Positions 1 through 64,000 of a stretch of 64,000 bases of DNA are shown piece after piece. The stretch comes from Eledone cirrhosa (taxonomy: Eukaryota). Under the pieces are notes generated by a model that saw nothing but the letters and a program-made list of their open reading frames with translations, was not told where the DNA came from and searched no databases. Position numbers and translations under genes: made by a program. The stretch spans positions 360,530,001-360,594,000 of the forward strand of contig OZ024743.1 of assembly GCA_964016885.1 (NCBI GenBank), given 5' to 3'. Numbering within the stretch: position 1 is the stretch's first letter; every line of letters begins with the position of its first letter.

Positions 1-1443
1 GGCATTGTCTTTACCCCAAGCCATCCAACCCATCATTTGTGGACTACCCGATATATATTCAAAGTCTATTTCTGATTCGTATGTTATTGTTATCATGAAA
101 GATATTTTCGCAGGATTGTTTTGTGAATCTAGTATAGGAATAGAATCTAGCGCTGCTATTGGAGGTGGATTTGAAGGATTAATAGGAAATTGTGTTAAAT
201 GCGAACGTCCTGTGTTTTCTTCTTCTGCTGTTTTATCAACTGCTAATTCTTTAGACCATGTTCCGTCTTTTGTTTGTGCCCATTGACTTTTTAGAGCTCC
301 TGAATAAGTGTTAATTTCGCACGGTAAACCATTAGTTTGTAGTAACCCCTTAAGTTAAACCAACTAGGTGTTCTATTTACCCATGTGTACTGAGCTGTTT
401 CTCCTGCATATATGAATGTACAATTCCCAGTATTCATGTATGATACGATTTCTTCTGCTGGTATTTCTTGTTCTGTTGGTGTAGCTGCTTTTGTATCTTG
501 TCATAACCACCAGTCTTTACGAATTAATCTGTTTGTTGTAACGTTTACCAATTTGCCTTCATCTCTTGTCTGCGGTATATTATTTGTCCAGTTGTTGTTA
601 AGATGTTTTATGTCATACGTAGCATTAGGAAATAATGCATATTTTGTGTCTACGTAATGCGTCGTCCAAGGTCTAGTGTTGACTGTAGTGTTAGTAGTTG
701 TAGTGTTTTGTAAAGTTCCTAATTCGTCTGTTAACGGTACTATGTTTGATATTTTGTACCCTATCGATTTAACCCGAAAGTTGCTTGCTGGTGTTAAATA
801 TGTTTCTAATTCTGCCATTGTCATACTAGCTTTTAAATCTGTGTATGGTATTAATGCAGCTCTATGTACTATTTTTAATTGAATATATTCGTTGTCGTGT
901 TTTCTGTAGAAAGCTTTGTCAATAGGATGAACGAAACAGTTAATGTAATGTACGAATGTTCTTGAACATTCTTTTGGTTACTATCGGATATATAACTCCT
1001 GTTGAAGGTGGCTGATCTCCTGTAGCCATGGAAGCTGCACCTCCTGGTGCTGGCCCAACATGATGATCCCCCATGTTTTGAGATTCGTTTATTCCGCTAT
1101 CTTCTGATGTAACTGCGTCAATCAAATCTTGATCTGAAATGTCGCAAGTATCTTCTTTATTTTTTGTCGATTGTTCTTGTTCGATTCTTCTTTTTTTAGG
1201 AAAGACAGGAGGCATTAGTATGTTTTTTGCCGTAATTATATTCCTCACTAAGAACGACGATACCCCACTGATTTCTTTACTACACTCTATTAATTTGTTA
1301 TCTGCGTCTTGTGTTGATATATCTTGTGTATAATAATCTAAATCGTATTGTCTGCAGCAGTTATCTAATTCGTTAATAGGTTTCTTTAGAAAGTTATTAG
1401 TGTAAGGCCCACAGTAATTATAAAATGGTAAATGTAGTGGCAT
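1..1443 (-). pseudogene. Endogenous parvovirus/densovirus-like capsid (VP1/VP) gene, disrupted; runs off the left edge of the window
   Basis: N-terminus LPFYNYCGPYT...PINELDNCCRQYDLDYY matches the parvoviral VP1u PLA2 motif (YxGP...D...HDxxY, here YD). Capsid-like sequence continues across a frameshift (~965-985), an in-frame TGA (501-503) and a frameshift (~350): LIPYTDLKASMTMAEL, AGETAQYTW, PSNPPPIA...ISFMITITYESEIDF. Confidence 0.85.
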
Positions 1444-1621
1444 TACTTACCGCTAATTCGTTCAACATTTCGCTATCTCTTGTTTTTAAGTCTTCGTAAT
1501 TCATTGTTGGTTTTCTGTTCCAGTGGAGTATCGTCGTTCTTTTTTGCTCGGATTCTTCTGCCTTTGTGATAGATTTTTCCGCGCAATTGTTAAGTTTTTT
1601 TGTTTTTTTGCAACGGGTCAT
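1418..1621 (-). CDS. Small 67-aa ORF between the hairpin and VP, overlapping the VP start; possible viral accessory ORF or first exon
   Basis: ATG-initiated ORF downstream of a CCAAT box (~1653) and an AT-rich TATA-like stretch. Contains the splice-donor consensus G|GTAAGT at 1450-1445. No recognised homology. Confidence 0.3.
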   Translation of the reverse strand: MTRCKKTKKLNNCAEKSITKAEESEQKRTTILHWNRKPTMNYEDLKTRDSEMLNELAVSNATTFTIL

Positions 1622-1737
1622 TTATTCTGCCTATGTCAGCCGATTTTAATATCCAATCAGAATTAATCTTAGTCAGCAAAATCTTTCCCGCCGCTTAGTA
1701 ATGAATACCTCCTCGTAATTTGATAACCTGTCTGCGC

Positions 1738-1907
1738 TGTGCACTGCCCTTTTGGTAAGGGAGACAAGCCGGTCGGGAGGGAGGGGGAGGTAACATTACA
1801 CAGTTATAGCGTAAAGGCTCTTCACGTTTGCCTATCCGCTAAATACTTAGAATTCCTCCACCTCCCTCCCGACCGGCTTGTCTCCCTTACCAAAAGGGCA
1901 GTGCACA
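1738..1907. repeat. Long inverted repeat/hairpin, probable parvoviral terminal hairpin
   Basis: 1738-1790 and 1855-1907 are reverse complements (53 bp, 1 mismatch). The 64-nt loop has extra pairing (tagcg/cgcta, aggc/gcct). It is GC-rich against an AT-rich background and lies ~300 bp upstream of the VP start. Confidence 0.8.
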
Positions 1908-3559
1908 ATAAACAATTCTTGTTTATAGTTTCGTTTACTAAATAAAGATGAGGTCCTTCTAAAACACATATACACACATGTAAAGACATGTATAAACACG
2001 CTGACATACATACAGAGAAATGCTCGCATACATTGCTACCAATATATGGTGAGAGAAATATGTAATGAGAAGTAGACCACGATTATATACAAAACATATT
2101 CACTGTAACAACCACAAAAAATAACTTTGTTCCCGAAGGAGGATATGAGGATTCACATTTGCTCTGACTGCAGTTATTAAGCCAAGCGAAAGTTTTGTCA
2201 TATCCAACATACCTATTTGCAAGACAGACATTTAACAAGAGTCACAAATGATGAGGCATTCATGACGTCAGTTCTCTGTATTGTATCAAGTCATGAAATT
2301 TACTATTCCATCGTTCATATAACCAGATATACACGAAGTTAGAAATGATTTTAACAGAATAGGAATCTGATGCAGAAAAGCAATATAAACCATATATCGC
2401 ATATTTTATATCTTTCATTTTATCTTGAATGTATGTGTTGCTGTGAATGATTGTAAATAGATTTAGACTGAAATTCATTGATAGACTGTAAGGTAATTTT
2501 GAATGACATTCCACTTTCAATTAGATTTCTCGTGGATCATCATCGAAAGAAAATATATTTTAAGAGTAAAAGGGATTGAACACAAGCTGATGTGTTTATA
2601 GCTTCTTCACAAAATAATTATTCATTATATGTGAATTTCCAAAAAGCAAAACAAGGGCGCTATTATTTTCTTTTTGCTAAACTAAAATTGCATTAAACAG
2701 TTATAAACCCCTATTTGATAGCCGAAGGTGTCACTTTTTTGTAGACTGTTTTTTGCAGAATTGTTTTATATTTGATGTGTGAATAGGAAGTTAATATAAA
2801 AAGACATAGGATCGAACTTCATTCAACTCCACGGTATATAATTTGTTTGTACTGTATAATCAATCGCATGTCTTGAACATTTTGTAAAGTTTGTAAATGT
2901 TCGGAAATTTTCTTCTATTTCGAAAAATGTAATTTAAAGGACATTGAAAGAAAGATTAAGATAATCGTAGGGGAAATTTAGTCGCTATTTGTTCTAATTT
3001 CTTTAATCGAATTTATAAATAGTACATATGAGCAATCGTTAAATAATGAATATATGAGATTCCCCTTTCTCTCAACTTTCCCCTGTTTATCTTGCTTTGT
3101 TTCTTAGTCGTTTTAAACATTAATCATATGAAAATCGATTCAATGTTCAAAGCGAATGGTACACTGGCGATGATAGCGCCAGATGAAAATTACCACACCA
3201 CAAAATCCTCCTCTAGTTTCCCATTTAGAAACATTTAATCTGTAGCATGTGTCGAATGGAGATCATTTTGTAGATCTTCCAATTGATATCACTTTGCTTT
3301 TTAGCACATTTGGATATACTTCTAACACAACGTATATCATTATTTCATGTGTTGAAAAGAATAAACTCGAGAAAGTATAAATAGAGTTTCAATTAACATG
3401 TATTAAGTTTTGAGAGCACTCATGGATCAAAGCCTAGATTTTAGGCAAAAATTGTAGTCTAGACGAAAATATTTTCTTTTTCACCTTTATTTATTTTGTA
3501 GCATGTATAGCCACGCAAGCACATAGTTTCGAATATATGTACAGACAATGTTAGTTTCG

Positions 3560-4430
3560 ACAGTGTGGGCTGGTAACAGGGCGAAGCTACATGTGAGGTT
3601 CGGTGGCCTCAGTGTCCGATCTGAAACGGATACGCCACTGCCGGCCTACCACTGCACAATCACCACAAGTCGTAGCCTCATCAACGAAATCCTAAGAAAG
3701 ACGGTAGAACCTGACATGGTTCAAGAACTGGAGCTGGCTCTGGACGACTGGACCGGCGAAGATCTCTCCGTCCCGCTGTACACAAATGTCCAACATAACT
3801 GGAATGACATTAGGTGGATCGTGTTTGGCTCTCACAAACGCCACTTCTCCTGATTCCGTTCTGCTTCACAGTCAAAGAGCGCCACGTTGTTCGATGACGA
3901 GTGCACTCTCGTTGGATTGGCCCAATGCCTCTGCTTTCGCGTGCGTCAGCTCCACATATGCCACTGTGGAGCTGTCGTTGACATGGTCGACTTGAAACAC
4001 CTCTATCAGGCTGCCAGAATGCAGGCTGGTTTCCCGACCTGCCGCACTCAATGACATAATGTGAAGGAGACTAGACGCAGCCGGCTTCCCATCACAACTG
4101 GAGCAAGCAGGCCTCGAACGGGGAGACGACAAGCGCCTCGATGGAATCACCACAGGTAAATTTTTCATTTGAGACGCGACATGCTGTGATTGTTCTCCCC
4201 GCGAACTTTGTCACTTCGGCCTTAAACAATTGTACCACGGCCCGCAATGCAGAGTACAGGAAGGCAAACAAATACCGGGGCATGTCCAACCGTTTACTCC
4301 TTGCACCGGTCTCCGTTAAAAATTCAAGTTTTCTCGGCCCCCTTAAAACTGTCCTCCTCCGTCAAATTGGAACGACAGCAGTCCGTGCGGAGCGTAGCCA
4401 AAATGCAGCTCTGACGTAGGCGTGGAATCT
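3560..4430 (+). mobile_element. Degraded CRE-clade-like non-LTR retrotransposon 3' region (thumb, CCHC-like motif, restriction-like endonuclease)
   Basis: Read across frameshifts: LHVRFGGLSVRS (cf. LPxxxGGLGIR), HICHCGAVVD, AALNDI..RRLDAAGFPSQLEQAGLERGDDKRLDGIT (cf. RPDG), *DATC, ARNAEYRKANKY (ExxKxxKY), FLGP. Confidence 0.75.
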
Positions 4431-5949
4431 GTACCCTATCCCTTTCCCCCGTTCTTTTGTCGCCTATTTCCTTGCTCTTTTCCTCATTTTCCTCTCAATT
4501 ATAGCATTTATAGCATTTAAATTCCTTTTCCTATACTACTTTCCTTTTCTATATATTTGACTGAATTTTAAATTCTTTAATATTACATTCTTACTTAAAT
4601 AGAATAGAATAAATTCTTTCTTTTATGTAATTTTCTCTATATATTTATGTATTTTGAAATAAGATATATCTAGTATACAAACATATACACGGATATATAT
4701 TTGTTTAGGGTTGCCAGTACATATTCTTTAACTCTTATTCCTTGTTCGCAATCTTTTTTACATTCATATGGTGAGAATCAGTATCGCGTTAGACAAAATG
4801 GCATACATAATTTAGTTACGTTCTTTTCTAATTTCTGTTACAATCCTTCTGGTGGCAATCTTCTTTTGTAAGTGACAAAAACAGTTTTCTCTTTCTCTGT
4901 TTTGATTCCCCTGTCTCATTTATTATAACTTATGGGAACTTGATGATGTTGAATAACTCAAAAATCTCAGCTTTCAATACATAACTTCATTCTACATTTG
5001 TGCATAGCTTTTTTTTATACCACAGTCACCTGCATACGTATGCACACGGAAGCATGCATTCGTGCATTAGGCAGTAGAAATAATCTTAGCACCAATGTCC
5101 TGCGTGTTATGTACGCCCGCTGTCTCTTGTAAAAACATCGGTATGTGCTGAATATGCATACAATGATATTTAAATGTTTCAAGGAATTTACGTCTACAAA
5201 GACAAACACAACTAATATGTATATGAAAACCAATTCCAGTCCGTCTGTCTTTCGTGTGTGTTCAGTCTCATTCTCTTTCTCATTATATGTATGTCTCTGT
5301 AGCCCTATCTATCTATATATATATATATGAGTGTCTGTATCTAACTGTATTTATATCGCTCTCTCTTCCTTATTCTCTATATATGTATGTGTTTCTGTAT
5401 TTGGGTGAGAGTATATATGTGAGTATGCAAATATGTGTGTATTTTTGTGTGCGTCAATTTGTTTAGATCGTTATATTTGGGTCATCGTGTAAAGTAGGTT
5501 ATTTAAAATTCAGATATAAGGCTATTCCTATAATTCTCAATGCACCTAGAAACGTACAGCTTAGTAATGCAGCTTAATTGATTGTCAAACCCATCTGTGT
5601 AATATAGGCAAAGGAGGGAAGTTGTTGTAGTTATTGTGCAGATCTAAAACAGTTCTAAACCAGCCGTTAATATAACGTATTCATTATCCACTGTTCGGTT
5701 TGAAGGGATTTCAACTTTTATTCCTAGTAGAACAAGTAAAGATTGCTCGCAGTTGAGAAGCTGAATTTAATAACGCAATTCTCAAAACCATTGTAACTTA
5801 ACTAATTAATATCATATTTTACGTAAAAATATAAATCATATTCATTTTGTTACCAACCATGCCGAAGCCGACTCTGTTTCTATGGAATTCGTTTGAAAGT
5901 GTTCTTATTTAAATTAAAATCTATCTTAAATCGGAGGTAATGAACCTTA

Positions 5950-7160
5950 ATTGCAACAGAAAGGACTTCGAGGCAGTTGACCCAGAAAGATGTGTTTATC
6001 CATGTTTTGCCCATCCTTTACTTTCCATCAGATCTAACAGCAAGCCCAAGCTCCGCCAGCTCGAAAATCTCAATAGCAGACAAAATCTAATTAAGGTGCA
6101 TCCAGGCTCCCCCTGTTGAGGATCTGCTTTACCATTCCGAAATTTTTGTATAACTGTTATAGTCAGGCATCGCATCTTATATATATTGATGCCTGCGTCC
6201 GGCGTGGTAGAGAGGGGGATATTTAACGTTCATTTCGATGACACCGGATGGTAACACGTCACTTTAACCGTCACATAAAGTAATATCGGTCTCTTCTCTC
6301 CCGTTTCGTTGACATTGCCAGTATTACTTGAATCGATGCTCTTCTAACGTGCTCTAACTAACAGAGTCCTCGACAACACACCAAAACCTACTCTCATCAC
6401 GGAACCTGAGACAGTTTACTAGATCAAAAGTCAACCAAGCCTCCATTATATGGGTGTTCAATCGCCCCTTCACTCTGTGTACCTCCAGTCACCTTATGTA
6501 AATGGAATGCACTCCAGTGCCATAAGGCTTCACATTCTCTTGTCAGATGCATAAACAATACCATATGGCATGTTCCGCGATCCCAACCACATGGGTGCGG
6601 CTTGCTAAATGTCATATCCTCGCTATTAACCGGTACTCAGTTGGCCAGCGACTTTCTACGAAACAGCTTGCTACCGAAATACCGCTTGGTATCCATGGAG
6701 GATCTTTCAGCCTTCACCATCTATCATACCATATTCTTCTACGCCATGCCGCTCTCAAAAAATTAATTAAGCATGGCTTGGTCACCACTAGCTTCATTTT
6801 TGACCTCCAGCCATTAGGGTTGGTCCGACAGGGCAGTACAAGAACTGATATCATCACAATCCTCTCGTTCAATTCGTGGTTTACTCCCCTAATCTGTGGG
6901 ACAAATGTAGAAACATTTTCTCTCGCGGTGAACTGGTGCATTCCGGAAAACATTGCTCCACAAGCTGAGGATTGCAAACTGTTTCGATAGAATTAGCGGT
7001 GGATATATCTGGCAATCTTATTCCTAGAACCACTTACTTACGCACAGCTGTCAGTCAGGAGTTTGCCATCCGCTCAAATGCACTCTGCGAGTTAGAATGG
7101 CTATTTCAACTAACCACCGGGGTAACATTTTCTCCATTCTGTTGGATGGAGCCCTGAGGC
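5950..7160 (-). mobile_element. Possible highly decayed L1/Tx1-like LINE fragment
   Basis: Island of higher GC. The only clear motif is EHPYNGGL (cf. HPxxGGLG thumb motif) near 6440-6460. Confidence 0.25.
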
Positions 7161-7850
7161 AGCTTGGGCATTCAACACGAAAGAGGTCCTTCTCTCAAAT
7201 TGCATCTGATTGTATCGTTTCGGTAGCGATGGTATAAGTTGCTGGTATCTACAGACCAACACACACACATATATACATTCACTAGCGCACACATACAATC
7301 ACACGCACGCACATTCACACGCACACGATGTTTGTTGGTATTGGCCAGAACCATATGCTACGTTACTATCTTAGTAATGAAAACAAATAATACTTTTGAT
7401 AATTCCTTCAATTTTTCTTCATTAATTCATTGCAATAGATTGCATTTCATTAGAAATACGATCACGAAAGGGTTTAGTCATAAATTTCTCTATTTATAAA
7501 AGCAAACTAACGGTTAGGTATCAATTAGAATTTTATTATTTCCCTTGCTGTCTACTGACGCTGAAATCAATGAAAAGGTGTGCATATTTATATAATTTTA
7601 GTATTATATGCCCACGAATGCGTATATATCTAAATGTATGTTTATTAGTAATACATTCTGAAAGCTGAGTTTATAACAAATGATATTAATTATATATGCG
7701 TTTGAAGAAGACGTTTTATGAGGAGTATATAGAATACAAACCACACATCTATGTAACATTTAACTGATAGATTGTAAAGATTTTAAGTTATCTCCTTTGA
7801 AGTAGAACAGGACTTGTACATACTGTTCCTAATCTTTTGTATAAGAAACT

Positions 7851-7881
<31 letters not shown>

Positions 7882-8272
7882 CGTTTATGAATTTGTTTTA
7901 TATATATATATTTATATAATTCGTTTATGAATTTGTTTTATCTGAAAACGTGTGTTGAAACAAATATTGTTATACTTATGGAGAGTTATGCTGCCAATAA
8001 AAACACACGCACCATTTGGTTGTTTTCACTTCATTTTATGATAAGTTTCTGGCTGGTTGGTTGGTTGGTTTCCTGATTCGATAACTGGACGGTTGTTTGT
8101 ATATTGCCAAAGCTCTATCGCCACACATTCTGTGACCTCCTCAGTGACTAACTTTTTATTTTATGTCTCTCCTTTGTTCTGTCCTACACTGTCTCTCAGG
8201 AATCTTATAATAAATTGAAGTGAAAACCCACAGGTGCCTGTGTTTTTTATTGGCAGCATGACACTCTCAATG

Positions 8273-8310
<38 letters not shown>

Positions 8311-8524
8311 ATTAGGTATCGAGAGAGAGAAGAAAATGGAAAGATGGGCAATACATATATTTAGTTGCCAATAATTTATGCATGTGTGCTCAATACTCGT
8401 GCCTACAGGGTTAAATATTAGAGGCGTCAATATTTAGTGGGCGAGAAAAAATTAGCAGAGCGATTATAAAGGAAATGAATACAAAGAATTTCAAACCGTT
8501 AAAACATGTTTATATAATAGTTCT

Positions 8525-8561
8525 CCTACGTACGTTTCGCCCAGAATGGGTTTATCAAGGG
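8525..8561 (-). ncRNA. Degenerate minimal (PLE-type) hammerhead ribozyme motif
   Basis: Minus strand ccc-TTGATAA-a-CCCA-ttc-TGGG-c-GAAA-CGTACG-TA-gg. Palindromic stem III; core reads UUGAUAA rather than CUGAUGA. Confidence 0.5.
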
Positions 8562-8922
8562 CATGGAAAGCAAAATAATGATCAATATAGGACACAGGAG
8601 GAAATTCACGGTTAAATTAACATCATCGTTCATTTTTCCCCTCTGTTCATGTATTTTTATTATCACAGAGTAGGGGAGTAACTGTGGCCGATGTTCAAAC
8701 AATCAGTCCCATGTGGATTTTTATACTTTTTCATATGCTGGTGTTTAGCATCTTTATATTATGTGTGTTGTTTCACTAGTGCCAGTACAGATCGGGTATG
8801 GGTATACATTTATTATTTAGTGGATGTTGCTTCACTAATGTTTGTTCGAGTATGGTCTGCGGTGTACATTTGGTTCACAAATGTTTGTTCGTACTGCCTG
8901 CCCACCGGGGTGTTATGGTTCG

Positions 8923-9072
<150 letters not shown>

Positions 9073-9736
9073 AACGAAGTTTCATAGATATAGACCACAG
9101 AAAACAATTGCTATAGTGGTCTCTTAGAAGATTTGATTTTACTCCACTCTCTTCTCTCCTGGGTTCTCAATTAGTTATGCGTGACTGATGATCAGTAAAA
9201 TTCCACTTGAATCAAACTACTCAGAACATTACGTTCTTTTCATTTAAGTGGAAGGAACCTAACTAAATGCCGTCTGGGAAAATGTTTCATGAAACTAACC
9301 ACGCATCTTTTGTCACATGTGTAATCGATTTTTTGTTTCAGCTTTTTTTCCAGTGCAGGATTAGACACATCGAAATATCTAGAAAGTACATTAAAAATAA
9401 AATATATATATAATCTCACTACATAAATAAATGTCTATCGTGTTTGGGATTTCTTTTTGGTTTAATGGATTTTTTTGTTTAGTGTCATTTTAGTTTTTTT
9501 ACTCGGCGAAACATAAATGGTAATATCGGCTAGTTTACGAGAAACATAATTATTTTATCGATCCCACTAACAATCAGATTTATCTTAACATAGTTAAGAG
9601 ATATCTGCATATTATTTTCAGTTAATAAAAAAGTCTGACTTTTTAGAATATAAAGGCATATAGAAAGGAAGAAAATTCTTCTTCATGTTAGTTATAAAAG
9701 CCATGCATATTCATGCGTATTGATCGAATCATCATC

Positions 9737-9890
9737 ATATATATACATATATATATATATACAGAGAGAGAGAGGGAGAGAGGGAGAGAGACCCACACGT
9801 ATATATATATGTATACATTTACGCACACACAAACACACACACACACACGCACACACACATACACACACACACGCACACACACACACACGC

Positions 9891-9982
<92 letters not shown>

Positions 9983-9997
9983 TATGCATACATATAT
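9737..9997. repeat. Compound (TA)/(GA)/(CA) microsatellite
   Basis: Direct reading. Confidence 0.95.
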
Positions 9998-11250
9998 AGA
10001 ATTGAACAAAACTAGAGATGATACATTGATACAGAAAACTCATACAATCATAAATATGCTTGTCAATTTAAAGTTACTTTCGCAGATGCCAAATAACAAG
10101 CACTGACATTTCCAACAATATCAGATTTATCTAATAAAATACAGCTATCATTATATATAAGAAAATTGTATTATATCAGTATATTATAGGAAACTTATTA
10201 CGCTGATTTAACTTTGATTTAGCTTAAACAATAATCGGATTTTCGAAGGCCCTTTCATCATCGGGAATAACAAATAAACCGCATTTCAAAATCACTGATT
10301 TAAAAGTTTTATTTCCTGAAATGATAACAATTTACTAACTGAAATATATATGTACTTCATAAGATTTAGTGAGCACTGAAGTACGTAATATGTTTTCAAT
10401 TTCTTTTGGAGACAAAATGAAGTTATACATATTTCACATATGTTACTGTAAACAGGGTCGTTATAAAATCACATCGTCTTTTCCATGCATACGCTTTGAA
10501 TCATTTCTATCTGAGAAAATATAACACGATAGTATACAATTGGGTCTCAATTTTGTACCAAGAGGAAAATGTTAAGAAGTTCTTTCTATATCTAGAAATT
10601 AGAGCTGTATGTTTTTACTTCTATTAATATAGAATTGGGGCTATTTTATACTAGACAAAACTATTTATATCAGAATGTTATTGTGGAAATTAGAGATTAC
10701 AAAAAGGATATTATTTTGACAAATAGTTGAAACTGGGCTTCAGTGACGGATTTCTCTTTTTTTTTTTGTTACAGGAATACATTAAATTATTATATTTTTA
10801 ATACAAATGATATAAATTGAATGGAACAAATAGGGGCACGCTGGTTTCTTGAGAAAACAATAGCTACATGTAAGATCTTATTCCAGCGTGTTCTACTATA
10901 AGAAAATATTAACACATCTCCAGGAGATGTAGCTATAATACACTGAATACACTAGTAATCAATGGTAACAAATTGAAATATTTCGACGATAATTAGAGTT
11001 ATTTCAACGTCTAAATCATGTTAACACATAAAATAAGTGAATCTAAATTTTTGACGTTTCAAGAGTATCACATTCTCATAATCGCCTGATATTAATGCAA
11101 AGTGTTGGACACATTTTGTCTGTGTAAATAGGGAATTGTATTCAAATAAGATCGATACAGACAAGTAAATATAATACATACAAACTTACATTCCTTTGGT
11201 ACTATAATGGAAAATAATTTAGAAACAACAGCATTATTTATGAAGTAGCA

Positions 11251-11437
11251 GTGGGCGGTCGATTGGCAGTATCAGTAGAGTGTCGGACGCCATGCTTTCC
11301 AGCATAGTTACGTCCCTTTACGATCTGAGTTCAAATCCCACCGAGGTTGACTTTGCCTTTCATCCTTACGGGGTCGATAAAATAAAGTACCAGTAATGCA
11401 CTGGGTAATTGCTGGCCTTGTGCCTAAAGTAGAAACA
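11251..11437 (+). mobile_element. tRNA-derived SINE with Nin/Deu-like domain
   Basis: A-box-like tggcagtatcagtag, B-box gagttcaaatcc, body gcctttcatccttacggggtcgataaaataaagtaccag. 18-bp TSD attatttatgaagtagca at 11233-11250 and 11438-11455. Four copies in the window. Confidence 0.9.
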
Positions 11438-12399
11438 ATTATTTATGAAGTAGCATACAGAAAAATAGAAATATATTTTGGAATACATGTTATAGGGAGA
11501 TGACCTGAATAAGATTCTCCAATTATTTAGTGAGCACTCGATATTTAGGTTCGCGCCAGTATCGAAGTGTAGAGCTTAACAATAGATAGCAACAAAAGCT
11601 ACAAAACCCTAATGGTAAATAAATAGTATCAGACACAGTCTCTGGTTCATTGTGCAGTCAGAAATGCGTTTGTGTATCCAAAACTGCACCTAATAGGGAT
11701 TGCGTAATCAATTCGAACTGGCTGCATCGTTCTCAGCGGCCATTCGTTCAATATATTTAGTTTCTAACTAGCTAACATGATACTGCCACACACTAGTACT
11801 AATTGCATAGTGGTTTGCCGTATCAGTTGATCTTAAAGAAGGGAGGTCACTTAGCACTGTTGAAGTAGGAAATGTTGCTATAAATGAAACAAAGCAATTT
11901 CCAATCAAATCTCAAATAAATCTTGTAAATCTAATTCTCTTAAAAATCAAAACGAGAAGAATAAAATTTATAGCATTATACTAGAATTCTATTTGAGCAT
12001 CGGCAACAGAAGTCAAATTATCTTAAGTATTTACCCAAAGACCAAAACGTGTTTGGCAGTAATAAAACACAAATATCACGTACACAATGAAATGAAGGAA
12101 TCTGAAAAAGTCCAGACAATATATTAATGTGTCAACGAGATATAATCTTTGGACCAGGGTTGAAGCCATCAAACATATATTTGAACTCAAAGAAAGAGGT
12201 CTTTAAGAGTTGATTACATCTCAAGAGGTACTTATTTTCATCATGGATATTCCTCCGTCCTGATATCCCTTTCTTTCAGAGAGAAAAGTATCGAATCTAC
12301 CATGATTCTGTAGACTAACTCTGATATGGCTTACTCACGTACGATCGACCACATGCACACCAAGCTGTATCACATCCTATTGCATCATTTTTCACAACA

Positions 12400-12574
12400 G
12401 GGTGGTGGATTGGCAGTATCAGTGGAGGATCGGACGCCATGCTTTGCATCATAGAGTTACGACCCTTTACAGTCTGAGTTCAAATCCCACCGAGGTTAAC
12501 TTTGCCTTTCATCCTTACGTGGAAAATAAAGCACTGGGATAATTGCTGACCTTGTGCTAAAAGTAGAAACAATT
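12400..12574 (+). mobile_element. Same SINE family, internally deleted copy
   Basis: Homologous to the 11251 copy; imperfect TSD atttttcacaaca / atttttcactaca. Confidence 0.85.
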
Positions 12575-12801
12575 ATTTTTCACTACATAAAACATACATT
12601 TCAAAATTCTACATCCGTCGTCTTCCTTCGACAAAAAAAAAACAAATAAAACATTAACAATATTCTGGATACCTTCACTTTTCACAAATCAGTCTGACAC
12701 TTTGTTTTTTCGCCCGATGAAATTGATAGGGAATATGCGCTTGCATTCTCATTCTGTACTTCACTTTTACAGTCGGCGGATGCCATGTAGCCTAAGGTAG
12801 C

Positions 12802-12877
<76 letters not shown>

Positions 12878-12971
12878 TATATCAAAGGTATATATTGAGT
12901 TAGAAACTCAAAATAGTCTCTTACAATAAAATAGCTCTAGGAAAGACATTTTTCCGAGCCGTATATTATAA

Positions 12972-14691
12972 TCTTTATATATATATAAAAGCAAGGATGT
13001 GTGTGTGTCTGTGTACAACTTTGCATACTTAAGGCTTTTACAATTACCAACTGAATTTGACCAAATTTTCTGTGCACGTTGCACAGGTCGCTAACATTTT
13101 TCACACACATTTTTCAAATCGACCCACATTGAGCAATAAAAAAATCGATATCAAAATTATCGGTAGAAAAATTGATGTAAGGGAGATAACAAACTTTATT
13201 GACAATCCTTATAAAAAAGCGAGATAACCTTTGCAAGACATACGGGATTGCAGTGGTGTTATGGGGGGGGGGTCACCCTTCTGCTATCAGGAGACTTCAG
13301 ACATACTCTTCCTATAATACCGAAAGGAACAAGAGCAGATGCGGTAAATGCATGTCTTAAGTCTTCACCATTGTGGCGACAAGTGACATCATTAAGACTA
13401 ATTACCAACATGCGTGCAAGGTTACAATGGGACCCTCTGTCATCAACATTTTCTGGAAACATTCTTACAATAGGAGATGGTAACCTACCTCCTGATACAG
13501 ATGGACACATAGCAATTGATCACATGTACAATGTAGTTGAAAGTGTCGATGATCTTAAGGCGAGTGTATTCCCGAACTTGCGTGATAACTATACGAATCT
13601 TGATTGGCTATGCGAAAGAGCCATTCTTGCACCCAAAAATATCACGGTTAGCTGTATTAACAATCAGCTTCTTCAGCTTCTTCCTGGATGTCCACGGATA
13701 TATAAATCTATTGATACTGTATGTGATCCACAGGATGCGGTCAATTATCCAGTTGAATTTCTAAATTCTTTAAATCCTCCTGGTTTACCTCCTAATACAT
13801 TGGTTCTGAAAGAGGGAACACCAGTTATTTTGCTGAGAAATATCACTCCTCCAAAACTATTCAATGGTACACGCCTTGTGGTTAAAAAACTTTCTCCACT
13901 TAGTATTAACGCTACCATTCTATCCGGATCTGGAAAAGGCGAGGATGTGATAATAACAAAAATTAACCTGAGTACATCAGGCGTGGATACTTCCTTCTCC
14001 TTTCGCCCAACCCAATATCCCCTTCGTGTTGCCTGTGCGATGTCCATATACAAGTCGCAAGGTCAAACTCTGTCCGTCGCTGGAATTCTCTTGGATGAAC
14101 CTTGCTTTTCGCACGGACAATTCTAAGTTGCCTGCTCACGAGTTGGCAGTCGAGATAATCTCTTTGCGTTTGTTCCGAAAAGAAAAACAAAGAATATCGT
14201 ATATCCTGAAGTGCTTTAGTGTTAACAAAAAAACTTATTACAGCTCTGCTTTGACTTCACCTTACTCATTACAAAACATACCAATGAATATGTCATGCAG
14301 GATATTTTGGATTATAAGTTCAAAATTTAACCATACACAGCAAAGAATCCTCTCAAAGAATAGATTTTCTCTTATTCTACTCTCATGGTTTTTTTGTTTG
14401 TATAACACATTACACCTTTTTGTACTTTAGCAAAACTGCCTGTTTTTTTACAGATTTGCAACGTGTATTGTCTTTAATCCTTTGTATAACTCCATCCTTT
14501 TCAGTGTTTTCCTTCATTATCAGCATAGTTTTATGTGTACAAAGGTTGCACTAAATATTCGTTTGCATTTATTATTGAAGACTTCTGCTTATTTTGACAG
14601 GTAGGGGACAAATAATGTTTTTCTTTTACTTCCTAGCTGTATATTCTTAGCATAATTTCAAACCCCGAGCAACGCCGGGTAAATCTGCTAG
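12972..14691 (+). mobile_element. Non-autonomous Helitron (1.72 kb) with both termini
   Basis: 5' TC (tctttatatatatataaaagc) after host A. 3' hairpin ccccgagcaacgccggg, then CTAG (14688-14691) before host T. The paralogous empty site attataa|ttgaatataaaag at ~15190-15210 shows A^T insertion with no TSD. Confidence 0.92.
13248..14225 (+). pseudogene. Helitron PIF1-family helicase C-terminal remnant
   Basis: GDFRHTLP, RLITNMR, RAILAPKN, YPVEFLNSLNPPGLP, LRNI..LFNGTRL, AMSIYKSQGQTL, FSHGQF*VACSRV. N-terminus (Rep, Walker A) is missing and there is an in-frame stop at 14124-14126. Confidence 0.9.
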
Positions 14692-14859
14692 TTGAATATA
14701 AAAGAAAGATAAACACAGATATATACATATATGTGTTCAAATCGTAAGGGACCAGATTCGCTAAGGTGAAAAGAATACTATGGACAATAGGGTGTGCTTG
14801 ACTCAATTTAACAATAAATAAATAAAATAAATACAAACCGGCATTGTGGTAACTACCAA

Positions 14860-14940
14860 TCAGCCAGACAGCGTGTGGCTATGCTGTTTCGCAAAATTAA
14901 TTCTGAAGAGGAATATCGATTCTTGCTCATGGGTGGTTGA
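14860..14940 (-). ncRNA. Decayed type I hammerhead motif (copy 1 of a local duplication)
   Basis: Minus: tcaacca-cccATGA-GCAAGA...TTTTGC-GAAA-CAGC(loop)GCTG-TC-tggctga. Stems II and III and GUC are intact; CUG of the core is mutated. Confidence 0.6.
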
Positions 14941-15405
14941 AGAATTAGTATCCTAGTCACTTCTAGAAAACTGAATAGTGTGCGTATATATAATAACGCA
15001 CATGGTATCGGAACTTAACGTGCCTCAAAAACTCACACCCCTAAAAATAGCAGCCAGGTTTACTCGACATTTGAATTAGCTCAACAAATTAACGGAACCG
15101 AATATATCAAAGTTATATATTGAGTTAGAAACTCAAAATAGTCTCTTACAATAAAATACCTCTAGGAAAGAGATTTTTCCGAGCCGTACATTATAATTGA
15201 ATATAAAAGAAAATTCTATTCATAGTAATATATTCTAGATAGACCTAAACAATCTTAGTCGATCTCACTTGTATATCGATAGAGTTTTTTCACTTTCACT
15301 TAATATGAGACATTGCTTTTCTGATATTTCATCTATATGTTTTATCCGTTCATTGGGATGTTTAAGTATTAGAGACTGATTAATATTAATCATGTATATA
15401 TATAA

Positions 15406-15592
15406 GGGCGGTGGATTGGCAGTATCGGTAGAGGGTCGGACGCCATGCTTTCCAGCATAGTTACGTCCCTTTACGATCTGATTTCAAATCCCGCCGAGGT
15501 TGACTTTGCCTTTCATCCTTACGGGGTCGATAAAATAAAGTATCAGTAATGCACTGGGTAATTGCTGGCCTTGTGCCTAAAGTAGAAACAAT
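15406..15592 (+). mobile_element. Same SINE family
   Basis: Near-identical to the 11251 copy; imperfect TSD attaatcatgtatatata / attaattatgtatatata. Confidence 0.9.
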
Positions 15593-15665
15593 TAATTATG
15601 TATATATACACAATCCCATAATTTATATATACACAGACATATTTATATATGCATATATGCATATA

Positions 15666-15688
15666 ATTGAATATAAAAGAAAGATAAG

Positions 15689-15767
<79 letters not shown>

Positions 15768-16000
15768 TCAAATCGTAAGGGACCAGATTCGCTAATGTGA
15801 AAAGAATACTAACTATGGACAATAGGGTTTGCCAGACTCAATTTAAGAATAAATAAATAAAATAAATACAAACTGGAATTGTGGTAACTATCAATCACCC
15901 AGACAGCGTTTGGCTATGCTGTTTCGCAAAATTAATTGTGAAGAGGAATACTTAGAAGTGACCAGGATACTAATTCTTCACCCACTGATGAGCAAGAATC
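15666..16000. repeat. Diverged duplicate of ~14692-14965 with an inverted ~50-bp segment splitting the HHR
   Basis: Shared ttgaatataaaagaaagataa...ttcaaatcgtaagggaccagattcgc...gctgtttcgcaaaattaatt. 15953-16000 is the reverse complement of ~14918-14966. Confidence 0.8.
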
Positions 16001-16499
16001 ATTATGAAACATTATGAATGCCATTCGCTATGCATTTTAAAATGTTGACTAACATAACATACCTAGTCTCGGCAAAATCACAGGGAAATAATTGCCGGTC
16101 ACCGTTTCTCGCTTGTAAGTGGTTGTCAAGATTACACACACTTTCACGTCTTCCGAGAGTTATAGAAGCTGGATTCTTATAGAATCCAAATTACATTTAT
16201 AAGCTGTTTAAACTCATTAACATACAGAGCGGTTGCCGAACCCAGCAAAAATTAGAAATGTGTATTGGTGCTCTAAAATAGCGATGTATATATCAGTGTA
16301 TGTATTGTATATTTAGTAATATACTGTATGTTTATATAAAAACATTCTGAAGACCGTTCGCTATGAATTTTAATGTACTGACTAACGTCAGATACCAATC
16401 TCGGCAGGAGCAAAGTGGAGCAATACGTACATTCATATATACATCGCTATTTCAGAGCACCATTACTAATATGTATATATATATAACAAAGGAATTGTG

Positions 16500-18112
16500 G
16501 TAAGGAACCAGATGGACCATAACGCACCAGAGTACTCAATACTTAGGGTAGTAGATTGGGAAATAGGAAAAAATATTACCCCGACGGCAGAGCTCGAGCC
16601 GTTTCGACGGCTATTTATGGACTAAATTTGAATTTTTAGCCTGGTGAATAAATAGCCGAACTTATCCAGGGGGTACTTCCTTATATAGGAAGATTGTAGT
16701 TGTCAAAAGGATTGGTTAACATTTGTTGTAAATACAAATAAGTCTATCATGGCATTTGGTGGGAGGTAGGGCTGGCTGTAGAACAATAGGGGAGTGACTG
16801 GAGCGGTCAAGCGTTGAAAGTGAAATGTATACAGCAGATTCTAAGGATAGTGTATGGAGTGGAGGAGGGAGGTGATAGAATAGGTAAATCGAATGAGAGT
16901 AGGAGACAATAAAAGATAATTGAAAGAAAAAAATATATATATAAAATTAGATAGTGAGAAATGAATAAAAGAATCACAATACTATTTACAATTACAGGTT
17001 AATAAGTTGAGAATAGAAATAACTTGTAGAAATTCAGTAGTACCAAAACTGATACAAAATTAAAGGGATTTAATACGTCTGCTATAAGTAGTTAGTAAAA
17101 AGTATTCGGCCAATTCTATCTTAAAATTACAGGCGTGGGGGAACTACAGAGGCCCGATAGGCTGCATCGGGGTAGGAGAAAGGGAAAAGCAGACGAGGAA
17201 GAAAATTGGGGGTGGAAGGAAGTGATAGGATGAGAGAGGGGAAGAACAAGAGAGTGAGGAAAAGAAAAGAAAAGAAAAGAAAAGAAAAGAAAAGTAAAGA
17301 GATACATCTACCTATGTGAGCTGGGGTTTCCCCTAACTTATTCGGCAAGCGTGTGTGTGTGTGGGGGGGGGGGGGTATCAGCCCTTGTCTACCCACCCGG
17401 GTCGGTATGGGGTTTGAGGGCGAGGTAAATCCTACGCAATCTGTGTTTGCATGCGGTTACCAGTTCGTCTTTCTTGTTTAGGAGTTGGTTCTTCGAAAAC
17501 AGCATTTTTAATGTTTCCTCCGAGCAGAAGTTACATGGACGGCGTCTCCTGTGTAAGAGTTAGCTCTGGACAGTAAGCTCCAAGTGAGATTGTATGTTAT
17601 ATTATTATCCTGGAGGTCCCAGATGTGGCCCGAAAGTGTAGTGGCATGTCGCTGGACCGGGTTTCGGAAAGTATGTCGGTGTTGGTAGATCCCGCTCTTG
17701 AAGTCACACGCGGTTAATCCTATATAAGCTTTGTTGAAGGTGTCCGTCCTCGCGTTGCACTGGTAGATCACGTTACCTTCTCGGCATTTGTTGTTGAGGG
17801 GGCACGTAGATCTATCAGGGCAGTTAAACCTCCTGGTCGGCTCTCCACGTATGTCTAGGTTATTTCTTCCATAGGGATTGAGTTTTTTGTTCTTTGATGA
17901 GACGATCTTTTGTGCGAAGTTAGGTGTGGTGCTGTAGGGGAGTTTGATGGTGTTTTTGTTGATTATGTTGTGATAGCAGTGTTGTAGTGGGAAGTGTTTT
18001 TCGAGGAGTCTAAAGAAGATTTTCCCGATAGGTGTTGCCACCTCAACATTGTGGGGAGGATTGAACCACGCTACGTTGCGTGAGCGGCGGTGTCGCCTGC
18101 TGGTTCCGCTAA
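16500..18112 (-). mobile_element. 5'-truncated PLE, Hydra-clade-like (GIY-YIG region plus 3' region)
   Basis: VAWFNPPHN..ATPIGKIFF..., NKNTIKLPYSTTPN, NCPDRSTCPLNNKC, NVIYQC..AYIGLTACDFK..., TTLSGHIWDL..LTWSLL within ORF 17508-18344. Confidence 0.8.
16577..16675 (-). ncRNA. Hammerhead-like motif in the 3' region of the adjacent PLE
   Basis: Minus: tacccc-ctggataag-ttCGGCTATTTAT...ATAAATAGCCGtc-GAAA-CGGC(loop)GCCG-TC-ggggta. Stems I-III and GUC are present; the CUGAUGA core is altered. Confidence 0.6.
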
Positions 18113-21100
18113 GGGAACAAGTCTTCCTCCCGAGAAAATCCCGGATTAAAGAAATAACATCAGAACCAAATGAAGAAATCAAAATAAAACAAAATCTAGC
18201 ACTCCAGAAACTTGAGACAGAAATCACTCTACTCTGTCTAAGTGTGCCAAAATTTAAAGAAAAATTTGAAAAATTTGAGACCACCATTAGAGAATAAATA
18301 AAGAAAAGAAGCATGGGTAATGTACGAGAAAAACTATTTGACATTTGGAAGAATGATACAACCAGAGAGGAATTGAAATCAAAGAAAATCTTGGAGTCAA
18401 GAACACAATGGCTACAAGAATATGAAAAAAACTATGGGAAAGTCCAAATATAGTCCAAAAAACAAACCCATAAGAAACCCTCAAATTCGGGAATATACAA
18501 AATACAAGAAATGAAGAATTCTCACACAATAAACAAACATCAACCCGAAATCGGAGAATCCCAAACACACAATTATATACAAACCAAATACTGAATACCA
18601 GAACCAAATACAACTACTATCAAAACCCCAAGAACAATTACCAGCGGCAAAATCAAAGACATATGATGACAGAACGGAACAACAGAAGAACTAGACCCCC
18701 ATATATCAACCACCAAACAAAATACTACCGTTCAGAAAATTATCAACATGAAATGCCAGCAAACAGAACATTTCACCACAACAGAACCACCGCTACCTCA
18801 AATGGGAATTATTTTTTAGAACAAGGTGCCTCTCACCATTGAAAGGAAAAAATAAAAAAATACCACCCTTCAAGTGGCACCCGACGAGAAAGTTCCAAAG
18901 GAACCAAAAATAATCAGTATATCGGCAAAAATACTAACACAACAGGAAATAAAATTGTTAGAAAATGGACTGAAATTCACACCCACTCCAAAAGCAGATC
19001 AAGCCGACCTTTTAAAGACACAGAAGAATTTTTTCAAAATTTACGTCTAGGAGAAATCTTCCAGGGTGTAGAATACGAAGGGGAATCACTAGTAAGAAAC
19101 AAAAAGAAATTCAGACCTCCGATAAATAGAGCCAAACACCTGGAGGATTACATAACCTACCTCCGACGATCGGCACAGTCAAATATTGCAGAGACGAAAC
19201 ACAAACACAACATCCCTACAGACCAACTGCAAGCACTAAACAAACTAGAAAAAGACTCCTCAATAATCATAAAGGAAGCGGACAAAGGTGGAACAATCAT
19301 CATCATTTACAAGGAAGAGTTGAATAACGATGATTTTTGCCGAAAAATCAGCAAAAACGAAGAAAGTAAATCGATGATTAACGAAGGCAAAGAACCTCAA
19401 ACTAAAGGAAATCAATTACTTAACACAGTTCGAAATGAAAACCAGCAATTTCTATGGTTTACCGAAGGTTCACAAATCCAGAGAAATCCAAGACAACATA
19501 AAAGGCAAAAATACATCATATGTTGAATTACCAAAACTGACAGATTTAAAATTACGCCCAATTGTTGCTGGTCCAGCCTCAAGCACACAACGTCTAAGCA
19601 ACCTATTAGACATCATACTGAAACCCTTATGTAAAAAAGTGCCAAGCTTCATCAGAGATGATATGGAATTCCTGAACTATATCTCCCAGAAAGTACAGCA
19701 AGAAACAATTTTCATCAGGTTTGACGTAACAAGCTTATATACTAACATTGCACACGACTAAGGAGTTGAAGCTGTTGACTTCTGGATTACAAAACACCCA
19801 GACTACATTTCAGAGAGATTCCACAAATAATTCATTTTGGAAGGACTCAAATTAGTACTGGAGAATAACCACTTCCTTTTTGATAACGAACTATATTTAC
19901 AAATAAAAGGAACAGCCATCAGCACCAAAGTGGCCCCAACATATGTAACACTAGTTATGGGCCACCTGGAGGCAAAATTACATTCCAAACTACAGGAAAC
20001 ATTCAGTCATGACTTCACCACCTACATTAATCACAACTTGAAACGCTACCTAGACGACTTCTTCATCTTCTGGAATAGAGCGAAAAAGACCTGCAAAGCT
20101 TCCATGCCATCATAAACAATCTTCACGAAGAAATAAAATTCACCATGGAATGTAATAAAAAGGAAAAGAGGTTTCTGCATATCCTTATCATTAAGGAAGG
20201 GGAACATATCAAAACCGACTTATTTTACAAACCAACAGACACACACCAATACTTGAATTTCCGTTCAGCTCACCCATCACATACCAAAAGGAACATTCCT
20301 TTTAACATGGCAAGACGCATCTGCACCATAGTAACACACCCCACACTACAGGAAAAAAGATTTAATGAATTAAAAGAGTTCCTTAAAAGACAAGAATATC
20401 CGGTGAACCTCATCAACACAGCCATCTCCAAAGCCCAAACATTCCGGTGACAACACTGAGAAAAACAAAGCAAGAAAATAGAATGGAAAAAACAGTTATC
20501 CCCTTTGTCATCACCCTCAATCCAAGGAACTTCAACATTGTGAAAGCCACCAAACAATATCTCCCGATTCTCCAGCAGTCCCCTAAAATAAATGCACTCA
20601 TAAAAGATGCACAAATTATATATAGTAGACGCCAAGCACCCAACCTAAAGAAACTGCTTACCAAGGCAAAATGTACGTCTAATAATGAAGCAATGCAAGT
20701 TAAGAAATGCGGGAACCCTCGATGCGGAACTTGCAAACACATTGAAGAGGGTGGACAAATCTGCATTAAAAACAACCAGTCTTTCACAGTTAATGCAAAC
20801 ATGAATTGCAAAGCAAAAAACTTGATGTACTGTGCAACCTGCCCACTATGTTAACTACATTGGCGAAACCGCCGGAACGGGTCTACATGACAGAGTCGAG
20901 TACATAAACAAAACATTAGAGACCCTTCTGTCACAAAAACCACATGCAGTGAACACTTCGCAACATGCGGTAAGGGAAATTTCACAATTTTCCCCTTCTT
21001 TAAGATATGGTCGGACAACGAACATTTCCGAAAATATAAAGAATAATTCTTTATTAGAAAATACAAACCACTACTGAACACAAAACAGAGACATTCCATC

Positions 21101-21200
21101 TTCAAGTAACGGAATTTTCCTCTCTTTACTTTAAAAAAATCTCATATTGAAAAAAAAAAATAGTTGATGACACCCGTACTTTCAAACATTCGATCGCTGA
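18113..21200 (+). mobile_element. Near-full-length degraded PLE, Naiad-like (RT + Zn motif + GIY-YIG)
   Basis: GLKFTPTP, IIIKEADKGG, FYGLPKVHKS, LRPIVAGP, FDVTSLYTNI, GTAISTKVAPTY, KRYLDDFFIFW, TDLFYKPTD..YLNFRSAHP, KCGNPRCGTCKH, YCATCPLC/YIGET. Many frameshifts and stops. Confidence 0.88.
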
Positions 21201-21360
21201 AGAGAAGAAAAACCTTCAGAGGTACAATAACATTTCATTAATTTCCCCTTCCCCACACCAATGTATATATGAACTTAAACACTTGAGTAGATGTGGGTAC
21301 ATATATGTATGTACAGATGTGTATTTTTTTATATATGTTCCTGTAGGTATAGAGATATAT

Positions 21361-21958
21361 GTCTTAGTCTTAGTCTTAGTTCCTCCAGTCCCTTGTGGAA
21401 CCTTGGGCGACGAGCTTCCTCCACTGGATACTGTCACTGGCGGCCATTCTAGCACCTCTCAAGGTAATTCCCATCTCCCGCAGGTCCTCCCTGAATGTGC
21501 TCCACCATGTTTTTCGTGGTCTTCCCTGTTCTCTCCTGCCACCTTCTGGTACCCAATCCATGGCAATATGAGCAGGTTGATCTGCCGGCAAACGAAGGAT
21601 GTGGCCCGCGGACCGCCGTCTCCTTTTCCAGACAATGTCCCTTAACGTCTCCAATCCTGACCTCCTCATCACTTCCTATTTGCTAACTTGGTCTCTCTAT
21701 GAAATTTTCAATATGGTCTGAATGCAACGACGGTGGAATACATCAAGCTTGTTACATACACTTTCCGTAATCTTCCATGACTCACAGGCATATATCGCTG
21801 GTGGTACTACAATGGACATGTAAACACGGAATTTGACGCCGTTTGAACACCTGGACCATACCGGACGGAGTCGCTGGAAGACCGCCGCTGCTTTTCCCAG
21901 CCTTGTGCGCACATCCACCCCAGCATCCCCATCGTCAGAGATGTTGCTGCCAAGGTAT
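21361..21958 (-). mobile_element. RTE-clade LINE 3' fragment with (GACTAA)n tail
   Basis: YLGSNIS..DVRTRLGKAAAVF, YACESW, LDVFHRRCIQTIL, GHILRL, GRPRKTW. Tail gtcttagtcttagtcttag at 21361-21379; possible TSD agatatatgt. Confidence 0.88.
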
Positions 21959-22017
21959 TGTGTACAGATATATGTGTACATGTTTATATGTATTGGTGCA
22001 TATGCACGTGCGTATGT

Positions 22018-22074
<57 letters not shown>

Positions 22075-22229
22075 ATGTGTATGTCTATATATATATATAT
22101 GTGTGTGTGTCTATGTATGTGTGTATGTATATGTATGTATATATATATATATACATATGTGTGTGTATGTTTATGTATGTATGTACATGTATGTGTGGGT
22201 GTATGCGTGTGTGAGTGTGAGTGTATATT

Positions 22230-22275
<46 letters not shown>

Positions 22276-22279
<4 letters not shown>

Positions 22280-23856
22280 GATGAATCTACCAAAATATAC
22301 GGTCGTGTCCAATCCGTATGAAGAACTCAATGTAATCCAAATATCATGAAAAGAGATGTATTCAAACTTTTTTTCGATGAAAATCACTGGAAAACAGAGT
22401 CAAGATAAATTAATATAAACAATGAAAAAAAATAAAGAAACAGTTCCTTATATTAAAAAAATTCATCATTTTACGATCGTTTCTAGGATATATATGTGTG
22501 TGTTGGTATGTATATCATATAGATCTATATAAACATTTTACAAACTATCAGAGGGAATATACATACCTACACATATATATGCTGTCTTCAGAAAGAATGA
22601 TATTTGTTTATTGAAAAGAACCAACACAGATTAATATAATAGGTCTGTTTGAGAACAGGTTTTGAATTGACCAATAGAAAAGTAGTAAGTGGTCAAGTTG
22701 ATAGAATAGTAGTAGTAGAAATTTAATTTAGGGGTAGAGGAATGCAGACTTCAGTTTTGAATGGAAAGAATACTTTGAATGAAAAGATTACTTTAGGGAT
22801 GAAAAGCGGTCAAGCCGGTGAAAGGTACACGAAAATTTGATGTTATTAAAGAATAATGTTAATGTTAAAATCGAAGGAGAATAACATTTTAGGATAAATG
22901 TGTTATTGAGAAATACCAATGGTATTTAAAACATAAGGAATTTACATCTATAAAAGGAAATTAAATTAATTTAATTGAAAGGTATACTTATAGGGATAAA
23001 TTTATATTAATTCATATAGATATGATAAATAAGAGTTAGATGTGATTAAAGAATGTTGTTAAAAACGAAGGAAAAAGTTTTTTTGAGATAAATGTATTAG
23101 CGAGAAATAACAAACTTATATAGACTACAAGGAATTTAGATTCATAACAGGAAATTAAAATAGTTTATATGTATACTTATAGGTATTAATTTTAGGAAAA
23201 GATAGCTGTAAAAGGGAAATAAAATTATGAAGTTCTTAGTAGTAAAATACTAATTATAGGTTAACTAATTAAAAAAACTAATTAGACTAATTAGACACCT
23301 TACACTTATATTTTACAAATTATTATAATTAGTTTTTTTAATTAGACACCTTACACTTATATTTTACAAATTATAATTAGTTTTATATAAATTTGTTTTT
23401 TCTCAATAACACATTTATCCTTAAATGTTATTCTCCTTCGAGTTTAACATTAGCTTATTCTTTAATTACATCAAATTTCCGTGTACCTTTCACTGGCTTG
23501 ACCTCTTTTCATCCCCTAAGGAATCTTTTCATTCAAAGTTTTCTTTCCATTCAAAACTGAAGTCTGCATTCCTCTATGCCTAAATTCAATGTCTACTACT
23601 ACTATTCTATCAACTTGACCACTTACTACTTTTCTATTGGTCAATTCAAAACCTGTTCCCAAACAGACCTATTATATTAAATCTTTGTTGGTTCTTTTCA
23701 ATAAACAAATATCATTCTTTCTGAAGACAGCATATATATGTTTGTAAAATTTTTAAATAGACTATAATACCAACACAGGCATCCTAGAAACGATCGTAAA
23801 ATGATGACTGTTTTAATATAAGGAACTGTTTCTTTGTTTTTATTCATTGTTTTTTA

Positions 23857-23860
<4 letters not shown>
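22276..23860. mobile_element. Non-coding foldback element: two inverted PLE-type termini, each with an HHR
   Basis: ~22410-22913 is the reverse complement of ~23398-23860. HHR motifs at 22466-22600 (-) and 23712-23804 (+). Terminal sequence is homologous to 55560-56000. Flanked by (TA)n. Confidence 0.75.
23712..23804 (+). ncRNA. Type I hammerhead motif
   Basis: tcattcttt-CTGAAGA-...-GAAA-CGATCG-TA-aaatga; palindromic stem III. Mirror copy at 22466-22600 (-). Confidence 0.6.
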
Positions 23861-23933
<73 letters not shown>

Positions 23934-23936
23934 AGA

Positions 23937-26900
23937 TGAAATCGAAAATGCGACTGGAGTCTTATTTTTAAAAAAATATATATATATTTATTTGGTTCCT
24001 TTACTGGTTTCGCTGTTCTTCTGCTTTTCAAAAGTAGAGTTGAGATGGAGAGTCTGTGGTTTTTATCACATCTAGTTGGTCTCTCAATGTTACTTTGTTT
24101 TATATGGAAAAAGTGGCTCGAAATGCCAGGTTTGTCGAGAAGATTGGTTGGTCAATAATTATAATAAATTACGCGCCAGTTCGCGTTACAAAGTTCTTCA
24201 AACAGGGGGGGGGGTGTCACAGGATGTTTTTTCATATTTGAATTTCTTTTTACTTAAAAAAAAGGGGGGGCTCACGGAGGCTTTTTTTAAATAAACGTAA
24301 TTTGATTGGTTATAAATGAAATTATGGCTGTCACGTGAACAAGTTTTCATAACATTTTCGCGCCCTTATTTGGAAATCTATTCTGTAGCCTTTTTAGACA
24401 ATTTTTTGACAAGCAAAAGATAATGGTTAAGAGAAATTGGATGAGAGAATTGTTCTGGTTCAGTGAATATGGTTAGTTCGCTGGGGTGTCAGAATTCAGA
24501 TTTTCTATTGAATAAAGAAAGTAAAGATGTGTATGTTTATTTGTGTGCTTGTGTGTGTGTGTATTGGAAGATGATTCTATTAGTAGAAATGGGGGGGGGT
24601 TGTGTGTGTATATGGGTGTTATATGTGTGTGTGTGTGGGAGTATGTTAAGATGGAGAGAATATATATATTTTGTGTGTGTATATATGTGTGTAGGAATGT
24701 GATTCTATTAGTAGAAATGGGGGAGGGAGTTGTGTGTGTGGGGGTGGGGGTTGTATGGATGTTATGTGTGTGGGAGTATGGTTAGCATGTTAAGATGAAG
24801 AGAATATATATATATTGTGTGTGTGTGTGTAGGAAAATGATTCCTTTAGTAGGAATATTTTTGAATAACCATATTTTCCTTACTTATTCGTATTTGTTCT
24901 GTTGTATTGTCAGTGCAAACGTATGTTAAGGTTTATTTAGTTCGGGTTTTTATTTTCTAAAGTAGAAGGTGTTATGTGTGTTATGTATGTGTCTGTTTGG
25001 ATGGTTAGCATGTTATGGTGTTGACATAATGTATATTAAACCATATTTAATGCTGGTCTATATTTTTGAATAAACATATTTTCCTTATTTATTCGTATTT
25101 GTTCTGTTTTATTTTTAGCGCAAAGATAAAATGGGAAGTCTTGGAATTTCGGTGTCTTATTACTTGCGCATATGTCTAGATGTGCACTTAGTGGTATCTG
25201 TCTCGTGGTTGGATCTCATAATTGTTGGCGATGAAGTGTCATTATGTTTCTGAGTGTGAGTTTAGTTTGTCCTATATAATCTACATTGCATCCTTTACAT
25301 TTAATGGCATAAAGTAGATTTTTTTATGAGCAAGTGAAGTGATTTTTTACAGTAAAATTTTGTCCTGATTTAAATGTATACGTGTTGCCTTCAATGAGGT
25401 GAGTGCAGGTTCCACAATTAGAGCAACCACACTTTTTGACAGTTGGTTGTGGGTTTGTGGTAGGTAATTTGGCATTGGTGAGTAATGTTTTCAGTGATTT
25501 CGGTTGTCTTTTGCTTTTGATTATTTTGTGTGTTTCAAGGGCTTTTTTCATTCTTGGGTTTTGTTTCAGTAGTGGGATGTTCTTGTGAATAGTGTTGTAA
25601 GCTTCCGCATTTCTTGGATTGTGTGTTGAGATATATGATAGAATATTGGATGTACCTTGAATCTGTTTCTGTTTTCGCAATTCATCAATGCCTATTAATT
25701 TAGCCCTTTCTATTCCATTATTTATTAGTAATGATGGATACTCTCTTTCTAGTAGAATTGCCTTTAATTCTTGAAGGCTTTCATTTCGCGTTTCATAATT
25801 GGAGACAATTGTGCAAATTCTTCTTGCTAGGTTAAAAGGAATGTTCGTCTTCGCGTGCTTTCTATGGTTGGAGGTGAATAGCAGGAATTGTTTGGAATCT
25901 GTTGGTTTGTAGTGTATGTCAGTTTCCATATGTGTGTCTTTTTTTTAAGATTAAGATGTCCAGAAATGGGTGTTGATCTTGGCTGTATTCCTTGTGAATT
26001 GGATATGGTTATTGATGCCGTTTATTAAGTTTTTGAAATCCTTCAGTTGGTCGAGTGTGTGGGACCAAAGAATGAGACAATCATCCAAGTAGCGTTTCCT
26101 ATTCTCTGATAAATATTTGTGGAACTTCAATCCGTATTTTGATTTGGACTGTTCATATATCTGGACTTCTAAGTATGCCATGACTAAGTTGGTATAAGTT
26201 GGAGCGGCTTTTGTACCCATCGCAGTCCTCGATATTTGCTTGTAAGTATTGCCATCGAAATCAAAAAAGTTGTTCTGTAGGATGAATTTTAATCCCTCGG
26301 TGATGAAGCTTTTTTCTATTCTGTATGGTATCTCATTGGGATATTTCTCTAGCTAGAATCCTATTGCTTCTACTCCGTATTGGTGTGGGATCGTTGTGTA
26401 GAGGTTCACTGCATCGAAAGACACAATAGTAGTGTCGTTGTTGACATGTTTGGGGAGGTGGTTTAAGAGGTCCAGATCGTCTCTTACAAGGCTTGGTATG
26501 CGTTTGATAATTGGTTTTAGTAGTATATCTAGAAAGTTGCTCAGTCTATGTGTTTCACATTGTGGACCCGCTACAATTGGTCTTAATTTAATGTCTGTGA
26601 GGTATTGTGTGTTCACGCAGGTTGAGGTGGATTGTTTACAGGCATCGTTAATTATTTCACACTTGTGGATCTTCGGAAGTCTGTAAAGGTTGCTGGTTTT
26701 GTATTCAAAATGTGTTAAATAATCGCGTTCCTTTTTAGTTAGATCTTCTTGGTATCGATAAATCAGTGTGTTTAGTCTCGTCATTGTTTTTGATTGCTGG
26801 TAATTTTTAATCTTTCATAGTAATTAGTATTTTGTAAGAGAGAGAACATAGAATTTTTATATTTTTCAGCCTCCAGATGACATCAGTACTTCCCTTGTCC

Positions 26901-27736
26901 GCTTCCTTAATTATAATGTCCGTATTGTTTTTTAGTTCATGGATACTCTACCATTCCCTTCGACTCGTGTTGGGTTTGGGTTTAGGTTGCGGTAGTTCAT
27001 AGTATGGGAAAGTGGCTATTTTGTCACAAAATGTGTCCAGAACTCTGTTTCTGCCTTTTGTTGGGTTGTAGCTGCTTTTACTCCGTACAATTGATTCGTC
27101 GTTATTCTCCTTCTCAAAGAATACCTCTGTGAGACGTAATTTTCTACAGAAGTGTGAAAAATCGTCATTTAGCTCATTGGGGTTAGAGTATTGTGGTGTT
27201 GGTGTGAATTTCAGTCCTTTGGAGAGAATTTTTACTTGTTGGGCTGAGAGGATTTGAAAGGTTGATTATTTTCGGTTTTTCAAAATCGGTTTGTGCCACC
27301 GGGTGCCGTGGGTCCTGGCCTTGGTCTAAAAAATGATTTTTCCGGAATGTTTTTTCAATGTTATTATTGTATCTAATTTTATTTCCCCTGTTGTTGTGTG
27401 TTCTTGTATAGAGGTTTCGGACGTATTGAGGTTCGGTTTGTTGATAGTCCGTGTTGTAGATTTTGTTCCTTTGTGTGGGTTGGGATCTAAGGTTAGACCA
27501 GCATTAAATATGGTTTAATATACATTATGTCAACACCATAACATGCTAACCATCCAAACAGACACATACACGCACACATAACACCTTCTACTTTAGAAAA
27601 TAAAAACCAGAACTAAATAAACCTTAACATACGTTTGCACTGACAATACAACAGAACAAATACGAATAAGTAAGGAAAATATGGTCATTCAAAAATATTC
27701 AGACTAAAGGAATCATTTTACTACACACACACACAC

Positions 27737-27771
<35 letters not shown>

Positions 27772-28725
27772 TCTTCATCTTAACATGCTAACCATACTCC
27801 CACACACATAACACCCATACACACACATTACAGCCCCCACCTCAGGCACACAACTCCCTCCCCCATTTCTACTAATAGAATCACTTTCCTACACACATAT
27901 ATACACACACACAAAATATATATTCTCTTCATTTTAACATACTCCCACACACACACACGTAACACCCATATACACACACACACAACTCTCTCCCCCATTT
28001 CTCCTAATATAATCATCTTCCAATACACACACACACACACAAGCACACAAATAAACATACATATCTTTACTTTCTTTATTCAATAGAAAATCTGAATTCT
28101 GACACCCCAGCGAACTAACCATATTCACTGAACCAGAACAATTCTCCCATCCAATTTCTCTTGACCATTATCTTTTGCTTGTCATAAAATTGTCTAAAAA
28201 GGCTATAGAATAAATTTCCAAATAGGGGCCCGAAAATTTAATGAAAACTTGTTCACGTGACAGCCATAATTTCATTTTTAACCAATCAAATTACGTTTAT
28301 TTAAAAAAAGCCGTCGTGAGCCCCTTTTTTAAAGTAAAAAGAAATTCAAATATGAAAAAACAAATCGTGACCCCCCCCCCCTTGTTTGAAGAACTTTGTA
28401 AAGCGAACTGGCGCGAAATTTATTATAATTATTGACCAGCCAATCATATTACTTCTCGAAAAACCTGGCATTTCGAGCCACTTTTTCCATATAAAACAAG
28501 TAACATTCAGAGACCAACCAGATGTGAGAAAAACCACAGACCTTCCATCTCAACTCTACTTCTGAAAAGCAGAAGAACTGCGAAACCGGTAAAGGAACCA
28601 AATAAATATTTATATTTTTTAAAAAATAAGACTCCAGTCGCATTTTCGATTTCAGCATTTTTTCTTTATACTTTCACTCGTGTAGGACACCTCGGATATA
28701 TTTCATTTTGTAAAAAATACCCCAC

Positions 28726-28730
<5 letters not shown>
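23937..28730 (-). mobile_element. 5'-truncated Naiad-like PLE with inverted pseudo-LTR
   Basis: Disrupted ORF 27493->25036: LYRLPKIHK, LRPIVAGP, SFDAVNLYTTI, MGTKAAPTY, KRYLDD, TDIHYKPTD, KCGCSNCGTC, YAIKCKGC..YIGQT. 23937-25060 is inverted at 27494-28658. Confidence 0.9.
28559..28595 (+). ncRNA. Minimal hammerhead motif in the Naiad-like pLTR
   Basis: ctt-CTGAAAA-GCAG-aagaa-CTGC-GAAA-CCGG-TA-aagg. Related copies at ~23998-24034(-), 39678-39715(-), 39795-39832(+), 53626-53663(-) and 61983-62019(+). Confidence 0.65.
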
Positions 28731-28765
<35 letters not shown>

Positions 28766-28777
28766 TTAATATAGATG

Positions 28778-28828
28778 AGATTCTACAGGACTAGAACTGT
28801 TTCATACCTTAGAAATCATCAGGAATCT
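28778..28828 (-). ncRNA. Type I hammerhead motif with canonical core
   Basis: Minus: AGATTC-CTGATGA-tttctaaggtat-GAAA-CAG(ttctagtc)CTG-TA-GAATCT. 6-bp stem I, GUA site, weak stem II. Confidence 0.7.
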
Positions 28829-29319
28829 GGGTATCAAAAAATAAGTATGGTATGTATAGGTCTCTTCAAGTGATAGGAGATGGTAGGGTGTGGGATGGGT
28901 GTAGGTCGTTGGTTGATAGAAAAGAGAATTCATTAAAAGCTAATTCTTCAAAGCTATAGTTTATTTTGAGAGTAACAAAGGCAGAAAGAATTCCATAAAC
29001 AAGTTCAGAATGGGGTACCACACCTTATTTTTAGGTTTCTCTTAAGCTAACAGGTGTCTATAAGATCAGTGGGGGTCAGTAATGGTTGATGGATTTAAAG
29101 GAAAGGGAGATTCTTTAAAAGCTAATTTTTTTAAGGTTCTATTAAATGACAAAGGCCTAGAGAATTCTGTAGACAAATTCAAAATATTGAGTGCATATCA
29201 TAAGATTATATTCAAATTTCTCTTAAACTATTCAACTATATGCCAAAAATCAACAGACACGTTCACAAACACACTCACTCACACACTCGCACGCAGCCAC
29301 AAACACCCACACATACCTA

Positions 29320-29501
29320 TATACATATATATATAAACATACATATATATATATACATATATATATACATATATATACATACACATACACACACAAACAC
29401 ACATACACATACATATATATACATATTTACATACACACACATATACACATATATACACACATACACACACATATATATATACGCACATACACCATTCATA
29501 C

Positions 29502-29532
<31 letters not shown>

Positions 29533-29612
29533 TACACAGACATACACAACATATATATACACATACATATATACACACACATACACACAAGCACATATAC
29601 ATATATGTATAT

Positions 29613-29665
<53 letters not shown>

Positions 29666-30226
29666 AACATACATATACACACATACACATATATATATAT
29701 ATACACACAAATATACACACACATACGTACACAAATACACACATACATATACATAAATAAATATATATACACATATATACACATATATATATATATATAC
29801 ATATATATATACACACATACCTGTGCACACATACATACATACACATACATACATATACACATATACACATATATATACAAACATATATATTCACACATAT
29901 ACACACACACATATATATATATATACATATATATACACATACACACATATATACATATATATATACATACACATATATATACATACATATATACACATAT
30001 ACATATATATATACACACACATATACATATACATACACATATACACATATATATACATATACACACATACACATACATATATATACACATATACACATAC
30101 ACATACATATATATATATATACACATATACATATACACATACATAGATATACATACACATACATACATACACACATATATAGATATATATACATATATAT
30201 ACATACATATGTATATACATACACAC

Positions 30227-30273
<47 letters not shown>

Positions 30274-30316
30274 CACACACACACATATATACACACATAT
30301 ATATATATACATATAC

Positions 30317-30348
<32 letters not shown>

Positions 30349-30430
30349 ACATACATATACATACATATACATACACACATACATACACATATACATATAT
30401 ACAAATACAATCAAATATATACACATACAA
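29320..30430. repeat. Compound (TA)/(CA)/(TACA) low-complexity block inside the PLE 3' region
   Basis: Direct reading. Its flanks recur next to similar blocks at 33040-33540, 37580-38200, 56230-58150 and 58360-59420. Confidence 0.9.
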
Positions 30431-33236
30431 ATAAATACTCAATAAATATACGCATATACACAGGCACATAAAAACAGCTCTACAGGCAGAAAATGCAGAT
30501 AGGTAAGAGGTACTCACATAACCATAGTGGCCGTATTTCATGTTGAGGAGGGGGTGTGGGTAGGGTGGGTGGAGGTATAGGGGCTAATAGGAGGAGGTCG
30601 TTTTTAGCCATCGGGCTTTAACACTGGCTTACAATATTTGAAAGTTGCAAAGTTCTTGTGCATGCATTTTCGGGCAGTGTTCAGAGAGTTTGTTCAGTAG
30701 CTGACCCTTGGCGAATAAAATTTCGTAGCTCTCTGAGATACAAAGGTCGCGGCCCTTGTGTCCTCCGTTGTAAGAGCGCGCTTTCTGGAGTATTTTCCAT
30801 TTAAGCGTGAAGGGGGTGGAGTTCCTTTTGAAATCCCAAACGTAGGAGGCGAGTGTTGTCTGGTTTGATTTGTCCGGTCTTCTGAAGGAGTGGGTATGGG
30901 CATACCAACGGGTCTTAAAGTTATTGGAGGTCATGCCGATGTAAGTTTTTTTGTTATTGCGATCATCGGTGCCTGAGACGACATCGCATTTGTATACGAT
31001 ATCATTTGTGAGCCATTTGTTTTCAAGTGGGCATGCTTCCTTATTTATGCAATTACACAAAGCCCTAGTCCGGGGATTGGGTTCGGAGGTGGTTGGCTTA
31101 TTTAATTTTTTAGAATTGTGGTTGGCTATATTCCTAGCTAGGTTAGGTGTGGTGGAGTAGGAGAGTCTTATTGTGTTCTTATTAAAGATGGTGTGGTACC
31201 TATGTTGTATGGGGGAGTGTAATTTCAGCAAAGTGAAGAAAATCCTGGCTATCGGTGTAGAGACCTCTCTATTGAAGGGAGGGTTGTACCAGCTAATCTG
31301 CCTATGCATATTCCTCCTCTGCAATCTTGCGGTGGTTTCTAGGTAGGTTATCTTTTCTTTAAATCCGCTGCAGGCGAGGGCGTCATTGTAGTAGGAGGCA
31401 GAGGCGTTAAAAATATCTTTGTTGGCGGAGAGGCCAGATTTTCTAATAGAGACGCTTTTTACTAGGTTATCAGTAATGTTTTGGGGGTGGTTTGAATTAA
31501 CATTAATATATCTAAGGGACTCGTTAGGTTTGTGATACGGGTAATAGAGGGAAGTATCTAGGTCGAGAGTGACATCCAAGAAGTTGGACCTAGTCAAATT
31601 AGATTCTATAGTTATATTAAATCCTAGAGTAGAGAAGAACGAGCTTAAGTTTTTCCGAAACCCATCGGTGGTTCTGGGGTTAACCTTGTGCAGGGCGAAG
31701 AGGCCGTCGTCTCGGTATAAACCTCCGGTTAGGCCGGTAAAGAGATTCTTCAGGTGGTGGAGGATGTACAAGCCCACAAGCTCGCTAATTTCAGCCGAGT
31801 CACTCGCTCCCATGCTAACTTCAAATGGGGTCTGAGATTTCTTGTTGATCCAGTAAGATCCATCTTGGTATAGAAAGGTCTTACGGGCGTGGAGGATAAC
31901 AACTTGCTCAGCATAGGTAATGGTGGTAAAATTCCTGGCAAAGTTAATTGCGTCCTTCAGGAGGGGCTCCGTGATAGAGGCATAGTAGTTTTCTATGTCG
32001 AGTTGCAGGAAGCGAGTGTGGTGTTTGTCAGGTAATTCTTGGAATCAGGATATTGCCTCAGATGTTCTGCTCCAGAGTGGGAGTAGTGAGGCAGCCCGCA
32101 ATGAGGGTAGAACTCTATCCAGGGTCTTCTTACTGATAGAGCCGATGTCTGAACGAGTGGGGTTGATAAGTCTGACTGATGGTTTGTTGAGGAAGTTTCC
32201 CTTATGGTCTTTCAGGGTAAAGTGCGGGGTATTTACCCTTAAAGGTTCGGTTCGGTCATGTAATTTAAGGGACTTCGTGATTTCTTTTCCGGCCGCGTTT
32301 GTCTCAGTAAATGCCATCTCTATTACCTTTTTGTAGGTGGTCGTGATGGCATTTTTTGCCAGCTTATTGTAGTTCTGTGGGTCTACCTCATAAACGTTTT
32401 TGGTTTTATCGGAGGAAACATAAAGACTAGGGGATTTTTTATATTCCGCAATTCGGCATTTAAGTAGGCCTGGAATGGTGTGGTGGCTCTACGGAATTTT
32501 ATATCTTTGATCATCTTGAAGAGGTCTTCTTGAAAACAAATGCCTCACAAATGATATCGTATACAAATGTGATGTCATCTCAGGCACCGATGATTGCAAT
32601 AACAAAAAAGCTTACATCGGCATGACCACCAATAATTTTAAGACCCGTTGGTATGCCCTTACCCACTCCTTCAGAAGACCGGACAAATCAAATCAGAAAA
32701 CACTCGCCTCCTATGTTTGGGACCTCAAAAGGAACTCCACCCCCTTCACGCTTAAATGTAAAATACTCCAGAAAGCGCGCTCTTACAACGGAGGACACAA
32801 GGGCTGCGACCATTGTATCTCAGAGAGCTACGAAATTTTATTCGCCAAGGGCCCGCTACTGAACAAACTCTGAACACTGCCCGAAAATGCATGCACAAGA
32901 ACTTTTCAACTTTCAAATACTTTAAGCCAGTGTTAAAGCCCGATGGCTAAAAACGACCTCCTCCTATTAGCCCCTATACCTCCACCCACCCTACCCCCAC
33001 CCCCTCCTCAACCTGAAATACGGCCACTATGGTTATGTGAGTACCTCTTACCTATCTGCATTTTCTGCCTGTAGAGTTGTTTTTATGTGCCTGTGTATAT
33101 GCGTATATTTATTGAGTATTTATGTGTATGTGTATATATTTGTGTGTATGTGTATATATGTATTTGTGTATGTATGTGTATATGTATATGTATGTATATG
33201 TATGTGTACATATATATATATATATGTGTGTATATG

Positions 33237-33299
<63 letters not shown>

Positions 33300-33422
33300 G
33301 TGTGTGTGTGTATATATATTTGTGTGTATGTGTTTGTGTGGTTCTCTCTGTGTGTGTATTTATTTATTTATCTATCTATTTATTTATATATATATGTGTA
33401 TATATATGTCTGTGTGTGTGTA

Positions 33423-33508
<86 letters not shown>

Positions 33509-33539
33509 TATATATGTATATATATATATATATATATAA

Positions 33540-36500
33540 TAAAAAATTGAACAGGGACAGAACAGAGAGGCAGTACGACAAATGTTTATTAGATTCACGC
33601 TCAGGAGAGTGGAGGGTAGGTGGAGGACGACGTTTCGGGCATAAGCCCTTCTTCAGGTAAGAGTTCAAAAGGTGTGTAGGGGAGTGGTGGAGAGACATAT
33701 AGCGAAAGGAAACGGTGCGAATGAAAAATTAACAAATAAAGACAAAAATATAATAAATAATAAATAAAAATAAAGCATGATCAAAATACAAGGAATGAGA
33801 ACATTTAAAAATAAAGGCATGATCAAAATAAACTGAAATTAAAAGGGGGGTAAACAGGTGGTGGAAGGGTGTGGGGTGAGTAGAGGTGGAGGCGGGTGGA
33901 GTGGGGAGAGGGAGACGGGGTGTCCGAGCGGGGAGGGCTGAAGGTGGTGTGTGTGGTTAGGTGTGCGTGTGTGTGTGTGTGTGTGTATGTGAAAGTGAGG
34001 GTTGGGGGAAGAACGGGGTTGCATGTTCAGGAAGGTGTGTGTGGGGGGTGTTTTTGTGTGTCGGAGGGTCTGTGCGTGTGTGGATAGGGGGTGGGGGAGA
34101 GGAATCAGGGGGCTGAGGGTGTAAATATGTGGTGGGAAGCACGTGTATGTGGTTTAAGCGTGTTGTGGGTGTGGGTGGCGTGTGGATAAAAAAATTTGTT
34201 TTGGGATGTGTGTGTGGGTGAGTTATATAGGTGATGGTGTTAGAGGATGGTTGAAAGTGGTAAGTTACACGGATGTATGGAGATTTTGGTTGGAAGTCAA
34301 AACGCGTGTGGGTAATCCAAGAAGCGGTGGTCGGAAGAGGAGAGATGTGGGGTGCGCGCGCAACAGGAAGTGGTCAGCAGTGGAAGTGCTGTGGTCAGTT
34401 GTATATATATATATATATAAGGTATAGGATTATCCTAGATGTAGTAATGGTTAATTACTACACTGGATATGGTTGACGTACGGTGAGAGGTTACTCTACG
34501 AGTTATGGAAGAATTGTTAAAGAAACTTAGTTCCTGATCCTTCTGTATTCCGGAGTGTATATAAAGAATGAATAATAACAGGTAGACATCATAAAAAGGT
34601 AATTTATTCCGTATGCTTACAAATGTTTCCACGATGGAAATACAGCCTAGTTATGCTATGTGCAAATTTACAACTATTTGCAGAACTCAAGTATCAAATG
34701 CTGTGACCACTGTATCCTCAGAGCAGAATGGTTAAAATGTGCAATGTAAATACCCTTAAGTGGGGTTATTGGAGAAGATAGAGTAGAAAAGGAAGAGAGA
34801 AAAGTAGGGGAGAGGGAGAGAGAGAGAAAGATATGTAGGGGTTGGAGAAATAGGAGAGAGTGGTTTATAGATATCTTAATCAAAATGTTATGGTAGGGGT
34901 TTTATTATACTGGTTACTTTTACAGAGATGCGTTGATAGTCAAGGTCGGAATTATTTATTGCCCGAGAGGGCAGGTTCATAGATGTGGAGAGGGAGGGAG
35001 GTAGGCCAAAGGCGAGAGAGAGTGGAATGGATGTAGAGAGAGAGAGATTGAGAGGGGACAGACGAAGTCTATGTGGTGGGTGAACTTAAGGTTCGTAGTA
35101 GTAATCTGCGAATTGCACTGAGTTACCATTTATAGTGATAAGCAGTGTATTGTCTTGTAGTGTGGGGGAAGAGAAGGTGGTTAGCTAGAAAGCGATGTTA
35201 TAGTTACGGGTTCGAATGTTAAGTTATTTTATAGTGAGGGAATTTAGCATTTAGTTTGTGGTTGCAGTATAATGATCGTTCGATTCTATCGTTAAGTAGT
35301 TTGTTTTTGGATTTTAATATGTAAAAGAGTTCAAGGTTACATAACCTACAGTACTTCAATCCACTCCGGTATGCACTTGCGCTGGAAAGTATATCCCATT
35401 TTAAGGTGAACTGTTGGTTGCGTTCACGGATTTGCCAGGTCTTGTTGGCGAGCGTGGTCACAAAACGGTGATCAGGATGTTTGATTGAGAATCGATGACG
35501 GTACCAGCGAGATTTAAACGAGGTGGTGGTAGATCCGATATAATACCATTTCTGGTCGTTCGATTCAACCGTGCATTGGTAAACAATGTTGGACTTTAGG
35601 CATTCATTCTTCAATGGACATCTTTCAGGTAGATGGCAGTTACATTCTTTGTTGTGGGTAGCGGGTATACCATGGATAGGTTGTGATAGCAGTACAGGTG
35701 GGTTGTGTAATACCCGTCTCCCATTTAGTGGTTGGGAGGCAGATATTACGTTCTGCCCATATGTTACCAAAATATTTTGTTTTGTAGTGTTGTTTAATTG
35801 CTTTAAGTTAAGTTTTTTTATGTATGCTTCAAGGTTTGGTGCCGTGGAGTATGATAGTCTAATAGTTTTAGAGTTCAGAATTTTACTGTATTTATGGGAA
35901 CTAGGGAAATCTTTGTTGATTTACTTAAAGAATGAAAGAAATAGTTTTGTACTAATCGAGGCATTAAAAATAGGATTATACCAGATATACTTTCTACAAC
36001 GTGATTTATTTGGTGGTGATTTTCTATTATTAGTATTCTGGTGGTACTGTGTGTGTGCGCTTGTATTTTAGTCCCCCGGTTACGTATTCCTTGATTTCGT
36101 GTAGAGCTATGTGTGTTATGGAGATTCCTATCAATGTATCCTATTGTATCCCGGTTGTCGGCATTCCTTAATGCATTAATATAGTATTCAGCGAGTTCAC
36201 TAAAAATATCAGAGTTAGACGATAGGCGAGAGATTCTAAGAGAAATACTCCGGGGAACCGATTTGATCATGGAGAGTGGGTGGTTTGAGTTAAAGTTGAT
36301 ATACGTAAGGTTCTCATTCATCTTGTGGAAGGGTCGTATCTGTCCGGTATTTAAATTAAGAGTTACGTCCAGAAATTTACAACTTTAAGATTGTATTCGT
36401 ATGTTATTTTTAGACCCAGTTCACTAAAAGATTTTTTAATATTTTCCGTAGCCTTTCAAGATTTTGGTTATTCAAGTTATTAACTAATAAGAGCCCGTCA

Positions 36501-36790
36501 TCTCTGTATATCCCCCCCCCCATGTATATTACTAAATGTACTATGTAGTATGTGTGCTATGTAAATTCCCACAAGATCCGTGACCTCCGCTATGTCGTTG
36601 GAACCCATGGTAATGTCGAAGTTTGTGGGTCTCTCCTTACGTTCCCAGTAGCAGTTATCAACCTTAATAATAGTTTTTCTAGCCTCCAGAATAATATTAA
36701 TTTCGTCCTCCGTTAGGTCGGAATTGTTTTTAGCAAACGATAGGGCCTTACGTAAGGTGCTTGTTGAGATTGAAGAGTAGTATTCGTATA
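33540..36790 (-). mobile_element. 5'-truncated Hydra-clade-like PLE (third family)
   Basis: YYSSIS..ARKTII..NFDITMGSNDIAEVTDLVG, IYRDDGL, YINFNSNHP, CNCHLPERCPLKNECL, YYIGSTTTSFKSRW, LKWDIL, CRLCNLE (ORF pieces 35219-36790). The long purine/GT-rich region to ~33540 is inferred to be its 3' region. Confidence 0.82.
33626..33656 (-). ncRNA. Hammerhead core motif at the 3' end of the adjacent PLE
   Basis: Minus: CTGAAGA-a-GGGC-ttat-GCCC-GAAAC-gtc-GTC. No clear stem I partner. Confidence 0.5.
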
Positions 36791-36814
36791 TATATATATA
36801 TGTATATATGTGTG

Positions 36815-36853
<39 letters not shown>

Positions 36854-37229
36854 ATATATGTATATGTATCTATATATGTGTGTATGTATGTATGTGTATG
36901 TATATCTATGTATATGTGTATGTGTATATGTATATATGTATATATATATATGTATGTGTATATGTGTGTGTATATGTGTATATATATGTATGTGTATGTG
37001 TGTATATGTATATATATGTGTATATGTGTATGTATGTATATGTATATGTGTGTATATATATATGTATATGTGTATATATGTATGTATATATATGTGTGTG
37101 TATATATATATATATATATGTGTGTATGTTTATATATATTTATATATATATATATATGTGTATGTGTGTGTATATGTGTGTATATATATATGTGTGTGTA
37201 TATATATATGTGTATATGTGTATATGTGT

Positions 37230-37577
37230 AACACCTGCAACCCTGATGGTATCCAATGATGTTGACTTGTTCTTCTTTTTGGTAAATATCATCTTGGTTA
37301 AGAGAGTGGGACTGGCTTTGTGCAGTGCCTTTGCTCACTATAAAAGCTTCACAGCACAGGCATTGCTTTATATCTGGAGATCTCTCTGCACTTGTCATCA
37401 CATGGTACCATGGGCCCTGCACTATGTGTCAATAATGGTCACAAGTGTAGTCTTTGTACCAGAGTTTTCAAGTCGCTGGCTGGACTAAAAAGTCACATTC
37501 GTTCAGCGCATCGGTAGGGGTTCTCCTACATGGATATAAAGTAGTGGCCGTACTCGAAAACGAGTTGGCAGCCACCA
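37230..37577 (+). mobile_element. RTE-like 3' terminal fragment embedded in microsatellite
   Basis: C2H2-like CSLCTRVFKSLAGLKSHIRSAH*, then a short 3' UTR with hairpin ctcg-aaaa-cgag and ggcagcc, as in RTE/BovB-type ends. Confidence 0.55.
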
Positions 37578-37579
37578 TA

Positions 37580-37645
37580 TGTGTATATGTATGTATGTGT
37601 ATGTATGTATGTGTGCACATGTATGTGTATATATATATATATGTT

Positions 37646-37680
<35 letters not shown>

Positions 37681-37849
37681 ATATGTGTATATATAGGTGT
37701 ATGTATGTATGTGTGTGTGTGTATATATATATATATGTGTGTATATATATATGTATATATATATATATATATGTGTATAGATATATATGTATATATATTT
37801 ATTTATCTATATGTATGTGTGTATGTGTGTACGTATGTGTGTGTATATT

Positions 37850-37914
<65 letters not shown>

Positions 37915-38041
37915 GTTTATGTGTGTGTGTGTATGTATGTGTATATATATGTGTGTGTATGTGTGTATATATGTGTATATCGGTGTGTGTGTAAATATGT
38001 ATATATATGTATGTGTATGTGTGTGTGTGTGTGTGTGTGTG

Positions 38042-38116
<75 letters not shown>

Positions 38117-38741
38117 ATATGCATGTGTGGGTGTTTGCGGTGCGCGCGAGTGTGTGAGTGAGTGTGTTTGTGAATGTGTCTGTTGATTTTTGGCATATAT
38201 TTGAATAGTTTAAGAGAAATTTGAAGATAATCTTATGATATGCACTCAATATTTTGAATTTGTCTACAGAATTCTCTAGGCCTTTGTCATTTAGTAGAAC
38301 CTTAAAGAATTTAACTTTTAAAGAATCTTCCTTTCCTTTAAACCCATCAACCATGACTGACCCCCACTGATCTTATAGACACCCGTTAGCTTGAGAGAAA
38401 CCTAAAAAATAAGCAGTGGCACCCCATCCTGAACTTGTTTATAGGATTCTTTTTGCCTTTGTTACTCTAAAAATAAACTATAGCTTTGAAGAATTAGCTT
38501 TTAAGGAATTCCCTTTTCTATCAACTAATGACCTACACCCATCCCACTCCCTACCCTCTCCTACCACTTGAAGAGACCTATAAATACTATACTTATTTTT
38601 TGATACCCAGATTCCTCATGATTTCTAAAGAATTAAACAGTTCTAGTTGTGTAGAATCTCATCTATATTAAAACTTTTATACTCTGCAATGTACTGAGTA
38701 CCTTACTTACTGTGGTTACCTCCGATTCAACCCGGAATAAC

Positions 38742-38745
<4 letters not shown>
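37580..38745 (+). mobile_element. Solo 3' region/pLTR of the 28.8-32.5 kb PLE family with mutated HHR (~38609-38660)
   Basis: 38125-38672 is the reverse-complement homologue of 28765-29315; core mutated (ctcatga, ttaaac). Confidence 0.8.
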
Positions 38746-38789
<44 letters not shown>

Positions 38790-38946
38790 ATGCTTTGTGC
38801 GGGTCATGTTGCCAATAAGAAACAATTTATTATAAATTTAATTTATAAATTTAAGAATTTATAAATTTCCGGTTAGTTGGTTGGTTCCACAACCAGACGA
38901 TTGTTCATATATTAACACTACAAGTGATGTCCTTTTTCCTTTTTTT

Positions 38947-38984
<38 letters not shown>

Positions 38985-39097
38985 AAAAGTTATGGAACGA
39001 AAGGATCTGTGTGGTTACTAAAAACAAGGTTTAGGATGGTGGTTAGGACGGAACAGAAGGAGAAAGGAAGAAAGGAGTTTCCATCGTCAGAAACGAA

Positions 39098-39132
<35 letters not shown>

Positions 39133-39256
39133 CATGTATATGTGTATGTGTATACACACATAACTGCGCCCACCCATACATATATATATATATATATGGG
39201 TGGGTGTATGTGCGTGTGTGTATGTGTATATATATGTGTGTCTGCATGTGTGTGGA

Positions 39257-39338
<82 letters not shown>

Positions 39339-39365
39339 TATGCATGTGTTTATATGGTTGTGTGT

Positions 39366-39396
<31 letters not shown>

Positions 39397-39612
39397 GTAA
39401 TAATGATAAATTTGAAGAGTAAAATCCAAAGAGGGCTCGATAAGGGTAAATATATATCAAATATATAAGAACCGTAGAGCTAATATTTATGAAAATAATA
39501 GATTAAAGTTTAAGCAAAGAATTGCTGCTTTCACCCTTAACGGGATCTTCCCAAACTAACAAAGTCAATAATAAATAAATAAATAAATATATATATATAT
39601 ATATAAAGAAAG

Positions 39613-39897
39613 AGAGATGAAATCGAAAATGCAACTGGAGTCTTATTTAAAAAAAATATATATATATTTATTTGGTTCCTTTACCTGTTTCGCAGTTCTT
39701 CTGCTTTTCAAAAGGTCAGTTGAGATGGAGGGTCGGTGGTTTTTCTCACATCTGTGAGATGTGAGAAAAACCTCAGACCCTCCATCTCAACTGACCTTTT
39801 GAAAAGCAGAAGAACTGCGAAACCGGTAAAGGAACCAAATATATATATATATATTTTTTTTAAATAAGACTCCAGTTGCATTTTCGATTTCATCTCT
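39613..39897. repeat. Palindrome of two head-to-head Naiad-like pLTR ends, each carrying an HHR
   Basis: Arms ~140 bp centred at 39755 (ctcacatct-gtg-agatgtgag). HHRs at 39678-39715(-) and 39795-39832(+). Confidence 0.85.
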
Positions 39898-40094
39898 TTT
39901 TCTATATACTTTCATTCGTGTAGGACACCTCGGTTATTTTTCATTTTGTAAAAAGAACCTCACTTTCTAATATATGTATGTATATATATATATATATATA
40001 AATATGTATTACTACATCGATGTTGGCCATACGGAATGACCAGTTCTGTCAAGTGGTGAACCAACAAACCTAAATTATTGTGTATATAAATGTA

Positions 40095-40154
<60 letters not shown>

Positions 40155-40155
<1 letters not shown>

Positions 40156-40992
40156 TGTTATACTTGGGGGGTCATATTTGTGTAATATTGCCAGAATTAA
40201 TAACAGAACACACTCACTGTTTGGTTAGTTTTCGCTTTTCGCTTCTGTGTCTTTTATATCGGTAACCTAATTTACTCGGTCCTCAATGTTGCCATTGACT
40301 GACCGACGGTCAAAAATAATACAGATACAATATAGACACAAACACATATATATAGTTTATCATAAATCTTTCGTTGCACATCTGCAACATCGTCAGTGGT
40401 GCTATTGTTTCCTTCAGTTGCATTGTATGTCTACGCCATTTTTATTCAGTCTGTCTATATATTTATTTATTTATTTGCTTGTTTGTTTATTTTATTTTGT
40501 CTTCTTTGCGCATGCGTTTGCGTGTGTGTATAGTGTTTTGTTTGATGTGTGTTCATGATTGGGTGACTAGTGTGTGTTTATGTGCTTGTGTATGTATTTA
40601 TTTATTTATTTATTTATTTTATTTATTTACTTATGTATACTTCTCTTAGGTCAGTGTTGTTTGTTTGGGTTTGTTGTTATTCCATTCATTCTTTCTGTTT
40701 AGACTTGGTCTTCTAAGTTCTATTTCACTGGCCTCTCTGATTTGCCTATCTGCTGGGTCATTTCTATGTTTAGATATTATTCTAATTTCTATGTTGTCTA
40801 TGCTACCGTCATGTTGTTGTCTGGCATGTTCGTATAGTACTGACCCGTTTTTTCGTCCTTTTAGTTCCCCCCAGTGTTGGTCTATCCTTTCACCTATGCT
40901 ACGAGCTGTCTCACCTATGTATGTTGTTGTCATGTTTCTGCGAGTACCCTCTGTACATCTTATGCTATAGACTACGTTTCTAGTTTTACGGT
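40155..40992 (-). mobile_element. 3' fragment of a distinct PLE family (GIY-YIG C-terminus plus 3' region)
   Basis: NVVYSIRC...YIGETARSIGERIDQH...RQIREASEIELRRPSLNRKNEW. HHR-like core CTGACGA-t-GTTGCA-gatg-TGCAAC-GAAA at 40369-40396(-). Further copies at 61495-61820(+) and 62255-63040(-). Confidence 0.8.
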
Positions 40993-43717
40993 TTATATAT
41001 ATATATAAGATCAAAAGATGGTTAAAAGAGTTCCATGTATTTTATTATACGCATTTCAAAAACAAATATCATCATGCAATAACATTTGTGTTTTCATCAG
41101 ATAAAATAGGAAGACATGATATGAAGGTTAAAAAACACTTGTGAATAGTGCAGTTTAAAATCAACATATGAAAAGTAGTTTTAGATTCAAGAGATACCCT
41201 TACAAGGACACAATTTCAAACCTAAATTCCTCAAAATATGTTTTAGTCTACTCTGACAAAACCAATAATTTATATGGTATTTCCAAGGATAACTATAACA
41301 ACTTTATCCTAAGAGAACTTAGGAAAAAATATCGTAAAACCAACCATGATAATTTAGAATCCATAAACTTTCAAGCTTCTGAGATTATGTCAAAACTTGG
41401 CATCGGAAAAAAGACCGAACCATTCCTCCCAAGAACTCCGAGGATAAATCTCAAGGATCCCCAAAACAATTTTCGTAATGAACTACCTGTTAGATTAATC
41501 GCCCCCTCTAAATCAGATCTGGGGTTTGTTAGCAAAGCCATCGTGGATAGAATTATCCCACAGGTTCGTTCTAATTGCTCTTCTTTGAACTTAAATTTAT
41601 GGTTTGGTACTTCTGAAGTGATTGGCTGGTTCAACAAATTGAATAATAAAAACAAACTAAAATTTGTTCAATTTGATATTGCCAGCTACTATTCTTCTAT
41701 TTCGTCTTCACTTCTAAATAATGCTCTATCTTTCGCATTTAAATATTCTGACATCACCACAGATGAACTTCACATCATTCTCACCGCACGTAAAACCATC
41801 CTAGAGTTCAACAATGAATATTGGAACAGAGCTGATACCTCTAACAACTTCGACATTACAATGGGAGCATCCGATTCATCCTAATTGACCGATTTAATTG
41901 GTATCTTTATTTTGAACTCTTTGAGTCGGAAAATTCCTCAACTTCGCGGTGGAATTTATCGTGACAATGGACACTTTACTATCTTAAATTGCAACATAGT
42001 TAACCTTAATATTATTAAGAACAATATACGTAATCTCTTTAACCAACATCACTTAAAAATTGAATTTGATAACAGCATCAAACTAGCTAATTTCTTGGAT
42101 GTACCTCTTAATCTTAACACTGGCCTATATTACCCTTACCATAAAAACAATGAGAACCTAAATTATGTTAATTTTAAATCTAACCACCCCACTAATATTA
42201 AGAATGCTATAGTTAGTAATATTGGAAAAAGAATATCTAACCTATCTTCTAATAAATACATCTTTGATGCCAACGCCAATTACTATAATAACGCGCTTTC
42301 TAAAGCCGGCTATCCTGATAAAATCAAATATAGTAAAGAAACAAATTCTAGAAGATCTTACAGTAGAATAATTAATCATGATCATTCCAATAACTTTAAT
42401 AAAAGACCTAGATACAAAAACATAATCTGGTATAATGCTCCTTTCTCCATCTCTATTAATAATAATATTCCTAAATTATTCTTTAGTGCCTTAAATAAAT
42501 GCTTCCCTCCCTCACATATCTATAGTAAAATATTTAACAAACACACTATACACTTTTCCTATTCGACCTCCTCCAACATTTCCAACATTATCTCTAAACA
42601 CAACAATAAAATACTAAATACTAAATTTCTTCCTTCCAACACTGAATATCATAATAATAGTAATAGTACTCCCGACGTCATTTTGTAAACTCTAGGCTAA
42701 TTTCTGCAAACCCAAATACAACGTCAAACACAACTTCGCTAAATCAAGAAACTATTATTCCTATCGTAAATAACTTCTCCAATCCAATTCCTTCTATAGA
42801 TAACACTAGGTCACTCGTTAATAACTCTGCTAATCTCTCTAATCGCAATTGCAATTGCCCTGTTAAAAATAAATGTCCTCTCAACAACCATTGTCTTGAA
42901 AAAAACTTAATCTACGAATGTAAAGTTATAACTGACACCAATTCCTTCACCTATTTTGGCTCCACTTCCACCTCCTTTAAAGCTCGTCTTTATAATCATC
43001 ATTCGTCTTTTAAATACCAACTTAAAAGAACCAACACGGCACTCTCAGAACTCATATGGTCCTTGAAAGACAAAACTATTAAATATAACATCTCTTGGAA
43101 AAAGGTTTCTTCTGCTTCTCCATACTTGAACAGTTCTCTATCCAAGACTTGCAATCTCTGTTTAAATGAAAAATTTACCATTATATCTAATTTAGATTCT
43201 ATAATAAATAGACGTACTGACTTGTTTTCTCTCTGCTTGCATAAATTCCACAGAACATTCCATAAAGTATACAGCTAATATCTAATACTTTATCAATTTA
43301 AAATCCTTTTCTCAAAGGCACATATTTCTATATACCTCTTCAAAAATATACCCATCTTTCTACCTTATTTCAAAGTTATTTATTATACATTATATAATAC
43401 TAGTTACTCATTCCATATCACTCCTATTTATCACTTCCCTTTCTTCCTTTTCCTTTTCTTTTCCTTTTTCTTTTAATTTCTAACCCCTAATCTGTACCTT
43501 TTTCTCATTGTGCCTAACATAGAAACAATTATTACACAGTACAATATATTCTTACTTCATATCACCTTGAAAAAAATCCTTCGTAAACATAAACATTTTT
43601 TTGACGTTAGATTATTCATCTTCAATTCATTATTTATTCTCCCTTTCATCTAACTTATTCATCCTATCTCCTACTTTCACAATATATCCTTACTTACATT
43701 ACTATTGCTTTTTTTAA

Positions 43718-43890
43718 TAATACATATCAACATTTTGTTTCCATCGCACATATTATTAAACCCTTAAATATTATTCTTAATACATATTAACATTTTGTTT
43801 CCATCGCACATATTATTAAACCCTTAAATATTATTCTTAATACATATTAACAATTTCTTTTCATCGCACATATTATTAAACCCTTCAATA
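43718..43890 (+). repeat. ~60-bp tandem repeat (about 2.8 units) in the PLE 3' UTR
   Basis: Unit taatacatattaacattttgtttccatcgcacatattattaaacccttaaatattattct. Confidence 0.85.
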
Positions 43891-44243
43891 TACAAACCTT
43901 AACTTAACATTATTTTTCTCTTCGTTAATTTTCAAATTCTTTTAATTTATATATTATCTTCCAACGGTTTTTCAACCTCTCTATATAAAACAATATATTT
44001 TTCTCAGTTATAAAAGCTATCTCTCTCTCTCTCTCTATCACCCATTTCTCCTCCTATCTCATCCTTCCTCACTATACTCCTCCCCCTCCACTTTTTAATC
44101 TCAGCTCCTCCTCTTTTTCATCCCCTCTCCCTCAAAAAATCTTTTTTCCCAATATCACACATCAATCTAAAACTACTTTTCATATGTTGATTTTAAACTG
44201 CACTATTCACAAGTGTTTTTTAACCTTCATGTCAAGTCTTCCT

Positions 44244-44312
44244 ATTTTATCTGATGAAAACACAAATGTTATTACATGATGATATTTGTTTTTGAAATGC
44301 GCATAATAAAAT
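44244..44312 (+). ncRNA. Type I hammerhead ribozyme motif, canonical core
   Basis: ATTTTAT-CTGATGA-AAACAcaaat...atttGTTTtt-GAAA-TGCGCA-TA-ATAAAAT. 7-bp stem I, palindromic stem III, AUA site. Mirror copy at 41039-41107(-). Confidence 0.75.
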
Positions 44313-44448
44313 GCATCGAACTCTTTTAACCAACTGTTGATCTTATATATTATGTATACTCCAGTCCTACAAACTGTAGAGTGCTTCTTATCCGATATCT
44401 GCATTGCTTTATTGTACTACAATAAAACTCACCTCCTACACACATATA

Positions 44449-44532
<84 letters not shown>

Positions 44533-45340
44533 TAAAAAATAATGAATAAAACAATGAAACAGTTCTTTATATTAAACAAAAAAAGTTCATTATTTAACGA
44601 TCGTTTCTAGGATATATATGTGTTAGAATTGGCATGCATATTCAACAGATCTATGTACAAAATTATACAAAATTATACAAACTATCAAAATTAAATATAC
44701 ATACCAAACACATATATATGCCGTCTTCAGAAATAATGAAATATATTTATTGATAATAACAACAATTCAAAATTACAGGTCTGTTTGGGAACAGAGTTCA
44801 AATTGACCAATGAAAATACAAAAAGTTTATACAGTTAGGTGTGTGTATATATATGTAAGTAACTTCGTTCACAGATATGCATAAAGATATATGTCCACAT
44901 GCATACGCATGCCAAAAAGATGTATGTAAATACAAAAATTCAAGGCTAATGTCTCTGTATGTTTATAATCTACAGATAAAATACGTATACACATATAAAT
45001 ATAAAATAAATATATACACACATTCATATACTCACACATATACGTACATTCACACACACACGCGCGTATACGCATAAACATACACACAACCACGAACATA
45101 CATACACACATACACCCCCACACACATATATATATGTGTGTATATACCATTATAAGCATATGGACATTAATGCGCGCACATAAACACTGCCACACATATT
45201 TAGATCCAGATACAGAAAGTAGGTGGGGGGGGGAGAAGAGGTCAGTATTCACCGATGTCAACAGACTGCCTATTTATAAATGTATCTATAAACTTAGAAA
45301 TAAAAAGAAAAGAAAAAGAAAAAAGAAATATATCAAGAAA

Positions 45341-45403
<63 letters not shown>

Positions 45404-45450
45404 CACATAAACAAGTAAAATATAAAATATACATCGATATACATACATAT

Positions 45451-45489
<39 letters not shown>

Positions 45490-45712
45490 CATGCATATAC
45501 ATACATATACATAGACATATACACAAACACATACATACACATACATATACATACACACACCATATAAATACACATACACATACACACACGCATACATATA
45601 GAGACACATATATATACACATATAAATACATAGACATATACACATATACACACATATATATATATATATACACATACACGCATACATATATATATATACA
45701 TTCACAACACAC

Positions 45713-45772
<60 letters not shown>

Positions 45773-45869
45773 CTTCACACATATATAAACACACTCATGT
45801 ATATACACACATACACACACATACACATACACATATATAAAGATATATATACACACACACCCACATATA

Positions 45870-45949
<80 letters not shown>

Positions 45950-46241
45950 CCACACACATACATATATATACACACATACATACACACACATACATACTCA
46001 TACATAGACATACATATATACACACACACACATACACACATACATATACGCATATATACACATACATACACATCCATGTATGCGTATATACATACAAACA
46101 AACACCACCACACGCTCACACAACTCAGACATACATAGATAAAGGGATATACATACACATATATACATATATAAATAGAGATACATATACATATATAAAT
46201 ATATACACACGTACACACACAAACACACATACATACATACA

Positions 46242-46273
<32 letters not shown>

Positions 46274-46294
46274 CACACACATACGCACATATAC

Positions 46295-46401
<107 letters not shown>

Positions 46402-46541
46402 CACACATATATATATATATATATATATACATATATATAACAAAATAAAGAAATAAGATAAATAAATAAATAAATAAATTAATACACACAGTCAGACAAA
46501 TATGCACACACATACATATACATATATATATACACATACAC

Positions 46542-46576
<35 letters not shown>

Positions 46577-46616
46577 CATACGTACATATATATATATACA
46601 CATACACACATCAACT

Positions 46617-46680
<64 letters not shown>

Positions 46681-47559
46681 TATATATACACACACTCACA
46701 TATACATGCGCACATACGTACACATATACACATACACACATATACACAATGACATATACATGTGCATACATATACATACACACATATACCCACATAAATA
46801 CATAGATACATATATATATACACACATATATATACACATATATATATACACACATATATACATATATATATACATATATATATATACACACACAATCATA
46901 CACCCTTTTTTGCATGCGCACATATGTATTTTTATACTCACATACAAACACCCAAACATACATACCTACCTACATATACATACATACATCCACGCTTACA
47001 AATACAAATAATAATAGTAGGGGGAGGGGGGGATTATAGTAAATATAGGTTTCAAGAAACATAGAATATTAATCTGCATTTAGATCATAATATGTGTTTA
47101 CATAGTTTCAGTATTAGGAAATGTAAGAAAGAAGGCAAAATTATGCATTTCAATATAAGTATACCATTAATTATAGGTTAACTAAACTAAAGATAGTTAA
47201 TATATTGATTTCTAAGGTGTATACTACTTAGGTTTATAATATTTGAAGCGGAATTTTGAAGTTAAATAGTAGTAGAGTATTAATTATAGTATAACTAAAT
47301 TAAAATTATTAACGTTATGGTATCAATATTAGGAAATGAATTTAGTAATAGGGAAAAACAAATAAAGTATTACATCGGTAGTAGAATATAAATTATAGGT
47401 TAACTAAATTAAAAATTATATATTAATTTCTATAGTATATGTTAATTAGGTTTATAATAATTAAAATAGATATTGTATTTTATCTATAGTAGAATATAAT
47501 TATAGGTAAACAGAAATTAAAATTAAAATTAAAATTAATACATACACATATACATATAC

Positions 47560-47616
<57 letters not shown>

Positions 47617-50600
47617 CATATTTTTTCAAAAATTGCAAAGAATATATTAACTAGGTATACATCCAAAACCTATCTCAGTCTATGATTACATGACACTCTG
47701 CAATCCATCTGTATTAGGATATTAATTTTAAGCCAATTAAATTAAATTTTTAGGTTGACCAAATTTAAAACCAAATTATAAATATATTTCTAAAAATGTA
47801 CATTAATTAGGTCTATAATACTAAAAATTATTTCTCTGTCATTGAATACACGATATTTTGCTATATTTTATCTGTAAAGGAATTTAAATAAAAGGTTAAA
47901 TAAATTAAAATTAATCTATAAATTAATTTACGAAGTATATATTAGTAATATTTAAAAGTTTTTCACAATTTATGATTACGCAATATTTTATAATCTCATC
48001 TGTAGTAGAATTTTAATTAAATTAAATTTATAGGTTAACTAACATTTAAATTAAATTATATATTAATTTCTAAAATAATGTTATTAATTAGGTTTATAAT
48101 ATTTAAATGTTTTTCTTAGTTTATGATTACACGATATAATTAATTCCTGTCGTTTATTTAATAGGATATCCTTAGATTTCATTATTTCAAATAGTTCTTG
48201 GGAACATAATCTACATTCATTTCTATTATTTTGATAAGGGGTGGCTCTTTTGAGCACACTCCAGGTCAAATCATATTCTATATTCTTATTTTTATAACTA
48301 TTGATTTTTTCTGCTAGAGATGTTGTATTAGCCAGTGCGGCATTTTTAAAACTATGTTTGTGGGTATTAAACCTTGCCTTAAAATTGCTAGAAGTAGCTC
48401 CTATATATGAGCAAATAGAATCTTTAGTTTTAACATTACATTTATAAACTATGTTGTTAACAAGACAATTTCCTTTTAATGGGCAGTTAGCTTTGTTTCT
48501 ACAGTTACAACCTTTCGTTAATTCTGTATTTGAGGAGATATTATGGTTAGTTTGATGTATTGGTGGTATACTTATGGTATTCTTACATTTATATGCATTA
48601 TAGGCACTTATATTTTGTTTTATGTTATTTGTTGTTGAGTATGAGAATTTAACTGTAGACCTATTTAAGATTTGATGGTATTTATGGTTTGGCGGGAAGT
48701 TTTTCTCTAGGATATAAAATTTTTTTTAGCAATATTATCCTTAATTTGTAAATTAAATGGAGCATTATACCAAGTAACCCGTCTATTACGGTTTCTATGT
48801 TGTTTATTATTTTTATAGGTTGTATCGTGATGTTTACTAGGAGGATTAATGTTAATGATCTCACACGCACATTTTTAGTTAGATTTGTAGATTTAGGTGT
48901 TTTATCTTGTTTATTAGGAGTTTTATTATTAACATTTATTAGAGTTGTATGATGAGTAGTTTTTTGAGAGCTACTATACTTTATATTAGAAGAGTTGGTA
49001 TTTTGGGGTATAGTGTGGGTGGCATTTAGGTGTGTACTTTTCATTTGGTGTTTGTTGGTAATATTAGGTTGTATGTTTATAGTATTTTTAGTAGAAGGTA
49101 TATATTCTAATCTATTTTTGTGGCCACTTCTATCTAGAGCTTCGTTATAGAAGGTCGCATTTTTATCAAATACATCTTGGTTAGAAGAAAGGTTAGAAAT
49201 TCTAAGTGATATATTATATGCAATGTTTTTAAGGATAGATTTAGGGTGATTAGATTGTGAGTGTATGTAGTGTAAGTTTTGGTTGGGTTTATGGTAAGGT
49301 TGGTAGATACCCGTAGCTAAGTCTAAAGTTATATCTAGGAAATTTACTACTTTACTTGTTTTTTCAAAAGTAATATGAAGACTATAATAGTCTTTAAGGA
49401 AAGTTCTTATTTTACCACTCTGGGAAAACACTTCCCAGGTAATTAACTGGTTTAAAAATATTAGATGTAAATCTTCTGCTTCATTTCTACAATTTGATAT
49501 AGATAATTACTATTCTTCTATATCACCTATACTCCTGAACAAAGCATTGATATTTGCTAAAAATAGATCTAACTTAACTTTGGATGACATTAATATTATT
49601 ACACATGCTAGACTAACACTTATTGAATTTCAGAATGAATACTGGACCAGAACCACATATAGTAATCTATTTGTTATTACTATGGGTTCAAGCGATTCCG
49701 CCCAAATTACTGATCTTGTGGGCCTCTTTCTCCTTTTCAACATAAATGCCTCCTTTCCCCACCTTAAAGGTGGTTTATATCGTGATGACTGTCTTCTTCT
49801 TTCCAACAACCTTAGCCTTTCAGAAATAGAATAAAACAATAAGCATATTAGAACTTTCCTTAAAGACTATTATAGTCTTCATATTACTTTTGAAAAAACA
49901 AGTAAAGTAGTAAATTTCCTAGATATAACTTTAGACTTAGCTACGGGTATCTACCAACCTTACCATAAACCCAACCAAAACTTACACTACATACACTCAC
50001 AATCTAATCACCCTAAATCTATCCTTAAAAACCTTGCATATAATATATCACTTAGAATTTCTAACCTTTCTTCTAACCAAGATGTATTTGATAAAAATGC
50101 GACCTTCTATAACGAAGCTCTAGATAGAAGTGGCCACAAAAATAGATTAGAATATATACCTTCTACTAAAAATACTATAAACATACAACCTAATATTACC
50201 AACAAACACCAAATGAAAAGTACACACCTAAATGCCACCCACACTATACCCCAAAATACCAACTCTTCTAATATAAAGTATAGTAACTCTAAAAAAACTA
50301 CTCATCATACAACTCTAAAAAATGTTAATAATAAAACTCCTAATAAACAAGATAAAACACCTAAATCTACAAATCTAACTAAAAATGTGCGTGGTGAGAT
50401 CATTAACATTAATCCTCCTAGTAAACATCACGATACAACCTATAAAAATAATAAACAACATAGAAACCGTAATAGACGGGTTACTTGGTATAATGCTCCA
50501 TTTAATTTACAAATTAAGGATAATATTGCTAAAAAATTTTTTTATATCCTAGAGAAAAACTTCCCGCCAAACCATAAATACCATCAAATCTTAAATAGGT

Positions 50601-51642
50601 CTACAGTTAAATTCTCATACTCAACAACAAATAACATAAAACAAAATATAAGTGCCTATAATGCATATAAATGTAAGAATACCATAAGTATACCACCAAT
50701 ACATCAAACTAACCATAATATCTCCTCAAATACAGAATTAACGAAAGGTTGTAACTGTAGAAACAAAGCAAACTGCCCATTAAAAGGAAATTGTCTTGTT
50801 AACAACATAGTTTATAAATGTAATGTTAAAACTAAAGATTCTATTTGCTCATATATAGGAGCTACTTCTAACAATTTTAAGGCAAGGTTTAATACCCACA
50901 AACATAGTTTTAAAAATGCCGCACTGGCTAATACAACATCTCTAGCAGAAAAAATCAATAGTTATAAAAATAAGAATATAGAATATGATTTGACCTGGTG
51001 TGTGCTCAAAAGAGCCACCCCTTATCAAAATAATAGAAATGAATGTAGATTATGTTCCCAAGAACTATTTGAAATAATGAAATCTAAGGATATCCTATTA
51101 AATAAACGACAGGAATTAATTATATCGTGTAATCATAAACTAAGAAAAACATTTAAATATTATAAACCTAATTAATAACATTATTTTAGAAATTAATATA
51201 TAATTTAATATAAATGTTAGTTAACCTATAAATTTAATTTAATTAAAATTCTACTACAGATGAGATTATAAAATATTGCGTAATCATAAATTGTGAAAAA
51301 CTTTTAAATATTACTAATATATACTTCGTAAATTAATTTATAGATTGATTTTAATTTATTTAACCTTTTATTTAAATTCCTTTACAGATAAAATATAGCA
51401 AAATATCGTGTATTCAATGACAGAGAAATAATTTTTAGTATTATAGACCTAATTAATGTACATTTTTAGAAATATATTTATAATTTGGTTTTAAATTTGG
51501 TCAACCTAAAAATTTAATTTAATTGGCTTAAAATTAATATCCTAATACAGATGGATTGCAGAGTGTCATGTAATCATAGACTGAGATAGGTTTTGGATGT
51601 ATACCTAGTTAATATATTCTTTGCAATTTTTGAAAAAATATG

Positions 51643-51697
<55 letters not shown>

Positions 51698-52565
51698 GTA
51701 TATGTATATGTGTATGTATTAATTTTAATTTTAATTTTAATTTCTGTTTACCTATAATTATATTCTACTATAGATAAAATACAATATCTATTTTAATTAT
51801 TATAAACCTAATTAACATATACTATAGAAATTAATATATAATTTTTAATTTAGTTAACCTATAATTTATATTCTACTACCGATGTAATACTTTATTTGTT
51901 TTTCCCTATTACTAAATTCATTTCCTAATATTGATACCATAACGTTAATAATTTTAATTTAGTTATACTATAATTAATACTCTACTACTATTTAACTTCA
52001 AAATTCCGCTTCAAATATTATAAACCTAAGTAGTATACACCTTAGAAATCAATATATTAACTATCTTTAGTTTAGTTAACCTATAATTAATGGTATACTT
52101 ATATTGAAATGCATAATTTTGCCTTCTTTCTTACATTTCCTAATACTGAAACTATGTAAACACATATTATGATCTAATTGCAGATTAATATTCTATGTTT
52201 CTTGAAACCTATATTTACTATAATCCCCCCCCTTCCCCCCCTACTATTATTATTTGTATTTGTAAGCGTGGATGTATGTATGTATATGTAGGTAGGTATG
52301 TATGTTTGGGTGTTTGTATGTGAGTATAAAAATACATATGTGCGCATGTAAATAAGGGTGTATAATTGTGTGTGTATATATATATATGTATATATATATG
52401 TATATATGTGTGTATATATATATGTGTATATATATGTGTGTATATATATATGTATCTATGTATTTATGTGGGTATATGTGTGTATGTATATGTATGCACA
52501 TGTATATGTCTATGTGTATATGTGTGTATGTGTATATGTGTACGTATGTGCGCATGTATATGTGA

Positions 52566-52610
<45 letters not shown>

Positions 52611-52665
52611 TATATATTTGTAGTTGATGTGTGTATGTGTATATATATATATGTATGTATGTGTG

Positions 52666-52698
<33 letters not shown>

Positions 52699-52832
52699 GT
52701 GTATGTGTATATATATATGTATATGTATGTGTGTGCATATTTGTCTGACTGTGTGTATTAATTTATTTATTTATTTATTTATCTTATTTCTTTATTTTTT
52801 TATATATATGTATATATATATATATATACGTG

Positions 52833-52909
<77 letters not shown>

Positions 52910-53275
52910 GTGCGTATGTGTGTGTATATGTATGTATGTATGTATGTATGTATATGTATGTGTGTTTGTGTGTGTACGTGTGTATATATTTATATATGTA
53001 TATGTATCTCTATTTATATATGTATATATGTGTATGTATATCCCTTTATCTATGTATGTCTGAGTTGTGTGAGCGTGTGGTGGTGTTTGTTTGTATGTAT
53101 ATACGCATACATGGATGTGTATGTATGTGTATATATGCGTATATGTATGTGTGTGTGTGTGTGTGTGTATATATGTATGTCTATGTATGAGTATGTATGT
53201 GTGTGTATGTATGTGTGTATATATATGTATGTGTGTGGATGTATATATATATATATATATATTTATTATATGTGG

Positions 53276-53359
<84 letters not shown>

Positions 53360-53424
53360 TTATATGTGGGTATGTATGTGTATGTGTGTATATACATGAG
53401 TGTGTTTATATATGTGTGTAGATA

Positions 53425-53488
<64 letters not shown>

Positions 53489-53495
<7 letters not shown>

Positions 53496-54183
53496 GTGAG
53501 GTTTTTTTTACAAAATGAAAAATAACCGAGGTGTCCTACACGAGTGGAAGTATAAAGAAAAAGGGATGAAATCGAAAATGCAACTGAAGTCTTATTTTTT
53601 AAAAAATATATATATTTATTTGGTTCCTTTACCGGTTTCGCAGTTCTTCTGCTTTTCAAAAGGTGAGTTGAGATGGAGGGTCTGTGGTTTTTCTCACATC
53701 TGGTTGGTCTCTAAATGTTACTTGTTTTATATGGAAAAACTGGCTGGAAAACCAGGTTTTTCGAGAAGTAATTTGATTGGTTTGTCAATAATTATAATAA
53801 ATTTCGCGCCAGTTCGCGTTACAATAGTTCTTCAAATAAGAGAGGGGGGGGGGGGGGGGGGTTTGTCACAGGTTGTTTTTTCATATATGAGTGTTTGAAT
53901 TTCTTTTTACTTGTAAAAATGAGGCTCACGAAGGCTTTTTTTTGGTTGGTTATAAATGAAATTTTGCTGTCACGTGAACAAGTTTTCATTACATTTTTGC
54001 GCCCTTATTTGGAAAACTATTCTGTAGTCTATAGTGAATGTTATGACAATGGAGAGATAGTGGTCAAGGGAAAAGGGATTGGGAGAAATGTTCTGGTTCA
54101 GTGAATATGGCCAGCTGTCAGAGTTCAGGTGTCAGAGTTCAGATTTTCTATTAAGACTGAAGATATGTGTTTATTTGTGTGCT

Positions 54184-54216
<33 letters not shown>

Positions 54217-54476
54217 ATGTGTGTATTGGAAGATGATTCTATTAGTAGAGATGGGGGAGGGAGTTGTGTGTGTGTGTATATGGGTGTTATGTGTGTGTGT
54301 GCGAGTATGTTAGATAGAGAGAATATATATTTTTTGTGTGTGTGTATATATATATGTGTGTAGGAAAGTGGTTCTATTAGTAGAAATGGGGAGGGTGTTG
54401 TAGGTGTGGGGGTTTTTATGTGTGTGTATGGGTGTTATGTGTGTGGGAGTATGGTTAGCATGTTAAGATGAAGAGA

Positions 54477-54507
<31 letters not shown>

Positions 54508-64000: not shown

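Follow-up and report, generated by a model that had tools for sequence, protein, structure and literature searches.

The window, a stretch of 64,000 nt from Eledone cirrhosa, belongs to a genome of 3.0 Gb and lies on a contig of 379 Mb. At its left edge we observed about half of a parvovirus-like element; the remainder lies to the left of the window and was read from the extended locus L011, in which a window position is the L011 position minus 8000. The element retains 3,932 nt (~3.9 kb) and is monosense, in the order hairpin, VP, NS1. The terminal hairpin on the VP side occupies 1738..1907 and is assigned to neither strand. The VP gene, encoding a PLA2 domain and then a jelly-roll capsid, starts on the minus strand at the ATG at 1443, fills positions 1..1443 and ends at L011 7902. 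The NS1 gene, with an HUH motif and an SF3 helicase, follows it on the same strand (L011 ~7864 to ~6200). A poly(A) signal and a small hairpin lie 3' of NS1, followed by a second terminal arm that is truncated (near L011 5976-6030). This arm comprises ~45 nt similar to the VP-side hairpin's outer arm; host DNA follows, and the two ends of the element are related but non-identical. The small hairpin is perfect, with flanking A and T runs, and sits between the NS poly(A) signal and the truncated arm (L011 ~6050-6100); it was also seen in L022 and L025. The first-pass annotation had predicted NS1 on the plus strand to the left, together with a second hairpin. NS1 was found on that side but on the minus strand, and of a second terminal hairpin we recovered the truncated arm.

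Both genes of this copy are broken. Two frameshifts and an in-frame stop divide VP into four open pieces, and the PLA2 catalytic dyad is altered compared with the frame of another copy, L020. NS1 is interrupted by at least two frameshifts. Thus, the window copy can no longer make whole proteins.

The identity of the genes was examined using the uninterrupted frames of L020 as queries (VP, 522 aa; NS, 549 aa from the first Met). The first VP frame of the window copy matched Pfam PF08398 (Phospholip_A2_4) with an E value of 1.4e-12, in agreement with the earlier reading of a leftward VP with a PLA2-like motif. The motif region (window 1350-1420, minus strand, and other copies) has paired cysteines like secreted phospholipases, and its match to PF00068 was weak (E 0.0014, below cut-off). 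The best PDB sequence matches of VP were the capsids of PmMDV, SsChPV and 3N7X; 6WH3, the PmMDV capsid, was matched over ~57 residues with an E value of 5e-8 from the single sequence and 1e-11 from the profile. An AF2 model of the natural uninterrupted VP frame from 15 sequences reached a pLDDT of 58 and a pTM of 0.61, and folding of VP from a single sequence gave a pLDDT of 31 only. All PDB matches listed by Foldseek for the model were parvovirus capsids, led by 3N7X (E 3e-10) and 9NEK (E 1e-8). The capsid similarity on which the first-pass annotation depended is therefore present, both in sequence and in the model. For NS, the helicase family PF01057 (Parvo_NS1) was matched with E values of 1.2e-12 (frame of the window element) and 7e-16 (another copy), and AAV Rep with 4e-23. 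The HxH (HUH) motif, with the N-terminal definition found in the available text of PMC9896142, was seen by eye in the NS frames. No Rfam match was found on the element.

The two arms of the VP-side hairpin (1738-1790 and 1855-1907) are 53 nt each and 98% complementary, and the 64 nt between them form a branched end. Folded as DNA, the hairpin reached -79 kcal/mol (z = -18), and none of 200 shuffles was equally stable; the hairpin first noticed by eye at the VP end is thus confirmed. Its single stem mismatch is also present in other copies and is therefore considered a property of the viral hairpin, not decay. The hairpin sequence matches at least 19 places in the genome. VP or NS lies beside it in 14 of the 16 other loci fetched, and the remaining two have no viral gene nearby. 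At 9 loci its loop has one orientation and at 4 the opposite one (flip and flop), which is a known mark of rolling-hairpin replication. Accordingly, we regard the hairpin as a viral telomere, not as the high-copy host MITE that the earlier annotation had itself raised as a possibility; a MITE would be non-coding, high-copy, flanked by a target-site duplication and unlinked to viral genes, and this candidate was rejected. The claim of an integrated parvovirus with its telomere kept stands on these loci. The parent virus would have replicated by rolling hairpins. Flip and flop telomeres kept together with apparent replication-intermediate junctions make a rare telomere record, which belongs to a lineage without an isolated virus among the named matches.

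Subsequently, the region between the hairpin and the VP start was compared among copies. An 18-codon open frame on the minus strand (1451..1504, ATG 1504-1502), predicted to be the first exon of NS1, ends at a splice donor, GTAAGT (1445..1450, minus strand), which has no second occurrence elsewhere in the 3.9 kb element. In 17 of 18 matches, 7 of which are near-identical copies, the donor precedes the VP ATG by 7-10 nt. Among 12 non-redundant copies, an ATG stands exactly 18 codons before the donor in 11, and a TATA box is found 85-105 nt upstream in 10, having been lost in the window copy. In pairwise, uncorrected comparisons the leader frame showed a pN/pS of 0.39 with 0 stops, and the other two frames 0.72 and 1.28 with 18 and 6 stops. 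At the far end of VP, the predicted acceptor (L011 7865, minus strand) lies 34 nt after the VP stop, giving a predicted intron of 1,586 nt. In 8 of 8 copies, a pyrimidine score placed a pyrimidine-rich CAG, in phase with NS1, 33-39 nt past the VP stop; such a CAG is also present in L033, L035 and L036, and NS-like residues begin right at the acceptor. A fixed overlap of 23 nt between the leader stop and the VP start was set aside as evidence because conserved PLA2 codons produce it.

Two relatives on metagenome contigs outside this genome, L029 and L030, were informative. In both, the donor and the best acceptor are in phase 2, and the phases therefore agree in two different classes (0/0 and 2/2). 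Moreover, the first Met of their NS frames (residues 110 and 127) comes after the HUH motif (residues 83 and 82); L029 starts too near the donor to show a leader ATG. The absence of a Met before the nuclease motif in these two, taken with the conserved leader, donor and in-phase acceptor, suggests that VP is nested in an intron of NS1, which we consider a strong probability on these conserved signals. An overlapping open frame was also seen to start near the acceptor in L029 (1398-2204) and L030 (1832-2476), a possible NS2 from the same splice.

The main competing explanation is that there are two transcription units, VP being expressed from the left promoter and NS1 from a promoter of its own inside VP and from its own Met, with the 18-codon frame acting as a regulatory upstream ORF. 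Such an arrangement would fit the window family in one respect: a conserved Met lies 6-7 codons after the acceptor, and NS1 could therefore start there without the leader. Left unspliced, the leader frame would also meet a stop 30-33 nt into the intron. Furthermore, a second family in this genome, family B (L039 and L043), is VP-first but lacks the leader exon and has no donor close to where VP begins; a TATA box precedes its VP ATG by ~33 nt, and NS has a Met of its own ~25 nt beyond the VP stop (L039 2912-5849; L043 1964-5407). Two units would not, on the other hand, account for NS frames that lack any Met ahead of their HUH motif, for the agreement of donor and acceptor phases in two classes, or for NS-like residues that start exactly at the acceptor, and we judge this explanation unlikely. 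In L045 the leader and the donor are present, and the acceptor, placed by eye in this decayed copy, is one base out of phase.

If VP is indeed nested within an NS1 intron, one promoter beside the hairpin would give one pre-mRNA. Splicing would join the 18-codon leader to the NS1 exon and remove the whole capsid gene, yielding NS1, and the RNA that retains the intron would be translated into the capsid protein. The early-late switch would then be intron retention. In genomes of this kind, gene callers overlook the leader exon and predict a truncated NS1; hence, deposited 'Parvoviridae sp.' entries may hide the same VP-first plan. On this reading the element is probably a decayed, nearly full-length integrated copy of a parvovirus with the capsid gene ahead of NS1 on one strand and likely inside its intron.

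We also found that the 5' UTR can pair with the VP coding sequence. One arm of a 20-bp helix lies in the 5' UTR (1521..1541, minus strand), and the other (1250..1270, minus strand) inside VP at the end of the PLA2 domain. The window copy served to define the helix. Tested in 15 copies, which are related to one another, it was better than every one of 200 shuffles in only 10. In an alignment of 13 copies, from which L027 and L045 were left out and in which L026 is misaligned, 87.7% of cells were paired and 8 of the 20 pairs had changed on both sides (2 of 500 shuffles). The covariation score was 0.271, which 0 of 500 shuffles equalled, and slid controls reached at most 0.094. G-U pairs put the helix on the sense strand. 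It was absent from L030, which is PLA2-less. The helix needs the intron and is therefore predicted to form only in unspliced RNA. An internal in-frame ATG (1213..1215, minus strand), followed by a basic stretch, is the first AUG after the second arm, at 30-34 nt, in 10 of 10 copies tested, and is a candidate start of a PLA2-less capsid protein. When formed, the helix would bring the 5' UTR next to the internal AUG, with everything between its arms looped out: the leader AUG and the donor, then the VP1 AUG and the region that encodes PLA2. It could possibly favour intron retention, direct ribosomes to the PLA2-less major capsid protein, or both; we put this forward tentatively. The conserved splice signals and the helix give the proposed switch a name and make it testable.

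The order of the genes was then examined across loci. Of the 24 loci that hold both genes, 22 have VP ahead of NS on one strand; some loci in this count overlap (L028/L042; L025/L043/L036), and the two exceptions, L017 and L026, are unlinked pieces. NS followed by VP was found solely between tandem elements on contig C12, and convergent VP and NS only as fold-back duplicates in L018, L019 and L028. The order spans three divergent families in the genome (the window family, family B and L045), whose NS proteins are only 25-32% identical. It also holds in both metagenome relatives, L029 and L030 (NS 27% identical), one of which ends in its own hairpin; PLA2 is absent from the VP frames of both. 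These results indicate, almost certainly, an integrated VP-first parvovirus. Readthrough of the VP stop codon into NS was rejected as a candidate, the frames matching in one subfamily but not in L025. It is highly improbable that integration or assembly produced this order artificially, by circular permutation or rearrangement of a normal NS-VP genome. Fold-back and head-to-head rearrangements do exist in L018, L019, L020 and L028. Permutation, in contrast, would leave a hairpin between the end of VP and the start of NS, and none is present in the gap of ~35 nt to the acceptor. The recurrence of the order in copies 65-75% identical and in two outside contigs largely refutes this explanation as well.

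NS on the left and VP on the right, or an ambisense arrangement, is taught as the plan shared by Parvoviridae and underlies the order of early and late expression. The former is the layout stated in the available parts of PMC11357303 (section 1.1.1), PMC12298888 and PMC6631224. A VP-first monosense plan in three families and two outside contigs breaks this shared plan and needs a different switch. The features of Parvoviridae that we tested, an NS1 with SF3 helicase, an HUH motif, a single jelly-roll capsid and terminal hairpins on a linear 4-6 kb genome, are all found here; the usual layout, which is a general trait and not an NS1-based classification criterion, is not. The element works like a parvovirus apart from its gene order, is placed in no genus, and is known here from integrated copies and contigs alone. 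The literature covered, outside which most subscription journals fall, contained no VP-first parvovirus and no octopus element, and a prior description is possible. Parvovirus-related sequences of molluscs have been reported in PMC5013282, in whose main text, as far as available, 'octopus' is absent. The accessible portions of PMC10267136, PMC12115719, PMC11945456 and PMC9616810 added nothing on gene order.

Penaeus monodon metallodensovirus (PmMDV; Metalloincertoparvovirus decapod1), whose capsid 6WH3 is the best PDB sequence match, presumably has NS first and VP second. According to the available text of PMC11357303, it infects a marine invertebrate and has a genome of ~4.4 kb with a unique organisation and up to eight products; it lacks PLA2 and has inverted terminal repeats of 416 nt, whereas our element has PLA2 and related, non-identical ends. 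A VP without PLA2, a trait of Metalloincertoparvovirus, is thus not shared, and no PmMDV NS1 was named among the 30 proteins looked up. The top matches of the VP model belong to Hamaparvovirinae (Penaeus stylirostris densovirus, 3N7X; Syngnathus scovelli chapparvovirus, 9NEK), which are monosense like the element. In the portions of PMC6631224 and PMC9896142 consulted, they have the order NS-NP-VP and no PLA2, unlike the VP-first, PLA2-bearing element. The large introns that chapparvoviruses use (PMC6631224, in part) serve the VP transcript, whereas in the element VP would be the part removed. The vertebrate genera Bocaparvovirus, Erythroparvovirus and Amdoparvovirus, which use a single promoter, derive NS and VP messages from one pre-mRNA (PMC12298888, available text), as proposed here. 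In those genera NS comes from the unspliced RNA, with the capsid gene on the right, and the logic of the element would be inverted.

The nearest named NS1 proteins (29-30%) are those of 'Parvoviridae sp.' from wild-bird cloacal samples (Dai et al. 2023), which also supplied the top BFVD matches of the VP model. The text and supplement of PMC9896142, in the parts available, describe these genomes as monosense or ambisense and organised like most parvoviruses, with no mention of a VP-first order. In the set of 30 proteins looked up, NS relatives with a name were four such bird-cloaca entries and one ant-associated chapparvovirus (29-33%), the chapparvovirus-like match being 33% identical over 146 residues. 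The sole named close relative of VP was an Octopus vulgaris 'capsid' (37%), which fits the mollusc link suggested at first pass. This protein, CAI9722213.1, and its neighbours lie on a 177 Mb sequence; it is matched over 99% of VP, has PLA2 and carries its label by automatic annotation only. Scans of a viral contig collection found no relative. A FastTree tree of the helicase retained 145 of 161 sequences over 199 columns, with weak deep support and no ICTV exemplar recognised. In it, the genome copies grouped with four unnamed proteins (0.99) within an unnamed clade of 22 (0.95). L029 and L030 did not group with the window family, the shared node (0.75) holding 94 sequences. Related NS and VP proteins were also seen on contigs of 0.1-1 Mb (the P0013/P0169 cluster, P0015 and P0196), likely endogenous elements of other hosts.

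The junctions with host DNA were examined using read contigs of one sample, which may be the assembly's own, so that the support is not independent. The depth over the element (5-12) was like that over the flank (5.9-14.8), and a 653-nt contig bridges the NS-side junction. On the hairpin side, contigs of 2.2-6.0 kb start at window 1878 and run into the host flank (1908..2100, unstranded). The continuity sought at this edge is therefore seen in part, since the contigs hold only 30 nt of hairpin, one base short of the bridging rule. No target-site duplication was seen by eye at the element ends. RAD-seq of three other samples gave too few reads on the element to judge presence or absence (15 each in X5 and X6), and no joint skipping the element was listed, which is no proof against an empty allele. 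It is extremely improbable that the locus is the end of an ambisense densovirus, a hairpin MITE that happens to adjoin viral sequence, or contamination in which a live virus became joined to host DNA: a PLA2-bearing VP read inward from a terminus, two hairpin loci of 16 without a viral gene and the dependence of the reads would agree with one or another of these, but NS1 on the VP strand refutes the first, viral genes at the other 14 loci refute the second, and a copy full of stops and frameshifts within a 379 Mb contig, with flank-like depth and a bridged NS-side junction, speaks against the third. In ambisense Densovirinae, NS and VP occupy opposite strands, a trait that the element lacks; it is thus no ambisense densovirus, contrary to the probable placement in the first-pass annotation.

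The window copy is 65-75% identical to most other copies, and 81% and 89% identical to two short fragments. Between two uninterrupted VP frames, most differences fall on the third codon position (0.18, 0.13 and 0.43 at positions one to three). Together, these differences point to separate integrations of evolving viruses; the parent virus would have entered the germ line many separate times. Taken together, we lean slightly towards a widespread, undescribed group of parvoviruses with a capsid gene nested in an NS1 intron, one promoter and intron retention, in whose PLA2-bearing branch the helix would set splicing or shunt ribosomes to the major capsid start, and which would have infected the host lineage repeatedly, until recently.

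Copies 99.7-99.9% identical to one another were found on four contigs (L018, L019, L020, L028 and L042, on C5, C14, C998 and C10), with head-to-head and fold-back junctions centred on hairpins. Replication intermediates of a single strain may have integrated very recently, or else the copies are artefacts of duplication or assembly. Tandem clusters of parvoviral elements of different families were observed at C12:9.07-9.09 Mb (L025, L043 and L036) and on C25 and C27; they look like EVE-rich or piRNA-type clusters. To the left of the element, L011 900-3600 holds a decayed region that is presumably a LINE-like reverse transcriptase, and a GC-rich stretch lies inside the window at 3527-4400. In addition, pieces of NS or VP have expanded into tandem repeats in L032 (1456-4380) and L035 (7237-8811).
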